Virus record (IMG/VR): IMGVR_UViG_3300028800_000001
Location: 1-64,000 of that record
Strand: one strand, 5' to 3'
Length of the DNA: 64,000 nucleotides
The notes below the pieces were generated by a model, which searched no databases, had not been told where the DNA came from, and saw only the letters and a list, made by a program, of their open reading frames with translations. Below, one piece after another: positions 1-64,000 of this stretch. Position numbers and translations under genes: made by a program. How positions within the stretch are numbered: the stretch's first letter is position 1; every line of letters begins with the position of its first letter.

Positions 1-457
1 CGTGCACAAGGCGATGATCTTTTTGCTCCCAACTGTAGTTGCTATGAAACTTTCCATTGGCATGAAAGTACACGTCGTACGTGTAGTTGAGATCATAATT
101 AGGTACAACAAAATCAGGATCAAGCGCACGTAATTGCGTTTCAAAGTAGCCGAGCGCGGCCAGAATAGTGTTGCTGGCACGAGCGTGAGAGTAATTCCAA
201 CGCTCCTTGTCTTTGGGGTGCAGCATTTTGTAGTAGTTCTGCATGAGCTTCCCAAATTGCGTCTCCAGGTAGTTTGAAAACGCATAGGAAAGGTACTCTT
301 CTATGGTTTCTCCGCCAGATTTACCACCTTTGAGCATTAATATTTCTGGATAGTCAGCCATGAATGTTCCCAGGCCGTATTCCTGAATATAGGTCTGTTC
401 TTTTTTGTAGATGATCTTTTGTGAGTCGCGAAAGGTGAGCAGGTATTTGAGCACCAT
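1..457 (-). CDS. hypothetical protein, runs off window (3'-truncated)
   Basis: Manual translation: open frame MVLKYLLTFRDSQK... from ATG 457 to the window edge; start uncertain (see finding). Confidence 0.7.
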   Translation of the reverse strand, partial: MVLKYLLTFRDSQKIIYKKEQTYIQEYGLGTFMADYPEILMLKGGKSGGETIEEYLSYAFSNYLETQFGKLMQNYYKMLHPKDKERWNYSHARASNTILAALGYFETQLRALDPDFVVPNYDLNYTYDVYFHANGKFHSNYSWEQKDHRLVH

Positions 458-485
458 TGGCTCAACTGTGAGTGGTTTCTTCATA

Positions 486-953
486 CTATTCCTCCATCCC
501 CCATTGTGGTCGGTAATCAATGCCAAGCTCGTGCCGTTTGAGCCCAAAGAAAGGGAAATCAAAGAGTGTGAGCTGTAGTTTTGCGATGTCATGATTTTTG
601 CGCATCATGTTTGCGAGCTTCCGTCTGGCCTCGCCATAGCCCAATTGATACTCCTTACTGATATGCCCCTGGCATTTTGTTTCGTTTTCAATGGCGCACG
701 CTGCGCAGTGGGTATAATAGGTTTCGACAAAAAAGTCTCTTTTCCCTGGCATACTTCCACGTTGTATCCAATTGCCAAAAGTCTCGATATAATAGTTGGG
801 AACGGTAATCGTCAGACCGCGCATCCCTGGCGTGTTATCCAGTTCGAACACGCCAAAGCAGGTTTTTTTATCCCACTTGACCAGCCTTGAGGCTCTTGCG
901 TGTTGGAGCGATCCATTCAGCGGAACAACAAGTCCGTCAATACGACTTAACAT
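486..953 (-). CDS. hypothetical protein
   Basis: 155-aa ORF overlapping the upstream stop; CxxC motif. Confidence 0.7.
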   Translation of the reverse strand: MLSRIDGLVVPLNGSLQHARASRLVKWDKKTCFGVFELDNTPGMRGLTITVPNYYIETFGNWIQRGSMPGKRDFFVETYYTHCAACAIENETKCQGHISKEYQLGYGEARRKLANMMRKNHDIAKLQLTLFDFPFFGLKRHELGIDYRPQWGMEE

Positions 954-1135
954 GAAATCTCCTTTTTGGAAAACAGAATGCCGGTCGCTTTACTTATTTC
1001 TATCAGCAGGCCGTTAAGTGACACATTACAAAGCTGGAGTGAAGGAAATGCTCCGACAACGGTAGCAAAATAATAGCCAGAAACGTGCTTGAGGGTGATA
1101 AGACAACGCGAAGTGCGAATTGTATATGGGTGCAT
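947..1135 (-). CDS. hypothetical protein
   Basis: RBS GAGGAG, first gene after promoter 1173-1227. Confidence 0.65.
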   Translation of the reverse strand: MHPYTIRTSRCLITLKHVSGYYFATVVGAFPSLQLCNVSLNGLLIEISKATGILFSKKEISC

Positions 1136-1172
1136 TAGTTTTCTCCTCGAATACTATTTTTCTTCTTTAACA

Positions 1173-1227
1173 AGTATACCTGCTCTCCTCTGTTACGTCA
1201 AGAATTAATTCTCTGTATTTTCAGAAA
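1173..1227 (-). promoter_or_regulatory. sigma70-type promoter with upstream palindromic box (class I)
   Basis: TTGACG-17-TATACT; TTTCTGAAA centre 1223, 22 nt from -35. Confidence 0.85.
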
Positions 1228-1243
1228 GGAGAGCAAGAAAAAA

Positions 1244-1567
1244 CTACCAGGATACCCAAAAGCGAAATTCGCCAATTCCACCATCATTGGGTGGGAACTC
1301 GTTGACGAAGAGGGTGAGAATTTCTTTTACCCAGGCAGGAGTAACTTCTTCACGGCTCCAGGTATCGAAGTCCATCCTAAAGTAGCAGCCGTTGTGGATT
1401 TCGTTTAATCCAAGTATCCAGTGCCAAAAGTTCTGATATGGACGGCTACGGTCTTCCCACGTCTTGCTATAATTGTCTATATCAATGCTATATTTCTCGT
1501 TTATCCAGGCTTCGCACTCATGATAATCATATGCTGGTTCCTGCTGCTTGGGCTTCGGTTTCTCCAC
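1244..1567 (-). CDS. hypothetical phage protein
   Basis: 107-aa ORF in operon-like run. Confidence 0.7.
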   Translation of the reverse strand: MEKPKPKQQEPAYDYHECEAWINEKYSIDIDNYSKTWEDRSRPYQNFWHWILGLNEIHNGCYFRMDFDTWSREEVTPAWVKEILTLFVNEFPPNDGGIGEFRFWVSW

Positions 1568-1835
1568 TCGTTTTCTCCTCTCTGTTGCGTAGTACTACTG
1601 CATGCCGATAATCTCCACGTGTGTGAAAGAAACGCTCATGCTCTATCTCAGAATGACGAAACACCATATCGAGCAGATCCCACCAATCGTTCGGGTCGTT
1701 GCTCTCGTATTCTGGCTCTACCTCAACGTACGCGAGCCAATCCAGGTAGTTTGCAATACCATTTTCTATTTCTGGCAGCGAGAAGACGCGTTGGTAATAC
1801 GTGCTCTCGTAGCCAAGTAAGATGTCTCTACTCAT
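1527..1835 (-). CDS. hypothetical protein, paralog of 1836-2117
   Basis: Shared YxxYY.R.FS.PEI.N.I.NYL.W ... HxEIE. Confidence 0.75.
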   Translation of the reverse strand: MSRDILLGYESTYYQRVFSLPEIENGIANYLDWLAYVEVEPEYESNDPNDWWDLLDMVFRHSEIEHERFFHTRGDYRHAVVLRNREEKTSGETEAQAAGTSI

Positions 1836-2117
1836 CTACAGCTCCTTTGCGCGTGCTTCAATTTGTGTTTCATACTTCTCGGCATTGATCACAACATCGC
1901 GGCTGTAGTTCACTAGCCCCTTGCAGACGATTTGCTGTTCAATTTCAGCGTGGTAGAGGACGGTCTCCAGGTGATATTGCCAGTCTTCTCTGTCGGTTCC
2001 TTCAACTTCAGGCTGCATACCTTCGCGACGATTCCAGGCCAGGTAATTGAGAATAGCGTTATCAATCTCTGGCTCTGAAAATGCTCGTTCGTAGTACTCG
2101 CTATAATAGACGTTCAT
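1836..2117 (-). CDS. hypothetical protein, paralog of 1527-1835
   Basis: As above. Confidence 0.75.
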   Translation of the reverse strand: MNVYYSEYYERAFSEPEIDNAILNYLAWNRREGMQPEVEGTDREDWQYHLETVLYHAEIEQQIVCKGLVNYSRDVVINAEKYETQIEARAKEL

Positions 2118-2129
2118 GCTGTTCCTTTC

Positions 2130-2348
2130 TTATAAGTAATCTTGTTCCCAGGCAGCGGGTACGCCACCAGATTCGTAGTCTTCTAGTTCTTGTGTTGGAT
2201 CATCGTGTTCATCATCTTGCGCTTCAGAAAACGACCAGGAGATACCTTGCGCCATTCCTTCGTAGATGCCGTTTTGGAGGCACTCGCGTATTTCATCAAG
2301 TGCCTCGTCTATCCCTTGCCAACTCCATCCATCAATAACTAGTTTCAT
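2130..2348 (-). CDS. small acidic hypothetical protein
   Basis: RBS, 72-aa ORF. Confidence 0.65.
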   Translation of the reverse strand: MKLVIDGWSWQGIDEALDEIRECLQNGIYEGMAQGISWSFSEAQDDEHDDPTQELEDYESGGVPAAWEQDYL

Positions 2349-2358
2349 TGCTTTCCCC

Positions 2359-2823
2359 TTATTCGTAGAGATAAAAAGTACAGTCCAGCCGCTTCAGGTT
2401 TCCTGGTTCGGTGAGCAGTTCGCGTATCCCTTGAATGCCTTTACGACTACGCCAGGGCAGACCACCAAGACCGCACCCAAGTTTAGGGAGCGCGACGCTA
2501 GTCAACCCCTCTTGCTTCACAAGTTGCTCTAGTTGCAGAATGCCAGCCATCAGGTATTCATAGGTAGAAGGTTCCTGCCACTCCACTTTGGTTGGAAAGT
2601 TGATCAACCAGGGCTCGCTTTCACGAAACAGAGTCATTGGTAAATTTGGATAAATCCGCATACTGCGGCACTGTTGCCGGTACTCTTCGAACCATGCAGG
2701 ATAGCGTTTGCGCGCCTCGTAGGCCAATCCTGCACCAGCAACACCCCGACAGTTCACCGCAACGGCAATGGCCTGTGCTTCGGTCGTGAAGATGTTTTCT
2801 CCTACTACTTCGATAAAAGGCAT
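2359..2823 (-). CDS. macrodomain protein (TARG1/DarG/Poa1p-like ADP-ribose glycohydrolase)
   Basis: Motifs G.NIF, AVNCRGVAGAGLA, INFPTK, ALPKLGCGLGGL; start MPFIEV at 2823. Confidence 0.9.
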   Translation of the reverse strand: MPFIEVVGENIFTTEAQAIAVAVNCRGVAGAGLAYEARKRYPAWFEEYRQQCRSMRIYPNLPMTLFRESEPWLINFPTKVEWQEPSTYEYLMAGILQLEQLVKQEGLTSVALPKLGCGLGGLPWRSRKGIQGIRELLTEPGNLKRLDCTFYLYE

Positions 2824-3557
2824 TAAAAATCCTCTTCCTTCCACGCAGCAACCGGCGCGGTGTCTTGTGTGAGCTCTTGCCCACACAGCAGCGCCCAATA
2901 GAGCGCATCTTGCAACAATTTTTCTCCCAGACTTTGTTGGCTATACGCCTTTTTCCAGGCAAGGCTATATTTACCCCTTATTTTTTGTAGGTAAACGTGA
3001 AGATCACCAGACTGAAAATGGTAATTCTTACCGTTAGCAACGTGCGCTGCAAGTTCACGCACATACTGATCGCTAAAGGGCATGGGATATTTTTCTACAG
3101 GGCTCGTTGCGTTACGTGCAATCATGCGCTCTAGCTCTTTGCGGTGTGCGCTCAAAAATTCGTAAAGGGTTGCAATATCAGCAACAGGGAAGAAATCACC
3201 ATCCAGGTATGCCTGATGCTCTCCTTTTTCAAAGAAGAAAGCGATGGCATCTTCGTCACGGCTAAGCACTTTTCCAGGCGGAACAAAGAGCTTACTATCA
3301 CGGGGAAACGCAACGAGAAGCCCAAGAGTGGTTGCCCAGGTGTCCAGGTAGAGTAAGAGCGTTTGCATTTCCTCCAGGCCGTACCAGCAATCTCTGAGCA
3401 TTATCCCATAGCGCAAATCGTCATTGAGCACGAGCGAAACGAAGCCATGTTCTGTAAGGGTAATATCTCCCTGTTCTCCGGCCTGTTTCTCTGCCTGCTC
3501 TTGTGAGAGGCCGTACCAGCGCAACTCTTCTATTCTGGTGAACTTTTCATCCATCAT
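2823..3557 (-). CDS. hypothetical protein
   Basis: 244-aa ORF, coupled overlaps. Confidence 0.75.
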   Translation of the reverse strand: MMDEKFTRIEELRWYGLSQEQAEKQAGEQGDITLTEHGFVSLVLNDDLRYGIMLRDCWYGLEEMQTLLLYLDTWATTLGLLVAFPRDSKLFVPPGKVLSRDEDAIAFFFEKGEHQAYLDGDFFPVADIATLYEFLSAHRKELERMIARNATSPVEKYPMPFSDQYVRELAAHVANGKNYHFQSGDLHVYLQKIRGKYSLAWKKAYSQQSLGEKLLQDALYWALLCGQELTQDTAPVAAWKEEDF

Positions 3558-3748
3558 TCTTTTCCTCCAATGTGTACTACAAGCGTCTCTTCTTGTAGTG
3601 CTTTGTAATTCCAGCAGCGCTCATCTAAAGTGGCGCGTACATACGCGTTTATCTCTTCTTGCGTCATCGGGTGCGGAAGGCGCACAATACAGCGCTGCTC
3701 TAGCGTTGCCTGTACCGTGACACAAATCTCAATTGGGGTAGTCTTCAT
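3554..3748 (-). CDS. hypothetical protein
   Basis: 64 aa, ATGA overlaps. Confidence 0.65.
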   Translation of the reverse strand: MKTTPIEICVTVQATLEQRCIVRLPHPMTQEEINAYVRATLDERCWNYKALQEETLVVHIGGKE

Positions 3749-3933
3749 ACACTTCCTCGCTTTAAGAGCTCTTGAAAGGTTACGCTTCCATCGCTCAGCG
3801 CTTCGAAACGTTCTTGCAAGACTCCAGCGCGTTCCAAAAACACGATTTGATATTCTGAGTCGCTGCCACAGGCACTTTGTAATCGTTCTAAAGCAGTCAA
3901 CAAGGTATAAATCTCTTCTTGTGTGAACTTCAT
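3745..3933 (-). CDS. hypothetical protein
   Basis: 62 aa, coupled. Confidence 0.65.
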   Translation of the reverse strand: MKFTQEEIYTLLTALERLQSACGSDSEYQIVFLERAGVLQERFEALSDGSVTFQELLKRGSV

Positions 3934-3949
3934 AGTTTTTTCTTTCTTG

Positions 3950-4276
3950 TTATCGATAGCGATAAGTAAATTCTTCAGGATAGTTTTTCATACGGGCCAA
4001 AAATGATTTTGCTTCGCCAAGATCGGTGAAGACCTCTTGCTCACGATGGGCAAATACCAGATAAGCATTCTGCGTATCAAGGTAATCCATGCTGAGATCC
4101 TGTGAGCCAGGAAGCACCTGGGCAAGTTGGAACTCGCTCTGATGAGCGTAAGGATAGGTAACTTCTAAGATGCCGAAGAGACTTTTGCGAATCTTTTTAG
4201 TCAGGCGTACTCTCGCTCGTACAAACTTGAGTCCATAAGCTTCACCGCGTGGATTGTAAAAGGTTTCAAAACGCAT
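3950..4276 (-). CDS. hypothetical protein
   Basis: RBS GGAGGAG, 108 aa. Confidence 0.7.
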   Translation of the reverse strand: MRFETFYNPRGEAYGLKFVRARVRLTKKIRKSLFGILEVTYPYAHQSEFQLAQVLPGSQDLSMDYLDTQNAYLVFAHREQEVFTDLGEAKSFLARMKNYPEEFTYRYR

Positions 4277-4278
4277 GT

Positions 4279-5046
4279 TTACTCCTCCTGGTATTTTTCG
4301 CTAAGACGTTCAAATTCCTCTGCGGTAAAGTCAAAGGTTTCTTGCCAGTTTGTCAGTAATTCACTGGTGATCTTATGGACGGTTTGTAGCGCCTCCACTT
4401 TGTTAACCGATACTTTTCCCGTTTGATAGGCGCTGGCCTGTATCTCTATGTCACCCCAGTATTCACGGAGCGAAGTACTTGCCAGTGCCTTTTCCTGGTA
4501 TAGTTCGTAACAGGCGCGCTGCTCTTCATCTGCGCTGTGTGCCGCTTCCTCTTGCCACTGTGTTGCCAGCGCATCAAGTAAGGTACGCGTATGCGTCTCT
4601 ATACAATTTTTGCAGGCAAATTGTTTGAACTCGTTTTCTGCTTTGAGAGCAAATTCTCCCGTGAGCGCACGTCCACCGCAAATCCCGCAAGTAATGATGT
4701 AGGGCTCGATAAGCTCTGCGCAACAGGCATCGCAATAGGCTCCATCCTCAAAACTGCCATCATCAAGAAAGACCGAAATGGGTCCGTCATGATCGCGTGG
4801 GACAATGCTTTTAAGGATTTTGACGTTTTCGTCAAAGATGATCTCGTCATCATCATCACGATCATAGTCGTCAAAGTAGGCATATTTCTCTCGACGCGGC
4901 CAGCGCTCCATCATTGGTGCGTTGTCTGAGCCATGATAGTCAGGCCCATTGAGAAGATAGCTAATCTCTTCGGATGTGAGTCCTGTACATGCTGTTTGTG
5001 CGCAGTAGGTACCCGCGCACATAATCAGGCCAGCAATGCTATACAA
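4279..5046 (-). CDS. Cys-rich (putative Zn-binding) hypothetical protein
   Basis: Several CxxC pairs, 255 aa. Confidence 0.75.
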   Translation of the reverse strand: MYSIAGLIMCAGTYCAQTACTGLTSEEISYLLNGPDYHGSDNAPMMERWPRREKYAYFDDYDRDDDDEIIFDENVKILKSIVPRDHDGPISVFLDDGSFEDGAYCDACCAELIEPYIITCGICGGRALTGEFALKAENEFKQFACKNCIETHTRTLLDALATQWQEEAAHSADEEQRACYELYQEKALASTSLREYWGDIEIQASAYQTGKVSVNKVEALQTVHKITSELLTNWQETFDFTAEEFERLSEKYQEE

Positions 5047-5449
5047 TGGGTGTCTCCTTCATGGTGCTCAGCACTCGCTGGTCGGCATAAAACTCGAAGG
5101 GAAACCAGATAGCGCTTTTCATGTTGATCTCGAAGAGGTCATAAAGTTTTTGATTGAGGACACTCAGGTAGCTGCTTGCGGCTTTTAACGCGATTGAACC
5201 TGTTTCTCCGGTACGTATAAAGCAGGCATACCTTGAGTACCCCCTCTCTTCCCGATAGATGAAGGCAACGGTATAAGAATCAAGCATGGTGCAAGCAACG
5301 TTTACTGCACTTTTTCCGAGCGCTACACTCATTGGACTCAAGGGAACGCTTTGTCCCAGGTTTCTTTGTAGAATAGGTAACAGCTTTGCAGGGATTTCAA
5401 TCCCTTCTCGGTAGGCTTCGTCCAGAATAGTCTGGTAAAGGTCACGCAC
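5039..5449 (-). CDS. hypothetical protein, paralog of 6048-6515
   Basis: LY...L.EA...GI ... W.P.(E/D)F....R.L shared. Confidence 0.75.
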   Translation of the reverse strand: MRDLYQTILDEAYREGIEIPAKLLPILQRNLGQSVPLSPMSVALGKSAVNVACTMLDSYTVAFIYREERGYSRYACFIRTGETGSIALKAASSYLSVLNQKLYDLFEINMKSAIWFPFEFYADQRVLSTMKETPIV

Positions 5450-5492
5450 GATTTTTCTCCTTTCTAGAGAAATGTAAAAAACTGACGAAATG

Positions 5493-5810
5493 TTACACGG
5501 TTTCCATCAGTTCGTGGATACGCATTGCGATAACATGAATGTGAACAAAAGGAAATTCTTCAACAAAGATTTTGTTGATTTTGGCGTACGCGCCTGCAAC
5601 CGGCCCTTCCGCAGGCATTGGACACGTCATACCAACGATGCCTTGTGCTAAGCGACACTGAATAGAAGTGATTTCGTTCGCATTAGAACTCAGTTGCGCG
5701 ATACGCAACAGAAACCCGACCGCTTCCTCACTCAGGGGATGATAATCTTCATGCCTGGGCAGGTGTTCAGGGGAACCATAGGGGTGTTCACAGGCGATAA
5801 CATAATTCAT
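5493..5810 (-). CDS. hypothetical protein
   Basis: RBS, 105 aa. Confidence 0.7.
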   Translation of the reverse strand: MNYVIACEHPYGSPEHLPRHEDYHPLSEEAVGFLLRIAQLSSNANEITSIQCRLAQGIVGMTCPMPAEGPVAGAYAKINKIFVEEFPFVHIHVIAMRIHELMETV

Positions 5811-5822
5811 AGCTGTACTCCT

Positions 5823-6035
5823 TTATGCAATTGAGATGAGATAAACCTCGCTCCAAAAGATGATTGCGGCAACAATCCAGACGATAAGTAAGAATATCCA
5901 TTGCCCATCAGCAAAATGGAGTTGGCGAACATCTTTTGAAAAAGCAGCTCCAATACTCGTGAATAAGATACCAACAAAGAAGATGCCTGCGAATGGAAAA
6001 GGGATAATTAAGATTATGCGTAAAAAATCTATCAC
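5823..6035 (-). CDS. small two-TM membrane protein
   Basis: Two hydrophobic segments. Confidence 0.7.
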   Translation of the reverse strand: MIDFLRIILIIPFPFAGIFFVGILFTSIGAAFSKDVRQLHFADGQWIFLLIVWIVAAIIFWSEVYLISIA

Positions 6036-6047
6036 AGTGTTGTTCCT

Positions 6048-6515
6048 TTACTCTATCGTGTTGGCACCATAATTGACGGTGTATTTTTGTAAGCGGCGAA
6101 GCAGCCGTTTGTTCTGACAAAAATCGGCTGGATACCAACGCAGAGCATCTTTGCTGGTTTGATAGTATTCTTGCAGTTTTCGCTCGACTACATCTTCGTC
6201 ACGATTGGGAAGTGAAAACTTGAGCGCACCTGCGGCATTGATTCCAAGAACGCTATAGCAGAGCCAGTAGCCTTGATAATCGTCAATGAAGACGAGCGAA
6301 TATTCATTGATTGCGGTATAGGCCATAATAATGTTGCTCTGCGCCAGCGCTTGCGTAAGGGTCAGCGGTGCAAAGTTGGTATGCGTGCTCAGGTATTTTT
6401 GGAGTAATGCATTGAGATCAGGGGTAACCTTTATACCGCGAGCCTCTGCTTCGAGCAAAAAAGCAGTATAAAGCGCGTTATCGCCACCATCCGTTTTGAA
6501 TAGTTTTTCAATCAT
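6048..6515 (-). CDS. hypothetical protein, paralog of 5039-5449
   Basis: As above. Confidence 0.75.
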   Translation of the reverse strand: MIEKLFKTDGGDNALYTAFLLEAEARGIKVTPDLNALLQKYLSTHTNFAPLTLTQALAQSNIIMAYTAINEYSLVFIDDYQGYWLCYSVLGINAAGALKFSLPNRDEDVVERKLQEYYQTSKDALRWYPADFCQNKRLLRRLQKYTVNYGANTIE

Positions 6516-6868
6516 TCGCTTCCTCCTTGCAGAAGCTTCGTCAGTTCCTCAATTTCTGCGATACAGTCTTGGAGTCCAGAAGCAAGGCTTTGAAAGCGCA
6601 GGTTCACCACATTTGGGAAGCGGGTCATACACGGTGTGCATACGAGATTGACGCCATGATAGCCGAGTGAGCCATCTTCCCAGTGATCTACGGACTCCAC
6701 CACAAAAAGATCGTGCTCTTCACCGCAATAGCAGCAGCAATTTGCAGCGTAGGGAGCCCAACCGGCAAGATAGCGCCCATAAATATGATCGTCTAAACAG
6801 ACAATTCCATGTTTCCAGGCGCGGTAAATTGGTGTTTCAGTGCCACCACGTTTTGAGGTTGCGTTCAT
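6512..6868 (-). CDS. hypothetical Zn-ribbon protein
   Basis: CxYC...CxxC. Confidence 0.7.
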   Translation of the reverse strand: MNATSKRGGTETPIYRAWKHGIVCLDDHIYGRYLAGWAPYAANCCCYCGEEHDLFVVESVDHWEDGSLGYHGVNLVCTPCMTRFPNVVNLRFQSLASGLQDCIAEIEELTKLLQGGSE

Positions 6869-6885
6869 GTTTTCCTCTTTCTTTT

Positions 6886-7257
6886 CTAGATTGCAGTATG
6901 GAGGTAAAGACCATACGACCTATGATAGTTGTCCCATCCAAGAAACCAGCCATGATAGTATTCACGAAGATCTCGTAGAATGTGTTCTTTTTGTCGCTGT
7001 GTGTGACAGCGTAGTAAGCGTTTCCCTAAAGGATCAGCGCATGTTTTTTCTGGCAGAAGACCAAAGCATTTAGAATCTTCTTCGCGTTCAATCTTCCATC
7101 CTGGCAAAAAATCGCGCACAATCCTGCGGATATCCTCAAAGTTGGCTTGGAATGCGGGGTCAGTGTAGAGGCGATAATCGGTTTCTAAGGCTCCGATAAA
7201 AGTTGCCGCGCAGGCAAGTTCTCCCTTCATAAAAGTAAAATTCCTTTCTTGTTTCAC
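6886..7257 (-). CDS. hypothetical protein
   Basis: GTG start 3 nt downstream of the -10 box; start uncertain. Confidence 0.65.
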   Translation of the reverse strand: MKQERNFTFMKGELACAATFIGALETDYRLYTDPAFQANFEDIRRIVRDFLPGWKIEREEDSKCFGLLPEKTCADPLGKRLLRCHTQRQKEHILRDLREYYHGWFLGWDNYHRSYGLYLHTAI

Positions 7258-7260
7258 CTA

Positions 7261-7316
7261 AGTATAGAGTGACAAGAAAGGAAAGTCAAGAATTATTTCT
7301 CTGTATTTTCAGAAAT
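7261..7316 (-). promoter_or_regulatory. class I promoter + palindromic box
   Basis: TTGACT-17-TATACT; box centre 7311, 22 nt from -35. Confidence 0.85.
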
Positions 7317-7490
7317 TGCGCGGTAACAGAGCACGACCGCATAGATGAACAGGGAAGCCATACATACGATTTTCGCTGCCATTTCTGGCAGACCAATCAG
7401 GGCAAGGACGATAAAAAGAAGAAAACAAACAACTACACCAATAACAAGCCTTAAAGCAAAAGTAAACTCTTTCTTATATGCCTGGATCAA
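7293..7490 (-). CDS. small two-TM membrane protein ending ...SENTEK inside the promoter box
   Basis: TTG start overlapping upstream TGA; hydrophobic. Confidence 0.65.
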   Translation of the reverse strand: MIQAYKKEFTFALRLVIGVVVCFLLFIVLALIGLPEMAAKIVCMASLFIYAVVLCYRAISENTEK

Positions 7491-7936
7491 AGTTTTGGTT
7501 CCTCCAACTGTATTGTGCGCCGAATGACATCCCAATTGTGCACTTCGCTGTGCTCTAGGAGCCAATCAAGCTGCTTAGAACTCAAAGATGTCCCTTGCAT
7601 GGTTGACTCCACTTTGTTGTCGCCGCTGACACCGGCATAATACTCGTTTTCACGATACGGAAAGCCCTCTTGAAAGAGCTCACCCAACTTGTGTGGGTTT
7701 CCGTTGGCTTCAACGAGCAACAAATAATAGATCTCAAATTCCGCTTTCGGGTTGAAATCTAGGATCACTTCTTTGACCGCATCTTGCAGCTCGTGCATTG
7801 GCTTATTCTTTGCCAGCCGCATACAAGCAAGTAAGATCTTGCCAGGAGAAGTATGGTAGCGTGACGCAAGCGCACGTATTTCGTAAAGTTGTTCCATATC
7901 ACGAAGTGTGAAGCTTATTTCTGGCCGCTGTTCCAC
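7487..7936 (-). CDS. hypothetical protein
   Basis: 149 aa, RBS. Confidence 0.7.
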   Translation of the reverse strand: MEQRPEISFTLRDMEQLYEIRALASRYHTSPGKILLACMRLAKNKPMHELQDAVKEVILDFNPKAEFEIYYLLLVEANGNPHKLGELFQEGFPYRENEYYAGVSGDNKVESTMQGTSLSSKQLDWLLEHSEVHNWDVIRRTIQLEEPKL

Positions 7937-7950
7937 AATGTCACCTCTTC

Positions 7951-8361
7951 TCAGTCATAGAGTCCCATCTCTTGTGAGATGGCAGCGATTTCAGCAAGAC
8001 CTGTTTCACGTTCCTGCGCACGCCGTTGCTGAAACACCAGAACATCTTCTAATAAGACGCGCCTGTGTGTGCCAACACGAATAAAGGGGATAACACCATT
8101 TTCTAACAGTTTCACTAAGTGCGGCCTGGACATACTTAAAAGATCTGCCACTTGTTGTGTGGTCATTTCCTTTTGTCCAGCGATAAGGGCAACGTAATGC
8201 CCACGCGCTAATTGATGTGCGGCTTCCGCAAGTAAAATGCGCAGTGAAATTGGCAGAGAAACGGTTTGTTCTCCTATTTGCATCTGCGCACTTTCTTGTT
8301 GAAGCAATTTGCGTATGCTCTTGAGCACTTCTTGATCTTGTGGGTCGCCTTGAACAATCAT
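7951..8361 (-). CDS. excisionase-like HTH_17 DNA-binding protein
   Basis: MTTQQVADLLSMSRPHLVKLLENGVIPFIRVGTHRRV. Confidence 0.85.
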   Translation of the reverse strand: MIVQGDPQDQEVLKSIRKLLQQESAQMQIGEQTVSLPISLRILLAEAAHQLARGHYVALIAGQKEMTTQQVADLLSMSRPHLVKLLENGVIPFIRVGTHRRVLLEDVLVFQQRRAQERETGLAEIAAISQEMGLYD

Positions 8362-8426
8362 ATAAGTACACCTTTCTTTTTCTACGAGAAGTATACTATA
8401 TAATCGAAACAAAAGCAATAAGCGAA

Positions 8427-9431
8427 CTATTCGCCACGTGCATGCCAGAGCGCCGGAATGGTTTCCTCTTCGCGCTGGTAATAATCATCGCTGTGTGTTG
8501 AAAAGACATTGAAGGTTTTGACAACTGAAAGGGCTCCCAACTCATCTGAAAGCAGGGAAAGCCAGAGGCCAAGATACCAGTCAGCTTCGGGAACCGCCTG
8601 ATTGCGCACAATGCAAAAGTCTTTTGTGTAGTTGCCGTTCTCGAAGACGCGTAAGCGACGCTCTCTGTTTTTACGCGGATAGTCACGACGCAAACGGTAC
8701 ACGCGTCCTTCAAAACTGTAGCTTGGTACATCTAAGAAGTGATTACGTTCTAGTTGGGCGTAGAGCTCTTCTCCCAGGAACATTTGCAGCGTCGCTTCAG
8801 CGCGCTGTTCTGGTCGCAGACCATCGCCAAGATCGGTCTTTTCCGTCATTCTGATAAATGAGGTGAGCCGTTTCTTCGCTTCTTTTGCGCTCTTTGGCAG
8901 CGTAAAGTGTTCTGGCTGTTGACCGGCCATTGGGAAGCCACCATAGCGTGCGATATCGGCTGCATGAGCGTACCCGCACCATCCAGCAATACGGTCGTAG
9001 ACGCGCTCTATATCGGGGCGTCGATTGGCAAAGCCAATAATACAGCGTGAGGTATCGCCAGTGCCAAGCGTGAGGATCGTCTCCACGAAGAGATAGGTAC
9101 TGCTCTTGAGTGACGCATTGCGACTGGTAATAGCCCAGTCTCCAGCGAGACCACCATGCCAGCGCTCATCCATTTTTTCAGTCACGCCGTGAGGGTCAAT
9201 GACTCTATCGGTGCCTAGACGGAGAAAGTCCTGATGTGTATGCGCACTCGCGTAAAATCGGGTATGAGGACAATTTCGCTCTTCATCGCCACGTTTGAAA
9301 ATCCAGGCCGGACAATCACAAGAAAGATCGCCTGTCGTATTTTCCAACAGGCGATACCAGGAGTCAGGTGAACTGGACGATTCAAAGATGGCGACTAAGC
9401 GATATGCCCCTGATTGCAAACTTGCAGGCAT
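8427..9431 (-). CDS. SWIM Zn-finger-containing protein
   Basis: N-terminal SCDCPAW...CPH (CxC..CxH). Confidence 0.75.
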   Translation of the reverse strand: MPASLQSGAYRLVAIFESSSSPDSWYRLLENTTGDLSCDCPAWIFKRGDEERNCPHTRFYASAHTHQDFLRLGTDRVIDPHGVTEKMDERWHGGLAGDWAITSRNASLKSSTYLFVETILTLGTGDTSRCIIGFANRRPDIERVYDRIAGWCGYAHAADIARYGGFPMAGQQPEHFTLPKSAKEAKKRLTSFIRMTEKTDLGDGLRPEQRAEATLQMFLGEELYAQLERNHFLDVPSYSFEGRVYRLRRDYPRKNRERRLRVFENGNYTKDFCIVRNQAVPEADWYLGLWLSLLSDELGALSVVKTFNVFSTHSDDYYQREEETIPALWHARGE

Positions 9432-9443
9432 AACGCGTCTCCT

Positions 9444-9782
9444 TTAGCGACTTCCGCCAACGGTACGTGGAACAATAATTGTATGCGGTGCGGTGGTATC
9501 AAACTCACCTTTGTTGAGACGTTTGAGACCAACGGTCCCACCTTTTTCGGTGATTTCTTTGGCAGTGAAGACGGTGTTGCCGATGCTTTGGGCTTCGCTG
9601 ACCAAGCGCATTGCTTCACGCACCGCAGCCTGTCCTTCATCGTCAAGATAGTGCAGGGATTCGATGTCGTTAATCAGCGGATAGCTCAAACGCGTATCGC
9701 CAGACTTTCCAGTCACACGAAGTTCGGCAGTACCCAGGAGAATTCCCTCTGGAATAACTTTGTTTACTTTCTTACGTGGCAT
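9444..9782 (-). CDS. small protein with ubiquitin/ThiS-like C-terminal IIVPRTVGG(SR)
   Basis: C-terminal di-glycine motif preceded by hydrophobic strand; Ubl fold is inferred. Confidence 0.55.
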   Translation of the reverse strand: MPRKKVNKVIPEGILLGTAELRVTGKSGDTRLSYPLINDIESLHYLDDEGQAAVREAMRLVSEAQSIGNTVFTAKEITEKGGTVGLKRLNKGEFDTTAPHTIIVPRTVGGSR

Positions 9783-9860
9783 TTCTTTGTGTCCTTTCGG
9801 GAAGAATAAGAAGTACTCTTTTCCTTCTTATTCTTTTTGTCTTCTGAAAAAGCAGTAGTT

Positions 9861-10232
9861 TTACTGGGTGTTTCGGAACATCAAGCTAACATTTTGACCA
9901 GGGAAGAGGGTGCAGCTCAGGATGCGTGTCATCCCAAAACTGGTTGTATGAGAAACAAAACCTCCATGCACGCCATGACGCACCTTGATGTCGCGTGCCT
10001 CTTTGGCGATTTGCATCGTACCAGCAAAATCAGCATAACTCTCTTTGCTGCTGTAGGCATCTGCGATGAGCGAGGAGATATTGTAGGGCTCACCATCAAC
10101 CTCAACAAACACCTGATACTCGGTGTCAAAGATGCCAAACTCGACGCGTTTTGCTCCCATCCGGTGATACGTCAAAACGGTCTTGGAAGTGATCATACAT
10201 TGAAGTTGTTCAAAAGCAGTAGTCGTAATCAT
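9861..10232 (-). CDS. hypothetical protein
   Basis: 123 aa, RBS. Confidence 0.7.
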   Translation of the reverse strand: MITTTAFEQLQCMITSKTVLTYHRMGAKRVEFGIFDTEYQVFVEVDGEPYNISSLIADAYSSKESYADFAGTMQIAKEARDIKVRHGVHGGFVSHTTSFGMTRILSCTLFPGQNVSLMFRNTQ

Positions 10233-10242
10233 TCTTTTCCTT

Positions 10243-10494
10243 CTATTTGAGTTTCATAGCAACGGCAACGCCGTCAACAGCCCACTCAGGTAAGTGGGTA
10301 TATAAGTCTTGCAGGGTCACCATATCCGGTGTATTGACGACCTTGAGATGTTCAAAACAATGTGGACAAGGCTCTGCAAGATAATGGTGTACCGCAATAA
10401 TCGTGTCGATAACGCGATACAACTCTTCATTCGGACGTAAAAAGACAACGCCAATTGTACGGCACATTTCACATAACCAGACGTATTCTTGCAT
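10243..10494 (-). CDS. hypothetical Zn-ribbon protein
   Basis: CxxC...CxxC. Confidence 0.7.
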   Translation of the reverse strand: MQEYVWLCEMCRTIGVVFLRPNEELYRVIDTIIAVHHYLAEPCPHCFEHLKVVNTPDMVTLQDLYTHLPEWAVDGVAVAMKLK

Positions 10495-11184
10495 CTACAA
10501 CTCCCGCATCATAGTAAGAAGTGGCGCATATTCCACGTGCATGTATGCTATCTCTTCGCGAATTTGCATAAGCAAACTCTTGCGTGTCAAGCGGCCATGG
10601 AACTCCTTCTCAGGAGCTAATAGCGCCGCTTTCTCAGCGCTTTCTGCGCTATGGTGCATACCGCTGCCAAAGACCGCCTCTCCCGCTTCGTAGTGCGCTT
10701 CCGCGCTGGTATAGACGTAGGAACCATCATTTAAACGCACAATCCAGTGCCAGGAAGGTTCCTTTTCGGTAGCCTCAACTTCTGCCAGGATCGTGTCCAC
10801 GTCTTCCGCACTATACATGCGACCAATAGTATCCAGACAGGAGACCAGTGCATTATCAACAGCAATACGCTTTGCACCGGTTTTGAGCAGGGCAATCTCC
10901 AACTGCAAGGCTTCAACTTCACGCTTATGACGAGAATCATATTCCAAGATTGCGAAGATGTTCTCTGTCATGGCCTTGGAGGCCGCACGTGAGTCTTCGA
11001 TTTGCACGCCCAGATGCTTACTGTTCATGTCGCGCACCACGTGCTCTACTAGGTACCAAAGCGCATTTTCGATATAGCCAGGAAGTTCAAAGTAGGTTGG
11101 CTGATAGGTCTCGATATATTGCATGATTTGCGCCTTCATGCGCAAGACATTGTCTTGATACGGTGAGAGCAAATCGTCTTCCAT
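10495..11184 (-). CDS. hypothetical protein
   Basis: RBS AAGGAG before MEDDLL. Confidence 0.75.
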   Translation of the reverse strand: MEDDLLSPYQDNVLRMKAQIMQYIETYQPTYFELPGYIENALWYLVEHVVRDMNSKHLGVQIEDSRAASKAMTENIFAILEYDSRHKREVEALQLEIALLKTGAKRIAVDNALVSCLDTIGRMYSAEDVDTILAEVEATEKEPSWHWIVRLNDGSYVYTSAEAHYEAGEAVFGSGMHHSAESAEKAALLAPEKEFHGRLTRKSLLMQIREEIAYMHVEYAPLLTMMREL

Positions 11185-11194
11185 CGTGTTCTCC

Positions 11195-11530
11195 TTACAT
11201 AGAAAGTATGCTGTAATCGTGCTGATCAAGCGCACGACCAATCAGCGCAATACGATAATTTGGCTGCTCTTGGAGCGTGAGCGCAATGTGACTTTCTTCC
11301 TGCATGGCGAAGATGCCATCGTAGTAGAGACTTCTTGCGTTTACTATAGCTTCAATCCATTCTAAGAGCTCGCGAGCCAGCGCAATATCTTCTGGTGACC
11401 ATCCAGCCACCGCTTCACTGCCGCTGGGCATTTCTTTGAGCTCTTCGTCAAACTGTGCCAACGTCAGGTGCATCGCCTCATCGAAACTGAGGGTCTGCCC
11501 CTGTTCTAAGAGTTGTGTACTTGGACTCAT
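11195..11530 (-). CDS. hypothetical protein
   Basis: 111 aa, ATGA overlap. Confidence 0.7.
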   Translation of the reverse strand: MSPSTQLLEQGQTLSFDEAMHLTLAQFDEELKEMPSGSEAVAGWSPEDIALARELLEWIEAIVNARSLYYDGIFAMQEESHIALTLQEQPNYRIALIGRALDQHDYSILSM

Positions 11531-11841
11531 TCAGCAAAGCTCCAGTCGTGCGTAAAGACAATATAAGCCACGAGCAGCTCCCAATAGACACTTTCCGTCC
11601 AATAGCGCCGCTCATAACGCATGCCGCCCCTATGGTGTTCTGAGAGCCATGTACGTAGCTCCAATACCTTCTCCCAGGCCACGCTCACGGCGTATTCCAG
11701 GCTGGTCTCTAAACAGGAAGAAATAGTGCAGAGCGCATCTTTATAGGCTTCATCGCGTATACTTCTTACTGGACTATTCATCTTCTCTTCTGCAATGAAG
11801 TGATAATACGCAATCACTTCCTCCAGACTGTCATAGTACAT
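11527..11841 (-). CDS. hypothetical protein
   Basis: 104 aa, coupled to tmk. Confidence 0.7.
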   Translation of the reverse strand: MYYDSLEEVIAYYHFIAEEKMNSPVRSIRDEAYKDALCTISSCLETSLEYAVSVAWEKVLELRTWLSEHHRGGMRYERRYWTESVYWELLVAYIVFTHDWSFAE

Positions 11842-12451
11842 ATCCTTTTTCCTTTAGGTATGAATAAGCAATAACTATGATGATATCGTGCAAGTCTTCT
11901 CTTGAGCGCGTGGCGTCCAGCACAAGTAGTCGTTTTGGGTGCTCTTTGGCGTATTCAAGATAGAGTGCACGTGTTTTCTGGTGCACTTCTAGCTCTCTTG
12001 TTTCGAAGCGGTCACCACTGGTTGTGTAGCGTTTTGCCGGATCTAGATCAAGCAGAAACGTAAGATCGGGTCGGAGACCATCACTTGCGAGCAACGAGAG
12101 CGCTTCAGCAAGACCGGTTCCTATTTTCTGGCCCTGATACACCACACTTGAGTCATAAAAGCGATCTGTAATGACGTGTGTACCGTTTGCAAGCGCAGGT
12201 AAGATCACTTTTTCAACATGCTCTGCACGTGCGGCCTGAAACAAGAAGGACTCAGCCAGTGCCGCAGGCTCATGTGCTTCAAGTAGTACAGTGCGTAGCT
12301 TTTCGCCAAAGGGTGTGCCTCCTGGCTCACGGGTACACAGGCAAGAGAGATGCTGGTGGGTAAACCACGCTTCAAGCAGTGCCACCTGTGTACTCTTGCC
12401 GGTACCATCAATTCCCTCGAAAGAAAAGAATACTCCCCTTTTCACAGTCAT
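11831..12451 (-). CDS. tmk: thymidylate kinase
   Basis: P-loop EGIDGTGKST, TREPGGT, DRF..S...YQG, PDLTFLLD. Confidence 0.95.
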   Translation of the reverse strand: MTVKRGVFFSFEGIDGTGKSTQVALLEAWFTHQHLSCLCTREPGGTPFGEKLRTVLLEAHEPAALAESFLFQAARAEHVEKVILPALANGTHVITDRFYDSSVVYQGQKIGTGLAEALSLLASDGLRPDLTFLLDLDPAKRYTTSGDRFETRELEVHQKTRALYLEYAKEHPKRLLVLDATRSREDLHDIIIVIAYSYLKEKGYVL

Positions 12452-12456
12452 CTCCT

Positions 12457-12912
12457 TTAGCTATCAAACCAGACAACAAGCCGACAATAGCAGGGGCGCA
12501 CGATAGGATCGTAATAGGCGTCACGGCCTTCGTCTTCAAAAACCGAAGTATCAGGCGTAAAGTGCCCGTTGAGATAAAACATCATCAAGATGAGTAACTT
12601 CCAACCCTGCGGATACTCGATATCATTTTGCGTGGCGAGAATCTCTTTGAAACTAATCCAGGTAGGATCATCTCCAATTTCACGTTTGGCGTAGTCTCCA
12701 TGTTCGTAGCGAAAGAGAGAAATGTCTGCGTCATCAGGAATGCCACGGTCTGCCGCAACAGGCACATAGTGCTCATAGTTGCGCACACCAAAGAGCCGCG
12801 CAAACACATCATAGTTACGACCGGCAAGCGGTGAAATGTCCATGATTTTCTGCCAGCGTGTTGACCAGGGGTAGGGCACAATTTCAATGTGCCCATGAAT
12901 ATCAGTACCCAT
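12457..12912 (-). CDS. conserved phage hypothetical protein, paralog of 56721-57224
   Basis: MGTDIH..RNY..F..LFGVR..RG.P..RLVVWFD. Confidence 0.8.
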   Translation of the reverse strand: MGTDIHGHIEIVPYPWSTRWQKIMDISPLAGRNYDVFARLFGVRNYEHYVPVAADRGIPDDADISLFRYEHGDYAKREIGDDPTWISFKEILATQNDIEYPQGWKLLILMMFYLNGHFTPDTSVFEDEGRDAYYDPIVRPCYCRLVVWFDS

Positions 12913-13177
12913 AGGTTGTACCCTCTCTGTTGAGCGGAGACAGCGTTGTTGTCCACTGCGGGTTGGTGAGGAAATTGTAGAGGTCTTGGTACTGTGGCTC
13001 TTCAGGGAAAGTTAGAAAGGGCTCCTTGCCACAACCAACGAACCAGACCGCGATAGCGTCTTTGATCTCGTCGTACTCTTCGTCCTCATCTTTTTGGTAG
13101 TGCACATCAAAGTGTGCGATCTGATGCGGCGCATAGCCTTCGCCGTTAAACAATAGAAAGAAATGCTGCGGGAGCAT
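12902..13177 (-). CDS. hypothetical protein
   Basis: RBS AAGGAG before MLPQHFF. Confidence 0.65.
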   Translation of the reverse strand: MLPQHFFLLFNGEGYAPHQIAHFDVHYQKDEDEEYDEIKDAIAVWFVGCGKEPFLTFPEEPQYQDLYNFLTNPQWTTTLSPLNREGTTYGY

Positions 13178-13376
13178 AGGTTTTTTCTCCTTGCTGTAGC
13201 TGTAGATAGATGGCGTATGCCACCTGATGAAAATCAGAGAGTGTTTTAGTGTACGCTTCCTGGGCAGTGACGCCAAGTGAAGATTTATAAAAGCGGTACA
13301 TACCAAGCACCGCTCGCTGCTGTAAATCGCTCAGGCCACAGGTAAGAATAATCGTATAAATCGTCGCTTCGTCCAT
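13146..13376 (-). CDS. hypothetical protein
   Basis: 76 aa. Confidence 0.6.
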   Translation of the reverse strand: MDEATIYTIILTCGLSDLQQRAVLGMYRFYKSSLGVTAQEAYTKTLSDFHQVAYAIYLQLQQGEKTYAPAAFLSIV

Positions 13377-13378
13377 TA

Positions 13379-13687
13379 CTAGAATTTTTTAACTACCTTT
13401 CCATGCTCGCCCAAACGCTTATAGAGCTCCATGTCGTAATCTTCTTCGCTGTGCTCTCTTTGTTCCACCATCGCAATTATTTTGGCCCATCCAGGTTGCG
13501 TGGGGATAGCGGTAAAAGAGAGCACACGCTTGATATAACAGGTGTGCTTGTTGACCATACCGGAGCCCCAGGCTTGTGTATAGGTGACCGTTGAGGTGTT
13601 CGGCAGGCTTCCCAGCCAGTGTGCTGCGACTTCTGCATTAAAATCACTGGAGACGAGACACACTATTTCGTATTCTTCTTCTGCCAT
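13379..13687 (-). CDS. hypothetical protein
   Basis: 102 aa. Confidence 0.7.
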   Translation of the reverse strand: MAEEEYEIVCLVSSDFNAEVAAHWLGSLPNTSTVTYTQAWGSGMVNKHTCYIKRVLSFTAIPTQPGWAKIIAMVEQREHSEEDYDMELYKRLGEHGKVVKKF

Positions 13688-14172
13688 AGTTTATTCTCTT
13701 TTCTTTGCATGTATAACTTGTATTCTGAAAGCAGCGCAAGCACTTCACGGTAAATGGGACTTATTTCTGCGCAATAGCGTAGCCAAAAGCGCAGCGTTTC
13801 CTCTGTTGTGTATTTCTCAAGCGCCTCCAAAATAGTTCTATAAATGCCCTGTTCAGGCGTACCATAGGTGTTCTTTATTTCCTCATAACCATACCAGACG
13901 ATGAGCCAGTGTTTAAAAACACTCCACTCCGGTAGCATCAAGCGGTACAACCATTGTGGAAGAAAGGGTGCATCACGGCGTACACTAGAAGGAATCTGCT
14001 CATAAAAATCAGCCAGGATTTCGTTTATCTCTTGGCGATTAAGTAGCCGATCATAGGGACGCCAGCCTTGCTGAGCATGATACTTCTGTACGGCGTATTC
14101 ATCCTCGCCTTTGGCTCTGATCAGAATATCTTCTTGGTAGCTATATAGCGCTTTGCGCATGTCTTCAAACAC
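13663..14172 (-). CDS. hypothetical protein
   Basis: 169 aa. Confidence 0.7.
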   Translation of the reverse strand: MFEDMRKALYSYQEDILIRAKGEDEYAVQKYHAQQGWRPYDRLLNRQEINEILADFYEQIPSSVRRDAPFLPQWLYRLMLPEWSVFKHWLIVWYGYEEIKNTYGTPEQGIYRTILEALEKYTTEETLRFWLRYCAEISPIYREVLALLSEYKLYMQRKENKLWQKKNTK

Positions 14173-14563
14173 ACTCGGTTTCCTTTGCTGGCCGCGCTAC
14201 AATATGTGTGAGATGCAGCGTTGGGTGCTGTTTTTGAAATGCTCTTTTTGCAGCTTCTCTATTGGGAGCGCTGATAATTTCTGGCACAACCGCTTTGCCG
14301 CCTCGTTTGGCTTTGGCTTGCGCCAGACTCATACAGGCCCAACGCCGCTGACCATCAACGCCAATGTTGTCGAGCGCGTACAGACGGATTGCTCGGATCT
14401 GGCTGATCGTGAGATATTCGTCGTCGTAATACTTATCGCCAAGCGCCTTAAAACGCATGACGCGCCACTCGTCTTCAAAATCTTCGTAAAATTTGAGCCC
14501 CGCGTCGCTGTATGCGTCGTTGAGCTCTTTTTTAACTTGTTTGAGCAGATCCGCTTTTTTCAT
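14165..14563 (-). CDS. hypothetical protein
   Basis: 132 aa, coupled. Confidence 0.7.
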   Translation of the reverse strand: MKKADLLKQVKKELNDAYSDAGLKFYEDFEDEWRVMRFKALGDKYYDDEYLTISQIRAIRLYALDNIGVDGQRRWACMSLAQAKAKRGGKAVVPEIISAPNREAAKRAFQKQHPTLHLTHIVARPAKETECV

Positions 14564-14862
14564 TATTTTACGCCTGCAATCTTTTTGGCCTGCGCAAGAA
14601 GCAACTGAAGGTCGAGCATTGAAGCGGTCTTGCCTTCGATTTTTTCGCCCACCTTGAAGTCAATCCAGAGATTTGGGGTGGAACGTCCATATGGATCGTA
14701 ATCCATACCGATGTAGGTGATAGGACAGAAAACAACCGCGCCGTCAATCGTGCGTGCCAGCGTTAACTCTTTGCCGTCGCGCAGCATCAACGTAATTCCT
14801 AAATAGAATTTAATCATCGGATGATTTTTGGTAACTCTGCCGTCTCTCGTATAACCCTTCAT
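14563..14862 (-). CDS. hypothetical protein
   Basis: RBS AAGGAG before MKGYTR, first gene after promoter. Confidence 0.7.
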   Translation of the reverse strand: MKGYTRDGRVTKNHPMIKFYLGITLMLRDGKELTLARTIDGAVVFCPITYIGMDYDPYGRSTPNLWIDFKVGEKIEGKTASMLDLQLLLAQAKKIAGVK

Positions 14863-14903
14863 TGCTTTTCTCCTTGAATTATTTTTTCTCTTCAACACTC
14901 CTA

Positions 14904-14959
14904 AGTATACGGCAGCTCTTACCAAAAGACAAGCGTTTCTTCTATGAATATTCAGAAAT
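14904..14959 (-). promoter_or_regulatory. class I promoter + palindromic box
   Basis: TTGTCT-17-TATACT; box centre 14954, 22 nt from -35. Confidence 0.8.
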
Positions 14960-15061
14960 AAAAAAGACAACGCGAAGACGGGAAGGAGGGAATGTGGAAT
15001 TAATTATTTTTTCGTGATGCGGGGGAAATTATTTTTTAAAATTAATTAATTATTTGGAGGC

Positions 15062-15090
15062 AAAAGAAAAACGGGTACATCCCGTTTTCC
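15062..15090 (-). terminator. intrinsic terminator
   Basis: Plus-strand AAAACGGG/CCCGTTTT stem with T-rich tail on the minus strand. Confidence 0.65.
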
Positions 15091-15100
15091 TGTGCTGTGA

Positions 15101-15490
15101 TTAGACAAACACTTGTGTGGTCGCATCCTTTGCGGTGATCGCAAGTGGATGATCCAATTGTGCTGCGGTTTCTTTTGTGGTAAGAGTGACAGGGCGTTTG
15201 AGGCGATCTAGCACGCGCTGTGCGCGACTGGTTCCGTTTACCCGATTGTAGTTGTCAGTCCGTACCCATTCGCCTTCGGAGAAGTCCAGGTACAACTTTC
15301 TGCCACACCATTCTCCAACGTACCCCTTGCCGGTTTGCAGCAAGTCTTTGGCCTGCTCAATCGACATTCGGTCGCACTCTTTGCAAAAGCGCTCATGGGG
15401 CGTCTTGCAATGATGCTCTGCGGCTTCAAACAAAGCGCTGAGAACCACCGCTTGCTTCATGAGGTCTTGTTCCACACGAATACTACTCAT
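15101..15490 (-). CDS. hypothetical phage protein
   Basis: RBS TAAGGAG; G.VGEW.GR.LYLD...D.YNR.NG. Confidence 0.7.
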   Translation of the reverse strand: MSSIRVEQDLMKQAVVLSALFEAAEHHCKTPHERFCKECDRMSIEQAKDLLQTGKGYVGEWCGRKLYLDFSEGEWVRTDNYNRVNGTSRAQRVLDRLKRPVTLTTKETAAQLDHPLAITAKDATTQVFV

Positions 15491-15849
15491 AGAAAAAAGC
15501 TCCTTAGATACCATAGAGGGTGCTCCCAGACTCATTCCAGGCGCACCCTTACAACGTTTGCCAAATTATTTATTACTTCTGCGTTAATCATACCTTGTAT
15601 ATGGAAAAAAATCAACCAACCAACTAGTCAAACGGCATCGTTTCTTCAATTTTCTTCCAAAGCTTGAAGCGCTCTTGTTTTTCTTCCTGGTGTGCGCGGT
15701 CTCGATCTCGTTGTTCATGTACCTCAATCCAGATGGTTCCAAGAAAAAATAGAAAGCAAAGAATAATAAATGCGTACAGGTGGAATTCCCTCCTCTCGTT
15801 TCAAGTTCCCAGTACTTGAAACGAAGAAAGGTGGAAAAAAGTACCGTGC

Positions 15850-16512
15850 TTAGCGTCTTTGGATGTGATCTTCGATATATTGAGCCAGGAAGGCGAAGTT
15901 TTCTTCGACCGATCCATCGCGGTAGAGTTGTTCCATAGGACGATCAAAGAGCGCAGAGGTTGCAATGAAACTATATCCAGCCTTATTGTAATATTCTCCT
16001 TTTCCATGTTCTACAGTAAGGAAAGCGACCAATAGCCCAAAACGTTCTGGCGATTCTGCGCGGGTAATAAAGAGGCCGAATCCAGTTTGATACCCTTCAT
16101 CGTTGGTGTACTCCACTTCTTGCCCACGCAAGATATAGGTTTCATTGTTACTCAGGGTAATGCTTGTCATTTTCTTTTCCTCTTTCACTTCTTTGGTGCC
16201 ATAATATCGCTCTGTTTTTATTGCGACGTTAAAAACTGCATAACTCAAATCCCACAATCCAGTGCCACTGATGTTCTCGTCCATAAGAGAGTGAATGGTG
16301 ACGACCGCATTCTCCCAGGAAGGGCCATAGTCATTTTTGTCTCCATGATAGCAAGTAAACAAGGCGACAACCTCACCTTTTTCTTTTCCTGGCGTGCAGC
16401 GTTCAACTGTGTAGCCAGAGCCAAAGACATCGCCGCATTCATCAATACTGGTCACGGGGGTGCCGACGAGCTGGTAGAAGACGCCATGCGCGAATTCAAT
16501 TTTCGTAATCAT
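15850..16512 (-). CDS. hypothetical protein, apparent in-frame fusion of two genes
   Basis: Internal RBS GAGG plus in-frame ATG at 16170. Confidence 0.65.
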   Translation of the reverse strand: MITKIEFAHGVFYQLVGTPVTSIDECGDVFGSGYTVERCTPGKEKGEVVALFTCYHGDKNDYGPSWENAVVTIHSLMDENISGTGLWDLSYAVFNVAIKTERYYGTKEVKEEKKMTSITLSNNETYILRGQEVEYTNDEGYQTGFGLFITRAESPERFGLLVAFLTVEHGKGEYYNKAGYSFIATSALFDRPMEQLYRDGSVEENFAFLAQYIEDHIQRR

Positions 16513-16526
16513 ATTTTTCTCCTTTC

Positions 16527-16814
16527 TTATTCGCCAAGTGGCAAAACATAGACACATTCAAACGCATGCATAAAGCAGAGACAGACCGTGTCAATGCCAG
16601 GGTAGTCTTCGTCTTCGCTATGAATGAAGTCGTAACGCACGACGCATTCCGCCACGTAGTCTTCAAGTGGCGAATGGGTCTGCCCATCTGGGATAATGCT
16701 CGAAAGCAGGCCATCGCCGTATTTGCTATAACGACGAAGATGTTGAAAGTAAATACGTTTTGCCACCAGGACTGCCTCTGAGGTGGCGTGCATAAGTCCA
16801 TAATCAGTTGCCAT
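16527..16814 (-). CDS. hypothetical protein
   Basis: 95 aa. Confidence 0.7.
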   Translation of the reverse strand: MATDYGLMHATSEAVLVAKRIYFQHLRRYSKYGDGLLSSIIPDGQTHSPLEDYVAECVVRYDFIHSEDEDYPGIDTVCLCFMHAFECVYVLPLGE

Positions 16815-17007
16815 TGCCTACTCCTATTCCGCAAATCGGTTGATACATCAGTTCATTATCAATCTGGTAAATCTCTCGAAACACAATGCTTCCGCTACAT
16901 TTCTCGCTTGCCAGCGTGATCGCCTTCCCTTCATTTTCAGCACAGAACTTATACAAAAGTAGATGTTTCTTTTTTCGATCTTCCAAGATGATCAGGTACG
17001 TATTCAT
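16804..17007 (-). CDS. small beta-rich family protein (AENEG motif)
   Basis: MNTYLIILE...CAENEGKA. Confidence 0.7.
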   Translation of the reverse strand: MNTYLIILEDRKKKHLLLYKFCAENEGKAITLASEKCSGSIVFREIYQIDNELMYQPICGIGVGNGN

Positions 17008-17027
17008 AAAATCTCCCTAAATTTTCT

Positions 17028-17288
17028 TCATGATGCAAGTTTCCTTTTGTTGTGAAAGACGCTCGCACGCAGTTGCGCATCTTTGAGCGAAACACTACAA
17101 ATAGCATCGATAGTCTCGTTTGCGTTGACGCCGTATACCGTGTCTCCAGGCCGCAGCGCAGGGTTACTTGACTCTGCGATAAGTTTCTTGAGTTCCAGGC
17201 GTGCTTCAGTCACATTCCTGGCATTTTTTATGAACACAATCTCCATCGTGCCATTGGCGTCGTCAAATGCGAAAGCAAGATACTTCAT
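17028..17288 (-). CDS. small hypothetical protein
   Basis: RBS GGAG, 86 aa. Confidence 0.7.
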   Translation of the reverse strand: MKYLAFAFDDANGTMEIVFIKNARNVTEARLELKKLIAESSNPALRPGDTVYGVNANETIDAICSVSLKDAQLRASVFHNKRKLAS

Positions 17289-17416
17289 TCGTGTTCTCCT
17301 CTGAGTACTTCAACGACCTTCCCTGTGGTAAGGGTAAAGAGTGCCCGTTGCAGGCGTGCTTTGATGTCTTTTTTCTGCTCGAAAACTGCTGAGCGAAAGG
17401 CGTGGAAGTCCAGCAT
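17285..17416 (-). CDS. small hypothetical protein
   Basis: RBS AGGAG before MLDFHAF, 43 aa. Confidence 0.55.
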   Translation of the reverse strand: MLDFHAFRSAVFEQKKDIKARLQRALFTLTTGKVVEVLRGEHE

Positions 17417-17426
17417 AGTTTTTCTC

Positions 17427-17651
17427 CTATCTGACAGTGACAATTTCTTGCAGAATGTTGTCGTCCTCGACGGCGACAATGTTGCGGATAGCAATCTGTA
17501 CTCGTTTTTCTCGGTAGGTTTTCATGACGAGCCCAAGTGCCGCGCCTTCATTTTCAGCGCGCACATAGATGACCATCATAGGAGTATGCGAGAAGAGGGA
17601 AGTTGTCGTTACGCCTTCCTCTTTATTCACGAGAACGATATAAATGTGCAT
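17427..17651 (-). CDS. small beta-rich family protein (AENEG motif)
   Basis: MHIYIVLV...RAENEGAA. Confidence 0.7.
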   Translation of the reverse strand: MHIYIVLVNKEEGVTTTSLFSHTPMMVIYVRAENEGAALGLVMKTYREKRVQIAIRNIVAVEDDNILQEIVTVR

Positions 17652-17666
17652 TGTTTTTCTTCTTTC

Positions 17667-18272
17667 TTAGTAAAAATTCTTCTTACAAAAGCGACAGGTG
17701 TATGTTCCATCGCTGGTCTGATCCTGAGTGATATACCAACTAAAGCCGTCTTCACCCATATCTAATTGATTGATTTTGCCCATATGTGCTTTGCAGTAGA
17801 TGTAGTCTTGTCCATTAATATGCGCTATGGCTCCGATAATCGCTGCAACCGGCTCGTTTACGTACCCTTCTGCCATCGACTCCTCGACTGGCTCCACGTG
17901 TACTGCGGGTGGATGCGAGGTATCTCTTGGCGCATAGTTCTCATCTGGGCCATCCAGTCGTAACAGGTCGGTCGGCTTCTCCCTGTAACATTCAATATCA
18001 ACAATATCGGGGTCGTTACCAGGAATAAGCTCACCCTCCGGTGTCTCCAGAGAAATGCGCACCGCGTCATTCCAGAAGCGCAGTTCTTCTTTGTTGCGTA
18101 CACGCACGCGCAGCTTGACGGTATGCACCTGTGTAAGTTCATAAATGAACTCTTTCTTCGGGCGTTCTAAGACGCCTGCGTAGGCCGGTGCTTGGATTTG
18201 CCGTTGGTCTTGCCCTTCTAATCTTTCCACCTGCCAGTGTCGAAACTCTTTCCACATTTTAAATGGATTCAT
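17667..18272 (-). CDS. hypothetical protein with C-terminal Zn-finger-like motif
   Basis: CKAH...CRFC. Confidence 0.75.
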   Translation of the reverse strand: MNPFKMWKEFRHWQVERLEGQDQRQIQAPAYAGVLERPKKEFIYELTQVHTVKLRVRVRNKEELRFWNDAVRISLETPEGELIPGNDPDIVDIECYREKPTDLLRLDGPDENYAPRDTSHPPAVHVEPVEESMAEGYVNEPVAAIIGAIAHINGQDYIYCKAHMGKINQLDMGEDGFSWYITQDQTSDGTYTCRFCKKNFY

Positions 18273-18362
18273 AGTAGTCCTTATTTTTTAGCTAAAAAAT
18301 GATTGAGAAAATAAAGGTGAGAAGAAACGCACTGGCGACAACGTTTCTTCTCACGCGTGGAC

Positions 18363-18659
18363 TTAGGCAACCGCAGCCGTTTTATTGGCCGCGTGAATAC
18401 CTTGTACCACGAGATCAACGGCAAAGATGCGCGTGCGAAGCTGTGCGTTTGTCCAGCCCTCTTTGTTCATGTTCTCTAACCAAGCGCGGTGGTGGACAAA
18501 TAAGTAGTCCATGACCAAACCCCAGGCAACGGTTCTGTGCTGGTTGGTGACGCTATGCGTAGAGGCATAGGTTTGTCCGAGTAGAATGAAAGTCTGCGAA
18601 AATCTCTTGATCTGTCCAATAGTGAAAGTGTTGAGCGTCTTTTCTGCTTTGGTTCTCAT
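18363..18659 (-). CDS. hypothetical helical protein adjacent to the array
   Basis: RBS GAGGAG before MRTKAE. Confidence 0.7.
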   Translation of the reverse strand: MRTKAEKTLNTFTIGQIKRFSQTFILLGQTYASTHSVTNQHRTVAWGLVMDYLFVHHRAWLENMNKEGWTNAQLRTRIFAVDLVVQGIHAANKTAAVA

Positions 18660-18701
18660 GTATTTTTCTCCTCTTTCTTTGGTGAAACATCCTATGCAAC
18701 A

Positions 18702-18757
18702 ATCATAGGCCATTTTCTGAAAAACGTCAAGACTTTTTTCTGTGAATATTCAGAAAG
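18702..18757 (-). promoter_or_regulatory. class I promoter with a second box inside the -35/-10 spacer
   Basis: TTGACG-17-TATGAT; box centre 18752 (22 nt); extra TTTTCTGAAAA at 18713-18723. Confidence 0.8.
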
Positions 18758-18766
18758 GAGAAAAAT

Positions 18767-18856
18767 AAAAAAAGAGAAGAGGTGTGATGCCCCTTCTCTC
18801 CTGAAAAGAACCGATGCGCTCCGACTTACAAGAAGTCGAAAGAAACTGCATGAACG
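18767..18856 (-). ncRNA. putative ~90-nt small RNA divergent from the array
   Basis: Extended -10 TGCTATACT (18871-18863), hairpin 18822-18838, U-tailed terminator 18767-18799, no ORF. Confidence 0.5.
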
Positions 18857-18862
18857 AAAGCT

Positions 18863-18918
18863 AGTATAGCAGAAAATTCGGAAGAAGTCTCTCATTTTTC
18901 AGAAAAATATGCTATACT
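18863..18918. promoter_or_regulatory. back-to-back extended -10 promoters with perfect palindrome ATTTTTCAGAAAAAT
   Basis: TGCTATACT on both strands (18863-18871 minus; 18910-18918 plus); palindrome 18894-18908. Confidence 0.7.
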
Positions 18919-18955
18919 GCGTGCAACGAAATATCTGCGTCTTCCCAAGAGAAGC

Positions 18956-19981
18956 GTTTGAATCAGTTTATACGTAAGGCAATACAGCGGTATGAACCAA
19001 TTGTGAGGTTAGTCTAAAGAAATATGGGTGAGTAAATCTATTTGTAAGAGCATAAGATGAGAGCGAGACACCAAATTACTTGTTTCACATGACATGTTCG
19101 AGTCATTAATAGTGTTGCTTCGGTATGAGCGTACGAACCAATAAACTTGTATATCTACATCAGCGTGTGAGTCATGATGTTCGCGTTTCCTACACTCAGT
19201 ACGACTCCAATAATGTGTCCGTTCCTTATCATAGTAGGAATCTCGGTGCGTGTTTGCTCAATAGATTAGTATGAACACTTAGTACATGTTGTTTCAATTG
19301 ACAGGTGCGATCCGGTTCAGCAGCGCATCAATACTTTTGCGAGAGTCATTCTTTCTGTGAAGTGTCTTGAGAAAGGTATGAGCCCAATAGGTAGTCAAGA
19401 GCAATCTAGAAGTACGAATTCTTGAAAACGTGTTTCCATGATATATGTGTGAACCATTGTGTAGGCAATTCATCTGATTTGTCTGAGTCGCTAACAACGT
19501 TTCTCTCATTACATTTGCACGATCCAACAAAGCAGTAAGAATACCATAGAAGTGAGAATCAATATGTAGGTCTTTTCGTTCAATTCGTATGAACCATCAG
19601 GGCAGTAGTTTTTATACAAGGTGTGAGTCGCAATAATAGTTGCTTCAGGTTTGAGGATCGAGTCACCAACGCAGTATTATCAGCAACACTGAACGATTGT
19701 AAAATGATAGTTTTACCATATCGTGAGTAAGAGCCAACCTAGCCGTTGCGTCGCATAAAGGGAGCGAACGAATAGAGCAGTCAATTCGATATTGAAGTTT
19801 GAGTCTACCAGGAGTTTGTATCATGGCTGGGGCGTGAGCGTTTGAATTACTGATACTGTATAATCAAACAACAAGTATGAGGCGTGATTTTATAAAAGAC
19901 GTTCGAGCTGTTCAAAGGAGATCTTTCGAAGCTTGGGAGCGAATCGTTTTAAATGTCATTTCAATAAGCGCGTATGAAATA
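18956..19981 (+). repeat. dual-repeat ~35-nt-period interspaced array (TIGR-like), probably transcribed as ncRNA
   Basis: About 30 units; repeat A GTNYGARYCA every 34-37 nt, repeat B GT-N4/5-YCA at offset ~18; no credible ORF; promoter upstream, terminator downstream. Confidence 0.8.
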
Positions 19982-20011
19982 AGAGAGAAGCAGGGGGTTT
20001 GCTTCTCTCTT
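19981..20011. terminator. bidirectional terminator
   Basis: AAGAGAGAAGC/GCTTCTCTCTT 11-bp stem between array and convergent peptidase gene. Confidence 0.8.
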
Positions 20012-20889
20012 TATGCAGGGGTAACAATATCGCCTTGTCCACCCCAATACTTTTCAAAGGTGGCGTAAGTCATCCACTGCATGTTGAGTCGAGAGCTGTC
20101 GGCCAGATGTACGTACTGGATGCCGCTGATTGTTTTTCCACCGATTACCACTAAGATATGTCCTCCGGTCCACTTGTAGGGCGGAAAACCAATGATGACA
20201 GGTGTCCCATTATTACCAGCGTTGACCACATCGTCAATTGTGGGATTGTTCATTTCCTGTGTCTTAAAACCAAAGTGCGAAGTGGTGTAGTCAATCCCTT
20301 GCCACTCCATGAGTCCCTGGTCGGTCGTGATTTCGTGAATACTACTTTCGTAGTTGATCACATCCGTGAGACTGAGCTTTTTTCCGTAGGCATCCATGAC
20401 CTCTTTCATGGAAGAAGCAGAACAGTCAGACGGCCACCAGTTATTATACTGATCAGTGGAGCTATAGTTGGCTGCGTTCGTCTGATCAATACGTACAAGT
20501 GCCTGGGAAGCATTGGCTGCTTTCGCAGGAGCCGCAACTGGCATCTTGACTTGTTTGGTGGTCACCACTGGCGTTGCTTTGGGCGAATTTTGTGTGACTA
20601 CCACCACGTTTTGCATCACGCCGCCATCCCAGCCAGTGATCACGCCAACCGGCCCAACTGGTCGTTGTGTCCAGGCAATAAATCCAAGAAATGTAATGCC
20701 AAAGACGATGACAAGTGCGCCATTTACCAGAAACTTCTTCAGGCGTGATGGACGGCGCAAGACGGGAAGTGGATCGGTCCTACGAACCGCAGTGCTGCGT
20801 GCAGGAACAACAGAGATAGCGCGAGACGGTGGTTCCTCAAGAATTGATTCGACCACCATCACACGCCGCGAGAGACTCGATTCTCTCAT
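20011..20889 (-). CDS. membrane-anchored C39-like (papain-fold) cysteine peptidase
   Basis: TM helix, low-complexity linker, then DCSASS...GGHILVV...LADSS (C-H-D). Confidence 0.8.
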   Translation of the reverse strand: MRESSLSRRVMVVESILEEPPSRAISVVPARSTAVRRTDPLPVLRRPSRLKKFLVNGALVIVFGITFLGFIAWTQRPVGPVGVITGWDGGVMQNVVVVTQNSPKATPVVTTKQVKMPVAAPAKAANASQALVRIDQTNAANYSSTDQYNNWWPSDCSASSMKEVMDAYGKKLSLTDVINYESSIHEITTDQGLMEWQGIDYTTSHFGFKTQEMNNPTIDDVVNAGNNGTPVIIGFPPYKWTGGHILVVIGGKTISGIQYVHLADSSRLNMQWMTYATFEKYWGGQGDIVTPA

Positions 20890-21128
20890 GAGTACCTTCC
20901 TTTCCTTCTATGCACGCCTCTACGATATGTGCGTGGCACAGGAGAACGTCGCGAGCTTTTATGATAGCTGCGCGAAAGAATAGAAGCCATCATCCCCAAA
21001 AGAAGAACGATGACAATAGGGACGATCAGCCAGAGCGCAGGGATTATTTTCCCTAGAAGCAGCCCGACCAGCAGGCCAAGACAGGCAGTTTCGCTATGCT
21101 TGACGCGGTAGTACAGCGGATTTTTCAT
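20886..21128 (-). CDS. small membrane protein with basic C-terminus
   Basis: Two TM segments; ATGA overlap. Confidence 0.65.
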   Translation of the reverse strand: MKNPLYYRVKHSETACLGLLVGLLLGKIIPALWLIVPIVIVLLLGMMASILSRSYHKSSRRSPVPRTYRRGVHRRKGRYS

Positions 21129-21289
21129 AGGAGCGCTCCAACCAGCAGGATACAAAGAACAAGGAGCACCAATGTGAAAAAAACGATCACCAGATCTGCG
21201 TAGAAGAGGGATCGTTCATTGCGCCAGTATTTGAGAGCCGCACCTTCAGAGGTGCTCAGGCCCGTGTAAATGGTGTGTACTCGTTTCAC
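21125..21289 (-). CDS. 54-aa membrane peptide (not in ORF track)
   Basis: GTG start, C-terminal TM, overlaps both neighbours. Confidence 0.6.
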   Translation of the reverse strand: MKRVHTIYTGLSTSEGAALKYWRNERSLFYADLVIVFFTLVLLVLCILLVGALL

Positions 21290-21597
21290 AATTTTTTCCT
21301 AAAAAGAATGTAGAGCAGCAGGAAAATACTCACTGCTGCCCCAATAATAATGGCACAAAGTGCAAAGAACATGCCAAACACGCCGGTACCAATTGCGCCA
21401 GTACACGCTCCAACCAGGAGCAGGAAAATTGCCGCTCCAAGTCGTCTGGCTAATTGGTGATCCTCTTGCTTTCTTCGCTCTCTTCTCAGTTCTTCACGAA
21501 AAAAGTACTGATCGGTATCAGAGAGTGGGCGATACACGCTGACAGGATGGTCAGTAGTATGCACGTCGGCAATGTGTTGGCGTTGGTAGTGTTTCAT
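21286..21597 (-). CDS. two-TM membrane protein
   Basis: Hydrophobic C-terminal half. Confidence 0.7.
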   Translation of the reverse strand: MKHYQRQHIADVHTTDHPVSVYRPLSDTDQYFFREELRRERRKQEDHQLARRLGAAIFLLLVGACTGAIGTGVFGMFFALCAIIIGAAVSIFLLLYILFRKKL

Positions 21598-21606
21598 AAA
21601 TTTCCT

Positions 21607-21828
21607 TTACGCAGCAGGAGACATTTTTTCTACGACCGCATACAATCCATCATTGCGCGTCTTTGCGTCAATGACGTTCCAACTGAGCAGGCTACTTTCC
21701 GTGAGCTGTTTGCCATCAATGCGTTCTCTCACGAATGCCAGAAGATCAATTGTATCCTCTGGTGTCCAACCCAGGCGCTCCAAATTCTCAAGATGAAGCT
21801 CAAACAAAGAAACATCAAGGGGGTCCAT
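21607..21828 (-). CDS. hypothetical protein
   Basis: MDPLDV..., 73 aa. Confidence 0.65.
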   Translation of the reverse strand: MDPLDVSLFELHLENLERLGWTPEDTIDLLAFVRERIDGKQLTESSLLSWNVIDAKTRNDGLYAVVEKMSPAA

Positions 21829-21844
21829 GCAAAATCCTTTCTCT

Positions 21845-22057
21845 TTAAAACGCCACTCCAACGGCGATGTACGTCCAAACGACTGTGAGTGCTCCTATCA
21901 GGAGCCAGATATACCAGGGCGTGTGTTTAGCAAAAATGAAACCATAGCGCCGTAAACGGCTGTACTTTTTGATACAAAAGAAGCCCACTACAAAGAGCGC
22001 TCCCAGCGAGAGTAGTAAAAGTGCTACTTTGATCAACGCTTTCCTCCTTTTTTCCAA
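21845..22057 (-). CDS. two-TM membrane protein
   Basis: Hydrophobic; first gene after promoter. Confidence 0.65.
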   Translation of the reverse strand: MEKRRKALIKVALLLLSLGALFVVGFFCIKKYSRLRRYGFIFAKHTPWYIWLLIGALTVVWTYIAVGVAF

Positions 22058-22172
22058 AAATAAAATGAGGCAGAAAACTGCCTCGCTCGTGCTTTGTTAC
22101 TACCTGTATGCGGATTACATAGTCTACCCTCCAGCTTTGGGACAATTAGAACATTCGTTTTTCTCTTCCTCA

Positions 22173-22229
22173 AGTATATGCGAAAGAAAAGCTTTTTGTC
22201 AATAGTTTCTTCTATTTATTTTCAGAAAG
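22173..22229 (-). promoter_or_regulatory. class I promoter + box
   Basis: TTGACA-18-TATACT; centre 22224 (22 nt). Confidence 0.85.
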
Positions 22230-22679
22230 CAAAGTGATCGCATGTCGCACAACGGTTTGTCGCGTTGAGTCGAAATTCAACCGATAATGCTCTTTGGCGC
22301 GCTCAAGAATGGGAAGCGGGTCAACACCCCAACGGTCAAGCCGATCAAGCATGAGCGAAAGCGCAAGGTATTCTTCGGCTGCGGCCATGTGAATACCCTC
22401 TTGCTCGTCACCATCATTGCTGCGACGAAGATACGAACGCGAATATTCAAAGAGTTGTTGTGCAACCACACTCTTTTCTTTTTCTTCACGCGCTTCTTCG
22501 TCAGGGATGGAAGAGATTTTTCTTGCCATCAGCTCGTCGGTATATTGCTTCAGGAGTGGTCTTGCACTATCGGTGACTGCGAGGCGGAATTCTTCGCCTT
22601 CGCTGGTTTTGAAGATAGCTTCTTGTTCACCTTCCCGATTCGTTTTTACGGTATATTGGACAAATTGGACTTGTTTCAT
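22212..22679 (-). CDS. hypothetical protein ending ...SENK inside the promoter box
   Basis: RBS AAGGAG, 155 aa. Confidence 0.75.
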   Translation of the reverse strand: MKQVQFVQYTVKTNREGEQEAIFKTSEGEEFRLAVTDSARPLLKQYTDELMARKISSIPDEEAREEKEKSVVAQQLFEYSRSYLRRSNDGDEQEGIHMAAAEEYLALSLMLDRLDRWGVDPLPILERAKEHYRLNFDSTRQTVVRHAITLLSENK

Positions 22680-22702
22680 AATTTCTCCTTGGTGTTTAGA
22701 AT

Positions 22703-22737
22703 AAAAAAAAGCGCCCCCCAGATGTATGAGGAGCGCT
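22703..22737 (-). terminator. intrinsic terminator after tRNA-like RNA
   Basis: AGCGCTCCTC/GGGGGGCGCT + T8. Confidence 0.85.
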
Positions 22738-22740
22738 AAC

Positions 22741-22797
22741 TCGGCTAGCGCGGAATTGAACCGCGCATAAGAAGTCTTACCGTTAGACCATAGCCGA
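22741..22797 (-). ncRNA. tRNA-like RNA lacking the anticodon arm
   Basis: TCGGCTA/TAGCCGA acceptor, D-arm GTCT-AACGGTA-AGAC, 7-nt linker, T-arm GCGCGG-TTCAATT-CCGCGC. Confidence 0.8.
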
Positions 22798-22941
22798 ACC
22801 AGAACAGATGTACATGTACCAGAATACCCGCCAAAGAAGTTCTCAAAGTAGCTTTTTCGAGGAGTCTACTCGTCAACGAATACTTCTTTGTGTGTAAAAC
22901 AATGGTTACAGGAGCCGACTGTGTACGTTCGGCTCATCACT

Positions 22942-22997
22942 ACTATAGCAGAAACCTTCGCTCCCTGTCAAGAGTTTCTTCTATTTATTTTCTGAAC
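22942..22997 (-). promoter_or_regulatory. class I promoter driving the non-coding tRNA-like unit
   Basis: TTGACA-18-TATAGT; centre 22993 (22 nt). Confidence 0.8.
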
Positions 22998-23080
22998 TAG
23001 CGTGAAACTTTCTGGCCGATGTAGATGCCGGATGCGAGTGCATACAAAGTGACCACAGCCACAAGCATTTTCTTGTTCAT
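22997..23080 (-). CDS. 27-aa hydrophobic peptide (not in ORF track)
   Basis: RBS AAGGAG; MNKKMLVAVVTLYALASGIYIGQKVSR; stop abuts the box. Confidence 0.55.
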   Translation of the reverse strand: MNKKMLVAVVTLYALASGIYIGQKVSR

Positions 23081-23382
23081 GTTCCTTCTCCTTTCTTTGC
23101 AAAAACGTAGTCCTCTTCGATTAACCAGATATGCCCATCAATGATCACAGGTACATGCTTTTCGTGTGGATCAGCGCGTTCCTCTTGCTCGATCCAGCGC
23201 TGTATATCAGGAAGATCAGAGCGCAGGTAGGTGCCAACGGTGACCGATACATAGCGCCCGATACCTGGGCACAAGGGATGCAAAAAGATGATGCGTGGAT
23301 CAATCCAGACCATCATCCCTGGCCGAAAGAGCCGGTGCGTGTATGGTATTTTATGGAGAGCGCGTTCGAATGCGTCGCTCAT
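23077..23382 (-). CDS. hypothetical protein
   Basis: ATGA overlaps. Confidence 0.7.
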   Translation of the reverse strand: MSDAFERALHKIPYTHRLFRPGMMVWIDPRIIFLHPLCPGIGRYVSVTVGTYLRSDLPDIQRWIEQEERADPHEKHVPVIIDGHIWLIEEDYVFAKKGEGT

Positions 23383-23906
23383 GCATAAAACAGGTGGACG
23401 AAGAGCGCCCACTTCCCTTTAGAGGTAACTTCGACACTATAATGGTGTTCGGTTAACTCAACATTCTTTACAAATCCTTGATTTGTAAACCAGAGCATCG
23501 TTCCTCTTGTTGGCTCGCCGGTATAAACGCCGGTTGGCTCTTCGAAGAGCATCTTGAGCAGCTTTGCATCAACTCTGTGCAGCAAATTGGCACGCGAGAG
23601 ATTGTGTCTGCGCATCGCATATTCTGTTGCTTTGTAGAGCAGGCCAAAGTCAGGCTCAAGCTCTTTTTCTCCTATCAGGAGCCGATCACGGTAATCCACG
23701 GCCATTTGCGCATAATCAATAAGATCTACACTGCGTAATGCCTCCCAACCGGTGTTCTTCGCATAGAGGAGAAAATCCCGATTGGTGAGTATTTTGTCAG
23801 GGTAGAGCAGGCGCATACCTTCGCACCAGCGATCAATCGTTTCAAAAGCAACGCCGTAGGCATCAACGAGCGCCATTGGGTCAAGCGCACTATCGAGATG
23901 TTCCAT
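23379..23906 (-). CDS. hypothetical protein, possible C-terminal winged helix
   Basis: LWFTNQGFVK...EVTSKG pattern. Confidence 0.7.
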   Translation of the reverse strand: MEHLDSALDPMALVDAYGVAFETIDRWCEGMRLLYPDKILTNRDFLLYAKNTGWEALRSVDLIDYAQMAVDYRDRLLIGEKELEPDFGLLYKATEYAMRRHNLSRANLLHRVDAKLLKMLFEEPTGVYTGEPTRGTMLWFTNQGFVKNVELTEHHYSVEVTSKGKWALFVHLFYA

Positions 23907-23908
23907 AG

Positions 23909-24127
23909 TTACTCCTCTATGAACTGTACCGCGTTGGCGGTCGCAAAGCAATAGTGCATTGTACCAGGAAGAGTGGTAAGTGTTACGTCAATAAGGGCAT
24001 CGGCTCCAAGCGAGCCTGCTTCGTTTTCCAGGGTTTCGATCACGGCATCGCAGCGATACGTTCCGGCAAGCACACGAATAGGCGTAACTGCTTTTCCTGG
24101 GATAAACGAGTGGGAAGTAGAAACCAT
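23909..24127 (-). CDS. YbjQ/UPF0145-like protein
   Basis: PGK...L.NEA.SLGADALIDV...ATANAV. Confidence 0.75.
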   Translation of the reverse strand: MVSTSHSFIPGKAVTPIRVLAGTYRCDAVIETLENEAGSLGADALIDVTLTTLPGTMHYCFATANAVQFIEE

Positions 24128-24141
24128 GAGAATACTCCTTT

Positions 24142-24384
24142 CTAGCAATATTGCTGTTCGTTCGGATCAGAAATCACGACGGCGGTGCCGATGAGGATTG
24201 CTGACCAGATATCTTCTCCGGTCATATGGAGCTTGATATCGATTAGTCCATTGGCTCCCAATTTTTCTGCACTGCGCTGCGCTTTTTCTTTCACTTTGTA
24301 ATACGGCCCTTCTTCAATGATCATTCCAAGGATACGAAACGCCTTCCCAGGAACGTCTGGGAGTGTTGAGGTAAGAAAATTCAT
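24142..24384 (-). CDS. YbjQ/UPF0145-like protein (tandem paralog)
   Basis: VPGK..RILG...AEKLGANGLIDI...GTAVV. Confidence 0.8.
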   Translation of the reverse strand: MNFLTSTLPDVPGKAFRILGMIIEEGPYYKVKEKAQRSAEKLGANGLIDIKLHMTGEDIWSAILIGTAVVISDPNEQQYC

Positions 24385-24548
24385 GCGAACCTCCAGGCCA
24401 TGCCAAGACAACCAATCGTGATAAGCGCAAGCGCACACGCGGTTTCTCGTAGCAGGCGATGTTCAGGACGCGCATAATCTTGTCGATAGATACGAATACT
24501 CCAGGCGCATCCAATAGTCCAGAGTACCACGAAAACGGCAATAAACAT
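24381..24548 (-). CDS. small membrane protein
   Basis: RBS GAGG, two TM segments. Confidence 0.6.
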   Translation of the reverse strand: MFIAVFVVLWTIGCAWSIRIYRQDYARPEHRLLRETACALALITIGCLGMAWRFA

Positions 24549-24606
24549 AAAACTTCCTCTACTTCTGTTCATTCTTAGAAAAAATATGGATGGGGCATGA
24601 AGCCCC

Positions 24607-24813
24607 TTAGTGTGCAGCCACCGCAAGGATAATAGCCGCGAACACGAGAATAACAAACGAATAGGTTGAGCCTTTTGCGGCCCTTTTTGTGCCTCCACTG
24701 TCATCGTGTAAGTTATTTCCAAGCAGACTTACGGAAAGCTTTGAGAGGCCAATAATAACAGCGAGAATTCCCAAAAAAATGAGCATAAGAATCCTTTCAT
24801 TTTTTGTTTTCAT
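24607..24813 (-). CDS. small membrane protein
   Basis: Two TM segments. Confidence 0.6.
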   Translation of the reverse strand: MKTKNERILMLIFLGILAVIIGLSKLSVSLLGNNLHDDSGGTKRAAKGSTYSFVILVFAAIILAVAAH

Positions 24814-24879
24814 GAATATTTTGCGAAGTGTCACAAAAATATGAGGAGGGGCTGAAGCAAAGGACTCCAACCCCCACGA

Positions 24880-25143
24880 TTACGGTTCTGAGATGTGTAT
24901 TGGCGGCTCTTCTGGCATTGTATGCGGTGGCTCTTCAGGAGGAGAAACATGCTCTTGCGGAGCAGTACTCGGCTCTTCTGGTGCAGCAGGGTGCTGTTGA
25001 AACAATACATGCCAGAGCGTAGGTTGCGGTTGTGTTACCGTTCCGCCACCACTGGCAGGAACATTGAGCAGCAGCACAAGAAGTAACGCGCAAACAACCA
25101 AAGCGCTTAGAATAATAACTAACGGCGTCCAATCTCTTTTCAA
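24880..25143 (-). CDS. membrane-anchored Pro/Glu-rich protein
   Basis: N-terminal TM, PEEP repeats. Confidence 0.65.
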   Translation of the reverse strand: MKRDWTPLVIILSALVVCALLLVLLLNVPASGGGTVTQPQPTLWHVLFQQHPAAPEEPSTAPQEHVSPPEEPPHTMPEEPPIHISEP

Positions 25144-25180
25144 TAGGTTTTTGCCTACCTTTCTTTGTCTTTCTCTAGGA

Positions 25181-25236
25181 AGTATAGGCTTTTTTCACAA
25201 GCGCGTCAAGACTTTTTTCTAGTTATTTTCAGAAAG
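25181..25236 (-). promoter_or_regulatory. class I promoter + box
   Basis: TTGACG-17-TATACT; centre 25231 (22 nt). Confidence 0.85.
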
Positions 25237-26061
25237 GAAACGTTTGAGGCGATGAAATACGCCAGGGGAAACAGTCATGTTGTAGTCGGCAGGAAGGTCG
25301 TGCTGGTAGGCACGTTCCTGATATAGCAGGCGCGCAAGAGCATTGTAAACGAAAGCCGCTTCCTCGAAGGTCTCGTAGCTTCCACCGCTAAAAGTGCCAC
25401 CATCAATATGCAGTGCGACGCCGTATTTGGCACCCAGGCGACGAATGCCAGGAGGGAGAATGCGCAGATTGGCGCGGTGGTTATTGAGCTTGTTGCCATC
25501 AATATGACGCACACGCTGATTAAGCCAGAGTGCTTTGCCGCTCATGTGTTCTGCCACTTCGTGATGTAAATAGACATTCCCGTTATCGTTGCCAAGAGCA
25601 CGTGCACCACCATGACGTACACCGCTATACTCTTCGCTGCGAAAAACGAAGCCACGCTTATCCAGATTCCAGTGGTGCAGCGCAAAGATATCGAAGTCTT
25701 GTGCGTCAAGAAGCACTTTCTTGCCGTTATCTAAATAAATACCACTACGATCTGTTTGAAATTCAATCGCGTTTAGTTTAATGACGCCTTTGCGTTTGAG
25801 CGTATGTTGTGGTTTTGAGAGGAGCAAGTTGTCGCGTTCGCAGTTAAGCTGATCGTCATCCAGGTGCAGCACATGATAGTGCTTTCTGCGCAGCAGGCCG
25901 CTACGTTTGGCAATCTCTCTACGCAGCAAGACGTTACGACCTTGAATAGAGGCGACCACATCACCCCTGGTATTTCTCCGCCAGGGGTATGTTTCTATCA
26001 ACGCTGCGTCTTCTTCGCTCACACGCAGCACGCTTTCGTCAGGCAGCAAGAACTCGACCAT
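25219..26061 (-). CDS. HNH homing endonuclease (two HNH repeats, AP2-like C-terminus)
   Basis: HLDDDQLNCERDNL; HIDGNKLNNHRANL; G.YETFEEAAFVYN..A; ends SENN in the box. Confidence 0.85.
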   Translation of the reverse strand: MVEFLLPDESVLRVSEEDAALIETYPWRRNTRGDVVASIQGRNVLLRREIAKRSGLLRRKHYHVLHLDDDQLNCERDNLLLSKPQHTLKRKGVIKLNAIEFQTDRSGIYLDNGKKVLLDAQDFDIFALHHWNLDKRGFVFRSEEYSGVRHGGARALGNDNGNVYLHHEVAEHMSGKALWLNQRVRHIDGNKLNNHRANLRILPPGIRRLGAKYGVALHIDGGTFSGGSYETFEEAAFVYNALARLLYQERAYQHDLPADYNMTVSPGVFHRLKRFLSENN

Positions 26062-26332
26062 CAGTATCCTTTTCCTGCATCTGGTAATAGAGTAATTGTT
26101 TCTCTATCTGGCTATAAAAATCGTGAAAGCGTGTAAAGGTCAAAACGCTATATCCTGCGTTATGGGTGCTGCCCACAATGACATGATACACGCCATCACG
26201 ATAAAGAATACGTTGTAAGTGACCGGTGGCATAGCTATACTCCGTAAGTAGGACAAAAATGTAGTAGGTCTGAAAACGCCGGTTCGTGCGCAGCGTCGTA
26301 TTGATTTGTGCAAGCACCGTATCCCTACTCAA
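26039..26332 (-). CDS. hypothetical protein
   Basis: 97 aa. Confidence 0.65.
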   Translation of the reverse strand: MSRDTVLAQINTTLRTNRRFQTYYIFVLLTEYSYATGHLQRILYRDGVYHVIVGSTHNAGYSVLTFTRFHDFYSQIEKQLLYYQMQEKDTDGRVLAA

Positions 26333-26592
26333 AAGTCTGCTCCTGTGAATGCTTCACAGAGAACATGAAGCCATCCAGTTGAGAAGTTTCCAAGAGGCAA
26401 GAGCGTGCTTGTCGCAGGAGCCTCTGCGACGACGATACTCCAAGCTTCCGGCTCTTCTGCGTACACTTGCGCGTCAAATGCTTTCCAGGCGACCTTTGCG
26501 GCCTCCTTTGGGCTTTCGTCACTATAGGTATACCACATATTGTATTTTTCACTGGCCTGGGAATTATGAATGTAGATAATATAGGGTGTCAT
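26329..26592 (-). CDS. small beta-rich family protein
   Basis: MTPYIIYIH...SDESPKEAAKVA. Confidence 0.7.
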   Translation of the reverse strand: MTPYIIYIHNSQASEKYNMWYTYSDESPKEAAKVAWKAFDAQVYAEEPEAWSIVVAEAPATSTLLPLGNFSTGWLHVLCEAFTGADF

Positions 26593-26882
26593 TATTCTTT
26601 TCCTTGTTCTATTAAGCGGATGACCATGTAGGGCATCCAGAGGTGTTCAAAGCGCGCAAGGGTGCGCACCGCGTCATAAAATCGATACCAATAATCAGAG
26701 AGTTTTCGTTGTACAGGGAGCATAATCAGTATTCCATCGATGCTGCTATAGAGCTCAAAACGGTTATCGTTTTGCTTTCGCAATTCCCACTGGTGCGTGA
26801 GAAGATAGGTGCGCATTGTCTCCAGTGGAATTTTCCGTAGCTCACACTCAAGAAGTTCCCATTCCTCAGTATCAATGCGCAT
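26592..26882 (-). CDS. hypothetical protein, possible HicA-like fold
   Basis: YL..HQW...L.LP.....DY...F.DAV..LA pattern. Confidence 0.55.
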   Translation of the reverse strand: MRIDTEEWELLECELRKIPLETMRTYLLTHQWELRKQNDNRFELYSSIDGILIMLPVQRKLSDYWYRFYDAVRTLARFEHLWMPYMVIRLIEQGKE

Positions 26883-26896
26883 GTTCTTCCTCTTTT

Positions 26897-27424
26897 CTAA
26901 AATTCAGTAAACCAATCGACACTTCTCCAGCTTGGCAACTTCCAAAGATTTGTGTCCTCGTCCCAATAGGCATTCGTTTTGATAATGCGTGGCATGCGTC
27001 CAGTAAGTCGTACGTAGGGCGCAATAGCGTTACGCAGTGCTTGCGGCTCAGTTCCGTCGCATACAAAAACCACATAAGTATACAGTTCGTTCTGCGTTTT
27101 GTATAGGGCTGATTCTGGAATAAGAGTCTTTGTTTCATATGGCCCAAACGCCGTATACGGCTTGCCAAGAAGTGTTTTGAGCCCCACCCGAAGATTAACC
27201 AAATCCCACGTTTGCAGGACGAGAATCTCTTCTCCTGTGTCCTCCGGTGCCTGGAGTGCTTTAATGAAGCCATCAGAAAACGTCAGAATGTCATCGACCG
27301 GTTGACTCCCTTTAGAAGTGAAGGCCATAATCATATCAGTCATCGCCTTCGTGTTTTCAGGCCCGACCAAGCGTAATCTACGAATGCGTTCACCGTAAAC
27401 CTCGCCCATTTTATACCAATCCAT
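26897..27424 (-). CDS. hypothetical protein
   Basis: 175 aa. Confidence 0.7.
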   Translation of the reverse strand: MDWYKMGEVYGERIRRLRLVGPENTKAMTDMIMAFTSKGSQPVDDILTFSDGFIKALQAPEDTGEEILVLQTWDLVNLRVGLKTLLGKPYTAFGPYETKTLIPESALYKTQNELYTYVVFVCDGTEPQALRNAIAPYVRLTGRMPRIIKTNAYWDEDTNLWKLPSWRSVDWFTEF

Positions 27425-27427
27425 TGT

Positions 27428-27964
27428 TTAAAAATCCTTTGCAAAATGTTGCCCATTTGTGAGCAATCCTGGGATAAAAAGAAAGACGGTTGCGGGACCG
27501 TCACTATATTTGCGCGCTGCCTCAAGTGGCGAACTGGCACGCACTGCGTACCGCTTCTCTCCAACTTCTACCAGATAATTATATTGGCGTTTTCTTCCGC
27601 GCTTGCGGTGCAGAGTCAACTCCTCAGAAAGCTGTTGAAAGTCAACATACCATCCTTTACCAATACGGTAGGCACTGATGTTGCCGCGTCTACGATGATC
27701 ATGAAGTGCCTGTGGCGAAAGAGAAAGGGCTCTTGCCGCGTCCGTCAGGCGAATTTTATCGCCAATAGAGCGCACTCTCTTCTGCCCCTTCTCTTGTTGA
27801 TAGGTCTCAACCCACTGTGGGAGGACATACTTTTTGCGCAACCAGCGATACGGGGTAATCTCTTTTCTCCGCAGCCAGCGCGCAAAGGTGCTTGGTGCAA
27901 TGGCGTACTGCTCTTTTAATGCCGAAAAGGCGATTGCCTCTTTTGGCGGGTACCGTTGTTCCAT
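27428..27964 (-). CDS. multi-HTH (MerR/HTH_17-like) DNA-binding protein
   Basis: Two HTH-like repeats (STFARWLRRKEI; LTDAARALSLSPQAL..G.ISAYRIGKGWYV). Confidence 0.75.
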   Translation of the reverse strand: MEQRYPPKEAIAFSALKEQYAIAPSTFARWLRRKEITPYRWLRKKYVLPQWVETYQQEKGQKRVRSIGDKIRLTDAARALSLSPQALHDHRRRGNISAYRIGKGWYVDFQQLSEELTLHRKRGRKRQYNYLVEVGEKRYAVRASSPLEAARKYSDGPATVFLFIPGLLTNGQHFAKDF

Positions 27965-27975
27965 TTTTCTTTTTC

Positions 27976-28290
27976 CTACCAACCAATAGTAATCAGATAA
28001 TTTCCTTCAGGTACTTCGCCACGTCTGGCAAGTTCAGCCAGTAACGTACTCCAATGCGGCGAAGACTTCCATTTCTTGCCTTCAGCAAGAAAATCTTGTA
28101 TTTCCTGGTGCCCATAGGAGCCCTGCACAGCAACTTCTGACGCATGCACTGTATTGCTATGCTCGGTATCGTTACTCCATTCGTAGGCTGCAATTGAACA
28201 ATAATCAGGTTTGCCAAAGTGCGTTTGAATAAGGGTATCCAGTTCATCAGACGTGAGAAGATAGTAGCATTTCTGTTCTAGTTGTAGCAT
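27976..28290 (-). CDS. hypothetical phage protein
   Basis: 104 aa. Confidence 0.7.
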   Translation of the reverse strand: MLQLEQKCYYLLTSDELDTLIQTHFGKPDYCSIAAYEWSNDTEHSNTVHASEVAVQGSYGHQEIQDFLAEGKKWKSSPHWSTLLAELARRGEVPEGNYLITIGW

Positions 28291-28299
28291 GACAGACTC

Positions 28300-28512
28300 C
28301 TAGCGATAGACATAAAATCCAAGGACAATAATCGCAATACCGAGACTGGTGGCGATAGTCGGTTTTCGATAGACACGGTCAAACAACTCTTTATTCGAAG
28401 AACAATATTTTACGATGACCGGAACCATATACACGGTTGCATAGACGCACCAGAGTGCGCCAATAGCCAAAAGAAAGCTGCCAACGGTAAAACAAATTGC
28501 GCCAAAGACCAT
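28300..28512 (-). CDS. two-TM membrane protein
   Basis: Hydrophobic. Confidence 0.65.
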   Translation of the reverse strand: MVFGAICFTVGSFLLAIGALWCVYATVYMVPVIVKYCSSNKELFDRVYRKPTIATSLGIAIIVLGFYVYR

Positions 28513-28706
28513 TATTTTTTCTCCTCTCCTAGTTTTTTCAGTGCGGCCTCAGTGAAAAGCGCCGCAAAAGTATCCATCGCTTCTTCTAAGCGCTCACGAT
28601 TGTGATCATGAAACTGGACGACAATGGAAGGTGGGGAATCTTCGCGCAGAATAAATTTCCCCCACCACCAGCCGTTGCTTGACTGATGAATACGCTTTTC
28701 CACCAT
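28512..28706 (-). CDS. hypothetical protein
   Basis: RBS AAGGAG. Confidence 0.65.
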   Translation of the reverse strand: MVEKRIHQSSNGWWWGKFILREDSPPSIVVQFHDHNRERLEEAMDTFAALFTEAALKKLGEEKK

Positions 28707-28715
28707 CAGACTCCT

Positions 28716-29156
28716 TTACTTTTTCACCGAAAAGGTAATTAGTTTTTGTGAGGGAAGTAGCTTGCAATGATAAAGCATTGCTGCTTCCACCTCTTCGGTA
28801 TTCAAGAGAGTAATCGTCTCGCCATCAAGGTAGAGCGTGATGTTGTTTTCGAGCACGCGCAACAGTTCTGCGTTCATACGTGCGTAGCGCTCGTCATCAA
28901 ACATAATCTTGCAATGATACGCGTCAACATCTGAGAGCAGCCCTGGTATAATGCTGTGCTCTTCTTCAAAGATGCGTACCCGTTCGTAGCCATGATCGCT
29001 GAGCACGTATGGCTTTGCTTCAAGCGCCGCCAATTGCTCACCAATATCAAGCAAGTTTTCACGCACCAGCAGGGCTTCAACAAACCAGCGTGCCTGCGCG
29101 TAGAGATGATCGCCACGATCACGCACACCTGCAAAGCGGAAAAAGACTTTCTTCAT
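28716..29156 (-). CDS. hypothetical protein
   Basis: 146 aa. Confidence 0.7.
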   Translation of the reverse strand: MKKVFFRFAGVRDRGDHLYAQARWFVEALLVRENLLDIGEQLAALEAKPYVLSDHGYERVRIFEEEHSIIPGLLSDVDAYHCKIMFDDERYARMNAELLRVLENNITLYLDGETITLLNTEEVEAAMLYHCKLLPSQKLITFSVKK

Positions 29157-29165
29157 GTTTTCTCC

Positions 29166-29534
29166 TTAGTATTCGTAGAGTAAATTTGGGGCACCATGAT
29201 AATAAAGTGCCTCGTGGACGGCCTCAAGCGTTTCATAGTCGCAGCTTGTCCAATCCACCAGCGCGAGTGTCTCTGCGTAGCCGCGTTTAGAAAGAATCTC
29301 CAAAACGGCCTCTTCCGCATCTGCGTCTTCCCGAATTGGAAACTTTTTCAGTGCACGCGCCAAAATGCGCGTGAGTGCTGCTTTCGTTTCTTCGGGGGAA
29401 ACAGGAAAGTCCAACTTGTTTTTTGCGAAGGCAAAGATAGCATCAGGACTCTTGTCTGCGCCATCGTACTCCAGCATTTCGCTCAGTGTTTTACGAATCA
29501 TCGAATCGATATAGGTATCAAGTTTTTTGGTCAT
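29166..29534 (-). CDS. hypothetical protein
   Basis: 122 aa. Confidence 0.7.
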   Translation of the reverse strand: MTKKLDTYIDSMIRKTLSEMLEYDGADKSPDAIFAFAKNKLDFPVSPEETKAALTRILARALKKFPIREDADAEEAVLEILSKRGYAETLALVDWTSCDYETLEAVHEALYYHGAPNLLYEY

Positions 29535-29946
29535 CTAACCTCCCAATTATGTTATCGAGGTACTGCCGTTGATGGGCAAGGAACACTTCAGTTGAACGGA
29601 TCATTTCAAGCGTATCTTTATAGCGATCACGGTCATCTGGTGTAAGCTTGCGCAGATTTTCAAAAGCGTTAACATTGCTGATCATCTCAGTCAATGTGTT
29701 CACCCAACGATTGATGATCTGCCCAATGAGATCCAAATTGCGTTTCTCCAGGTGTTCAGCAACCGTTCGGTAGCTCTCAATTAAGTGCCAGTTTTCAATT
29801 TGTTCTGCCCAGATCACGTCAAGAGATTGCCATCCTTTTTTGGTAATAGGGACTTCTTGTTTGCAGAGCTCTTCAGCCGCGCCAAGGATCAGAAGCCGAT
29901 TTTCCAGGCGTTCTATCTCCTCATGCAAAAGCATTTGTAGGTACAT
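29518..29946 (-). CDS. helical hypothetical protein
   Basis: 142 aa, after promoter. Confidence 0.7.
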   Translation of the reverse strand: MYLQMLLHEEIERLENRLLILGAAEELCKQEVPITKKGWQSLDVIWAEQIENWHLIESYRTVAEHLEKRNLDLIGQIINRWVNTLTEMISNVNAFENLRKLTPDDRDRYKDTLEMIRSTEVFLAHQRQYLDNIIGRLDDQKT

Positions 29947-29957
29947 ACCTCTCTCCT

Positions 29958-30012
29958 AGTATAGCGTTTTTCTTCTCAAGAGTCAAAAATCTTCATGGTA
30001 TTTTCTGAAAAA
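29958..30012 (-). promoter_or_regulatory. promoter + box (20-nt spacing variant)
   Basis: TTGACT-17-TATACT; TATTTTCTGAAAA centre 30006. Confidence 0.75.
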
Positions 30013-30102
30013 TAAAGTGTGACCTGATCGTGACACAAGCAGCACAAAATGTGAGTTGCGCACCATATATCTCAGGTATACTTTGGTCAGAGGTAAGAGA
30101 AG

Positions 30103-30390
30103 ATGAAAAAAGAACCGTCCAAAACTGCGCGTATGCGCCTCTTCTCTTTGTTCCTTCTTGGCGTTGTTTTCTTCCTATGCACAGGACTGCCGAGCGTCTT
30201 CTACGCTAAGACGCATAGTGAAACGCTCTTGCAGTTTCTTGCAGAAGGAAATAACGCCACACAACTCCTGGCGTATCTGCTCAGCGTTGGTGTGACCATT
30301 GTCTTTTTCCTTCTTGCCGCATTTCTTACCTCATTCTTACGTGTTGAACAGCCTCACAATCTGGATGATGATATCTTCGAGCCATCATGA
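30103..30390 (+). CDS. two-TM membrane protein (divergent)
   Basis: RBS GAGG, hydrophobic. Confidence 0.7.
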   Translation: MKKEPSKTARMRLFSLFLLGVVFFLCTGLPSVFYAKTHSETLLQFLAEGNNATQLLAYLLSVGVTIVFFLLAAFLTSFLRVEQPHNLDDDIFEPS

Positions 30391-30855
30391 GCGGGTATAG
30401 GTGCTCTCAAAGATGTCGTACTCAATGACGCGCATATCCAGCTCTTTGCCTTGTTTGCCATTCCAGGTGATAAAACCTCTCTCCTTACAAAGCCAGATCC
30501 CTTTTTCTCCGATAAGTCCAAACCGATGAGGAATGGCGAAACAGAGGACAGGATTGGGGCGCACCATATAATGCAGTTGATACCCCTGCGCATCTGGCTC
30601 TCCGACTGCGTAGCGATCACGTTCTACTGAGGCAAGCGAAGATGACCAGCGCTCTCCGTTTACACCCCTACAGATACAGCGGCCAATGACAACCTGATGT
30701 TCTCTGCCCTCCAAATCAAAGAATGAGGTCTCATCAACGCTGTCCACATCTTCTTGTGTAAGTAACTTCTTAATCCAGGTGCCACTTGTCTTAGTAGCAT
30801 AGAAGCGTTCATAGCTGCCCTCTAGTACGTCTTTTGGTTGAAGCATGTGGATCAT
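30385..30855 (-). CDS. hypothetical protein
   Basis: 156 aa. Confidence 0.7.
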   Translation of the reverse strand: MIHMLQPKDVLEGSYERFYATKTSGTWIKKLLTQEDVDSVDETSFFDLEGREHQVVIGRCICRGVNGERWSSSLASVERDRYAVGEPDAQGYQLHYMVRPNPVLCFAIPHRFGLIGEKGIWLCKERGFITWNGKQGKELDMRVIEYDIFESTYTRS

Positions 30856-30927
30856 CGTTGTACCAGCGCTTTCAGGCGTTGTCGAAATGCTGGATGATAC
30901 TGTTGTGTTGGAAGTTTTGCCATTGTA

Positions 30928-31323
30928 TTATCTCCAGTCTTGTTTTGCTTGAACAGTAAAATTGAATTCCTCGCCACAATCTGCGCATTCAAAGAAGTAT
31001 TCTTCGGCCTCACTTTTTATAAAGTGCAAAGAGTGCTCTCCAAAGGTGATTTCGCTTGCTGACACCAAGAAGTGCATCACTGAAGAGATTCTCCCCTCAG
31101 ATTCGCGGTCAAACATGATCTGGCAAACGCCTGGATCGCTGTGATATTTTCCCGCCTCTTGTTCGTAGGCGCGAATGACTTCGTACTCTTCTGCGTTGAG
31201 ACGATAGATATGATATGTATCCACCTGATCCAGATGTAAGCGGTTGCGTAAAAAATCTTCTGCTTTTTCACGATAGGTGCTATTTTGTACGCGGTCAAAA
31301 TGAAAAATGATATGATGTTCCAT
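30928..31323 (-). CDS. hypothetical protein with C-terminal Zn ribbon
   Basis: FECADCGEEF. Confidence 0.7.
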   Translation of the reverse strand: MEHHIIFHFDRVQNSTYREKAEDFLRNRLHLDQVDTYHIYRLNAEEYEVIRAYEQEAGKYHSDPGVCQIMFDRESEGRISSVMHFLVSASEITFGEHSLHFIKSEAEEYFFECADCGEEFNFTVQAKQDWR

Positions 31324-31334
31324 AAAAATCCTTA

Positions 31335-31544
31335 TTAAAGAGGTTCTTCAGCAGCAGTGGTTTCGCCTTCCGGTTTGCGCCAATGATGCTTTACCCAATG
31401 ACCATTATACTTGAGCATACTGATATTAAACTCCAATTTTGCAGCAACATGCTTTTTGCTATACGGCCCCTCTGGCGGAAAAAGTGTGCCATCACGATGT
31501 CGTTGGTAGAGATACCAACCTTTTCAGGGGAAGATTCTCTTCAC
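31335..31544 (-). pseudogene. 69-codon gene interrupted by in-frame TGA at codon 7
   Basis: RBS GGAG, GTG-KRIFP*KGWYLYQRHRDG...EEPL-TAA; fills the inter-gene gap exactly. Confidence 0.55.
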
Positions 31545-31545
31545 T

Positions 31546-31842
31546 TTAATCTCCAATATCGCGAAGGAGGCGTTTGAACCGATCACCAAGTGTGAGATTG
31601 GCCTCGATCTTTGCGAGAATTACCTGATCAAACTCTTCGGTATCAATACCATCCAAAACACAACTTCCACCGTCTGCTTGCTGAAAAGCGATACTGTACG
31701 TTGCGTTGGATTCGAAGAGTATATGCTCCAGATAGCCACAGTAAAGCGCGCCTTTGCATTGAAAGGTGAAGAGTTGAGCACGTAGATGTGGCGTTGTGCT
31801 CAGCATGTAATTGATTTTTTGAGCGTGTAAATCGCGTCGCAT
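31546..31842 (-). CDS. hypothetical protein
   Basis: 98 aa. Confidence 0.65.
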   Translation of the reverse strand: MRRDLHAQKINYMLSTTPHLRAQLFTFQCKGALYCGYLEHILFESNATYSIAFQQADGGSCVLDGIDTEEFDQVILAKIEANLTLGDRFKRLLRDIGD

Positions 31843-31843
31843 A

Positions 31844-32179
31844 CTACAATCCCTGCCTTTTGCGCTCGACATTTTCGCATTTTTCATAAAAATCTTCAGC
31901 AAAAACGCGAAGATAGGTTGTTTTAGAAACAATCCTGGTCACGGGTGTTTTGCTTTTAACATCGAAGAGCGACAGCTCCACTTGCTCATTTTCAAGTGGA
32001 GTTACGACGCAAAGTTGATAATAGCGCTCTTTGTAACACACTTCTTCGGTAAAATCGAGTGGGTTTTCCTTTGGCTCAGGTTCCTGGTCGCGAAGCCAAA
32101 ACGTAAAACTTTGACATCCATACTCATTTGCTTTGAGCATACGATTTGTTTCTGACATATTGAATGTTGATCGATACAT
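31844..32179 (-). CDS. hypothetical protein, paralog of 32510-32764
   Basis: N..GCQ.F, YQL, QV(E/D)L.L. Confidence 0.7.
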   Translation of the reverse strand: MYRSTFNMSETNRMLKANEYGCQSFTFWLRDQEPEPKENPLDFTEEVCYKERYYQLCVVTPLENEQVELSLFDVKSKTPVTRIVSKTTYLRVFAEDFYEKCENVERKRQGL

Positions 32180-32193
32180 AGCAATTTCCTTTC

Positions 32194-32412
32194 TTATCGT
32201 TCAAAATGCGCTAGCAGCGCATAGCCATAACTACCTTCGTTTGCCACAGGAAGCTCTCGTGAGAAGATGATCCTCGAAGCCTCGCCTGCGTGTAGCAGCG
32301 TGTGCATCAAGTATCTCTCTGCAAGTTCCTTACTTTCGTGATGTGCATGGTAGATATTAATTTCTTTTGTGCCGGAGAGCTCTCGCTCCACCAGAATGAG
32401 AAAATATTTCAT
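32194..32412 (-). CDS. small beta-rich family protein
   Basis: MKYFLILVE...HESKELA. Confidence 0.7.
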   Translation of the reverse strand: MKYFLILVERELSGTKEINIYHAHHESKELAERYLMHTLLHAGEASRIIFSRELPVANEGSYGYALLAHFER

Positions 32413-32451
32413 TGTTTTTCTCGCTTTCGCATAAAAAATGGGATATACCGA

Positions 32452-32506
32452 AGTATACCCCGCATCTTGTCTTTTATCAATACTTTCTTCTTTGTATTTT
32501 CAGAAG
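32452..32506 (-). promoter_or_regulatory. class I promoter + box
   Basis: TTGATA-17-TATACT; centre 32502 (22 nt). Confidence 0.8.
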
Positions 32507-32509
32507 AGA

Positions 32510-32764
32510 TTAACGTGCTCGGCTGTACTGTGCTTGAAACTCTTGTTCGAACACGGCACTGTAGACTTCCTGTGGAACGGTTACAACTGCGACGCGCATC
32601 GAAAGTTCTGTTAAGACAAGGTCAACCTGTCCATCGGCACCCGTGGTTGCGGAACGCAGTTGATAGAGAGAATTTCCAAGGCGATACGCAAATTTTTGAC
32701 ATCCACGGTCATTGTTTTCTATCAATACAGTGATCTCTTCTGGCGTTCGAATAACTCTGGTCAT
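32510..32764 (-). CDS. hypothetical protein, single-gene unit between two class I promoters
   Basis: RBS AAGGAG before MTRVIR. Confidence 0.7.
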   Translation of the reverse strand: MTRVIRTPEEITVLIENNDRGCQKFAYRLGNSLYQLRSATTGADGQVDLVLTELSMRVAVVTVPQEVYSAVFEQEFQAQYSRAR

Positions 32765-32809
32765 CTTTTTTCTCCTTGAATTTTGTTTTCGTTTATTTCT
32801 TATACAGGA

Positions 32810-32864
32810 ATGATACCTCATTTGGAAGAAAGCGTCAAGCGTTTTCGCTGTGTATTTTCAGAAA
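32810..32864 (-). promoter_or_regulatory. class I promoter + box
   Basis: TTGACG-17-TATCAT; centre 32860 (22 nt). Confidence 0.8.
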
Positions 32865-33274
32865 TCAAGTGTACTTTCAATACTGGTTAAATCAATAATG
32901 CGTTGTGTCAAATGGTCTTGCGTTTGTTCAAGAGTGCGCAGTAAGATAGTGCGATGCGGCTGCTCAGGAAGATCACGCATGGTTTCCATCACTTCGCGCA
33001 GTTCTTTTTCCAGAGCTTCTCGTTGCAATTGTACGCCACACAGGATATCGCCTTTGGCGCGCCCATAATAGAGTACACTCTTTGGCTCTCTTGAGGTGGT
33101 AAACGACTCCAGTTCAACGCCTAGCACCTGCTCGTAGCCCCTGAGCACTTTCTCCGAAGGCGTTTCTTTGCCGTTCTCGATACCAGAAAGATAGCCTTTG
33201 GTAAATCCTATGCGCCGCGCCATCTCGGTGAGGGAAATCTTTGCGGCTAGCCGCGCTGCACGTAAGTCAATCAT
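32858..33274 (-). CDS. XRE-family HTH regulator
   Basis: LRAARLAAKISLTEMARRIGFTKGYLSGIENGK; TGA stop inside the box. Confidence 0.9.
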   Translation of the reverse strand: MIDLRAARLAAKISLTEMARRIGFTKGYLSGIENGKETPSEKVLRGYEQVLGVELESFTTSREPKSVLYYGRAKGDILCGVQLQREALEKELREVMETMRDLPEQPHRTILLRTLEQTQDHLTQRIIDLTSIESTLDF

Positions 33275-33645
33275 AGCAAACTGTCCTCTACAATGAGCAG
33301 GTTACTAATACGTAGCTCCAGCGCTCTGCGCTCGGCAGCAACCGCTTCTTCTGCTGTCAGCACACCATCAAGCTTTACCTCTAGCCGCTCACGGTAAACC
33401 GTAATAGCTGCAAGCATATCTTTGCGTGTTTGCAGATCATAGAAAGGAACGGTTTCTTTGGGAGCCGGAAGCGTTGCTTCGAGAATGATCTCGTACTGCC
33501 GGACAACTTTCTCCGTTACCGGTTTGTGCCCGTTCTCAATACCAGAAAGATGTCCTTTGGAGACACCCATACGTTTTGCCATCTCGCTCAGAGAAACATT
33601 CTTTGCCAAGCGCGCCTCACGTAGACTGCTCTTTGTTTCTTTCAT
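33271..33645 (-). CDS. XRE-family HTH regulator (tandem paralog)
   Basis: LREARLAKNVSLSEMAKRMGVSKGHLSGIENGH. Confidence 0.9.
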   Translation of the reverse strand: MKETKSSLREARLAKNVSLSEMAKRMGVSKGHLSGIENGHKPVTEKVVRQYEIILEATLPAPKETVPFYDLQTRKDMLAAITVYRERLEVKLDGVLTAEEAVAAERRALELRISNLLIVEDSLL

Positions 33646-33658
33646 CTTTTTCTCAATG

Positions 33659-33714
33659 GAATTAATTATTTTTTATTTGTCTCTCAGAAAAAGAAAATAA
33701 AAAATAATTAATTC
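33659..33714. repeat. perfect 20-bp AT-rich inverted repeat upstream of the XRE pair
   Basis: GAATTAATTATTTTTTATTT / AAATAAAAAATAATTAATTC, 16-nt loop. Confidence 0.85.
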
Positions 33715-33722
33715 TCCTCTCG

Positions 33723-34010
33723 TTACCTCTTGTAGTGCCGCTCATATGCGGCCTCGATTGTTTCAAGTGTCTCGATATCTTCGAGCCCCATGAGAAGTGC
33801 TGCTTCATCCTTTGGAAAGATGGCAACTTCCCAGTCGTAACTCCAGTCTGAGTTGTCGCGAAGCGTTTCGAAAAGACTTTCCCAGACATCTTCCGATGCA
33901 CTCAAAAAGCGCAGCTTTGCATGTTCGTAGATGAGACACATACCTGCACTGATGTTCTTGCGATCAATGAGATCGTTTTCGAAAAAATCGCGCACCGTAA
34001 AGAGCCGCAT
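33723..34010 (-). CDS. hypothetical protein
   Basis: 95 aa. Confidence 0.7.
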   Translation of the reverse strand: MRLFTVRDFFENDLIDRKNISAGMCLIYEHAKLRFLSASEDVWESLFETLRDNSDWSYDWEVAIFPKDEAALLMGLEDIETLETIEAAYERHYKR

Positions 34011-34267
34011 TACGCTTTTTCTCCCTTGAGATGAGCAAGTGTTGCCTTGAGATGAACAAGGGCACTGGCAAGGACATTACGCTCTGCATAGAGGGGAGCC
34101 AACTGCGCATCGACTCCTTTTGCCCAGGCTTCCGCTGTCCAGGCGCTCTGATTAAAGCGTGAACGTTCCGCACTCGCCAAGAGAAGCATCGTGCCATCCA
34201 GATCTGCCTGTACTTGTGCGCTCTCGCGTTCTAAAAATGCGATACAAATTTCTTTTTCTTCCATCAT
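34010..34267 (-). CDS. coiled-coil hypothetical protein
   Basis: 85 aa. Confidence 0.65.
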   Translation of the reverse strand: MMEEKEICIAFLERESAQVQADLDGTMLLLASAERSRFNQSAWTAEAWAKGVDAQLAPLYAERNVLASALVHLKATLAHLKGEKA

Positions 34268-34277
34268 TTTTCTCCTT

Positions 34278-34766
34278 TTATTCTAACTCTACAAGAATCG
34301 TATGTTGATGTTTTTCTTCAAACGCTTCAGCTCGCGATTCAGTTGTTGGTATACCTTGCACGTGATCTAGGTAGTGACGTAGTTCATGCAGAAGCACTCG
34401 ATTAAGATACCTGCTCACGCGTTTACGTTCTTTTGTCTGAACAAGTGGCATCGGCTGGCGATAAAAACCACCCATGCGCAGCAGCGAAAACAGGAAGAGT
34501 AGCAACCAATGTGGCATGGTATGCGCTGCCTGAAATCGCTTCCAATAATAGTCTTCTATAATCCAGTTGGTATAGAGAGAAATGTGTTTCTTATAGTGTT
34601 CGCCATCAGGAAGCCGTAAGACGTTCCAGAAATGTTCATTATGGTGTGTGACCGTGATTGAGAGAGCAATTTCCGTATCTTTCTCGCTATGCGCTCGTAA
34701 AAACGTTTCTATGCGGTTCTGATGAAACAGTATAGGATAACTCTGATCCTCTACATGGATGTTCAT
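34278..34766 (-). CDS. putative zincin metallopeptidase
   Basis: VLLHELRHYLDH...E (HExxH). Confidence 0.65.
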   Translation of the reverse strand: MNIHVEDQSYPILFHQNRIETFLRAHSEKDTEIALSITVTHHNEHFWNVLRLPDGEHYKKHISLYTNWIIEDYYWKRFQAAHTMPHWLLLFLFSLLRMGGFYRQPMPLVQTKERKRVSRYLNRVLLHELRHYLDHVQGIPTTESRAEAFEEKHQHTILVELE

Positions 34767-35620
34767 GCGTCAGTCATTGTGAGCACAAGATGCTCTTGCG
34801 AGAGGTCGCCAACAAATTTACTGGTGACGCCTTCAACGATATAATCATGTGCGGGTGTCGGATAGTGCCAATCCCAATGATCCTGGCAAAGCGCAAACGG
34901 GACAAAGAGGTCGTTTTCATCGCGTATCCAGATCACGGCCTCATTTTGACAGCGCCCCTCTTCGTCGGCAGGAGCGTGTCCACCATCATGTTCTGAAATG
35001 TGCAGCATACAGCGCTCATCAAACACCTCTAGTTCCGAAGGTTCTATTTCCACGTTTGGAAGCATGTAGCTGTACCAAAAGCCATCAATAGTATTATCGG
35101 AAAACCAATAGTAAGAGGTGAACACCCCTTGTGTATTGATGCCGTAGCATTGGCTTACTTCATAGCGGTCACTGATCTTGCCAAGAGTACGCTTCGCGAA
35201 ATCTCGCACAATGCCGAGCGTCTCAGGTGAGCGTGCCATAGTTTCGCGCCAACGATTTTCAACAAGAGGTCTCAAACCCTCTTGCGGCCAAACGGAACGC
35301 CGTGGAATAACAACCTCTTCGGCAACATCATCAAGCGTAGAGTCAGGGTGCAAGAGCATTTGCTCAATGCAGTCTTCCAGACCGTAACCAACAATCTTCC
35401 ATTTCGTAGACTGTGGGTAGTACTTGACAAAGAGTTCAGAAAGCTCGCTATCCGTTGCCGTGAGTTCTCGCTCAAGATATTCAACAAAGAAGTTGTCTAC
35501 ACTCTCCACATGAATAATGCGCGAGTCCTCGTCGTAGATCACGATCAGTGCGCCTTCCTCGTGATCATCAGGAACGATTTTGTGTGAAAGCAGTTCGTCT
35601 GCGGTAAAGCTAAGTATCAT
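34763..35620 (-). CDS. acidic hypothetical protein
   Basis: 285 aa. Confidence 0.75.
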   Translation of the reverse strand: MILSFTADELLSHKIVPDDHEEGALIVIYDEDSRIIHVESVDNFFVEYLERELTATDSELSELFVKYYPQSTKWKIVGYGLEDCIEQMLLHPDSTLDDVAEEVVIPRRSVWPQEGLRPLVENRWRETMARSPETLGIVRDFAKRTLGKISDRYEVSQCYGINTQGVFTSYYWFSDNTIDGFWYSYMLPNVEIEPSELEVFDERCMLHISEHDGGHAPADEEGRCQNEAVIWIRDENDLFVPFALCQDHWDWHYPTPAHDYIVEGVTSKFVGDLSQEHLVLTMTDA

Positions 35621-35903
35621 GTTCTTTCTCCTCAAGTAGATCGTTCACGTACATTGCACGAAAGTCTTTGCCAATCAAAGCTTCAAACCGTTCTGGCTCA
35701 AACTCTTTGATGTAGATATTATGTGTGCCGCAGTCCTCGACGGCTACACAAACGGTACCATTATGAAGGCTTGTCACATGTCGCAAAAAGAATGCGCTCT
35801 GTGTTTTCTCGCCATCTTTCCCGCGCACTGGCAGGAGGAATTTATGCGATTGTTTGAATCGCTCGCTGGTTTTCAGTATTTCGCTCATTTCCTCAGTGTC
35901 CAC
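35610..35903 (-). CDS. hypothetical protein
   Basis: RBS GAAAGG, GTG start. Confidence 0.65.
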   Translation of the reverse strand: MDTEEMSEILKTSERFKQSHKFLLPVRGKDGEKTQSAFFLRHVTSLHNGTVCVAVEDCGTHNIYIKEFEPERFEALIGKDFRAMYVNDLLEEKEHDT

Positions 35904-35983
35904 GGTTTTCCTTTCTTTCTTGTAGCATACCTGGATGTGCGAGCGCTGAAAAGTCAAAACTCGCACAAATTACCCAGTGTTGT

Positions 35984-36046
35984 AAAAAATGGAGCTATAC
36001 TTAGAAATAGCTCCATCAAACGCTTTCTTCAATGTATTTTCAGAAG
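35984..36046 (-). terminator. terminator hairpin occupying a degenerate class I promoter (box retained)
   Basis: ATGGAGCTAT/ATAGCTCCAT + T6; TATTTTCAGAA centre 36042. Confidence 0.65.
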
Positions 36047-36048
36047 AG

Positions 36049-36300
36049 CTAGAGAGGTTTTCCCGTTTGAAAGTCGTAGACGGTTTCGTGGTCTTGCTCT
36101 TCAAAACATCTTTGGCAGAGGTGGCAAAAATCAAAGATGACGGCATATGCGGTAAGCATGCCAGTTCCGTTCTCAGTCTCATCATAGATGGTAAACGGAT
36201 CACCATCACGAATGCCGCAGTGCTGGCAATAATAACGCAAGCGAAACACTCTGCTCTTTGCTAGCTGATCTCTTTTTGTTTGTGGCGAAAAGTCCATCAT
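36049..36300 (-). CDS. Zn-finger protein, paralog of 37009-37266
   Basis: CxxCG.R...HLCxxC...TG.P. Confidence 0.75.
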   Translation of the reverse strand: MMDFSPQTKRDQLAKSRVFRLRYYCQHCGIRDGDPFTIYDETENGTGMLTAYAVIFDFCHLCQRCFEEQDHETVYDFQTGKPL

Positions 36301-36533
36301 TTCTTCTCCTTGATGCGTAGTGTGTAAAGCTTCCCATCAGGGGCTTCTAGTGTCAGGCCATCTTCGAGCGAATAGCTAGAGGTAGCGATATTGCGGCTCC
36401 CAGGATGTTGTCGTAGGAATGCAGCCGTTGCCAAGTCTACCGCATCCTGCGTTTCCTCTGCCATATAGAAGTCAGCATGAAATTCAAAGTGGTTATCAAG
36501 ATAGCCCTGTATAGCTAACACATGGAGTTTCAT
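36297..36533 (-). CDS. small beta-rich family protein
   Basis: MKLHVLAIQ...AEETQDAVDLA. Confidence 0.7.
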   Translation of the reverse strand: MKLHVLAIQGYLDNHFEFHADFYMAEETQDAVDLATAAFLRQHPGSRNIATSSYSLEDGLTLEAPDGKLYTLRIKEKK

Positions 36534-37006
36534 TTCAAGATCGCTTTCTTCATTCTCGCAAAGATCCCTTGTTTTGGTTCCCTTTTCATAGGCGTCTCTT
36601 CAGGGAGTGCTGAAAGCCATAGATCTTTCGGAAGCAGCCAGACGCTTGAGCCATCGCTGGTCTTGCCATCTGGAATTGTTTCTAGTAGCGTGTGGGTAAG
36701 TGGCTTCCAATTGGATTCGATTTGCTTACCGACTTGCTGATAGTTTTCATCGACGCGAATTAAGAGCGCGCCGCTAAAGGTCAACTTCACTGCAAGTCGT
36801 GAGGTGACAGGTGTTGCTGAAAACACGTCGTCTTTGTACTCATCGTTGATGTAGGGGTCTTTCTCCATCAGGCCGTGAGCTAAGCCACGCATGCCAATCA
36901 CATGCTTGTATTCGCTCTCGCTCATAGTATCCAGCTCTTCTAAACCAATGCCAGCGGAGCCTTCGTAATACGCCATAATTTGATTTATCTCTTCTTGCGT
37001 GTACAT
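36530..37006 (-). CDS. hypothetical protein
   Basis: 158 aa. Confidence 0.7.
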   Translation of the reverse strand: MYTQEEINQIMAYYEGSAGIGLEELDTMSESEYKHVIGMRGLAHGLMEKDPYINDEYKDDVFSATPVTSRLAVKLTFSGALLIRVDENYQQVGKQIESNWKPLTHTLLETIPDGKTSDGSSVWLLPKDLWLSALPEETPMKREPKQGIFARMKKAILK

Positions 37007-37008
37007 CT

Positions 37009-37266
37009 TTACTCAGCTTTCTGTGGCATTCCCGTACTAGAGGAGAAGAATACCGGATGTCTTTCTTTTACACTACAACCTTCGCATAAATGTGTCTCTG
37101 CATCAACGTGATAGCGTCTCATCGTTGGTTTCCTTCGAAGAAAGCCATCATAATAAGAGCAACGCATGCTATACTCAATCTCGCTTTCGTTGTTGCGTAC
37201 GCCACACTGTGTGCAAAAGTGCCCACGAGGCACTCCAGAAAGATGACCATGAATGTTATAAGACAC
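37009..37266 (-). CDS. Zn-finger protein, paralog of 36049-36300
   Basis: As above. Confidence 0.75.
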   Translation of the reverse strand: MSYNIHGHLSGVPRGHFCTQCGVRNNESEIEYSMRCSYYDGFLRRKPTMRRYHVDAETHLCEGCSVKERHPVFFSSSTGMPQKAE

Positions 37267-37281
37267 GCTTTTCTTCCTTTC

Positions 37282-37584
37282 TTAGAGTAAGCCGTAGCTA
37301 AATGCGACGCGGTTGTTATACAAGAATGTGCCCAGGCGTTCCGCAACTTCTTGCGCTGCGTTATAGCCGGTGCCACCAAGCTCAATGCGCTCATCATTGC
37401 TCAGAGTTGCTAAGCCTAGTTGGCGCATCTGTTTGTTGAGCCAGTGCGAAGTGACCGCGCCATCTTTGCAGGTAAAGGTGTAGGCATCTACGAGCCGATC
37501 ACCGGACACGTCCTTTTGTTTAATCACGGTAAAAATGGTGCTACCCTCTGGCAGCAAGGCTTGTAATCGTTCTTTTGTGGTCAT
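37282..37584 (-). CDS. conserved phage hypothetical protein
   Basis: LLPEGSTIFTV...SG...G.GYN. Confidence 0.75.
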   Translation of the reverse strand: MTTKERLQALLPEGSTIFTVIKQKDVSGDRLVDAYTFTCKDGAVTSHWLNKQMRQLGLATLSNDERIELGGTGYNAAQEVAERLGTFLYNNRVAFSYGLL

Positions 37585-37613
37585 GCGTTTCTTTCCTTCT
37601 TGTAGCCATTTGC

Positions 37614-38060
37614 CTATACGTTTTTTACGATCCAGACATTGACGAATATCCTCTCGGTTGCCACTGCCCAGGCTTCTGCCTCTTTTTCTGATCTATGCGC
37701 ACCCTCAAGGGTTTGAATAAGGTAGTTGCTGGCGTCAAAGAGCGCAACACGCGCCCACCACGTCTGTTCATCAAGCCAGCAAACGTGGCTACTTTGATGC
37801 ACCTGCTTTGCTACTTCCTGTTTGACCTCTTGTTTGAGCTTCATTTTCTCAACTTCTGCTTTCATAGCGTGAAGTCGTTCCATCGCTGCGATATCTTTCA
37901 TTATTTTATTTTGGCGGTCGATCTCAGCTTGCGGTGGGAAGGTATAGTCAGGAATATGGTTGATTTCGACTCTACGATTTCGAGCTTCGTCTTCACGCCG
38001 CTTCTGAGTAGCTGCTCTGCGTCGCTCGTTGACCGCGTCTTTATTTTTTCCGTTATACAT
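37614..38060 (-). CDS. coiled-coil plus domain shared with 55528-55755
   Basis: QSSHVCW...WWARV..FD...LIQ..EGAH...AWA.ATERI.VNVWIV. Confidence 0.75.
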   Translation of the reverse strand: MYNGKNKDAVNERRRAATQKRREDEARNRRVEINHIPDYTFPPQAEIDRQNKIMKDIAAMERLHAMKAEVEKMKLKQEVKQEVAKQVHQSSHVCWLDEQTWWARVALFDASNYLIQTLEGAHRSEKEAEAWAVATERIFVNVWIVKNV

Positions 38061-38268
38061 CGCGCTGTTCTCTCGCCCAGGTGCCAGAAGGATAAATGGC
38101 TCTATCCATATAAGAGGTGACGCGCTCGTAACCTTTAGTTTTCAGCTCACGAATGGCAGCGTTGAAGAGGAATTTACTTTCTCCTCTGTATTTGCAATAC
38201 CATGCACGAAGCGTGTAAAACTTGACGTAATATTTGTAGTGATACTGTTCGTTGTCTGGTGCTGCCAT
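38053..38268 (-). CDS. hypothetical protein
   Basis: RBS GGAGG. Confidence 0.65.
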   Translation of the reverse strand: MAAPDNEQYHYKYYVKFYTLRAWYCKYRGESKFLFNAAIRELKTKGYERVTSYMDRAIYPSGTWAREQRDV

Positions 38269-38270
38269 GT

Positions 38271-38564
38271 TTACCTCCACTGATCGGGCCATCGATCAAG
38301 ATCCTCATGTCGTTGCTGCTCTGGACAATAACCATCAGGCATTGCTTGCCCACAATAGTCGCAGGCTTCGTCGCCGCCCAGGCGATAGGCTGTAAAGAGG
38401 TTGCGCACGTCTTCAAACCCACTGTCCTCACCATCCAGCGTAAGCGTAATGCTCTCAGGAGTATTATGAAGATGCTCCACTTCTGTTGAGCAGGTTGCCA
38501 AGAGTTGTAGAAACTCTGTGTAAGTCGGGTGACCGTCTTCTTTGTAGATGATAATACTTGCCAT
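38271..38564 (-). CDS. hypothetical protein
   Basis: C-terminal CxxC..C. Confidence 0.7.
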   Translation of the reverse strand: MASIIIYKEDGHPTYTEFLQLLATCSTEVEHLHNTPESITLTLDGEDSGFEDVRNLFTAYRLGGDEACDYCGQAMPDGYCPEQQRHEDLDRWPDQWR

Positions 38565-38565
38565 G

Positions 38566-38784
38566 TTATGCTTCTCCTTTTTCGTTAGCGGCTTCCGCGT
38601 CTAAGCAATCCTGGCACCATGACGATGTTGGATGTTTTGCAACGATAGGTTCGCGCAGCACATCTTTGCGATATTCAAGGTGACGTGGACAGAGCGTGAT
38701 CGACGTAAAACGATGAATATCTTGCTCATCGATGCCGCGATCAATAGACGCTTCAACATTTTTGTCTTGCTGATAATTAACCAT
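38566..38784 (-). CDS. hypothetical protein
   Basis: CxxH...CxxC. Confidence 0.7.
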   Translation of the reverse strand: MVNYQQDKNVEASIDRGIDEQDIHRFTSITLCPRHLEYRKDVLREPIVAKHPTSSWCQDCLDAEAANEKGEA

Positions 38785-38813
38785 GCTTTGTGTTCTTTCT
38801 TGTAGCTATTGAA

Positions 38814-39068
38814 CTACTTACTTTTGATGTTCGTAATATAGGTTCCTAGCTGCGCGAGTGCTTCATCGTTTAAAACGATATGTTGACTCACAAAAACCAG
38901 GATATAATAGCTTTGTTCAGGTTTACCAATTTCTTGAAAATGTGTTGTCGTCACATGAGCAATCCAGGCGATCTGCTCTTCATCAAGTACCTGAAAGGTA
39001 TCTTCATCGATGATATATTTGGTGTTGCTTAGAATATAGTTGCGCGACCGCTCAATTTTCGGGTTCAT
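38814..39068 (-). CDS. hypothetical protein
   Basis: 84 aa. Confidence 0.7.
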   Translation of the reverse strand: MNPKIERSRNYILSNTKYIIDEDTFQVLDEEQIAWIAHVTTTHFQEIGKPEQSYYILVFVSQHIVLNDEALAQLGTYITNIKSK

Positions 39069-39094
39069 TGTTTTTCCTTCCTGTAGCCATTGGA

Positions 39095-39532
39095 CTACAA
39101 AGTTTTCTTTCGATTAAGTTTGACACCTTCGTTTGCAATGGGTCTTTTATTGTATCTTTCTGGCAAGTGTGACCCATTTTTATTCACTATCGCGTTTAAG
39201 CAAGGCCCAAGACGATAGATAAGCTCTTCCTCGCATGTTTGGATAAAAACATCGTGCATTGCTATTTGCTCATACTCTTTTGCCGTAATTAATTCTTTAA
39301 GTTCCCATATCTCCATCGTCCAATTAAGAGATTCTGGCATATTGTCAAGAATAATTTGACCAACCCTGTCGGGCCAGGGAAGGCGAGCGCCTTTTCCCAG
39401 GTGTTCAAGTAGTCTGGTATAAGGATGAATAGAGCGCCCAACATAGAAGATAGTATCTTCATCTCTGTAGACATAGAGGCATTGCTCCTCCTCGAATGTT
39501 TCCATTGCTTTGCCAATAGTAGTTTGTATCAT
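39095..39532 (-). CDS. GIY-YIG nuclease family protein
   Basis: CLYVY...FYVGRS...RLLEH...E...P.LN. Confidence 0.8.
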   Translation of the reverse strand: MIQTTIGKAMETFEEEQCLYVYRDEDTIFYVGRSIHPYTRLLEHLGKGARLPWPDRVGQIILDNMPESLNWTMEIWELKELITAKEYEQIAMHDVFIQTCEEELIYRLGPCLNAIVNKNGSHLPERYNKRPIANEGVKLNRKKTL

Positions 39533-40638
39533 TCGTCATCTTCCTCGCTAATAATAACCCCATCGTTTGCGATAGAGCCGCGCTTTGCATAGTAAAGGGG
39601 CATGTGCGGAGTTTTCCAGCCTCCACCACTTTGCACTTTATCAAGCGGCGTGCCATTTTTGAGTGCGTCATAGACCCAAAAGTGTCTGGCATCGTGAGGT
39701 GAGAGATTTTTTACCCCAATTGTTTCTCCAAGAGTACGAACACGGGCATTGATAGCGCGTCTCGTAATGCGTTTGTTTTCGTAGCCCAGGAAAAGTGGCC
39801 CTGCCGTTCTTGGTATTCCAGCGACGCCTTCCTTGAGCATTCCTATATAATTCTCAGCCGCAATACGCGTATGCTTTTTAAGTTTTTGTTTATCGTGAAG
39901 ATTTGTCTTTTCATGATAGATATGCACATTGCCGGTCTGAAGGGAAAAATCTTCAATATTAAGATTGGCAACTTCGCCACAGCGTAATGCATGCTCAAAA
40001 AGCAATCCCGTAAGTAAGGCATCTCTCGCGGCCATTAATTCCTGCTGTTCCTTACTTTGTTTCTTCGGCTGCGTCGTCGCTCTCTTGATTTTAAAAACTT
40101 TTGACGTTTCTATTTCGACCGCATTTTCTTTTTTATTTCCAATGCGTGTTGGCACACCATCAGCGATTCGCTCATGATCACGATTTACTGCGAGCTTTCC
40201 ACTTTTGCCTCGCACCAATTGAATGAGATGTAATTCTTCGAGAGAAAGGAGTCCGGCCTGTTCAACAAGGTTACAATACTTCTTGATCGTGGTGAGGTAG
40301 ACGCAGATCGATCCCATTGCATACCCTTTGTTTTCCAACCAGACCTGAAAGCCAGAAACCAGGGCATCATTTATACCTTCCCAACTTTCAGGAATTTCGT
40401 AGAGTTCTTCTGATGCTCTGCCAACGCCAACAGCATAGAGGTAATTGCTGAAATGAGTCAGATCATTTTTCTGCCGCCTGCGGGTGTTTTCGGTGAGTCC
40501 TTTATGGTATTCGAGAAAGATATTGCTTGCCCTTGCTTTTCTGGCAGCGTTTCCAGCGCGATACAAATCGTCAGGATACAGTTGATCTGAAACACTGGTA
40601 TCCGTGACAAAGATAGTGATCGCCTTTTCTTCTTCCAT
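39529..40638 (-). CDS. tyrosine recombinase/integrase
   Basis: ALRCGEVA.L, K, SPHDARH, GGW, LYY (R-K-H-R-W-Y catalytic set). Confidence 0.92.
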   Translation of the reverse strand: MEEEKAITIFVTDTSVSDQLYPDDLYRAGNAARKARASNIFLEYHKGLTENTRRRQKNDLTHFSNYLYAVGVGRASEELYEIPESWEGINDALVSGFQVWLENKGYAMGSICVYLTTIKKYCNLVEQAGLLSLEELHLIQLVRGKSGKLAVNRDHERIADGVPTRIGNKKENAVEIETSKVFKIKRATTQPKKQSKEQQELMAARDALLTGLLFEHALRCGEVANLNIEDFSLQTGNVHIYHEKTNLHDKQKLKKHTRIAAENYIGMLKEGVAGIPRTAGPLFLGYENKRITRRAINARVRTLGETIGVKNLSPHDARHFWVYDALKNGTPLDKVQSGGGWKTPHMPLYYAKRGSIANDGVIISEEDDE

Positions 40639-40706
40639 TAAGTTTGTTTCCTTTGAAATTTTCTATTTCCGATTTGTATCCATAATCGGCACTGGTTTAT
40701 ACGACC

Positions 40707-40761
40707 ATTATAGAACATTCTTTCTTTGCCGTCAAGGGTTATTTCTTGGTATATTCAGAAG
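40707..40761 (-). promoter_or_regulatory. class I promoter driving integrase
   Basis: TTGACG-17-TATAAT; centre 40757 (22 nt). Confidence 0.85.
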
Positions 40762-40824
40762 ATGGCTGCGCAGGCCGATGTATGATATACTGGTCGCTAC
40801 TTTATTGAATTGAAAGGGAAAATT

Positions 40825-41187
40825 ATGAACACGCCTGATATCATTGCCCTTTGCCAACTCATATTATCTGCTCTTGTTGCTCTTATTGGTGGAACTCTAG
40901 CAATAGCTGCTTATCTCAGAGTTCTCAAAACCACAGACGAAAATACCAGGGCTAGAAAAGAAGAGATAGGAAAAGACATTGAAATAAGAAAGAACGAATT
41001 AAAACAGGCCGGTGATCAACTACAACAATTAATGACTTCCAGTGGACAGCAATGGGAAGCTAGTATTAAAAGAGATAAATACGCTGTCGCCGGACTTATG
41101 ATTTTAGCGATCTGCTTTTTACTAATATCAGAAAACAAAATATCCAAAATATCAAACGAAATTCGAGGTCAAAAACGTGGAGAATGA
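40825..41187 (+). CDS. membrane protein with coiled coil
   Basis: Two TM segments, AT-rich. Confidence 0.7.
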   Translation: MNTPDIIALCQLILSALVALIGGTLAIAAYLRVLKTTDENTRARKEEIGKDIEIRKNELKQAGDQLQQLMTSSGQQWEASIKRDKYAVAGLMILAICFLLISENKISKISNEIRGQKRGE

Positions 41188-41217
41188 TTTTTCATTCTTT
41201 TGACGATGGACTTGGCA

Positions 41218-41248
41218 CCGCAAGTGTTTTTCTATGCATATTCAGAAG
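41218..41248 (-). promoter_or_regulatory. decayed class I promoter copy
   Basis: caagtgtttttctatgcatattcagaa resembles 14930-14957; -35/-10 degenerate. Confidence 0.5.
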
Positions 41249-41379
41249 GCAAGGTCAAAGGCCAGCCGGAACATATGTTCGATAGCCAAAAATATTTTGG
41301 GGCTTCTGCATCTGCCGTCAACGAGTTAGAATGCAGGAGCATCATTGTAGAACCTAGTCTGTTTTAGAAGGAGTCGCTC

Positions 41380-41685
41380 ATGATAAATGAGTACGCCCTG
41401 TTTTTTCGCGATAAAAATGGTAACATCTGTGGTGGTCAAAGCCACGACAAAGCGAATTTTTTAACCTCTGGAATAGTTGATGACAAGGCAGTCTTAGCCA
41501 TAGAACTATCCGTTCTAAAAAGATATCTTGAAGGAAATATCCCAAATGGCGCTCATAGCGTAGAGATACATAAGATGCTTCCTGAAGAAACGCTCTCTCA
41601 ACTAATTGAGAGAATTAATGTTGACCATTTAAAACCAATCACTTCGATCAATAAAAGCGATCTAAATTTGGAGGAAGCAAAATGA
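41380..41685 (+). CDS. hypothetical protein
   Basis: RBS AAGGAG. Confidence 0.7.
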   Translation: MINEYALFFRDKNGNICGGQSHDKANFLTSGIVDDKAVLAIELSVLKRYLEGNIPNGAHSVEIHKMLPEETLSQLIERINVDHLKPITSINKSDLNLEEAK

Positions 41686-42146
41686 AGAGACTTTGCTATA
41701 TAAAGCACGAAGGCATAATTCATATAGGTGTAGATACAAAACATCCCAACCCATTTTGGTCTTACGGAGATGGGACAAAAAAATGTTGCGATACCAAGAT
41801 TATCGGCGCTTACGAGCATGGACTACTATCTCTTGATAGGATTTTCTCTTCGAGAGAACTTTGCCAAGATTGCAACAAAAGTTGGAACGATGTGGATTTC
41901 TTAATAGAGTGCGAGCCCACGCCTGTTTTTGAACTATGGCGCGGCGACAAGCACCTAGTTGATTTCTCTACTGAAGAATTAAAAGAGATGATCAATAAAG
42001 ATACTGATTTACCAATGGAGCTGGTAACGCATGGATATCATCAACAAGTTCCCTTCATTGGCAGGCATATTGTTTTTGAAACTCTTGCAGAAACAATAGA
42101 AGGAATTAAAACAGAGATTGCCAATAGAGAGCAAGCGAAAAGTTAA
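41682..42146 (+). CDS. hypothetical protein
   Basis: RBS GGAGG, ATGA overlap. Confidence 0.7.
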   Translation: MKRLCYIKHEGIIHIGVDTKHPNPFWSYGDGTKKCCDTKIIGAYEHGLLSLDRIFSSRELCQDCNKSWNDVDFLIECEPTPVFELWRGDKHLVDFSTEELKEMINKDTDLPMELVTHGYHQQVPFIGRHIVFETLAETIEGIKTEIANREQAKS

Positions 42147-42212
42147 GCTTGACAGACGTGATATGCTCCAGATTATCACAAGGTCGAAAATTTTCAGAAA
42201 GGATAAAAGCCA

Positions 42213-42311
42213 ATGGAACTTTTCGCCCGAATAATCGGCACCACAATTGGTGGCATTGTTGGTACTTGGATTACCAACGAGATCATTAAAAATTGGAGAA
42301 AGAATAAATAA
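42213..42311 (+). CDS. 32-aa hydrophobic peptide, type I toxin-like (not in ORF track)
   Basis: RBS AAAGGA; MELFARIIGTTIGGIVGTWITNEIIKNWRKNK; terminator follows. Confidence 0.6.
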   Translation: MELFARIIGTTIGGIVGTWITNEIIKNWRKNK

Positions 42312-42330
42312 CGCTCCAATTCTAAAGGCA

Positions 42331-42371
42331 ATAAAAGCACCTTGAATTTTGATCAAGGTGCTTTTATTTTT
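42331..42371 (+). terminator. intrinsic terminator
   Basis: AAAAGCACCTTGA/TCAAGGTGCTTTT. Confidence 0.8.
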
Positions 42372-42382
42372 GGAGGAATTTT

Positions 42383-42904
42383 ATGAAAAAATCTTTCTTT
42401 TTGTTTATGCTGTTATTTTTGTCAGCTTGCGGTTCAGCCGCTCCTTCTAATAGCGCCGCTACCAAAATAGCGCCCACTGCAACGCCGCAAGTTGTCTTTT
42501 ATGGCACTGTCGGAAAGCCAATTATTATGATCCCTTGGAAGATATCGCTCGAATCAGTAAAAATAATTGATCCGGCAACCATTCCGCAACACGATCAAAT
42601 ATTTCCATCCGTTACTGCCAATCAGCATTTTCTTCTTCTGAATGAGCATATAGAAAATATCTCAAATTCTTCTGCAAATGTTGGAGGGATGCAGTTTGCG
42701 TTGCAAAATACGAATGGAGATAGTTTTTCTGAGCAATTGGGGCTTCCTGGCATTGACTCGTCAGGTCTTGGAGGAACAATGGCACCTTCGATACAGCAGG
42801 CCGGACAGCAAGTTTACATTGTGCCAACCAGCGAGCATTCTTTTCTCTGGATCTATACCGCAGACGATAACTTGCATCAAATCATTTGGAAGTTTAGTGC
42901 GTAG
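42383..42904 (+). CDS. lipoprotein, DUF4352-like Ig fold
   Basis: Lipobox LSAC; ENIS...F.LQN.NG..F. Confidence 0.75.
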   Translation: MKKSFFLFMLLFLSACGSAAPSNSAATKIAPTATPQVVFYGTVGKPIIMIPWKISLESVKIIDPATIPQHDQIFPSVTANQHFLLLNEHIENISNSSANVGGMQFALQNTNGDSFSEQLGLPGIDSSGLGGTMAPSIQQAGQQVYIVPTSEHSFLWIYTADDNLHQIIWKFSA

Positions 42905-42910
42905 TGCAAC

Positions 42911-42946
42911 AAAAAAGAGAGACGCTATGCTGTGGCGTCTCTCTTT
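42911..42946. terminator. bidirectional terminator
   Basis: AAAGAGAGACGC/GCGTCTCTCTTT. Confidence 0.8.
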
Positions 42947-42969
42947 AGGCAATGCGGTATGACTCGCTT

Positions 42970-43012
42970 ATTCTAGCACGCCCCTGCCGTAGCAGTCAAG
43001 CATTTTCAGAAG
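42970..43012 (-). promoter_or_regulatory. class II promoter (box 9 nt from -35)
   Basis: TTGACT-18-TAGAAT; centre 43008. Confidence 0.7.
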
Positions 43013-43346
43013 AAACTTGGTATCCCAGCGTAAAGGGAAAAACTGCTTCTTGAATATCAACCTGAGCATCATCCGTCTTAGACTCAACGACAGGAGTAAG
43101 GCCATCTAACCGAAGGGTACACGTGAAATCTCTTGCCTCGTAGAGCACATGAACTCTTTCGTAACGGCCAAACACGAATACTGAGATATACGTTCCGTCT
43201 TCCTGGCTCGTAACTGCTGGCGTTGCCATGACGCCAGTTGTCGAAAGACACATGACTTTAAAGTAGTCATCCGACTCAACTAGACAAATGCAATATGATG
43301 TTAACTTCCCCTGAGTGTTATTGGTATATTTTATGCTGTATCGCAT
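42996..43346 (-). CDS. hypothetical protein flanked by direct promoter repeats, ends SSENA
   Basis: RBS AAAGGG; TGA stop is within the TTGACT -35. Confidence 0.7.
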   Translation of the reverse strand: MRYSIKYTNNTQGKLTSYCICLVESDDYFKVMCLSTTGVMATPAVTSQEDGTYISVFVFGRYERVHVLYEARDFTCTLRLDGLTPVVESKTDDAQVDIQEAVFPFTLGYQVSSENA

Positions 43347-43390
43347 AGCTATTCCCTTTCTTTTGTTTACTATTAAATTTTAAGATAACA

Positions 43391-43428
43391 GAAAAGCGAG
43401 ATACCGTACCCCGAATATCTCGCTTTTC
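43391..43428. terminator. terminator-like hairpin
   Basis: GAAAAGCGAGATA/TATCTCGCTTTTC. Confidence 0.65.
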
Positions 43429-43459
43429 CTTGTGTTCACCGAAACACTACAACGTTATT

Positions 43460-43501
43460 ATTCTAGCACGTGCTCTCAAAACAGTCAAGTATTTTCAGAA
43501 G
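43460..43501 (-). promoter_or_regulatory. class II promoter (box 9 nt from -35)
   Basis: TTGACT-17-TAGAAT; centre 43497. Confidence 0.7.
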
Positions 43502-43898
43502 ACGGCCAAACGTAGGGAAGATTTGGGTCAACCCCCCAGCCATATTGCCCGTACCACTCTGGATTTTTACGCAATAAGTTGGACTGATGTGAAGCGTGAA
43601 AATAGTAATTTCCCAACCAGGGCGGGAGTGTATACTTAGTAATTTCTGGATAGAGCACCATCGTATTCTTATACCGCTCTTTGCTTATCCACTCTTTTAT
43701 CATCGCATTGACATACTGGCTGAGCGCTTCCTCGTACCCTTTCCACATCTTGACCGCAGGATGATGTTGCCACCCTGTACTCTTGCCTGTAAGCGTGTTT
43801 AAAATTTGCATTCCCTCAACACGTTGCTTCCCAAGTCGTTTCGAGTCCAGGCAATGAGCAGACTCCGTAAAGCTTGCATAGGGCAAAAATGTTTGCAT
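43485..43898 (-). CDS. pyrimidine-dimer DNA glycosylase-like (MSMEG_6728/Pyr_excise family)
   Basis: MQTFLP...LDSKRLGKQRVE..QIL...GWQHHPAVKMW.GY; ends SSENT. Confidence 0.85.
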   Translation of the reverse strand: MQTFLPYASFTESAHCLDSKRLGKQRVEGMQILNTLTGKSTGWQHHPAVKMWKGYEEALSQYVNAMIKEWISKERYKNTMVLYPEITKYTLPPWLGNYYFHASHQSNLLRKNPEWYGQYGWGVDPNLPYVWPSSENT

Positions 43899-44128
43899 TA
43901 CACATTCCGCCAGAGAATAGGCAGCGCTGCAATAAATTCTTCGCTGTACTCAGGGGCAAACTCGGCTCGCAGGTGAACTGGAAGCTCGTTGGCACAGATC
44001 AGGCCATCAAACCAGAGCCCAACAATGATGATATCTGCGTCTTCCTGGTTCATCGGGGTACCGTCTGAATTCAGAATATAGGTAATTCCCTGTGCGTCGT
44101 TATGAATGGTGTATTTTTCGTCTATCAT
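43898..44128 (-). CDS. hypothetical protein
   Basis: RBS AAGGAG. Confidence 0.7.
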   Translation of the reverse strand: MIDEKYTIHNDAQGITYILNSDGTPMNQEDADIIIVGLWFDGLICANELPVHLRAEFAPEYSEEFIAALPILWRNV

Positions 44129-44160
44129 TTTCTTTTCTCCTTGAAATATTTTCTACCCTA

Positions 44161-44216
44161 ATTGTGCCTCAATCGCACCGTTCCGTCAAGCCTTTTTTCA
44201 CTGTATATTCAGAAAG
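44161..44216 (-). promoter_or_regulatory. class I promoter + box
   Basis: TTGACG-17-CACAAT; centre 44211 (22 nt). Confidence 0.75.
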
Positions 44217-44248
44217 ATTGTCGCCATCCCCTGCTTTATACTATCCTC

Positions 44249-44629
44249 ATGAATACACACGAAGCAATTGTAGTCAGTGGCTACACGAAATCTCATCTCT
44301 GCCGTCTCTGCGAAACTGGCCGCATTCAAGCCACCAAGAGAAAGGGTGAATGGGAGATTGATCCTGTCTCCCTGGCTTCCTACAAGCCGTCACCTCCTGC
44401 TGGTAATCTTCCACGTCCCAACGGTCGGCTCACTCCAATCGACACCATCATCGTCTGTGAAAGCGAAGCGCACGCCTGGGCACTAGAAGGAAATATTGCG
44501 CGCTTCATTCTTATTCTCAAGTTACACAAGGAGATCACCATCAGGCGTTCAGGGCTGGAGGTCTCTGTACAGGGAAAGGCGACTGAGGAATTTGTGGCGC
44601 GTTTGGAGAAGAGTTCTTGGAAAACGTAA
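44249..44629 (+). CDS. HTH_17/excisionase-like DNA-binding protein, probably leaderless
   Basis: THEA..VSGYTKSHLCRLCETGRIQATKRKGEWEI; TATACT 6 nt before ATG. Confidence 0.75.
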   Translation: MNTHEAIVVSGYTKSHLCRLCETGRIQATKRKGEWEIDPVSLASYKPSPPAGNLPRPNGRLTPIDTIIVCESEAHAWALEGNIARFILILKLHKEITIRRSGLEVSVQGKATEEFVARLEKSSWKT

Positions 44630-44911
44630 GAGAGAACGCTCTCCTTTATGTTAAAATAAAGAGACGAAGTTCGTCAAGAAGTCTTCTTACAAGGAGTACC
44701 CACAATGGCAATCTTTGCCAACAAGTTTTTCACTGCGTCAAGTAGTAAAAAACACCCTCTCAAAATCTCGTTGAAATCGTCAAAAAAGCAGAAGAGAAAG
44801 AAGTAGTTTTCTTTCAAAAGTGAGGGGCAGGAACAATGGCGTTCCTGCTTTTTTATATGCTCGTTACAAAAAAGCAGAGCAATTCGTCATGGTAGATAAA
44901 GGAGCTTTTGT

Positions 44912-45511
44912 ATGCAAAATTATCCGCCACCACCGCCCTATGGCGGTCAACCGTTTCAACCCGCGCCACAACCAAAGCAAAACTTCTGGAAACGCCAGAG
45001 TAGAGCTGGAAAAATTGGCATTATCGCGGCGTGTATCATCCTTCCATTGTCGCTGTGCATTTGTGTAAACGTAGTCAACAGCTCAGGTGGTAAGTCTCCT
45101 GCTGCGGTTATTACCGATACCCCTGCTGCAACTTCTCAGCAGCAAACAACGCCAGCGCCAACGGAAAAGCCCACTGCTATCCCTCCAACGGCTACGCCAA
45201 CACCTGTGCCAACCTGGAAAACAATACAGTCATTTAGTGGGGATGGCAATCAAAATACAGCTATCTTTTCTGCTCCCGATGATTGGAAGATTAGTTATAC
45301 CTGTACCGCTAGTGATGGAATGGGTATTGGAGGTCTTTTTTATGTGACTGTTTACGGTTCCGATAATTCTTTGATCGATGATCCTGTAAGTGCAGATTGT
45401 AAAGACGGTCAAACAACCAATGGAGTTTCTGAAGAGCATCAGTCAGGCCAAGTATATCTCAAAATAATCTCCGGTATTCCTTGGACTGTTCAAATTCAAG
45501 CCTTGCAATAG
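44912..45511 (+). CDS. membrane-anchored Pro/Thr-rich protein with C-terminal beta domain
   Basis: Pro-rich N-terminus, TM, PT linker. Confidence 0.8.
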   Translation: MQNYPPPPPYGGQPFQPAPQPKQNFWKRQSRAGKIGIIAACIILPLSLCICVNVVNSSGGKSPAAVITDTPAATSQQQTTPAPTEKPTAIPPTATPTPVPTWKTIQSFSGDGNQNTAIFSAPDDWKISYTCTASDGMGIGGLFYVTVYGSDNSLIDDPVSADCKDGQTTNGVSEEHQSGQVYLKIISGIPWTVQIQALQ

Positions 45512-45514
45512 CGC

Positions 45515-45554
45515 AAAAAAGAGAGGATACTTTTGAGTGAGTATCCTCTCTTTT
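45515..45554 (+). terminator. terminator
   Basis: AAGAGAGGATAC/GTATCCTCTCTT. Confidence 0.8.
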
Positions 45555-45787
45555 CCTGTCCTTCGTTTGCACCGGTAGACAGTACCAGTATACCCTCCTC
45601 ATTGTGCCGAAACAACAGAGAGATCGCTTAGCTTCTTTATAGTACATCCATCAGCCGCTCACTACAATAGCGTTTCCTATCGCTTTAAAAGAAGAGAGAA
45701 AAGATAGGAGTCGTGCTACCTTTTCCCCCATCTATCTAACGCACAAAACGTGTTGAATATTACAGAAAAGAAGTGTACTATACTGAC

Positions 45788-46105
45788 ATGACACCAAAAG
45801 AAATTGCACAACACCCGATCTTACGCGAGCTTGTTCAGCGAAAAGACGCCTGGACGTTCCTACGCGCCTGCACCCTCTACAACAATACATTCTCCTGTAG
45901 AGAGTGCCACAAGGACTCCTGTCCTGTGGTCGCAACGCCCTACCGTGTAGATTTGTGTTTACTCTGTCTCGTAAAAGAAATCAGAGAAGGAAGCCCGTAT
46001 CCTGGCGGAAGGTTGCGTGATCCACGCTCTGCCGACTACGACGAAGAGTATGCTATCGTGTGTCAAGCCTGGGAACACCAAAGCGAAGGCATAGAATGGG
46101 CATAA
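45788..46105 (+). CDS. Cys-rich hypothetical protein, probably leaderless
   Basis: CxxC..CxxC; TACTAT 6 nt before ATG. Confidence 0.65.
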   Translation: MTPKEIAQHPILRELVQRKDAWTFLRACTLYNNTFSCRECHKDSCPVVATPYRVDLCLLCLVKEIREGSPYPGGRLRDPRSADYDEEYAIVCQAWEHQSEGIEWA

Positions 46106-46130
46106 AAAGAGACGCCCGTAAGCGTCTCTC
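46104..46130. terminator. bidirectional terminator
   Basis: GAGACGC/GCGTCTC. Confidence 0.7.
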
Positions 46131-46150
46131 ATTTCTATGCTGTTACCGTA

Positions 46151-46558
46151 TTATTCCGATCCAGAGAGAAAATGCTCCGCTTTATTTTGATCATAATAGA
46201 CGCGGATATCGCGCTGTTTGAACCAACGATCCACCGCATCCAGGCGTTTCATGCACAGGCGAAACTGCTCTGAAGAATGACTATACGCGGCTGCTTCGCA
46301 AGCTCTCCATGCTTCGTTGAATTCTGCCAATGCATTGCTTACTACTTTTTCATTTTCTTCTTGTATCTTAGTTAACTCCACTTCTTCCACCAGCGTCTTA
46401 TTGCCAGCAGGGAAATGGGCGTATTCTCCGCTTTCCAGTAGTATGCATTGGAATTGTGGGTTGGTGTTGTTATAACGATATTCTGATTTGACTGCGTAGA
46501 CGCCATCCTCTGTCACAAAGATGGCCCCAGGTCGTAGTTCATAGAGCATTACTTTCAT
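46151..46558 (-). CDS. hypothetical protein
   Basis: 135 aa. Confidence 0.7.
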   Translation of the reverse strand: MKVMLYELRPGAIFVTEDGVYAVKSEYRYNNTNPQFQCILLESGEYAHFPAGNKTLVEEVELTKIQEENEKVVSNALAEFNEAWRACEAAAYSHSSEQFRLCMKRLDAVDRWFKQRDIRVYYDQNKAEHFLSGSE

Positions 46559-46914
46559 ACTAGATACTCCTGTCCAAGATACAGGATGCGATCCTGATCC
46601 TCTTCAGTACGAAACTGAAGATAGTTGGTAATTCCGATAGCCGCGTTTTCAAAGCATTGACTTGCCGTGTATAAACGGGTACGCTTATACAATTGTATAA
46701 GCGTCCAGAGTGCCAAATCAGTATCGAGAAGCTCTTGCAGGTACTCTGCGTGTTTCTCCAACTGAATTCTACCACCGCCGTAGAGAGTCAACCTTGCTCG
46801 CATTGCGCGCTCACCAAGTTCCTGCTCTCGCGGATAGATGATGCTATCGAGCGCTTCAATCTCTTTTGCGACGCGTGTGCGTTCTTTTGAGAGCCTTGCT
46901 AGTATTTCTTCCAT
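46555..46914 (-). CDS. helical hypothetical protein
   Basis: RBS AAGGG before MEEILA. Confidence 0.7.
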   Translation of the reverse strand: MEEILARLSKERTRVAKEIEALDSIIYPREQELGERAMRARLTLYGGGRIQLEKHAEYLQELLDTDLALWTLIQLYKRTRLYTASQCFENAAIGITNYLQFRTEEDQDRILYLGQEYLV

Positions 46915-46925
46915 AATTTTTTCCC

Positions 46926-47183
46926 TTATTTCCAGAATAGCTTTCCGCATCCATTAAAGCGGCGATGCTCAGGAAGCGTAATGCGTTGTACAATCATGCC
47001 CCAGGCCCGACCATCAATTTCTCCCTGGCATACCAGTTTGTGCCGAGAGTAAAAGATATCACGGACTCGTTGCCCATGCTCTTTACAGTATGCCTCGTAC
47101 AGCCAGAAGGTTTGCCGGATTGTCAGGCCACCGCCATTGGGTTTCTTCTTGAAGAAGAGCGTAGCTATTTGATTCGTGGTCAT
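46926..47183 (-). CDS. hypothetical protein
   Basis: 85 aa. Confidence 0.65.
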   Translation of the reverse strand: MTTNQIATLFFKKKPNGGGLTIRQTFWLYEAYCKEHGQRVRDIFYSRHKLVCQGEIDGRAWGMIVQRITLPEHRRFNGCGKLFWK

Positions 47184-47186
47184 CGC

Positions 47187-47489
47187 TTAATCCGTATCTA
47201 AATTTGCAATGAGCACAACGTCATTATTCTCAGTGAAAGTTGGCATCTCAAAGAGTTGCGCCGCCCACACGTTGCCGTTGTGACGATCATCCTGTTCTAA
47301 TTCGTAAAGAGAAAGAGCACGCAGCCGTATCAACTCTGCTTCGTACTTTTCCTCTTCGTCAATACCCAGGTCTTCGTACTGCATACAATTAATAATTGCG
47401 CCCTGTCGGTCTTCGGCTTCCGTCAGGTATGCGGTCGCTGAGATGTAGTCCTGATTGTGAGCACGCGTCACAATATAAAGTTGTTTCAT
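47187..47489 (-). CDS. small beta-rich family protein with acidic tail
   Basis: MKQLYIVTR...EAEDRQGA. Confidence 0.7.
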   Translation of the reverse strand: MKQLYIVTRAHNQDYISATAYLTEAEDRQGAIINCMQYEDLGIDEEEKYEAELIRLRALSLYELEQDDRHNGNVWAAQLFEMPTFTENNDVVLIANLDTD

Positions 47490-47809
47490 TCTTTTTTCCT
47501 CTTTATTTTTTCTAGCGATTGCGTATGCTTGCAAATGGTACTGACTATGAGCTCTTCAAGTGTGATCCCTGACTCTATTGCGAGAGCCGTGAGATGATAT
47601 AATACGTCGCAGAGCTCATCTTGAAGATGTTGAAACTTTTCTGCTTTTTCACACTCTGGCAACGGATAATAGACAAGTTTTTTCACAACATTACCAGCCT
47701 CACCTGCTTCGGAGCAAAGAGCTAGCGCCTGAAATTGAAGACGATCAAGCTCATTCGTTGCTCCCTGAATAGCCAGGATGAGCGCGTGTAAATCTCTTAT
47801 TTCTTGCAT
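47486..47809 (-). CDS. mazG: MazG-like nucleotide pyrophosphohydrolase
   Basis: LCSEAGEAGNVVKK...LQDELCDVLYHL..LA...GITLEE. Confidence 0.88.
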   Translation of the reverse strand: MQEIRDLHALILAIQGATNELDRLQFQALALCSEAGEAGNVVKKLVYYPLPECEKAEKFQHLQDELCDVLYHLTALAIESGITLEELIVSTICKHTQSLEKIKRKKE

Positions 47810-48096
47810 GGGTTTTCCTTCAACAGTTTCTCTAGGTGCGCTTTGAACTCTGTTCCGGTCATGCTTGGTATGTTCACAGGTCTTGACCATGCATACTCCA
47901 CGATATGTTTCTCTTCAAGCAAACGCTGCATAAGATCGACACCGCTATCTTCATCGTTTGTCTCGTGCGTCTCCAGCGCAAAGATGCTAAAGAACGCACT
48001 CTGCGCAATCAGCTTTGCAGGAACACCATAGTGCTTCAAGATTTCCTCTGGCAACCGGTGCTCATAGGTAATTATTTCAAGGCGACTTGTTTCCAA
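47797..48096 (-). CDS. hypothetical protein
   Basis: Probable TTG start. Confidence 0.65.
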   Translation of the reverse strand: METSRLEIITYEHRLPEEILKHYGVPAKLIAQSAFFSIFALETHETNDEDSGVDLMQRLLEEKHIVEYAWSRPVNIPSMTGTEFKAHLEKLLKENPCKK

Positions 48097-48388
48097 TTGT
48101 TTTTTCCTCTCTGCGTTGTATCTCAAGCGAGATGGCGCTGTCTCTTTTTGCCATCTCTTTATCGCGCCGCCACTGTTCTACATAGCCAAGCATCTTTACA
48201 AATGGGTCACTATTCTCAGGCTCACTTCCTATCTTTGTGACCTCTTTCCTGGTATGCAGGTACCAACCATCATTGGTGTTATAGTAGTAAACGCTGCTCT
48301 GATACAGCATCCAGGTACTCACCCCCTGAAGCCGCTCAGGCCGGTTGGCATAGAGAAATGACTCCATCGCAATGACGTAGTACAGCAT
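48077..48388 (-). CDS. hypothetical protein
   Basis: 103 aa. Confidence 0.65.
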   Translation of the reverse strand: MLYYVIAMESFLYANRPERLQGVSTWMLYQSSVYYYNTNDGWYLHTRKEVTKIGSEPENSDPFVKMLGYVEQWRRDKEMAKRDSAISLEIQRREEKTIGNKSP

Positions 48389-48891
48389 TATTCTTCGTCC
48401 TCATCGTCGTCTTCTCTGCTGATGCGTTCTTTGGCCTGCCTCTGGTATTTCTCATAGTTGGCGTGAGAGACTTTCCAACCAGCAAGAAATCCATCGCACC
48501 ATTCACAGGCAATGACCACTTCTTTTTGCTCTGCCAGCTTTCTACGGATGCATTGAAGCAGTTCTTCATAGTTGTCTGCCTCTAGCCTCGTTCTATAGGA
48601 CGCGTTTGATTCTCCGAAGAAATGATAGCCTGCCTGCACACCACGCACAAAGCTTTTTGTTTCAATGGTGCTGCGCTCCCGTGGCGCTGGTATCTGGTCA
48701 GCCTCTTTCCAGCCACGTACAAAGCCATCACACCAATCAACAGGGCTGTAGGGGGTGTCTGTTTTCTCAAAGAGAAACTGTGCGTAGCCTTTGGTACGCG
48801 CATAATCATATTCTCGAAACCACGAACGAAAGGCAACGCTGTGCCGATAACACGTGCGTCCCTCACTATACCCATCTTCATAACTGCTCAT
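48388..48891 (-). CDS. hypothetical protein with internal (G/D)GF..GW repeats
   Basis: WCDGFVRGW / SFVRGVQAG / WCDGFLAGW. Confidence 0.7.
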   Translation of the reverse strand: MSSYEDGYSEGRTCYRHSVAFRSWFREYDYARTKGYAQFLFEKTDTPYSPVDWCDGFVRGWKEADQIPAPRERSTIETKSFVRGVQAGYHFFGESNASYRTRLEADNYEELLQCIRRKLAEQKEVVIACEWCDGFLAGWKVSHANYEKYQRQAKERISREDDDEDEE

Positions 48892-49229
48892 TACGGCCTC
48901 TCAATCATAAAGAACGCCTCAAGCGTTTGCCAGAACGTCTTTGACAAATTAGCTTGAATGCCATCAACACGCGATAGGTTTTCCTCGCACACTTCGAAGG
49001 TCGTAGCATCCTTCTTGAGGAGTAAGACGCTGCCAATAATCTCTTCGTCAATCCAGTCCTGTAGCAGAAGAACGCATTGCTGCTGAGCAACGACCTCATC
49101 GCGTAGCAGACGTATGACTTCATCGATATCAAGCAGGGTGCGTGTGACCGATGGACTCTCCAGCCCAAACATCAGTGCGCCCATGAAGGTTACATTGGCA
49201 TTCACTACGATGATTTCTTCTCTGTTCAT
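48891..49229 (-). CDS. hypothetical protein
   Basis: RBS AAGGAGAG. Confidence 0.7.
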   Translation of the reverse strand: MNREEIIVVNANVTFMGALMFGLESPSVTRTLLDIDEVIRLLRDEVVAQQQCVLLLQDWIDEEIIGSVLLLKKDATTFEVCEENLSRVDGIQANLSKTFWQTLEAFFMIERP

Positions 49230-49240
49230 CTCTTCTCTCC

Positions 49241-49624
49241 TTAATAGAGCATATCGGTTTGGCGCTGAACACCGCTATAAGAATAGCGACCAAGTTCTAA
49301 CACATCAAGCCCACAGGCGGTGAGGAGCGTCTCAATCTCTGCCTTTGGATACTCTCTATCCAAGATATGATAAATGAGATCAGACTTGGTTCTGCTGCCC
49401 TCCACGCGCCAATATTTTGAGGTTGGCAGGCCATACTTCTCATCCAACTTTAATACACAGTAGATTTCCAATACGTCTTCCCAATAGTCGCGCTGAAGCT
49501 CTTCGTAGCGTTCGCTGCGCTGCTGCATGACACGAACATAGTAACAGGCAAGCTCAGTTACCGCTTGCAAACCGTGGTCGCCATCAGCAACACGCAGGAC
49601 TGCTTTGTGTTGCATGCTAATCAC
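49241..49624 (-). CDS. hypothetical protein
   Basis: 127 aa. Confidence 0.7.
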   Translation of the reverse strand: MISMQHKAVLRVADGDHGLQAVTELACYYVRVMQQRSERYEELQRDYWEDVLEIYCVLKLDEKYGLPTSKYWRVEGSRTKSDLIYHILDREYPKAEIETLLTACGLDVLELGRYSYSGVQRQTDMLY

Positions 49625-49868
49625 CCCATCCTCTCGCGGCCTCTGAGACCGTTGTTATTCTATAGGGGATCGTCTCCAAGAGTACCAGGGCTGACTCTAA
49701 GACGACCTCCCACTTTTGATACTGCACTGAGAGCGAAAGCTCCATGCCATTCCTGGTACTCTTTCCGCAGACAGGAACCTCTGGGCACTCAAAATGCCAG
49801 AGCAAAAACCAGAATGATTTGGTGACCATGTCATAGTCGCCTGTTGCAATTTGAAAGTACTTCGTCAT
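49617..49868 (-). CDS. hypothetical protein
   Basis: 83 aa. Confidence 0.65.
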   Translation of the reverse strand: MTKYFQIATGDYDMVTKSFWFLLWHFECPEVPVCGKSTRNGMELSLSVQYQKWEVVLESALVLLETIPYRITTVSEAARGWGD

Positions 49869-50068
49869 TATTCTTGTTCTCTCTTTATACCAAAGAATTC
49901 GCGCACCGCATCCGCATTCTCATAGGCGTAGTAGTATTTCCTTTCCGTTGTACGAATGCGCACACTATTGTCGCAGCCACCATTGGGGGCTTCCCAATCA
50001 ATATCGAGAATCAGATCAACGGGGATGCTTTCATCCAGAATGCGGAGAAACTGGCGATTACCGATCAT
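49868..50068 (-). CDS. hypothetical protein
   Basis: Probable start MIGNRQF. Confidence 0.55.
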   Translation of the reverse strand: MIGNRQFLRILDESIPVDLILDIDWEAPNGGCDNSVRIRTTERKYYYAYENADAVREFFGIKREQE

Positions 50069-50414
50069 GTGGTAGTGCATAGATACCATCATCCTTTCTG
50101 GTTGCAGCCATAATAATTTCTTTCTTGAATTGAAAGAGAGTACGCAGAGGAACACAAATCGTGTGCCCACGAGTCGCATTCAGACGATACGAAACGATGG
50201 CCCGTGTCTCAGGTGTGAAGGTTGCCTTTTGCTTATCGTTACTCAGCATAATTACCCCGCCTTCAAGCTCATCGACCTTTGTCATCGTCCAGACGTAGAC
50301 AGGGGCATACTTTTCCAATTCTTTGTTGCGTTCACCAGGATAGCCATTGTTGTCGCGAATAATCTCCATGATCGGACGCGGAAGCCATTCTGGATCGCCC
50401 AGGAGCTTACGCAT
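50058..50414 (-). CDS. hypothetical protein
   Basis: Start uncertain. Confidence 0.6.
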   Translation of the reverse strand: MRKLLGDPEWLPRPIMEIIRDNNGYPGERNKELEKYAPVYVWTMTKVDELEGGVIMLSNDKQKATFTPETRAIVSYRLNATRGHTICVPLRTLFQFKKEIIMAATRKDDGIYALPHDR

Positions 50415-50500
50415 AGATATAATTACACACGCATTATGAAGTACTTCTGCCATCTTTGTCTCCTTGTGATAGAATAAAGGAAACCCGTAAAGGAGTCCCT

Positions 50501-50719
50501 ATGATCGAATATCTTGTTGCGCAATACACGAGAAAAACCAAACATATCGTTGCTGAAAGCGGCAATGCTGAAAAAGAACTCCAAGAAACTCTTTCCCTGC
50601 ACGACTTTTTAGAGCAGGCCGGAAAACTTGGTTGGGGTCTCGCCTCCACCACTGAATGCGTGGAAAGTGGTTACATCGACCCGATGCTGGAAACCTGGAT
50701 TTTTCAGCGTATAAAATAA
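50501..50719 (+). CDS. DUF4177-like small protein
   Basis: RBS AAGGAG; EY...L.QAGKLGW.L...IFQR. Confidence 0.7.
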   Translation: MIEYLVAQYTRKTKHIVAESGNAEKELQETLSLHDFLEQAGKLGWGLASTTECVESGYIDPMLETWIFQRIK

Positions 50720-50723
50720 AGGT

Positions 50724-50745
50724 GGAGCCCCGTAAAAAGGGCTCC
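50724..50745. terminator. bidirectional terminator
   Basis: GGAGCCC/GGGCTCC. Confidence 0.7.
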
Positions 50746-50751
50746 TAAAAA

Positions 50752-51708
50752 CTACTCCCCGTAAGGCAACCCGTTGGTAATCACCCAGTGATGATCAATA
50801 CCACTCGCCTGAAAATCAACGAGCAGTGTGTCACCAGAAAAGTGCAGCGCCGTCTTGCCATCAGCTTTGATGTTCCAAGAACCATACGTATCATTGATCG
50901 TGATGTAATCATCGCTGGTTTCCACAGAGCGCAGCGTCTCAGCACTGCGCGACGTTCTTCCGTCATAGAGCGTACACGCTCCAATCGAGAGGAACACTTG
51001 AAGCTTCATTGCGAGCGCCTGCTGGTTACGCTTATTGGCGTAGCCAATCCAGTAATCTTCAATGAGCTCCATCGTCTCTTCTTCGCTGTGCGTGGCCCCT
51101 GCAATCTTGATGTAGGGCATAACACGCCTCTCAATGTAACTTGCGTAGTCCTGACACACTTCTTCAACAACGTAGTGCTCTTTGTCTCCAGGCAAAAGAT
51201 CATACTGGCGACCAAGATCGCTGTCATGCAGCAAGTAGGTACGTACAGTATGCTCGTACGTGTAACGCTCTGTCTTTGAAGCACTGCCACTATAGCGTAG
51301 GTAGGTGCGTGGCTCTTTGTTCATCTTGGGATGCACATGCCACCCATCAAAGAACTCCTGCTTTTCACGTTCCCAGTTGTGCCCAACGTAGACGTAAAAA
51401 CTTGGCCCACTGTGATCACTGTAAAGCGTTAGGATTTGCTGAGGCATTTTGAGCTCGGAGATAGCCGCACAGTTGTAGCGATTCGTATCAATGAAGCCCT
51501 GGCTCCGACCAAACTTTGCGGTAAAGTCCAGCGCCGGAACAATGATCTTGTCCACATTTCTGTAGCTGCCTTTATGGTTGCTGTAGGTGTCAAACGTGAT
51601 CTCCACACCTTCAACAGCAAAATGGCGGTCCTCTAGAAGCTTCACAAGATCAGCGCAAGGACCATCCACAGGATACTCACGAACGGTCGGATGTAGGAAT
51701 ATTGTCAT
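50752..51708 (-). CDS. hypothetical protein, probably two domains
   Basis: 318 aa. Confidence 0.75.
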   Translation of the reverse strand: MTIFLHPTVREYPVDGPCADLVKLLEDRHFAVEGVEITFDTYSNHKGSYRNVDKIIVPALDFTAKFGRSQGFIDTNRYNCAAISELKMPQQILTLYSDHSGPSFYVYVGHNWEREKQEFFDGWHVHPKMNKEPRTYLRYSGSASKTERYTYEHTVRTYLLHDSDLGRQYDLLPGDKEHYVVEEVCQDYASYIERRVMPYIKIAGATHSEEETMELIEDYWIGYANKRNQQALAMKLQVFLSIGACTLYDGRTSRSAETLRSVETSDDYITINDTYGSWNIKADGKTALHFSGDTLLVDFQASGIDHHWVITNGLPYGE

Positions 51709-52322
51709 AAATTTGTCCCTTCTGCGTATGCCTGGAGTCCTGCGAGATAGGCATTATGTTCTCTCAGATACTCTTCAATCCAGGCAATCGTTTGTCTATT
51801 TGCCTCTTCTGTTTCTTCGTTGTCCAGACCGAAAAGCCAACACACGCCGTACTTCATGGCCTCTTCATCATCGTCAGAGAGATTGTCGGTGAAGCGGTTG
51901 CCGCAACTAAAAAAGTGGTAACCGCCCTTTCCGTCAGGTTCTCCATCGAGATAGCAGAAGAGAATACTTGGCCCAACGACCAGACCGGTCACCGTGTGCA
52001 GTGCGTCGTAGCCCATATGATTGTTTTTAATTGTGCGCACCAGTGCGTTCGCAACCTCTGTGCCAACTTTGTCCAGAGTGACGAACAAAGAGGCGCGTAT
52101 CTCTTCTAGTGCCCCATCATCCATATCGGTACCGCCTGTGCCATACCACTCACCGTGTTCAGAAAAGAAGAGGTGGCGATGATTATAGGCAGATTCGATG
52201 TACAACTGTTCCTGGCAGATCGCACAATATACGTAGTTTTCTGCCTCACAGGTGGCACACAGGCCACCTTGTACATCATCGTCACCGCCGCAATCGCGAC
52301 AGAGTTCTTCCGTCATACTCAC
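51705..52322 (-). CDS. Zn-finger hypothetical protein
   Basis: Three CxxC motifs at the N-terminus. Confidence 0.75.
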   Translation of the reverse strand: MSMTEELCRDCGGDDDVQGGLCATCEAENYVYCAICQEQLYIESAYNHRHLFFSEHGEWYGTGGTDMDDGALEEIRASLFVTLDKVGTEVANALVRTIKNNHMGYDALHTVTGLVVGPSILFCYLDGEPDGKGGYHFFSCGNRFTDNLSDDDEEAMKYGVCWLFGLDNEETEEANRQTIAWIEEYLREHNAYLAGLQAYAEGTNL

Positions 52323-52669
52323 CTCTTTTTGTAGACAACGTGACTTGGCGTCTCGCAGTCTTCTAACTCGACAAGCGCTTCGTAACTGCTCGCTGCCTCA
52401 ACTGCACTTTGCGTGGTCAGCATCTTCTCCACCTCTGAGAGATGAAAAGAAATGAGATAGTACGCGTCACACGTATGACACTGCACTGGCATTACGGCCT
52501 CCTTGAAAGCGGTCAACATCATCGGATAGTAGTAGGTATGACCGCAGGAAAGCGTGCCTACGCCACACAGGCGAATAATGAGGCGCGCAATCGTCGCTCG
52601 AAATCCTGTTTTATGAGCGCGCTCGTCTGCCAACGCAAGCTTTCGTTGATAGTCTTGATTAAAATTCAT
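52319..52669 (-). CDS. hypothetical Zn-ribbon protein
   Basis: SCGH...CHTC. Confidence 0.7.
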   Translation of the reverse strand: MNFNQDYQRKLALADERAHKTGFRATIARLIIRLCGVGTLSCGHTYYYPMMLTAFKEAVMPVQCHTCDAYYLISFHLSEVEKMLTTQSAVEAASSYEALVELEDCETPSHVVYKKR

Positions 52670-52696
52670 GTCATTTCTTTCTTCTGTAGTTGGTGT

Positions 52697-53041
52697 TTAA
52701 AAGTAAAGACAGACGAGATGCCATCCAGGCACCTGATCGGTTACATCCAGACCAAATTGTTTGGAGGCTTCACGGAGCGTGATATCCCAGGAAGGACGAA
52801 TTGCCAGTTGTACCGGCTCAAGAGTGGTTACTTCGTCCCACTCTGACTCATGTAGCGACTCTTTGACAGCCAGGAAGAAGCAAAGATTTTCATCATAGCC
52901 GTAAATCTCACCAGTGCAGCCATAGGCTTCTTTACAATGCGTTGCTTCCCACGGTGACTCATCTTCCTTGTAGTCTTTTTCTCTGTCGGACTCTGGCTGA
53001 AGATAGCCGTAAAACAATTTTGCGGTTGGTCGATCACTCAT
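52697..53041 (-). CDS. hypothetical protein
   Basis: 114 aa. Confidence 0.7.
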   Translation of the reverse strand: MSDRPTAKLFYGYLQPESDREKDYKEDESPWEATHCKEAYGCTGEIYGYDENLCFFLAVKESLHESEWDEVTTLEPVQLAIRPSWDITLREASKQFGLDVTDQVPGWHLVCLYF

Positions 53042-53043
53042 GT

Positions 53044-53454
53044 TTACCCCCAGGTGGCTTTGTCATATTCAGGCGAACTGGTCACAATAGTATCGGCCAG
53101 AATGCGCCCAACTTCTTCAATAAATTTATAGAGGGGTGTTTCAGGATACTTTCCCTCGCAGCACTGATACAGGTAACAGTGGATATATTTAACGAGCTGG
53201 ACTTTATCCACCTCTTTAGGATGATAGGTCAGTTTCACGTCCTCGTGCTCTCCATCGTAGCGGAAAGCCACAGAGTCATGATTCATCTGAAGCAGCGCCG
53301 TTGCCAGCTTGTTTTCCCAAAGCTCGCTGGTAAGATCAATCTCGTAGCGCTTCACGGGATCTTTGATTGGGGTATAGGGATTGCCCAGATGCTCTTGCGC
53401 AATCCAGGTAACGATAGCCTGAATAACGCGGTCTTTGACCACCCATGCACTCAT
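53044..53454 (-). CDS. conserved phage/plasmid hypothetical protein
   Basis: MSAWVV..N..SV.FRY...K.I.CY.YQ.CE. Confidence 0.75.
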   Translation of the reverse strand: MSAWVVKDRVIQAIVTWIAQEHLGNPYTPIKDPVKRYEIDLTSELWENKLATALLQMNHDSVAFRYDGEHEDVKLTYHPKEVDKVQLVKYIHCYLYQCCEGKYPETPLYKFIEEVGRILADTIVTSSPEYDKATWG

Positions 53455-53456
53455 TC

Positions 53457-54041
53457 TTATTGCTCCTTATACACAGTGACGTATTCGCGGTCACCATACA
53501 TTCTTGAGGAGATGCCGTTTTGCAGCGTAAACATGATCACGCGTGAAGAGATATTCACGACCATGCCCTTTGCGCGCTTTGTGCGAAACTCTCCTTGTTT
53601 TTGTTCGTGGTATTGAATGGCAACGTGGTTGCCAGTGCGTACCTCTCTTGCAAGCACACGGAACTGATTTGGCTGCATACCAGGATCAAGATACTCTTCC
53701 CATTGTTGGTATCCAAAATTACGGCTCATCTCATCGGAAAACTGCCCAAAGAATAAACCGGTGATGCGCTCCATAGAACCATAATTGAGCGCGCTATCTA
53801 TCGCTCTGGCCTGCTTCTCAGTGATGCGTATCCAACCAGGAGAGACCTTCTCGTAGATTTGTAGCTCTGCAACCAGACTCCCAGCCATATGCCTGCGCAT
53901 CGTTAATGCCTCAAAGTACAAGGTCTCTTGCGAGAAATTGGCGTATACCCTCTTTATCGGCTTCCCTTGTTCGTCCACTTCGAGCGCTATGGGTTGCATA
54001 CCACGCGGCCCGTGTTCCATATAAAATTTAATCTTTTTCAA
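53457..54041 (-). CDS. hypothetical protein
   Basis: RBS AAGGAG; first gene after promoter. Confidence 0.7.
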   Translation of the reverse strand: MKKIKFYMEHGPRGMQPIALEVDEQGKPIKRVYANFSQETLYFEALTMRRHMAGSLVAELQIYEKVSPGWIRITEKQARAIDSALNYGSMERITGLFFGQFSDEMSRNFGYQQWEEYLDPGMQPNQFRVLAREVRTGNHVAIQYHEQKQGEFRTKRAKGMVVNISSRVIMFTLQNGISSRMYGDREYVTVYKEQ

Positions 54042-54074
54042 TACATTTCTCCTTAAATTATTTATTTCTTCCCA

Positions 54075-54132
54075 AGTATAGCCGAGAATGAGGAAGAAGA
54101 CAAGTATTTCTTCTCTGTATTTTCAGAAAATA
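54075..54132 (-). promoter_or_regulatory. class I promoter with perfect 15-bp palindrome TATTTTCAGAAAATA
   Basis: TTGTCT-17-TATACT; centre 54125 (22 nt). Confidence 0.85.
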
Positions 54133-54224
54133 AAGCCATTTGGGCCAGAAGTTGCAAGAATAAGCGCAACCGCGTTATACTAAGACACACAAATTTTCAT
54201 GTTAATTTAAGAAAGGATGCCCAC

Positions 54225-55163
54225 ATGATTTCACTGCCTCTTGAGCGACAAAAAATCTTTCTTCGCGACATCCGTTTTTACCTGTACGTAGCCCTTGGAC
54301 TGATCACCTTGCTTACTTTTGCCTCTCTTGGCCTGACGTGGTTTGGTACCAACGCACAAATCAACATTTCGACTACCCTCACCTATGCTGGTCGTGAACG
54401 CAGTCTCACACAGAAACTTCTCGCTGAAACACTCCAGGTTGTCTATGTGAAAGATCCGAAGGCGCTGCACAACTTGAAGGTTGATGAAGCTGACTGGACA
54501 GCGCGCCATGACGCGATCTGGCGTGGTGATAACGGGCTTCATGTCCTCTCTATTTCCAGCTTTCCTGACATCCAGCCAGCTATCAATAAATCAGAAGCGT
54601 TCTACCTCAACCTGCATATTGCTGTTGATGACGTTTTGGCAAAGAAAAATGATGGCATTGCAGACGCGGCAATCGTGAGTGCTGATGCTCCGCCGTTCTA
54701 TAACACAATGGAGGAGTACAACACCTATCTGCGTAACCTCACGACGCGCTATCAAAATAGCATTCTGCTTTATGCTATCTGTTCCACCATCGCAATACTT
54801 CTGGTGTTGGGCTTTGGCAGCGTTGTCATCTTTCGTCCTATGTTTAGAAAGCTCAACGGCAATATCACTGCGATTGCGCAGGCCAACGAGCAGCTCCAAA
54901 CACAAAAGAAAGAGACAGAAGCTTTGCTCGAAGAAGTGCGCCGTAATGACCATGAGACGCGTGTGCCGGTGATAAAAATAGCAGATGGGAAATATGCGGT
55001 GCAAAATGGCACCAATGGCTATTACAGCGTCAATAAAGTGAATGGCCTCTATCAGTGCCCCTGTCCTATCTATGCCCATAATCGCTTCTGCAACCACATT
55101 AAATATGTGCAGTACGCAGAGCGTTCGCAACCCTATTCAGTATCGCAAAATTTACTCCATTGA
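54225..55163 (+). CDS. membrane sensor-like protein: PilJ/NarX-type extracytoplasmic domain, coiled coil, SWIM finger
   Basis: TM1, YAGRERSLTQKL, TM2, then YQCPCP...FCNH. Confidence 0.75.
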   Translation: MISLPLERQKIFLRDIRFYLYVALGLITLLTFASLGLTWFGTNAQINISTTLTYAGRERSLTQKLLAETLQVVYVKDPKALHNLKVDEADWTARHDAIWRGDNGLHVLSISSFPDIQPAINKSEAFYLNLHIAVDDVLAKKNDGIADAAIVSADAPPFYNTMEEYNTYLRNLTTRYQNSILLYAICSTIAILLVLGFGSVVIFRPMFRKLNGNITAIAQANEQLQTQKKETEALLEEVRRNDHETRVPVIKIADGKYAVQNGTNGYYSVNKVNGLYQCPCPIYAHNRFCNHIKYVQYAERSQPYSVSQNLLH

Positions 55164-55180
55164 TAGGCCAGGGAACCTTC

Positions 55181-55528
55181 TTAATCTTGTCCGAGCAGGA
55201 GGTCTTCTTCCTGCTCAGTACGGAACTTTTGATACGCAAGAGTTGCTTCGATTGCTCGCGAAAGATTGTAGCGAGCAGCAATCAGCCCCTCGTATTGCTT
55301 CCAAAGTAGGATAATTTGCCACAGAAACGGATCACGATCCTGAACTTCTGCAAGATACTCAGGATCGATCTCTAAGCCGCCCTGGTTGTTATAGAGCAAG
55401 CGTCTGGCAGCAACAACTGCCTCTCTTCCGCGCTCTTCTTCTTTCTGCCGCCTTGTTTCCCATATTGTATCGACTTCTTGGTCAGTACGTTTGTGCTCAG
55501 CACGTAAACGTTCAATAATTTCTTCCAT
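55181..55528 (-). CDS. helical hypothetical protein
   Basis: 115 aa. Confidence 0.7.
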   Translation of the reverse strand: MEEIIERLRAEHKRTDQEVDTIWETRRQKEEERGREAVVAARRLLYNNQGGLEIDPEYLAEVQDRDPFLWQIILLWKQYEGLIAARYNLSRAIEATLAYQKFRTEQEEDLLLGQD

Positions 55529-55755
55529 TATTTTTCCTCAACAATCCAGACATTGACTAATATTCTTTCCGTTGCTTCTGCCCAGGCATTCGCATTTGGC
55601 TCTGTATCGTGCGCCCCTTCAAACACCTGAATGAGACGATGGTTGCTATCGAAAACTTGGACTCGTGCCCACCATGATCCTTGCGCATACCAACAGGTAT
55701 GCGAGGACTCTTGCACTTGCATTGCTTCTTCTTCTCTCGTTATCTTTTTAGGCAT
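55528..55755 (-). CDS. hypothetical protein, paralog of the C-terminus of 37614-38060
   Basis: RBS GAGGAG; shared ~60-aa domain. Confidence 0.75.
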   Translation of the reverse strand: MPKKITREEEAMQVQESSHTCWYAQGSWWARVQVFDSNHRLIQVFEGAHDTEPNANAWAEATERILVNVWIVEEK

Positions 55756-55756
55756 C

Positions 55757-56200
55757 TCACTCCTCGCGTAAAATGGTCGCTTGGAGTGCCTGCGCGATGG
55801 CAATTGCATTCACCTGCGCTTGTTCATAGGTCTGGTGCCAGGGCGAAAGAATGGTCACAATTGGACGCAAATCTTGATCTTTCATCGTGACTTCCGCCGC
55901 AAAAATTTCGTGACGTTCAATAATGTTCGTGGTCGTGACTGCCAGGAAGTGTTCCTTCTCGTTGGTATTGTCTGGTATGACCAACGCTTCAAGGGCAAGC
56001 ATGGCCTGCCGTGTGGCGCTTACTGCAAGCTGACAGCGTGCTTGCGCCGCAAGCGCTTCGGTATAGAGTCGCTTATCCGTCAGAGGCGCGGCAAAGGCCA
56101 CACGCTCTGCTTCGGTATGCGCCAGGATAGCGCGGTCATACGCCCGTTTGGCATCCAGGTGCGCTTGAAGCGCAAGGGATTGAAAGCTCTCGTTGCTCAT
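55757..56200 (-). CDS. hypothetical protein
   Basis: 147 aa. Confidence 0.7.
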   Translation of the reverse strand: MSNESFQSLALQAHLDAKRAYDRAILAHTEAERVAFAAPLTDKRLYTEALAAQARCQLAVSATRQAMLALEALVIPDNTNEKEHFLAVTTTNIIERHEIFAAEVTMKDQDLRPIVTILSPWHQTYEQAQVNAIAIAQALQATILREE

Positions 56201-56712
56201 GCCATATCCCCCATACTTTCAACCTTCGGATCATCATAGCAGTGCTGCTCTCGTAACGCTAAGCGCTCTTGTTCAGCCATCTCATAGGCATGCGTCAGTA
56301 CTCGATAAATGGCCTGATCAAGCGCATCCTCGCTGATACGTGCTGCGCTCAAAAGAATAGTGCGCACACCAGGAAACGCCTTAACTGTTGGCGCGCCCTC
56401 TTCCATAAACTGTCCAAGTGGCATTTCTAAATGCTCATCAAACCACTGCCACACCTCCGTACGCTCTGTGCCACGCGGCCAGATGAGAAAATCTTCATCC
56501 AGACTGTCATCCTCCATACCTTCGGTTGAAAGATCATAGTCGCCATTTTCGATCATCTCTTTCACTGCATCGCTGTCGTACACAGGGGTATCACCGAAGT
56601 ACTCCCAGAGCTCTTGAATTTGTTCTTGTGTGAGATTTTCCAGCCACGCACGCGCTTGCTGTGTATTGCCCTCTTTGTCCCATTGGCGATACTCTTCATA
56701 AAACGTCTTCAT
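56197..56712 (-). CDS. acidic hypothetical phage protein
   Basis: LW..FGD.P...F..WP.GT.R.EVWQWFDE. Confidence 0.75.
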   Translation of the reverse strand: MKTFYEEYRQWDKEGNTQQARAWLENLTQEQIQELWEYFGDTPVYDSDAVKEMIENGDYDLSTEGMEDDSLDEDFLIWPRGTERTEVWQWFDEHLEMPLGQFMEEGAPTVKAFPGVRTILLSAARISEDALDQAIYRVLTHAYEMAEQERLALREQHCYDDPKVESMGDMA

Positions 56713-56720
56713 AATACTCC

Positions 56721-57224
56721 TTAATTATCAAACCAGACGATGAGCCGAACAGTGCTGCCGTCATCCTCTGGCGCTGTTTTTTCTTGCCCATTTTGTTGAA
56801 TATACAGGTTGTAGCATTCCATCATGTCAAAGACAAAGAGCCAGCGCGCACTGTCACCAATGCATTTCTCTAAGGGCTCCTGGTGTTTGTTGACCTCTCT
56901 AATCGTCAGATAGCTGACACTGTGATAGTCCTGGCACTTCTGACAGTATCCAGTATCCTTGCGGTAACTCAACCACTTTTTGCGGAGCGCTTCAGCGGCT
57001 TGAGGATGCCCCGCACCATCACAGTCTTCGCAAAATGTACCCTTCGTTCCCCAACTGATGCCGTCAGGAAAGCCGCGATCTTTATAAGGCAACAAGTTAG
57101 GCCCACGCACTCCAAAGAAGTTGGAAAAGAGGGTATAATTGCGTGGACTAAAATCGGTGATATTCAGCGCGCAAAGCCACCTTCCCATATACACCTCTAT
57201 CGTGCCATGAATGTCACAGCCCAT
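56721..57224 (-). CDS. conserved phage hypothetical protein, paralog of 12457-12912
   Basis: MGCDIH..RNY..F..FFGVR..RGFP..RLIVWFDN. Confidence 0.8.
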   Translation of the reverse strand: MGCDIHGTIEVYMGRWLCALNITDFSPRNYTLFSNFFGVRGPNLLPYKDRGFPDGISWGTKGTFCEDCDGAGHPQAAEALRKKWLSYRKDTGYCQKCQDYHSVSYLTIREVNKHQEPLEKCIGDSARWLFVFDMMECYNLYIQQNGQEKTAPEDDGSTVRLIVWFDN

Positions 57225-57396
57225 TCGATTTCTCCTGTAGAAGCGCTTCATGTTTTTTGAGAAGTGCGAGCAGTTTCAATGCTTCGTCAGGCTCCAGCCA
57301 AAGGCGATCCGTATGCCCCTCACGTAGGAAAAGACATCCATCATCCTTGATTTCAGCATTCAGCCAATACTTTTTATCCAAGAACTCAAAGTTCAT
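57214..57396 (-). CDS. small hypothetical protein
   Basis: 60 aa; resembles neighbour 57386-57592. Confidence 0.6.
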   Translation of the reverse strand: MNFEFLDKKYWLNAEIKDDGCLFLREGHTDRLWLEPDEALKLLALLKKHEALLQEKSNGL

Positions 57397-57592
57397 CTTC
57401 TTTGCTCCCCTTTTGCGCGGCCTCTTGCAAGAACCTCATATGCGCTTGAAGGAAATCAAGAATGGTTTGTGCTTCTTCCACGCTGTAGCTGGTGTAGTTT
57501 TGGGCTCCATCATAGATGATAAACACACCGTTATTCCAATCGTTGACTTCTAGCTGAAAGCGACCATTGCTCATCTCTCGTGTAAATTCCAT
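57386..57592 (-). CDS. small hypothetical protein
   Basis: 68 aa. Confidence 0.65.
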   Translation of the reverse strand: MEFTREMSNGRFQLEVNDWNNGVFIIYDGAQNYTSYSVEEAQTILDFLQAHMRFLQEAAQKGSKEDEL

Positions 57593-57954
57593 TACCAAAT
57601 CCTTTCCCAGTTTTCATTTTTTACCCAATCCTCATCGAAACAGGTGGCGAATGCGTGATAATAAGACGCAAGACAGCGTGCCACCTGTATTGCCTTCGTC
57701 TGGTTCGCAATGTTCAAGTGAACCACTTGCCTTGCGTTCCATAAGTTCACCGGAAGATACGGCCCCCAATAGCTTTCTGCAAGCTCAATATCAAAATGAA
57801 CGTCAGCACACCAACGCGTGAGCGCCGTTTCGTTATCTATCTCAATGCGTTCTGCACCTTTTCGGTGCGTCCATATCCAGGGTGTCTCAAATAATGGCGA
57901 AAGAGTGGCTCGTGGCAGCGCACCCTTTCGCATACAAAACAGTTGAATATCCAC
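57592..57954 (-). CDS. hypothetical protein
   Basis: 120 aa. Confidence 0.7.
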   Translation of the reverse strand: MDIQLFCMRKGALPRATLSPLFETPWIWTHRKGAERIEIDNETALTRWCADVHFDIELAESYWGPYLPVNLWNARQVVHLNIANQTKAIQVARCLASYYHAFATCFDEDWVKNENWERIW

Positions 57955-58319
57955 TAGTCTGCCTCTTCGTCCTCATCATCCCAACGGTCATCATCTTCTT
58001 CCTCTTCTTCATCCGCGCCCATCAGAAAGTCAATTTTGATCGAGGTGATTGTGCCGCCTTCAATTGTGGCGTACACTGGATACGTCCCATCACCACAGCC
58101 GGTCTGTGCAACCACGCCGTACTGGTTGTAGTCTTTATACTGTGGATATGGGACACCGTCTAGACTATTACAGAAATCCACCCACTCTGGCCCAATCTCT
58201 TTTTCTACAGGGGTTAACTTCTCATCGCGCCGCTTGTCGCGATAAAAGTAACAGGGATCACCGATGTATACCATGCCGCTATCGACACAAAAGTCTCCAA
58301 TTTTTACTATTTTCTCCAT
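57954..58319 (-). CDS. DUF4241-like hypothetical protein
   Basis: IG.FCVDSG..YIGDPCY...TG.GDGTYPVY. Confidence 0.7.
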   Translation of the reverse strand: MEKIVKIGDFCVDSGMVYIGDPCYFYRDKRRDEKLTPVEKEIGPEWVDFCNSLDGVPYPQYKDYNQYGVVAQTGCGDGTYPVYATIEGGTITSIKIDFLMGADEEEEEDDDRWDDEDEEAD

Positions 58320-58930
58320 TGATAATCTTCCTCTTTCCATATTTTGTGATTAACTATTTCGCTGACGATGTCGCCTCCGACACCGTATTTCTCGCCAATT
58401 TGCTTTTGGGTAACTCCTCCACCAGCGTAAATCTTTCTGATCTCTTGAGCCATTTCAAAATTCAACTTTGCTGTCCTATGTGTTCCCGAAACTACTGAAT
58501 CTAGCGTATTTTGACTATTCGTTCCTGCATAGAGATGGTCAGGATTGACACATGAAGGATTGTTACATTTGTGACATACATATAATCCATCTGGCACAGC
58601 TCCTTTCACAAGTTCATACGAATATTTATGGGCAGCTATGGTTTTATTTTTCAAACTGAATTTTCCGTATCCACGGCGGTTTTTCTGCTTAATCCAAATC
58701 CAGCAATAATTTGTTTTTTCTACGCTCTTCCAAAAACGTGCTTCAGAAGATACTCCAAATCTTGTAGCTTTTGATCTTCCTAATTCTCTTCGGCGTAAGA
58801 GATAGTAAACAACACCCTGAGTTACACCATACTCTTCTCCAAGTTTTCTCTGGCTTATGCCGCCTTCCGCATATCTTTTTCTAATGGCTATTATTTGTTC
58901 ATCAGATAACGGATATTCTTTACCTTGCAT
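58307..58930 (-). CDS. HNH homing endonuclease flanked by two HTH motifs
   Basis: CWIW...GYG...AHKYSY...CHKCNNPSCVNPDHL..GT..QN; AT-rich. Confidence 0.9.
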   Translation of the reverse strand: MQGKEYPLSDEQIIAIRKRYAEGGISQRKLGEEYGVTQGVVYYLLRRRELGRSKATRFGVSSEARFWKSVEKTNYCWIWIKQKNRRGYGKFSLKNKTIAAHKYSYELVKGAVPDGLYVCHKCNNPSCVNPDHLYAGTNSQNTLDSVVSGTHRTAKLNFEMAQEIRKIYAGGGVTQKQIGEKYGVGGDIVSEIVNHKIWKEEDYQWRK

Positions 58931-58965
58931 ATGCAGTCCACACTAATCCCGCGTCCACACAAAAC

Positions 58966-59382
58966 TCACCTATTTTTACTATTTTTTCCATTGCTCTGTA
59001 CTCCTTTTTGTTTTATCTGATAATAGACTGATAACTCTCGTAATTGTTCTTCAGCTTTTTGCATCGTTTCGCGCTTGGTGGTATAGGGCATTTCTCCGCC
59101 CCGTATCTTCTGCTCCATCTTGCCATCGCTTGCCCATACATCGTAGTACCAAACGCCGCCTTTGCTCCATGACGGCCTGTACACGGTTGCGTAGAGGAAC
59201 AGGCGTAAGTTCATGCCAAGAATGCGCCGTACTTCTCGAATGCGTTCTAAGAGCACATCTTTGGCGTCCTCTGAATACTCCAGACTCGCAAGATCTTCCC
59301 TACTAAGATAATCGGCTGGCTCCTCAACGCTCGCCAGATCAAGATCAACATACTCAATATAGCGATGAAGATTGCTGTTCAT
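58966..59382 (-). CDS. hypothetical protein
   Basis: 138 aa. Confidence 0.7.
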   Translation of the reverse strand: MNSNLHRYIEYVDLDLASVEEPADYLSREDLASLEYSEDAKDVLLERIREVRRILGMNLRLFLYATVYRPSWSKGGVWYYDVWASDGKMEQKIRGGEMPYTTKRETMQKAEEQLRELSVYYQIKQKGVQSNGKNSKNR

Positions 59383-59699
59383 AGTCGCACCCGCGTTTTG
59401 AGGTCTTCGAACTCCTCTTGTGTGAGCTTCCAGAATTCTTTTACTGAAATTTCTCCAGTGAGCGCATATTGCGCTTCTAACCGCTCAACGAGCGTCCCTT
59501 GTGGCGCATCATCCATAAGCAGAATTGCAACAAAGTTCTTCGCCTCTTCAAGAAGACCATTGCGCAGCGCATCATCTTCTTGTGAATTTATGTATTTTTC
59601 ACGATAGGCTGTTGCCATGCGAAAGAACTGCATCGCTCGAAACTGGCTTTTCTCTGGTAGCGATTTTATCGTTCTGTAGACGCTCAGGTAATTATCCAT
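59379..59699 (-). CDS. hypothetical protein
   Basis: RBS GGGAG before MDNYLS. Confidence 0.7.
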   Translation of the reverse strand: MDNYLSVYRTIKSLPEKSQFRAMQFFRMATAYREKYINSQEDDALRNGLLEEAKNFVAILLMDDAPQGTLVERLEAQYALTGEISVKEFWKLTQEEFEDLKTRVRL

Positions 59700-59997
59700 T
59701 GTGATGCTCCCAGGTTGGTTCATCGGTACTGCCGATTTGTGCTTCGGCATGATTGTATACGTCACGTGCAAAGTGGAGGCAGCCAAGTTGTGCAAGCGTT
59801 GCTTCCAAGACAGAAGCGCTTTGCGCAAAGTACCCACTCGTGAAGCGGCTCGTTTTACTGGCCTCTTCGCCTGTTGGGTCTTGTTTTAGTGACTCTCTCA
59901 GTGACTTGAGGCGCTCTTCTAATGCGTTAATACTGCCGAGCAGCGTATGATTGGCTTGATCGAGATTGCGATCAAGATCGTTATTGGGATCAAACAT
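59692..59997 (-). CDS. coiled-coil hypothetical protein
   Basis: 101 aa. Confidence 0.7.
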   Translation of the reverse strand: MFDPNNDLDRNLDQANHTLLGSINALEERLKSLRESLKQDPTGEEASKTSRFTSGYFAQSASVLEATLAQLGCLHFARDVYNHAEAQIGSTDEPTWEHHNG

Positions 59998-60286
59998 GTT
60001 CTTTGTCTCTTTCTATAACTGACTGCATATTGGAGAGATAGCCGCCACAAAAACCAAGCAGGGCGACCTCAGAGGCGTCTGGCTGGCTTTCTGCTCTGGC
60101 GCACGCCATCAAGGCTTCCTGATCGAAAATCCAGGCGTGATCTTTGGCGTATTCATTGGCGAAGAAGTGATAGCCGTTAATAACGCCCCATATAAACTCC
60201 TCGTTTTCCTCTTCGCTGCGAGCGCACGCGGCCTCTGTGAGTCCAATCCTTGCCAGAAACGCTGGCACCCATTTTGGAGTGTTCAT
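59990..60286 (-). CDS. hypothetical protein
   Basis: ATGA overlap. Confidence 0.65.
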   Translation of the reverse strand: MNTPKWVPAFLARIGLTEAACARSEEENEEFIWGVINGYHFFANEYAKDHAWIFDQEALMACARAESQPDASEVALLGFCGGYLSNMQSVIERDKEHV

Positions 60287-60591
60287 GCGCGCACCCACAT
60301 TCCCTGCTCGTCGGTACTCCAACCAGCAGTCTGTACTACTTCGCAGGCTTCTTGTAGAAAGCGTTGCTGCTCCTGGCGTACGACGCTGTCGTACTGCGCA
60401 GGCGTAATCTTTTTGATGTATTGTTTCCCACCGTTATAGCCGTAGGTTACTGTATGCTCTTCGCTGCGCATGGTCGTTAAAACCGCACGAAAACGGTTGT
60501 CACCGATGCTCTCCAGGGAAAACTGAAATAGAGCGTGGCGTGTCTCTTCGGAAAGACGAGGCTTTTGCGGGGTAAAATTAGCATAATCCAT
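60283..60591 (-). CDS. hypothetical protein
   Basis: First gene after promoter. Confidence 0.7.
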   Translation of the reverse strand: MDYANFTPQKPRLSEETRHALFQFSLESIGDNRFRAVLTTMRSEEHTVTYGYNGGKQYIKKITPAQYDSVVRQEQQRFLQEACEVVQTAGWSTDEQGMWVRA

Positions 60592-60627
60592 TGACGTTCT
60601 CACTTTCACTTTTTTGTCTACAAACGA

Positions 60628-60682
60628 AGTATAGCGCAGGAACGTGAGAACGTCAACGATTTTTTCACTGTATTTTCAGAAC
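60628..60682 (-). promoter_or_regulatory. class I promoter + box
   Basis: TTGACG-17-TATACT; centre 60678 (22 nt). Confidence 0.85.
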
Positions 60683-61020
60683 TCAGTAGGAAGCTTCTGA
60701 CTATATTTTTCTAACCAGAGGATAATGGAGGCCAGAGTACGTTGTTTCTCAGAGATGGCATCCGCGCCTTTTGTATGGAACTTATAGAGCATCAAGGTGC
60801 GCTTGCCGCGCTGTACTACTGGTGGCTCTTGCGCGGTTTCTGCTAAGGTTTCGGCTGAAAAAATTTCACTGCACTCTTTAACAAATGCTTTGTCATCCAT
60901 GCCGTAGATTTCTTCCATGAGCGTTTCGATTTCACGCATTCTCCCACGTTGATAGCGTTCTAACCACGCAAGTTCTTCGTGCAGGGCTTCAACGGCCTGA
61001 TGTAACGCTCTCATCTCCAT
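60676..61020 (-). CDS. helical hypothetical protein; TGA stop inside the box
   Basis: 114 aa. Confidence 0.7.
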   Translation of the reverse strand: MEMRALHQAVEALHEELAWLERYQRGRMREIETLMEEIYGMDDKAFVKECSEIFSAETLAETAQEPPVVQRGKRTLMLYKFHTKGADAISEKQRTLASIILWLEKYSQKLPTEF

Positions 61021-61357
61021 AGTATTCTTTCCCGTATCGCTCTGCACGCTCTCGTATAGCGCAGAGCGTTTCTAGTTGTTTCTCTAACGTCTCAATGCAC
61101 TCCTGTGTGCGGATTGTTTCAAAAGCGAGAATAAACGCACGCGTTTCACGGCTGCTCTTGTTTTCGGTATTAAGAAGCATATCGATGCGCGAATCACCCT
61201 TTTTGAGCAATTCGTTGGTAACGTAGCCGACCTTATTCTCGATCTGTTCAAATGCTTCCAAACGTGCGTTGAAACGACTATACGCTTGCTCGTATGCTAC
61301 TACTAACGAAATTTCTTCCATACGTAACAGATTGAGAATACCTTCCCATTTGTTCAT
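60989..61357 (-). CDS. coiled-coil hypothetical protein
   Basis: 122 aa. Confidence 0.7.
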   Translation of the reverse strand: MNKWEGILNLLRMEEISLVVAYEQAYSRFNARLEAFEQIENKVGYVTNELLKKGDSRIDMLLNTENKSSRETRAFILAFETIRTQECIETLEKQLETLCAIRERAERYGKEYYGDESVTSGR

Positions 61358-61632
61358 AGCACTACTCCTACTAGGTAGACTAAAAGCCAGCCAAGAATTC
61401 CGCAGGCGGTAAGAAGCACGATCACGATAAACATGCCCAAAAACTTTCTCATTTTGATATACGTAATCGCAATACTACTGGTGCTTCCGCCAAAGCCAGC
61501 TATTACTGGCAAGGCAAGGACACTATGCGCTCTGCCAAGAAGGACGATACCGAGAATGGAGAGCAACGCACCACCAAGAATATAGATACCCATGCAGAGA
61601 AGAATGCGCCGCTGTGTGCTGTCCAGGCTCAT
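61354..61632 (-). CDS. three-TM membrane protein
   Basis: Hydrophobic. Confidence 0.7.
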   Translation of the reverse strand: MSLDSTQRRILLCMGIYILGGALLSILGIVLLGRAHSVLALPVIAGFGGSTSSIAITYIKMRKFLGMFIVIVLLTACGILGWLLVYLVGVVL

Positions 61633-62099
61633 TTGTCGTCTCCAAGGTCTTCGCCAAGATAGCGCACTTCGTCAATTTTAAACACCAGATGCGCAGGCGT
61701 GGTTCCCTCTTCGTCCAGCTCTATGCCACATTGTTTACAGTTGCCAATTTCTTGCAGTTTCGTCACCCCCTGCTCATAGGGTAAATCAAAGTAGAGAGTT
61801 TCATCTGAGATGAGCAGTTTTCCACAGTTCATGCACACAAACAAAAGATAGGGATTCATTGGAATTTCTTCTTTCTGAATACAGTGTGCCGTCCAGTAAA
61901 GCAGGGCATCGCACCATGCGCGCTTCCCCTGGCGTACTTGCGCGGCTGCAAAGTTTCGATTAAAACGTAATATACACAAAAAATCTTCGTCAAAGAGATG
62001 ACGAAGGATCGCACGCATTTGTAAAAGATAGGGCGGTATAACGCGGCATGCAGTGATAGTTACCTCAAGGTCTGTGACCTGTTCTGCGCGACTCTTCAT
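61629..62099 (-). CDS. hypothetical Zn-ribbon protein
   Basis: CMNCG...CKQCG. Confidence 0.7.
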   Translation of the reverse strand: MKSRAEQVTDLEVTITACRVIPPYLLQMRAILRHLFDEDFLCILRFNRNFAAAQVRQGKRAWCDALLYWTAHCIQKEEIPMNPYLLFVCMNCGKLLISDETLYFDLPYEQGVTKLQEIGNCKQCGIELDEEGTTPAHLVFKIDEVRYLGEDLGDDK

Positions 62100-62566
62100 C
62101 TGTTACTCAGCGTGTAAAGTTTGTGAAAAAGCGCACCCTGTGCAAAGCCCATGAGATACTGCAACTCTTTGCGTGTGAGCCGCGCCGTTGGCTGATAAGG
62201 AATATCCCATGCACCAAAAAGTTTCATTGCGGCTGCGAAAAAACACTCTGCCTGTTCTTGTTTACAATGAAACGCCAGCATATCGTAAGGAGCCAGATCG
62301 CGCATTACTGTTGCTTTGCGCCGCTCTTCTGCCCCTGTTGTAATGGCGCACTCAATAAGTTCTTCTGCTTGCAACAAGGTTAGCTTGTTGTACTCAGGAA
62401 AACTAAGATGCGCGTGTCCCTTGACGCTTGCGCGTGGCAAGAAGAAACTGAGCGCTGCATGTCCCTCGTTTAAACAATACTCTTGCCAACGCCAGTGAAG
62501 TTGTCTATCTCCAGTGCCACGAAAGATGGCGTAGCCTCGCTGTATTGATGCCTCAAGCGGTTCCAT
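62096..62566 (-). CDS. hypothetical protein
   Basis: 156 aa. Confidence 0.7.
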   Translation of the reverse strand: MEPLEASIQRGYAIFRGTGDRQLHWRWQEYCLNEGHAALSFFLPRASVKGHAHLSFPEYNKLTLLQAEELIECAITTGAEERRKATVMRDLAPYDMLAFHCKQEQAECFFAAAMKLFGAWDIPYQPTARLTRKELQYLMGFAQGALFHKLYTLSNR

Positions 62567-62595
62567 TTTTCTACTTTCTATGCTATACTTTAAAT

Positions 62596-62793
62596 ATGAA
62601 AAGAAAAGATGCCCTGGTAAGTCGCCTGGAGGCCAACCCTAAAATGGATTGGGCACTCCGAGCATATATATTACACAATCAAGGATATACCAACAGGGGA
62701 GGCAATTGGCATCCAGGCCCAGGCGCTCCCAGTTGGACGCCAAAGCCAACTAAGCCTCATCATAAGCAGAATACATCGCACGCAGACGCGTAA
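62596..62793 (+). CDS. possible leaderless small protein
   Basis: TGCTATACT 6 nt before ATG; overlaps a convergent gene. Confidence 0.45.
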   Translation: MKRKDALVSRLEANPKMDWALRAYILHNQGYTNRGGNWHPGPGAPSWTPKPTKPHHKQNTSHADA

Positions 62794-63484
62794 ACTGCTC
62801 TGCCTTTTTCTCTTCTTGCGCTTTGGTCACGGCCTCTAACATATATTCAGCATAATACGGATGCTCCCGATCAAGGTGTCGTACATAGTATCCATAGCCA
62901 CCTCTCTCCTCACATATAGCCGTCACGACACCGTAGGTGCCTTCATCATCCACATAGACAATTTGCCCCTCTTGAAACTTCGCAACAGGCTTGAGTATTT
63001 CTTTGGTACGCAGCCTTTTGATGCATTCTTTCCACTCATCGGTCAGCGCCTCCCACAAGATGTCCTCATCAAAGAGTGCCTCCGGCAGGTACAACCCTTT
63101 CTTTGTCTTGCTCTCGTTGGATTGCAGCGAAAACTCTGCATTGCCTTCATAGACGTAGGCCAGTGGATTTGTCCAGACGCCACGTACATTCAAATGCTCT
63201 AAATCCATTTGTGCTAGCCACCATACATGTTGAAATTTCTCATCAAGATAGCGAATACCTTCGGACACCCGCGCTGGAATACTCTCCAGAAATTCCATCT
63301 TGGCATACGCATACTCTAACTCTTTCATCAGCCCTACTGCCTCACCAAGCGCAGGCGACACTTTTCCAAAGGCAAAACAGGCAAGTAATACCTCACCCTT
63401 TGACGCATCATACTTTTCTGCTAGCTGCGTTATCTCGTCAAACGTCTTTTCGTCAGGGACATCAATTTCAATTCTTTTCATCAT
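62750..63484 (-). CDS. hypothetical protein with C-terminal SH3/KOW-like segment
   Basis: KFQEGQIVYV...GVV...GYYVR. Confidence 0.75.
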   Translation of the reverse strand: MMKRIEIDVPDEKTFDEITQLAEKYDASKGEVLLACFAFGKVSPALGEAVGLMKELEYAYAKMEFLESIPARVSEGIRYLDEKFQHVWWLAQMDLEHLNVRGVWTNPLAYVYEGNAEFSLQSNESKTKKGLYLPEALFDEDILWEALTDEWKECIKRLRTKEILKPVAKFQEGQIVYVDDEGTYGVVTAICEERGGYGYYVRHLDREHPYYAEYMLEAVTKAQEEKKAEQFTRLRAMYSAYDEA

Positions 63485-64000
63485 TTTCCTTCAAAAAATT
63501 ATTCCAATGCCAGTAATCAGTAAATTGACCAATGGCTACGGGAAACGGTACGACAAGGTTGAGGGTATAACGATCATGCAGTGGTGAACTATATTCCGGT
63601 AGCGCATACCCATCAAGCGGAGTGAGTATCTTCTGCCAACGCGCCTGCTCTTCGCTGAAGTGCTCGTATTCGGTCACATCGTTGCAGTCTTCAAACTCGT
63701 ATTCAATGGTGGCGCACAGCCATTTCTTGTCCTGCCAGAGCACGCTATAACCCAGGCGAAGAATGCCGTTCTTTATTGTTCTAAAGCCGTTGGCCGCAAT
63801 GAGGCGTTCCTCTTGCTGTGTGAGTGGATACGGTCCGTACGGACCATCTTTTTGATACGAGAGTCCCAGGCGTTCAAACTGAAGCGGTGTCCAGTGTTCA
63901 GTACTCTCACACAGCCCATTGGTGAGGAACCAGAGCGGCCCCTGTTCGGTCACAACAAAGGGATCATGATCCACAAGCAGATAGCCCTGATTTTTTGCTG
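63468..64000 (-). CDS. hypothetical protein, 5'-truncated by the window
   Basis: Frame stays open to position 64000 (AKNQGYLLVDHDPF...). Confidence 0.7.
   Translation of the reverse strand, partial: AKNQGYLLVDHDPFVVTEQGPLWFLTNGLCESTEHWTPLQFERLGLSYQKDGPYGPYPLTQQEERLIAANGFRTIKNGILRLGYSVLWQDKKWLCATIEYEFEDCNDVTEYEHFSEEQARWQKILTPLDGYALPEYSSPLHDRYTLNLVVPFPVAIGQFTDYWHWNNFLKENDEKN

What the first reader, a model, noticed from the sequence alone, without database searches (positions are those of the whole stretch)
18956..19981. Orphan dual-repeat ~35-nt interspaced array (TIGR-like guide-RNA array candidate)
Seen in sequence: an ORF-free kilobase carries a degenerate 10-mer GTNYGARYCA at 18956, 18990, 19026, 19061, 19096, 19131, 19165, 19199, 19234, 19269, 19305, 19339, 19376, 19412, 19447, 19481, 19517, 19552, 19587, 19621, 19656, 19691, 19727, 19762, 19797, 19832/19840, 19875, 19901, 19937 and 19972. 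Spacing is mostly 34-37 nt, with a register slip near the 3' end. In most units a second repeat starts with GT (or GC) at offset ~18 and tends to end YCA (e.g. GTTGTTTCA, GTTGCTTCA, GTCATTTCA, GTTTGCTCA, GTGTTTCCA). A unit is therefore repeatA-(~8 nt variable)-repeatB-(~8 nt variable). The array lies between an extended -10 promoter (18910-18918) and a terminator (19981-20011). Established: TIGR arrays of phages and parasitic bacteria alternate two short repeats with two ~9-nt spacers and are processed to 36-nt guides for Nop-domain Tas proteins. Inference: this is a TIGR-type or new tandem-spacer guide array. No Nop/IS110-like, Cas or ToxN gene is recognisable in the window, so the effector acts in trans or is a new family. 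A ~35-bp period (3.3 helical turns) argues against phased iterons.
Basis: partly seen in the sequence, partly recalled or inferred. Interest (0 to 1): 0.96.

Follow-up and report, generated by a model that had tools for sequence, protein, structure and literature searches.

The report
Remote TIGR guide-RNA array in jumbo phage
The repeat kilobase is a real TIGR guide-RNA array of a 327-kb phage whose partner protein (a nuclease-free Tas) sits about 25 kb away outside the window, so it is a new, unusually placed member of a recently described RNA-guided DNA-targeting system, not a new kind of system.

Summary
There are 30 units of about 35 nt at exactly the listed positions. Each unit is a 10-nt edge repeat (G-U-R-Y-G-A-R-Y-C-A), an 8-nt spacer, a ~9-nt loop repeat (G-U-n4-U-C-A) and a second 8-nt spacer. 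An unbroken 21-unit chain compares with 2-3 in shuffles.

The window is the first 64 kb of IMG/VR contig IMGVR_UViG_3300028800_000001, which is 327,295 bp with a 127-bp terminal repeat. No Tas gene lies in the window. The same contig, at about 320.3-321.2 kb, encodes a 294-aa Nop-domain Tas. It matches PDB TasR 9MTY at E=1e-13 and TasH at E=2e-10, has no nuclease domain, and keeps the Y/H RNA-processing dyad. Arrays of the same repeat type flank it (about 9 and 70 units).

The window array lies about 25 kb downstream of tas on the same strand. It has a matching TGCTATAnT promoter and leader, and ends in a truncated edge repeat plus a hairpin.

The strongest evidence is covariation. Positions 6 and 7 of each edge repeat pair with positions 3 and 2 of the next edge repeat (26/27 and 23/27 units; 0 of 5000 shuffles reach this). 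No such pairing holds within one repeat. This is the two-base-pair clamp of a processed tigRNA.

Targets remain unknown: 52% of the phage genome holds no self-target. Verdict: new member of a known kind.

The parts
18910..18918 (+). Extended -10 promoter-like element TGCTATACT of the array transcript (predicted)
   Evidence: Read. It aligns with TGCTATAGT upstream of the tas operon's first array, at the same distance from the first full edge repeat. Not tested experimentally. The consensus scanner does not list it, because the -35 hexamer is poor.
18924..18955 (+). Leader with a degenerate, shortened first unit: an edge-like CAACGAAATA, then loop repeat GTCTTCCCA at 18939-18947, then an 8-nt spacer
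   Evidence: Sequence. [quoted passage not shown] The assignment here is inferred.
18956..19981 (+). Dual-repeat TIGR array. 30 edge repeats start at 18956, 18990, 19026, 19061, 19096, 19131, 19165, 19199, 19234, 19269, 19305, 19339, 19376, 19412, 19447, 19481, 19517, 19552, 19587, 19621, 19656, 19691, 19727, 19762, 19797, 19840 (a partial duplicate at 19832), 19875, 19901, 19937 and 19972. The last one is truncated or degenerate. Each unit is a 10-nt edge repeat, 8-nt spacer A, a loop repeat (G-U ... U-C-A, about 9 nt) and 8-nt spacer B.
   Evidence: Searches give the positions, profile and significance. Searches give the inter-repeat covariation: 26/27 and 23/27 units paired, 0/5000 shuffles as high. 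The excess of G.U-type over A.C-type combinations (22 vs 7) points to the + strand as the RNA strand.
19982..20011 (+). Terminator-like hairpin (12-bp stem) directly after the last truncated edge repeat; probably bidirectional
   Evidence: -21.4 kcal/mol on + (z -4.8) and -17.9 on - (z -8.2). The T tract on + is short (TTTAT). The hairpin lies immediately after the stop codon of minus-strand gene 20011-20889.

Best explanation
Window 18956-19981 is a distal ('satellite') dual-repeat TIGR array of a jumbo phage with a roughly 327-kb circular map.

Inferred steps. It is transcribed on the + strand from its own TGnTATAnT promoter to the hairpin at 19982-20011. The precursor is bound by the phage's own Tas protein, made from a gene about 25 kb away at contig 320,277-321,161, outside the window. 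The precursor is cut inside each edge repeat, near the invariant G4-A5, by the Tas C-terminal Tyr/His dyad. This releases about 29 tigRNAs of about 35 nt. In each mature unit the 5' end (R6-Y7-C8-A9 of one edge repeat) pairs with the 3' end (G0-U1-R2-Y3 of the next) through two covarying base pairs. This leaves two 8-nt spacers, separated by the loop repeat, to pair with opposite strands of a 16-bp DNA target.

Likely output. This Tas has no HNH or RuvC domain, so it is TasA-type. The expected result is RNA-guided DNA binding, that is transcriptional blocking or recruitment, not cleavage. The targets are not known.

What is shown here: the array anatomy, the covariation, the strand, the Tas homology and its Y/H dyad, the sister arrays, and the shared promoter-leader.

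What is inferred: transcription, the processing site, binding, and repression.
For: (1) Anatomy: 10+8+~9+8 nt, 30 units, far above chance.

(2) The same register applied to the validated Salicola phage array gives 10+8+10+8 nt, with edge repeat AAGCGAGCCA. Its positions 3-9 equal our consensus Y-G-A-R-Y-C-A.

(3) Covariation between adjacent edge repeats. Position 6 of unit i pairs with position 3 of unit i+1 in 26/27 window units (A-U 11, G-C 10, U-A 3, C-G 1, G-U 1; shuffled mean 15.2; 0/5000 shuffles reach it). Position 7 of unit i pairs with position 2 of unit i+1 in 23/27 units (0/5000). The tas-adjacent array gives 66/67 and 59/67. These two position pairs show no such excess within one repeat. 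The published TasR structure describes exactly such pairs between different edge repeats of a processed tigRNA (PMC12045711).

(4) A DNA pattern scan found a second locus on the same contig. It holds a roughly 9-unit array, a 294-aa ORF and a roughly 70-unit array with the same consensus.

(5) That ORF is a Tas. TasH-family HMM E=2.3e-19, hhalign 97.8%. PDB 9MTY TasR E=1.1e-13 and TasH structures E=1.7e-10. Pfam PF02371 E=1.8e-5. phrog_4285 E=1.7e-45.

(6) Its motif P-Y-A-L-A-Y-L-G-H aligns with SpTasH Y289/H296, the pre-tigRNA processing residues (PMC13421893).

(7) The contig ends repeat 127 bp, so the map is circular and tas is about 25 kb from the window array on the same strand.

(8) The promoter-leader is shared with the tas operon, and the array ends in a truncated edge repeat plus a hairpin.

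(9) The array is kept nearly unchanged in several rhizosphere metagenomes. One sample shows 1 difference in the array over 1.8 kb laid.
Against: No expression or processing data exist: no RNA run could be listed.

The array is not adjacent to tas, whereas published arrays are described next to tas. About 40 mostly minus-strand genes lie between them.

The box motifs are looser than the published 'UG ... CCA' (here U-R ... Y-C-A). Units are 35 nt, not 36.

Two units near the 3' end are malformed.

No target was found. There is no exact or one-mismatch 16-bp site in 169 kb (52%) of the phage genome.

The + strand T tract after the hairpin is weak.

Only 52% of the contig was examined for further tas genes or arrays.
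Confidence: 0.9

Rival explanations
1. The window array is a decaying, non-functional duplicate of the tas-linked array. It would be a relic copied with its promoter and no longer used.
For: It is 25 kb from tas. Two malformed units lie near the 3' end (19832/19840; 26-nt unit at 19875). Edge positions 8 and 9 are only 73% and 57% conserved.
Against: The tas-adjacent array is equally or more degenerate at those positions (52% and 63%). The two-base-pair clamp is kept in 26/27 and 23/27 units through many compensatory changes, which needs ongoing selection on the RNA. The promoter element and terminal hairpin are intact. No unit is shared with the tas-linked arrays, so it is not a recent copy.
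Confidence: 0.05
2. The repeats act as DNA: phased binding sites (iterons or a centromere) for a DNA-binding protein. One candidate would be a ParB-like partner of TasA.
For: There are thirty regularly spaced short motifs in an ORF-free stretch. The gene after the tas-linked array gives faint ParB-like leads only (structure match TM 0.29/0.44). tasParB genes are reported next to tasA (PMC12045711).
Against: Covariation links positions 32 nt apart in consecutive repeats and includes G.U-type but few A.C-type combinations (22 vs 7). This fits RNA pairing on one strand, not recognition of duplex DNA. The motif occurs on one strand only. The array has transcript-like boundaries. The identical architecture sits directly beside tas.
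Confidence: 0.02
3. It is a repetitive RNA of another class, for example a ToxI-like type III antitoxin array or a decoy RNA that serves a different protein.
For: The unit length of about 35-36 nt resembles ToxI repeats (my own knowledge, not tested).
Against: Units share only about a third of their bases, whereas antitoxin repeats are near-identical. No ToxN-like gene appears among the Pfam families reported for 130 window ORFs (only 25 of 33 families are listed). Rfam has no match. A cognate Tas with identical arrays exists in the same genome.
Confidence: 0.02

Closest known systems
SpTIGR-TasH of Salicola phage CGphi29 (NC_020844; array at 15,383-15,760, tasH at 14,395-15,324)
   Same: Phage-encoded dual-repeat array. 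The register is 10-nt edge, 8-nt spacer, ~10-nt loop, 8-nt spacer. The edge core C-G-A-G-C-C-A fits our Y-G-A-R-Y-C-A. The same positions 6/7 pair with positions 3/2 of the next repeat. The array ends in a truncated edge repeat plus terminator. The Tas Nop domain is homologous and the Y/H processing dyad is conserved.
   Different: SpTasH has an N-terminal HNH nuclease and ours has none. The SpTIGR array directly follows tasH and has about 10 nearly invariant repeats. Ours has 30 units 25 km... no: 25 kb from tas, about 109 units genome-wide, 35-nt units, and edge repeats whose pairing positions vary and covary from unit to unit.
TasA systems (nuclease-free Tas), including tasA-tasParB operons with 10-nt-repeat arrays upstream of, downstream of and between the genes (PMC12045711). 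Nuclease-free TasA (a stem-loop type) and catalytically dead TasR were shown to repress transcription (bioRxiv 10.64898/2026.09.09.750476).
   Same: The Tas here is a Nop-domain protein without a nuclease domain. Arrays lie upstream and downstream of it, and the large array separates it from the next co-oriented gene.
   Different: The downstream 306-aa gene is not recognisably ParB by sequence and gives only faint structural leads. A further array with its own promoter lies 25 kb away.
Orphan or remote CRISPR arrays that use Cas proteins encoded elsewhere in the genome
   Same: A guide array is unlinked from its effector gene, has its own promoter, and presumably supplies guides in trans.
   Different: The chemistry and architecture differ: two short repeats, split 8+8-nt spacers, and a Nop-domain effector. 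No adaptation genes are known for TIGR.
Box C/D snoRNAs with Nop5/Nop56/58
   Same: Two guide segments are each bracketed by short box motifs bound by a Nop domain. The ends of the RNA pair with each other.
   Different: There are no K-turn-forming C/D boxes or L7Ae partner, the target is DNA not rRNA, and units are arrayed in tandem and cut out of one precursor.

Membership tests
TIGR-Tas, dual-repeat type | Two distinct alternating short repeats (8-12 nt) separated by two short spacers (8-12 nt, usually 9; 8 in SpTIGR) | tested here: met
   10-nt edge repeat, 8 variable nt, ~9-nt loop repeat (8-11), 8 variable nt. The definition comes from PMC12045711.
TIGR-Tas, dual-repeat type | Regular unit of about 36 nt, many units in tandem | tested here: met
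   30 units of 34-37 nt (mode 35). A chain of 21 compares with 2-3 in shuffles. The unit is one nucleotide shorter than the canonical 36.
TIGR-Tas, dual-repeat type | Box D at the start and box C at the end of both repeats (published for TasR arrays: UG ... CCA, four bases between) | tested here: met
   Met in a relaxed form. Edge repeat: G-[U-R]-Y-G-A-R-[Y-C-A], four bases between the boxes. Loop repeat: [G-U]-n4-[U-C-A]. The box pair is R:Y and covaries; it is not a fixed G:C.
TIGR-Tas, dual-repeat type | Base pairs between the 3' half of one edge repeat and the 5' half of the next, supported by covariation | tested here: met
   Positions 6(i)-3(i+1) pair in 26/27 units and 7(i)-2(i+1) in 23/27 in the window array, with 0/5000 shuffles as high. 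No such excess at these position pairs within one repeat.
TIGR-Tas, dual-repeat type | [quoted passage not shown] | tested here: met
   The last edge repeat at 19972 runs into a 12-bp hairpin (-21.4 kcal/mol). The leader holds a degenerate short first unit. The T tract is weak.
TIGR-Tas, dual-repeat type | A Tas protein with a Nop domain encoded with the array | tested here: met
   Met for the genome: 294-aa Tas at contig 320,277-321,161. Not met for adjacency: no Tas in the 64-kb window. The distance is about 25 kb across the circular junction.
TIGR-Tas, dual-repeat type | Tyr/His processing dyad in the C-terminal loop of the Nop domain (dual-repeat clades) | tested here: met
   P-Y-A-L-A-Y-L-G-H aligns with SpTasH Y289 ... 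H296 (residues from PMC13421893).
TIGR-Tas, dual-repeat type | Transcription and Tas-dependent processing into unit-length tigRNAs | not testable with these tools
   No RNA run was listed for this sequence. The DNA runs are rhizosphere metagenomes.
TIGR-Tas, dual-repeat type | Spacer A and spacer B pair with opposite strands of adjacent target DNA | tested here: inconclusive
   No exact or one-mismatch site in either arrangement in 169 kb of the phage genome. Two-mismatch sites: 25 against 24 in controls with re-paired spacers. The host genome is unknown.
Type III toxin-antitoxin (ToxIN-like) antitoxin RNA array | Near-identical tandem repeats of about 36 nt next to a ToxN-type endoribonuclease gene | tested here: not met
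   Only about 12 of 35 positions are conserved between units, and Tandem Repeats Finder finds no array. The neighbouring genes are on the other strand and give no such Pfam match.
CRISPR array | One repeat of 23-55 nt, nearly identical between copies, alternating with spacers of similar length | tested here: not met
   There are two different repeats of 9-10 nt and 8-nt spacers. No Cas families appear in the Pfam scan.

The most novel reading that the evidence does not exclude
TIGR arrays can be unlinked from tas and run as separate transcription units. On this reading the jumbo phage keeps at least three arrays (about 9, 70 and 30 units; roughly 109 guides) for one nuclease-free Tas. The distal array would be a separately regulated guide set.

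A second point concerns the edge repeats. They are not a fixed sequence. They form a chain of unit-specific covarying two-base-pair clamps, which could keep folding and processing in register.

If so, tas-centred catalogues undercount arrays. This complete genome, found with its host community in the same rhizosphere metagenomes, would also be a good place to find natural TIGR targets.
Probability: 0.3. Interest if true: 0.6.

Novelty: new member of a known kind. Interest (0 to 1): 0.42.

Why it matters
TIGR-Tas systems were described in 2025. Their natural targets, their biological role in phages and the way arrays gain spacers are still open questions (PMC12045711; bioRxiv 10.64898/2026.09.09.750476).

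This locus adds three useful facts.

1. An array can sit about 25 kb from its tas gene with its own promoter. Searches limited to the surroundings of tas will therefore miss guides.
2. A single complete jumbo-phage genome carries roughly 109 guides for a nuclease-free Tas. This favours a regulatory or silencing role and gives a large guide set to match against host genomes from the same samples.
3. The edge repeats show clean unit-by-unit covariation. This gives a purely computational signature of functional tigRNAs, including the transcribed strand, that can be used to validate candidate arrays without RNA data.

Tried and rejected
Searches that found nothing.
- Tandem Repeats Finder reports nothing at the locus.
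- Rfam and tRNA scans are empty.
- blastn and tblastn of the region and neighbours against GenBank phages give no match.
- A Pfam scan of 130 window ORFs shows no Nop or IS110 family among the reported families.
- SpTasH phmmer, the TasH-family HMM, hhalign on 232 window ORFs, a seven-Tas HMM and phmmer with the phage's own Tas find nothing in the window. The effector is therefore not in the window.
- Flanking proteins as queries in IMG/VR returned only the source contig.

Dead ends and inconclusive results.
- My first guess for the Salicola array (the 8.2-9.0 kb gap) was wrong. The array is at 15.38-15.76 kb, found by autocorrelation.
- The self-targeting test on 77 kb and then 169 kb of the genome was negative.
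- The search for further arrays or tas genes in the extra 105 kb found none.
- No RNA sequencing runs were listed (the first attempt failed technically).
- The 306-aa gene after the tas-linked array has no Pfam, PHROG or PDB sequence match. It gives only sub-threshold ParB-like leads in the Atlas, so its identity as tasParB is left open.
- Many multi-hit loci of the pattern scan (for example L048, L049, L059, L087) match on both strands at 18/36-nt periods. They look like coding tandem repeats, not TIGR arrays, and were not pursued.

Full report
**1. What is in the sequence**

Window 18,956-19,981 has no ORF longer than 78 aa. A weight-matrix chain returns the same list.

The position profile shows an edge repeat G0-U1-R2-Y3-G4-A5-R6-Y7-C8-A9. 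G0, G4 and A5 are invariant in 30/30 units. Eight variable bases follow. Then comes a loop repeat that starts G-U (24 and 22 of 30) and ends U-C-A (C in 25/30 when anchored from the next unit). Eight more variable bases follow.

Length variation sits inside the loop repeat, so the unit is 10 + 8 + ~9 + 8 = 35 nt. An unbroken chain of 21 matrix hits compares with at most 2-3 in 20 Markov shuffles, and no other chain exists in the window on either strand.

Two caveats apply. The strict IUPAC 10-mer matches only 7 sites exactly. Tandem Repeats Finder sees nothing, as expected when only a third of each unit is conserved.

**2. Where the window comes from**

Flanking proteins identify the window as bases 1-64,000 of IMG/VR contig IMGVR_UViG_3300028800_000001, which is 327,295 bp. 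The last 127 bases of the contig equal the first 127, so the map is circular or terminally redundant.

The gene content fits a large phage. Genes are small and densely packed, mostly on the minus strand, and include HNH endonucleases, thymidylate kinase, MazG and an integrase. There are no relatives in GenBank phages. The DNA occurs in several rhizosphere metagenomes.

**3. Comparison with a validated TIGR array**

In Salicola phage CGphi29 (NC_020844) the TIGR array lies directly after tasH. Read in the same register, its units are AAGCGAGCCA, 8 nt, AAGACAACCA, 8 nt. Positions 3-9 of that edge repeat (C-G-A-G-C-C-A) fit our consensus Y-G-A-R-Y-C-A at every position.

The published definition of a TIGR array also fits the window array (PMC12045711). 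It requires:
- two alternating 8-12-nt repeats;
- spacers of 8-9 nt;
- units of about 36 nt;
- a truncated edge repeat plus a terminator at the 3' end.

**4. The effector**

Nothing in the window resembles a Tas protein by any of these tests:
- Pfam scan;
- phmmer with SpTasH;
- an HMM of 121 TasH-family sequences;
- hhalign against that family;
- a seven-Tas HMM.

A pattern built from three consecutive edge repeats was then scanned through IMG/VR. It hit the same contig a second time, at 313,693-327,295 (locus L068). That locus contains, all on the + strand:
- a TTGCAA-17-TGCTATAGT promoter-like site;
- a roughly 9-unit array;
- a 294-aa ORF (L068 6585-7469);
- a roughly 70-unit array (7508-9990);
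- a 306-aa ORF whose ribosome-binding site follows the last truncated edge repeat.

The 294-aa protein is a Tas. The evidence is:
- TasH-family HMM E=2.3e-19 and hhalign 97.8% over the Nop region;
- PDB 9MTY (TasR) E=1.1e-13 and TasH structures E=1.7e-10;
- PF02371 E=1.8e-5;
- phrog_4285 E=1.7e-45 over its full length.

Only about 50-95 residues precede the aligned region. They carry no HNH or RuvC signature, so the protein is TasA-type. Its C-terminus P-Y-A-L-A-Y-L-G-H aligns with SpTasH Y289 and H296, the residues that cut pre-tigRNA (PMC13421893).

The tas-linked arrays have the same consensus and spacing as the window array. [quoted passage not shown]

The pattern scan also recovered five other Tas loci with adjacent arrays in unrelated viral contigs: L011, L017, L037, L050 and L096. 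The motif is therefore a general TIGR signature.

**5. Evidence that the array works as RNA, and on which strand**

The variable R and Y positions of the edge repeat are not noise. Position 6 of one edge repeat is complementary to position 3 of the next in 26 of 27 regular window units. The pair types are A-U 11, G-C 10, U-A 3, C-G 1 and G-U 1. The shuffled mean is 15.2, and 0 of 5000 shuffles reach the observed value. Position 7 is complementary to position 2 of the next repeat in 23 of 27 units (0 of 5000).

The tas-adjacent array gives 66/67 and 59/67. The same position pairs taken within one repeat show no excess.

This is what a tigRNA cut in the middle of the edge repeats requires. Its 5' end (R6-Y7-C8-A9) and its 3' end (G0-U1-R2-Y3) come from different repeats and pair with each other. 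The TasR structure paper describes these pairs and notes their covariation.

G.U-type combinations outnumber A.C-type combinations 22 to 7 across the two pairs and three arrays. This points to the + strand as the RNA.

The invariant G4-A5 lies between the two pairing halves and is the likely processing site. That step is inferred.

**6. Transcription signals**

The window array is preceded by TGCTATACT (18,910-18,918). This aligns with TGCTATAGT before the tas operon's first array, at the same distance from the first full edge repeat and with a similar leader.

The array ends in a truncated edge repeat running into a 12-bp hairpin (-21.4 kcal/mol, z -4.8). The hairpin also follows the stop codon of the convergent gene 20,011-20,889 and folds on the minus strand too, so it is probably bidirectional.

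A strong minus-strand terminator at 18,802-18,770 would stop antisense read-through. None of these signals was tested experimentally, and no RNA run could be listed.

**7. Targets**

A dispersed promoter motif (see the items noticed in passing) was used to fetch 15 more pieces of the contig. This brought 169 kb, or 52% of the genome, into reach. It holds no further array and no further tas gene.

For 102 spacer pairs I searched both possible arrangements: A followed by the reverse complement of B, and the reverse. There are no exact and no one-mismatch sites. Controls with re-paired spacers give 0 and 1.75. Two-mismatch sites equal the control, 25 against 24.

The guides therefore do not obviously target the sampled half of the phage's own genome. 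The host is unknown, and 16-nt targets cannot be searched meaningfully in public collections.

Spacer pairs are almost all unique. Only three neighbouring units in the large tas-linked array (L068 8695, 8797 and 8865) are clear paralogues.

**8. Population data**

Contigs from four other rhizosphere samples carry the array. One sample spans it in a single contig, with 1 difference inside the array and 6 over the 1.8 kb laid. The others carry identical pieces.

Minor co-occurring variants also exist. One contig carries 261 bases where the window has 88. Another differs at 19 positions over 147 nt, and its three changes inside edge repeats (at positions 3, 6 and 7) stay within the Y/R consensus. 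These are assembler contigs, so this is only a lead.

**9. Verdict**

This is a dual-repeat TIGR array that uses a Tas protein encoded elsewhere. It is not a new class.

Three things are new relative to the literature I could read:
- the separation of an independently promoted array from tas by about 25 kb;
- the very large guide set (about 109 units) serving one nuclease-free Tas in a complete jumbo-phage genome;
- edge repeats whose pairing positions change and covary unit by unit.

The mechanism beyond anatomy rests on homology with TasH, TasR and TasA work. This covers processing by the Y/H dyad and DNA binding without cleavage. The likely output is transcriptional repression, as shown for nuclease-free Tas proteins of other (stem-loop) arrays.

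Noticed in passing
window 1197, 7285, 14928, 18726, 22198, 22967, 25205, 32476, 32834, 40731, 44185, 54099, 60652 (30-nt motif, + strand); also L068 6134: A dispersed 30-nt motif, GTCAAG-n3-TT-n-TTCT-n-TG-W-AT-W-TTCAGAA, occurs 13 times in the window, always in the same orientation. Its reverse complement places TTGAC as the -35 of minus-strand promoters, for example the TTGACG-17-TATGAT site at 18730-18702. A conserved 25-nt element lies upstream of the -35. It looks like a phage promoter class with an upstream regulator or UP site. A relaxed form of the motif retrieved 26 stretches of this contig from IMG/VR, three of them holding three sites each.
   Followed up: partly
window 1-127 and contig 327,169-327,295 (L068 13477-13603): A 127-bp direct terminal repeat of the contig, 100% identical. 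The 327-kb assembly is therefore circular or terminally redundant and probably complete.
   Followed up: yes
L068 10009-10929 (contig about 323,701-324,621), + strand: A 306-aa gene starts right after the last truncated edge repeat of the tas-linked array and so is probably co-transcribed. It has no Pfam, PHROG or PDB sequence match. The Atlas gives only faint ParB-like and HTH leads (TM 0.29/0.44). It could be a divergent tasParB-type partner.
   Followed up: partly
L068 8695-8900 (tas-linked array): Three units two to three units apart have near-identical spacer pairs (2-6 differences in 16). This points to local block duplication followed by divergence as one way the array grows. Across all 94 units, 9 pairs are similar at 5 or fewer mismatches, against 3.3 in shuffles.
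   Followed up: partly
window 19100-19253 and 19586-19732, in metagenome runs X2 and X5: Minor variant contigs co-occur with the main form. One has 261 bases where the window has 88, which suggests different unit content. Another has 19 substitutions in 147 nt, and its three changes inside edge repeats (positions 3, 6 and 7) stay within the R/Y consensus. This suggests strain-level turnover of units.
   Followed up: no
L011, L017, L037, L050, L096 (other IMG/VR contigs): The three-edge-repeat DNA pattern alone recovered five other Tas genes with adjacent arrays. The L037 Tas is the closest relative of this phage's Tas (phmmer E=1e-69). The Tas proteins of L017, L050 and L096 carry Cys-rich insertions (CxxC ... 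CxxC) inside the Nop domain.
   Followed up: partly
window 39529-40638 (-), 25219-26061 (-): A tyrosine integrase (PF00589, E=1.6e-19) lies next to a short plus-strand cluster of genes; several HTH-domain regulator genes also occur in the window. This is unusual for a genome of this size if the phage is strictly lytic. There are also several HNH homing-endonuclease-like genes.
   Followed up: no
window 18770-18802 (-): A strong minus-strand intrinsic terminator (13-bp stem, long T run) lies between the array promoter and the next minus-strand gene. It would end any antisense transcript that reads through the array from the genes to its right.
   Followed up: partly

What the first reader, a model, noticed from the sequence alone, without database searches (positions are those of the whole stretch)
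22703..22997. Stand-alone ~230-nt ncRNA unit ending in a tRNA-like fold with no anticodon arm
Seen: promoter (22942-22997), then a 5' hairpin (22912-22935), a long imperfect hairpin (22832-22890), a 57-nt tRNA mimic (22797-22741) and a terminator (22703-22737). The mimic has a 7-bp acceptor stem U1-A72, discriminator G, no encoded CCA, a normal D-arm, a 6-bp T-stem with TTCAATT loop, and only TTCTTAT where the anticodon and variable arms (~23 nt) should be. An 8-bp inverted repeat (22792-22799 vs 22927-22934) lets the RNA 5' end pair with the 5' acceptor strand, giving a possible switch. Established: U1-A72 is typical of bacterial tRNA-Gln/Asn and is the GatCAB identity element; tRNA-like RNAs without decoding function exist (YrlA Y RNAs, mascRNA). 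Inference: a decoy or mimic, e.g. for host anticodon nucleases, synthetases, RNase P or T-box/stringent sensing.
Basis: partly seen in the sequence, partly recalled or inferred. Interest (0 to 1): 0.8.

Follow-up and report, generated by a model that had tools for sequence, protein, structure and literature searches.

The report
Phage mini-tRNA without an anticodon arm
A giant soil phage carries, under its own early promoter and terminator, a small RNA gene ending in a glutamine-tRNA copy whose anticodon arm is cleanly missing; similar non-decoding "mini-tRNAs" recur in other large phages, so this looks like a selected but unexplained class of viral RNA.

Summary
On the minus strand there is a consensus promoter (22971-22942), a structured leader of about 140 nt, a 57-nt tRNA-like fold (22797-22741) and a strong terminator (22737-22703). 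The fold has a 7-bp acceptor stem, a normal D-arm, a 7-nt linker instead of the anticodon and variable arms, and a 6-bp T-arm.

- **Not an artefact:** the sequence is identical in at least 7 independent assemblies.
- **Not detected by standard tools:** ARAGORN and Rfam find nothing here.
- **Origin:** its D-arm, T-loop and U1-A72 pair match a full-length phage tRNA-Gln(UUG).
- **Relatives:** armless tRNA-likes with fully compensated stems occur in other large phage contigs, mostly packed inside tRNA gene arrays. One pattern gave 3 true cases among 4 viral hits and none among 20 hits in 596 Gb of cellular genomes.

My best reading is a non-decoding mini-tRNA, made early and matured by host tRNA-processing enzymes. 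It would mimic the tRNA acceptor and elbow as a decoy for a host tRNA-binding or tRNA-targeting factor. That function is inferred, not shown. The main rival is an RNase P/Z processing signal like plant mitochondrial t-elements.

No expression data were available, and no divergent relative of the whole unit was found.

The parts
22942..22997 (-). Early sigma-70-type promoter. It has an AAAATA upstream element (22991), -35 TTGACA (22971-22966), an 18-nt spacer with TG, and -10 TATAGT (22947-22942). The transcription start is inferred at about 22937-22934.
   Evidence: 11 of 12 consensus positions, extended -10. Searches show at least 9 promoters of the same design on the minus strand.
22911..22935 (-). 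5'-terminal hairpin GAGCCGA-(loop)-UCGGCUC. Its 5' strand can instead pair with positions -2 to 6 of the tRNA-like acceptor strand (22799-22792).
   Evidence: The hairpin alone folds at -11.5 kcal/mol. The alternative long-range helix has about 15% ensemble probability.
22833..22889 (-). Long imperfect hairpin, the core of the roughly 140-nt 5' domain. Its apical loop contains CUCCUC. A single-stranded stretch, 22813-22799, follows it.
   Evidence: No homolog was found, so there is no covariation test.
22741..22797 (-). tRNA-like domain of 57 nt without an anticodon arm. It has a 7-bp acceptor stem (U1-A72), U8, and a 4-bp D-stem with loop AACGGUA (A14, G18, G19, A21). A 7-nt linker UUCUUAU follows, then a 6-bp T-stem with loop UUCAAUU. 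U22798 is position -1 and G22740 is the discriminator. No CCA is encoded.
   Evidence: Searches give the sequence and fold. Searches show the fold is conserved with 17 of 18 pairs covarying across 7 sequences. Searches show the D-arm and T-loop are identical to a phage tRNA-Gln(UUG). Searches show no tRNA or Rfam match.
22703..22737 (-). Intrinsic terminator: an 11-bp G+C-rich stem, a 6-nt loop and a run of 8 T (7 T in some strains).
   Evidence: One search gives -18.4 kcal/mol. Searches show the T-run length polymorphism.
22212..22679 (-). Downstream 155-aa gene with no known relatives. Its ribosome-binding site AAGGAG and ATG start 24 nt after the terminator T-run, and no separate consensus promoter precedes it. 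It can therefore only be reached from this promoter by terminator read-through.
   Evidence: One search finds no homolog among 5.8 billion proteins. Searches give no family or fold lead.
22067..22222 (-). Twin promoter with an identical 20-nt upstream region: TTGACA, 18 nt, TATACT. A leader of about 100 nt and a terminator (22084-22067) follow, ahead of a 70-aa membrane-protein gene. The architecture matches the main unit but contains no tRNA-like fold.
   Evidence: One search shows the leader is not unusually structured (z -0.2).

Best explanation
**Shown.** The unit is a real, independently transcribable non-coding RNA gene of a roughly 327-kb phage-like contig from rhizosphere metagenomes. 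It is driven by one of the phage's host-type (sigma-70-like) early promoters and closed by a strong intrinsic terminator. Its 3' domain is a tRNA-Gln-type molecule from which the anticodon stem-loop (positions 27-43) is absent. The acceptor stem, U8, D-arm (A14, G18, G19, A21), an A15/U48 pair and the T-arm are intact. It can therefore form the acceptor-T helix and the D/T-loop elbow, but it cannot read a codon.

**Inferred processing.** The roughly 230-nt primary transcript would be handled like the last tRNA of an operon. Host RNase P would cut 5' of U22797, which is preceded by the favoured U at position -1. The terminator trailer would be trimmed and CCA added. The products would be a mini-tRNA of about 57-60 nt and a 5' RNA of about 140 nt.

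**Inferred function, least certain.** The mini-tRNA is itself the effector. It would be a non-decoding mimic of the tRNA acceptor and elbow that occupies or diverts a host factor recognising tRNA without reading the anticodon. The most plausible target is an anti-phage enzyme that attacks tRNA acceptor ends or the elbow, or a tRNA-Gln-specific factor. Translation would not be disturbed.

**Possible gating.** The near-isoenergetic pairing of the RNA's 5' end with the acceptor 5' strand could control maturation.
For: - **Transcription unit:**
  - The promoter matches 11 of 12 consensus positions with an extended -10.
  - It belongs to a family of at least 9 promoters.
  - The terminator is strong.
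  - No gene was called in the 396-nt gap.
- **Fold:**. Only the minus strand scores well, 97 versus 14 bits.
- **tRNA-Gln ancestry:** the 15-nt D-arm and the T-loop are identical to a full-length phage tRNA-Gln(UUG), which also has U1-A72. In another roughly 321-kb contig an armless copy sits directly 5' of two tRNA-Gln genes.
- **Selection rather than decay:**
  - All 17 stem pairs are Watson-Crick.
  - Armless relatives in unrelated phage contigs keep the fold: 100% of cells are paired and 17 of 18 pairs change on both sides, against 31-44% of cells paired in slid controls.
  - The closest relative, L111/L159, shares the D-arm 3' strand, linker style and T-loop, while all 7 acceptor pairs differ yet still pair.
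- **Product rather than mere signal:** in other phages the armless genes are packed like ordinary tRNA genes. L076 lies 4 and 7 nt from tRNA-Phe and tRNA-Thr, L027 about 6 nt from tRNA-Gln, and L056 15 nt from a tRNA.
- **Virus-specific:** the same pattern gave 3 true armless cases in 4 viral hits and 0 in 20 hits across 596 Gb of cellular genomes.
- **Real sequence:** identical in at least 7 assemblies and 4 further runs.
- **Processing competence, from the literature:** tRNA-like elements lacking the anticodon arm serve as RNase P/Z signals (PMC5499578). RNase P guide RNAs lacking the anticodon stem-loop direct cleavage well (PMC4693268).
Against: - There are no expression or end-mapping data. 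No RNA run holding the sequence was listed, so transcription, RNase P cleavage and CCA addition are all inferred.
- No target factor is known, and no neighbouring gene gives a hint.
- The decoy idea rests on analogy with full-length phage tRNAs that counter tRNA-cleaving defences.
- The T-stem has 6 bp, so the acceptor-T helix has 13 bp instead of 12. U(-1) can also pair with G73. Either feature could shift or hinder RNase P cleavage.
- Here, unlike in the other phages, the element follows a structured 140-nt RNA and precedes a terminator that abuts a gene. That arrangement fits a processing-signal or leader role equally well.
- The armless copy in L027 has many G-U pairs and could be decaying.
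- The covariation alignment was fitted to the model, and its members were partly selected for pairing.
Confidence: 0.35

Rival explanations
1. **Processing signal (t-element-like punctuation).** The tRNA-like fold has no function as a free molecule. It recruits RNase P and RNase Z to cut the transcript at defined points. That would give the 140-nt 5' RNA a precise 3' end. In read-through transcripts it would give the 155-aa mRNA a 5' end that begins with the protective terminator hairpin.
For: - Plant mitochondrial t-elements are degenerate tRNAs that lack the anticodon arm and act as RNase P/Z cleavage signals at mRNA ends (PMC5499578).
- In the window the fold sits exactly between a strongly structured 5' RNA and the leader of a gene that lacks its own promoter.
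- In L011, armless tRNA-likes lie at boundaries. One starts at the stop codon of a TnpB-like ORF. Several precede a conserved RNA-like segment of about 200 nt. About a dozen shorter ones punctuate an array at 110-150-nt spacing.
- In L111/L159 the element separates a conserved structured spacer from an HNH gene.
Against: - In L076, L027 and L056 the armless genes are flanked within 4-15 nt by ordinary tRNAs, which already provide RNase P/Z sites. A punctuation role is redundant there.
- A terminator placed directly after the 5' RNA would define its 3' end more simply.
- No data show cleavage.
Confidence: 0.27
2. **Cis-acting leader or attenuator.** The whole 260-nt RNA is the 5' leader of the 155-aa gene. 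The choice between the tRNA-like fold and the fold pairing the 5' end with the acceptor strand, or the binding of a tRNA-recognising factor, would set how much transcription passes the terminator or how the mRNA is translated.
For: - The terminator T-run ends 24 nt before the ATG, and no other consensus promoter serves the gene.
- The twin promoter at 22222-22173 has the same layout of promoter, leader, terminator and gene. Seven other family promoters run straight into a ribosome-binding site.
- Two folds lie within 1.4 kcal/mol of each other.
Against: - Neither alternative fold touches the terminator stem. The only antiterminator-like pairing, GCGCUA/UAGCGC, has 6 bp against a terminator of -18.4 kcal/mol.
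- Related armless elements in other phages are not followed by terminators and genes in this way.
- No covariation data exist for the leader.
Confidence: 0.12
3. **Aminoacyl carrier.** After CCA addition the mini-tRNA is charged by a synthetase that does not need the anticodon. It then donates the amino acid in a non-ribosomal reaction, or sequesters a synthetase or amidotransferase.
For: - The acceptor stem, discriminator and elbow are intact.
- From established knowledge, not tested here: some synthetases charge acceptor-T minihelices. GatCAB recognises U1-A72 and the D-loop of tRNA-Gln rather than the anticodon.
Against: - There is no G3-U70 (alanine) and no G-1 (histidine).
- From established knowledge, GlnRS and GluRS depend on the anticodon.
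- Acceptor sequences and discriminators differ among the armless relatives, G in the window and A elsewhere. That argues against one shared amino-acid identity.
- No transferase gene was seen in the window.
Confidence: 0.05
4. **Decaying tRNA-Gln pseudogene.** The element is a deletion remnant that happens to lie between a promoter and a terminator and has no function.
For: - It clearly derives from a tRNA-Gln-type gene.
- Only near-identical strains of this phage are available, about 0.3% divergence. Purifying selection on this copy therefore cannot be measured.
Against: - Every stem is perfect and the tertiary-contact bases are intact.
- It has a dedicated consensus promoter and terminator.
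- The same architecture, with a linker of about 4-12 nt at the same junction, recurs with compensatory changes in unrelated phages.
- It was absent from the cellular-genome hits.
Confidence: 0.06

Closest known systems
Plant mitochondrial t-elements (for example upstream of A. thaliana nad6)
   Same: Both are degenerate tRNA-like folds with acceptor-stem and T-arm mimics, a conserved T-loop and no anticodon arm. Both are placed at the ends of other RNAs. T-elements are thought to be cut by RNase P and/or RNase Z (PMC5499578).
   Different: T-elements are organellar, not viral, and are described as degenerate. The phage element has perfect stems, a fully canonical D-arm, and its own promoter and terminator. 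Its relatives sit inside tRNA arrays like ordinary tRNA genes. Cleavage has not been shown for the phage element.
mascRNA at the 3' end of MALAT1, and the MEN-beta tRNA-like (from my own knowledge)
   Same: A tRNA-like fold lies at the 3' end of a longer non-coding RNA. RNase P cleavage releases both a small CCA-tailed tRNA-like RNA that does not decode and the mature upstream RNA.
   Different: These are eukaryotic nuclear RNAs, and mascRNA keeps a small anticodon-like stem. Here that arm is entirely absent, and the element is followed by a bacterial intrinsic terminator.
Phage T4 RNAC and RNAD (species 1 and 2 RNAs)
   Same: They are small stable phage RNAs of unknown function encoded in the tRNA gene region (PMC3014915, PMC9697503). 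The rnaC sequence carries a canonical T-arm, CCGGG-UUCGAAU-CCCGG, 9 nt from its annotated 3' end.
   Different: They are 139 and 119 nt long and are not a compact acceptor/D/T fold. They score only 16 bits with the armless model. They are reported as late RNAs, whereas the window unit has an early-type promoter.
Full-length phage-encoded tRNAs used against tRNA-cleaving defences (T5 tRNA-Tyr versus a retron; T6 tRNA-Tyr versus Septu)
   Same: These are phage-borne tRNA genes whose products counter host nucleases that attack tRNA (bioRxiv 10.1101/2023.03.15.532788; PMC13096335). They are the precedent for the decoy or replacement idea.
   Different: Those are complete decoding tRNAs that replace the cleaved host tRNA. 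The window element has no anticodon. It could only act as a mimic for factors that read the acceptor or elbow.
YrlA-type bacterial Y RNAs and the tmRNA tRNA-like domain
   Same: Both are non-decoding RNAs with tRNA-like T and D or acceptor modules.
   Different: In both, the 5' and 3' ends of a larger RNA close the tRNA-like module, and they work with Rsr/Ro or SmpB. Here the module is self-contained. Rfam and ARAGORN give no YrlA or tmRNA match. No TROVE-domain gene was seen in the window.

Membership tests
Canonical decoding tRNA | 7-bp acceptor stem, D-arm with G18 G19, and T-arm with a UUCRANY loop | tested here: met
   The T-stem has 6 bp rather than 5.
Canonical decoding tRNA | Anticodon stem with a 7-nt anticodon loop | tested here: not met
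   Only UUCUUAU (7 nt) lies between the D-arm and the T-arm. ARAGORN finds no tRNA in the window. No Rfam tRNA match appears even at E<=10.
tRNA-Gln lineage (ancestry, not function) | Gln-type D-arm, U1-A72 and T-loop shared with a bona fide tRNA-Gln | tested here: met
   The tRNA-Gln(UUG) in L183 has the identical D-arm GUCUAACGGUAAGAC, the same T-loop GGUUCAAUUCC, and U1-A72.
t-element-like processing signal | tRNA-like fold with acceptor and T-arm but no anticodon arm | tested here: met
   definition from PMC5499578.
t-element-like processing signal | Located at the 5' or 3' end of another functional RNA or mRNA | tested here: inconclusive
   It lies 3' of a structured 140-nt RNA and 5' of the 155-aa gene. 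Relatives, however, lie inside tight tRNA arrays.
t-element-like processing signal | Cleaved by RNase P and/or RNase Z in vivo | not testable with these tools
   No RNA run was listed.
Y RNA (YrlA) | Match to the family model, a Ro-binding stem formed by the RNA termini, and an rsr gene nearby | tested here: not met
   No Rfam match. The fold is closed locally. No TROVE domain was found among 120 window ORFs.
tmRNA | tRNA-like domain closed by the 5' and 3' ends, plus a tag reading frame | tested here: not met
   ARAGORN finds no tmRNA. Only a 7.9-bit partial hit to a tmRNA model was seen.
Terminator/antiterminator riboswitch-like leader | Intrinsic terminator directly upstream of the regulated gene | tested here: met
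Terminator/antiterminator riboswitch-like leader | A mutually exclusive antiterminator structure of comparable stability | tested here: not met
   The two near-isoenergetic folds both keep the terminator. The only competing helix has 6 bp.
Phage armless tRNA-like set defined here | Acceptor stem, D-arm, a linker of about 4-12 nt and T-arm, with covarying stems, in viral contigs | tested here: met
   Members are the window, L111/L159, L027, L056/L120/L136, L011 (several copies) and L076.

The most novel reading that the evidence does not exclude
Large phages carry a previously undescribed class of anticodon-less mini-tRNA genes, transcribed and matured like tRNAs. They would work as RNA decoys against host immunity enzymes that recognise the tRNA acceptor end or elbow, such as acceptor-stem nucleases or enzymes that modify the 3' end. 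The window copy would be a tRNA-Gln-specific version expressed immediately after infection, with release gated by a 5'-end/acceptor switch.
Probability: 0.2. Interest if true: 0.85.

Novelty: new variant of a known kind. Interest (0 to 1): 0.62.

Why it matters
- **A blind spot in annotation.** tRNA finders and Rfam miss these genes entirely, so phage annotation currently overlooks them. One 180-kb contig with no ARAGORN tRNA call holds at least 17 such elements.
- **A possible counter-defence tool.** If the mini-tRNAs are decoys, they would be an RNA-only counter-defence against tRNA-targeting immunity. They would also be a ready-made tool for probing which host factors read tRNA without its anticodon.
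- **A possible processing system.** If they are processing signals, they would be a natural viral counterpart of plant t-elements and of the tRNA-flanked guide-RNA arrays used in engineering.
- **Easy to test.** The unit has a host-type promoter and can be expressed and mapped in a laboratory strain.

Tried and rejected
- **Standard detectors.** ARAGORN and Rfam, at gathering threshold and at E<=10, recognise nothing here.
- **Known phages.** No match in 50,697 phage records at DNA or protein level, for this window or for the L011 relative. For L111, the only hits were to flanking sequence, mainly its tRNA-Asn gene.
- **Synteny through the 155-aa neighbour.** No homolog exists beyond identical copies.
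- **Expression data.** No RNA run was listed. The DNA runs are all rhizosphere metagenomes.
- **Strain variation as a test of constraint.** There are 7 variable sites in 3 kb and none in the 295-nt unit, but only about 0.7 would be expected, so this is uninformative. The shared contig break at 22877 turned out to be a low-coverage break.
- **Other copies in the window.** None was found with filters off.
- **Trans targets of the 5' RNA.** Only chance-level complementarities of 11-13 nt.
- **Neighbouring proteins.** Pfam, PHROGs and the ESM Atlas gave no tRNA-related lead.
- **attP remnant.** Rejected. The integrase gene is 17 kb away, and an attP would carry a contiguous 3' tRNA part, not both halves.
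- **Protein similarity to other armless-bearing contigs.** None in the fetched pieces.
- **Complex prediction with tRNA-processing enzymes.** Not run. Shuffled-RNA controls would not discriminate anything beyond the presence of a T-arm.
- **Literature.** Searches found no description of anticodon-armless tRNA-like genes in phages.
Full report
**Source of the window**

The window is the first 64 kb of a 327,295-bp viral contig (IMGVR_UViG_3300028800_000001 = Ga0265338_10000021), and window coordinates equal contig coordinates.
- DNA runs that hold it are all rhizosphere metagenomes.
- It has no DNA or protein match among 50,697 deposited phage genomes.
- Nearly all genes are small, lie on the minus strand and have no known family. 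The few recognisable ones are thymidylate kinase, a pyrimidine-dimer glycosylase, MazG, HNH endonucleases, helix-turn-helix proteins and a tyrosine integrase.
- This looks like the early region of a jumbo phage.

**The observation**

- **Promoter:** -35 TTGACA (22971-22966), an 18-nt spacer ending in TG, and -10 TATAGT (22947-22942).
- **5' hairpin:** GAGCCGA/UCGGCUC, about 22935-22911.
- **Long hairpin:** 22889-22833.
- **tRNA-like fold (22797-22741):** acceptor UCGGCUA/UAGCCGA with U1-A72, U8 G9, D-arm GUCU-AACGGUA-AGAC, linker UUCUUAU, and T-arm GCGCGG-UUCAAUU-CCGCGC. The discriminator is G22740 and no CCA is encoded.
- **Terminator (22737-22703):** an 11-bp stem plus eight T.

All 17 stem pairs are Watson-Crick. 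Bases that build the tRNA elbow are in place: U8, A14, G18, G19, A21, U54-U55-C56, A58, G53-C61 and a possible A15-U48 pair. Folding z-scores are -3.3 for the tRNA-like part and -3.8 for the unit. ARAGORN finds no tRNA or tmRNA in the whole window. Rfam finds nothing at gathering threshold and only noise at E<=10.

**Not an artefact**

The unit is letter-for-letter identical in seven contigs assembled independently from different samples. It is also identical in contigs of four further runs. The only variant is 7 versus 8 T in the terminator. Strains differ by only about 0.3%, so the absence of substitutions in 295 nt says nothing about constraint.

**A true transcription unit**

The promoter is one of at least nine minus-strand promoters that share the design AAAATA, 12-16 nt, TTGACx, 17-18 nt, TATACT.
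- Seven of them run straight into a ribosome-binding site within 10-45 nt.
- Two are different: this one and a twin at 22222-22173 with an identical 20-nt upstream region.
- Both of these are followed by a leader and an intrinsic terminator before the next gene.
- The twin's leader is not unusually structured.
- The gene callers of the source assemblies placed no gene in the 396-nt gap.

The 155-aa gene downstream starts 24 nt after the T-run and has no consensus promoter of its own. The RNA is therefore also that gene's potential leader. The protein has no homolog in 5.8 billion sequences and no family or fold lead.

**Origin of the fold**

A search for the same D-arm and T-loop separated by a normal-length gap found one full-length phage tRNA, tRNA-Gln(UUG) in a 205-kb contig. 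It has the identical 15-nt D-arm, the identical T-loop and a U1-A72 pair. The window element is therefore a tRNA-Gln-type molecule minus positions 27-43. Its 7-nt linker corresponds to position 26 plus the variable loop.

**Relatives**

A pattern that requires the D-loop and the T-loop to lie too close together for an anticodon arm gave 4 hits in viral contigs.
- Three hits are true armless tRNA-likes: the window, L027/L012 and L011.
- In metagenome contigs the only true hits were the same two jumbo contigs.
- In 596 Gb of bacterial and archaeal genomes there were 20 hits and none was tRNA-like.

Looser patterns and covariance models added more cases.

| Locus | Contig size | Context |
|---|---|---|
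| L111/L159 | 132 and 131 kb | The closest relative: same AGAC strand, linker UUUUAAU and T-loop UUCAAUU. All seven acceptor pairs differ but still pair. It lies in a tRNA cluster between a conserved structured spacer and an HNH gene. |
| L027 | 321 kb | About 6 nt upstream of tRNA-Gln(CUG) and tRNA-Gln(UUG). |
| L076 | 239 kb | 4 and 7 nt from tRNA-Phe and tRNA-Thr. |
| L056/L120/L136 | 35-kb contig (L056) | L056 lies 15 nt from a tRNA. |

On a model-based alignment of seven sequences, every cell pairs. Seventeen of 18 pairs change on both sides, against 31-44% of cells paired when the partners are slid. Two caveats apply: the alignment is fitted to the model, and some members were chosen for pairing. 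A model built from these sequences scores ordinary tRNAs by treating the anticodon arm as an insertion. That shows what the family is: a tRNA without that arm. The window holds only one copy.

**How it most likely works**

*Shown:* it is a promoter-to-terminator non-coding unit whose 3' domain keeps every part of a tRNA except the decoding arm. The architecture recurs under compensatory change in large phages.

*Inferred:* host enzymes that recognise only the acceptor-T helix and the elbow should treat it as a pre-tRNA.
- These enzymes are RNase P, 3' trimming enzymes, the CCA-adding enzyme and T-loop modifiers.
- U at position -1 fits this reading.
- Literature on anticodon-less RNase P substrates and signals supports it (PMC5499578, PMC4693268).

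In four other phage lineages the armless genes are packed like ordinary tRNA genes, where extra cleavage signals would be redundant. I therefore favour the free mini-tRNA as the functional product. It would be a non-decoding mimic that engages a host factor reading tRNA without the anticodon. A decoy for tRNA-targeting immunity is the most attractive version, by analogy with full-length phage tRNAs that counter such systems (bioRxiv 10.1101/2023.03.15.532788; PMC13096335). This last step is inference only, and I give the whole package 0.35.

**Rivals**

- **Processing signal, like t-elements or mascRNA (0.27).**
  - For: it is the closest documented precedent, and it fits the window's layout.
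  - For: it also fits L011, where armless elements sit at the end of a TnpB-like ORF, before a conserved segment of about 200 nt, and as repeated punctuation of an array.
- **Leader or attenuator (0.12).**
  - For: the twin-promoter architecture, and a second fold only 1.4 kcal/mol above the best.
  - Against: neither fold touches the terminator.
- **Aminoacyl carrier (0.05) and pseudogene (0.06).**
  - Against the carrier: known anticodon-independent identity marks are absent.
  - Against the pseudogene: the stems are perfect, the unit has dedicated signals, and the architecture recurs.

**Deviations worth noting**

- The 6-bp T-stem gives a 13-bp acceptor-T helix.
- U(-1) can pair with G73 and extend it to 14 bp, which may shift RNase P cleavage.
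- The 5' hairpin stem is an inverted copy of the acceptor stem.
- CUCCUC motifs occur in the apical loop of the long hairpin and in the terminator 5' strand. They could pair with Shine-Dalgarno sequences, but this is unsupported speculation.

**Novelty**

Non-decoding tRNA-like RNAs are known. Examples are t-elements, mascRNA, Y RNAs, the tmRNA tRNA-like domain and T4 RNAC/RNAD, whose function is unknown (PMC3014915, PMC9697503). I found no description of anticodon-armless tRNA-like genes in phages. A large survey of viral structured RNAs mentions only "tRNA-like" candidates that overlap ARAGORN calls (PMC10690425). I rate this a new variant of a known kind.

Noticed in passing
L011 (IMGVR_UViG_2529292852_000001, 180 kb), minus strand, 349-412, 2051-3612, 10700-12752: ARAGORN calls no tRNA here, yet the locus holds at least 17 tRNA-like elements of 47-65 nt without an anticodon arm, in two types. 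Four longer ones are each followed by a conserved segment of about 200 nt starting GGAGGACGCTTGTTCT, and one begins at the stop codon of a 551-aa TnpB-like ORF. About a dozen shorter ones of 47-52 nt form an array at 110-150-nt spacing, each followed by a small AGGGU...ACCCU hairpin.
   Followed up: partly
window, minus strand: 60676, 32858, 32500, 30004, 25229, 22991, 22222, 7309, 1221 (promoter starts): A family of host-type promoters shares an upstream AAAATA(C/A)A element, TTGACx, a 17-18-nt spacer and TATACT. These are probably the phage's early promoters. A 36-nt piece of this motif also produced a 'goes back' joint in one contig.
   Followed up: partly
window 22067-22222 (-): A twin of the ncRNA promoter, with an identical 20-nt upstream region, is followed by a poorly structured leader of about 100 nt and a terminator directly before a 70-aa membrane-protein gene with a TTG start. 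This may be a second early terminated transcript or an attenuated leader.
   Followed up: partly
L012 3665-3738, L027 932-1005, L183 8511-8590: tRNAs with a CUA anticodon, labelled tRNA-Pyl by ARAGORN, occur in the tRNA clusters of two other large phage contigs. They may be amber-suppressor tRNAs, which would hint at TAG recoding in those phages.
   Followed up: no
L123 236-288 (-): A 53-nt tRNA-like has an acceptor stem, a T-arm and a single 5-bp arm whose 7-nt loop is AUGGUAA. U33 and A37 fit an anticodon loop reading GGU. It may be a D-arm-less tRNA rather than an anticodon-less one.
   Followed up: no
L046 2187-2255 (+): A 69-nt tRNA-like upstream of a tRNA-Ser pair has its anticodon arm reduced to a 4-bp stem with a 4-nt loop. 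It is intermediate between a full tRNA and the armless form, and resembles mascRNA.
   Followed up: no
L120 9810-9945 (-) and L056 9048-9138 (-): Directly downstream of the armless elements lie oversized tRNA-like genes. In L056 this is a 91-nt 'tRNA-Ile(UAU)'. In L120 it is a sequence of about 130 nt with acceptor, D and T arms that ARAGORN does not call. They may carry introns or long insertions.
   Followed up: no
window 39529-42904: A tyrosine integrase gene on the minus strand sits next to a block of plus-strand genes, the only sizeable plus-strand block in the window. The GC content dips to 0.41-0.43 here. This may be a lysogeny-like or acquired module in a jumbo phage.
   Followed up: no
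window 23002-23082 (-): An uncalled 27-codon ORF (MNKKMLVAVVTLYALASGIYIGQKVSR) with a good ribosome-binding site ends just before the ncRNA promoter. It may encode a small membrane peptide.
   Followed up: no
L182 (phage T4) 2909-3047 (-): T4 rnaC (species 1 RNA, function unknown) contains a canonical T-arm, CCGGG-UUCGAAU-CCCGG, 9 nt from its annotated 3' end. Its 5' and 3' ends can form an imperfect acceptor-like stem.
   Followed up: partly
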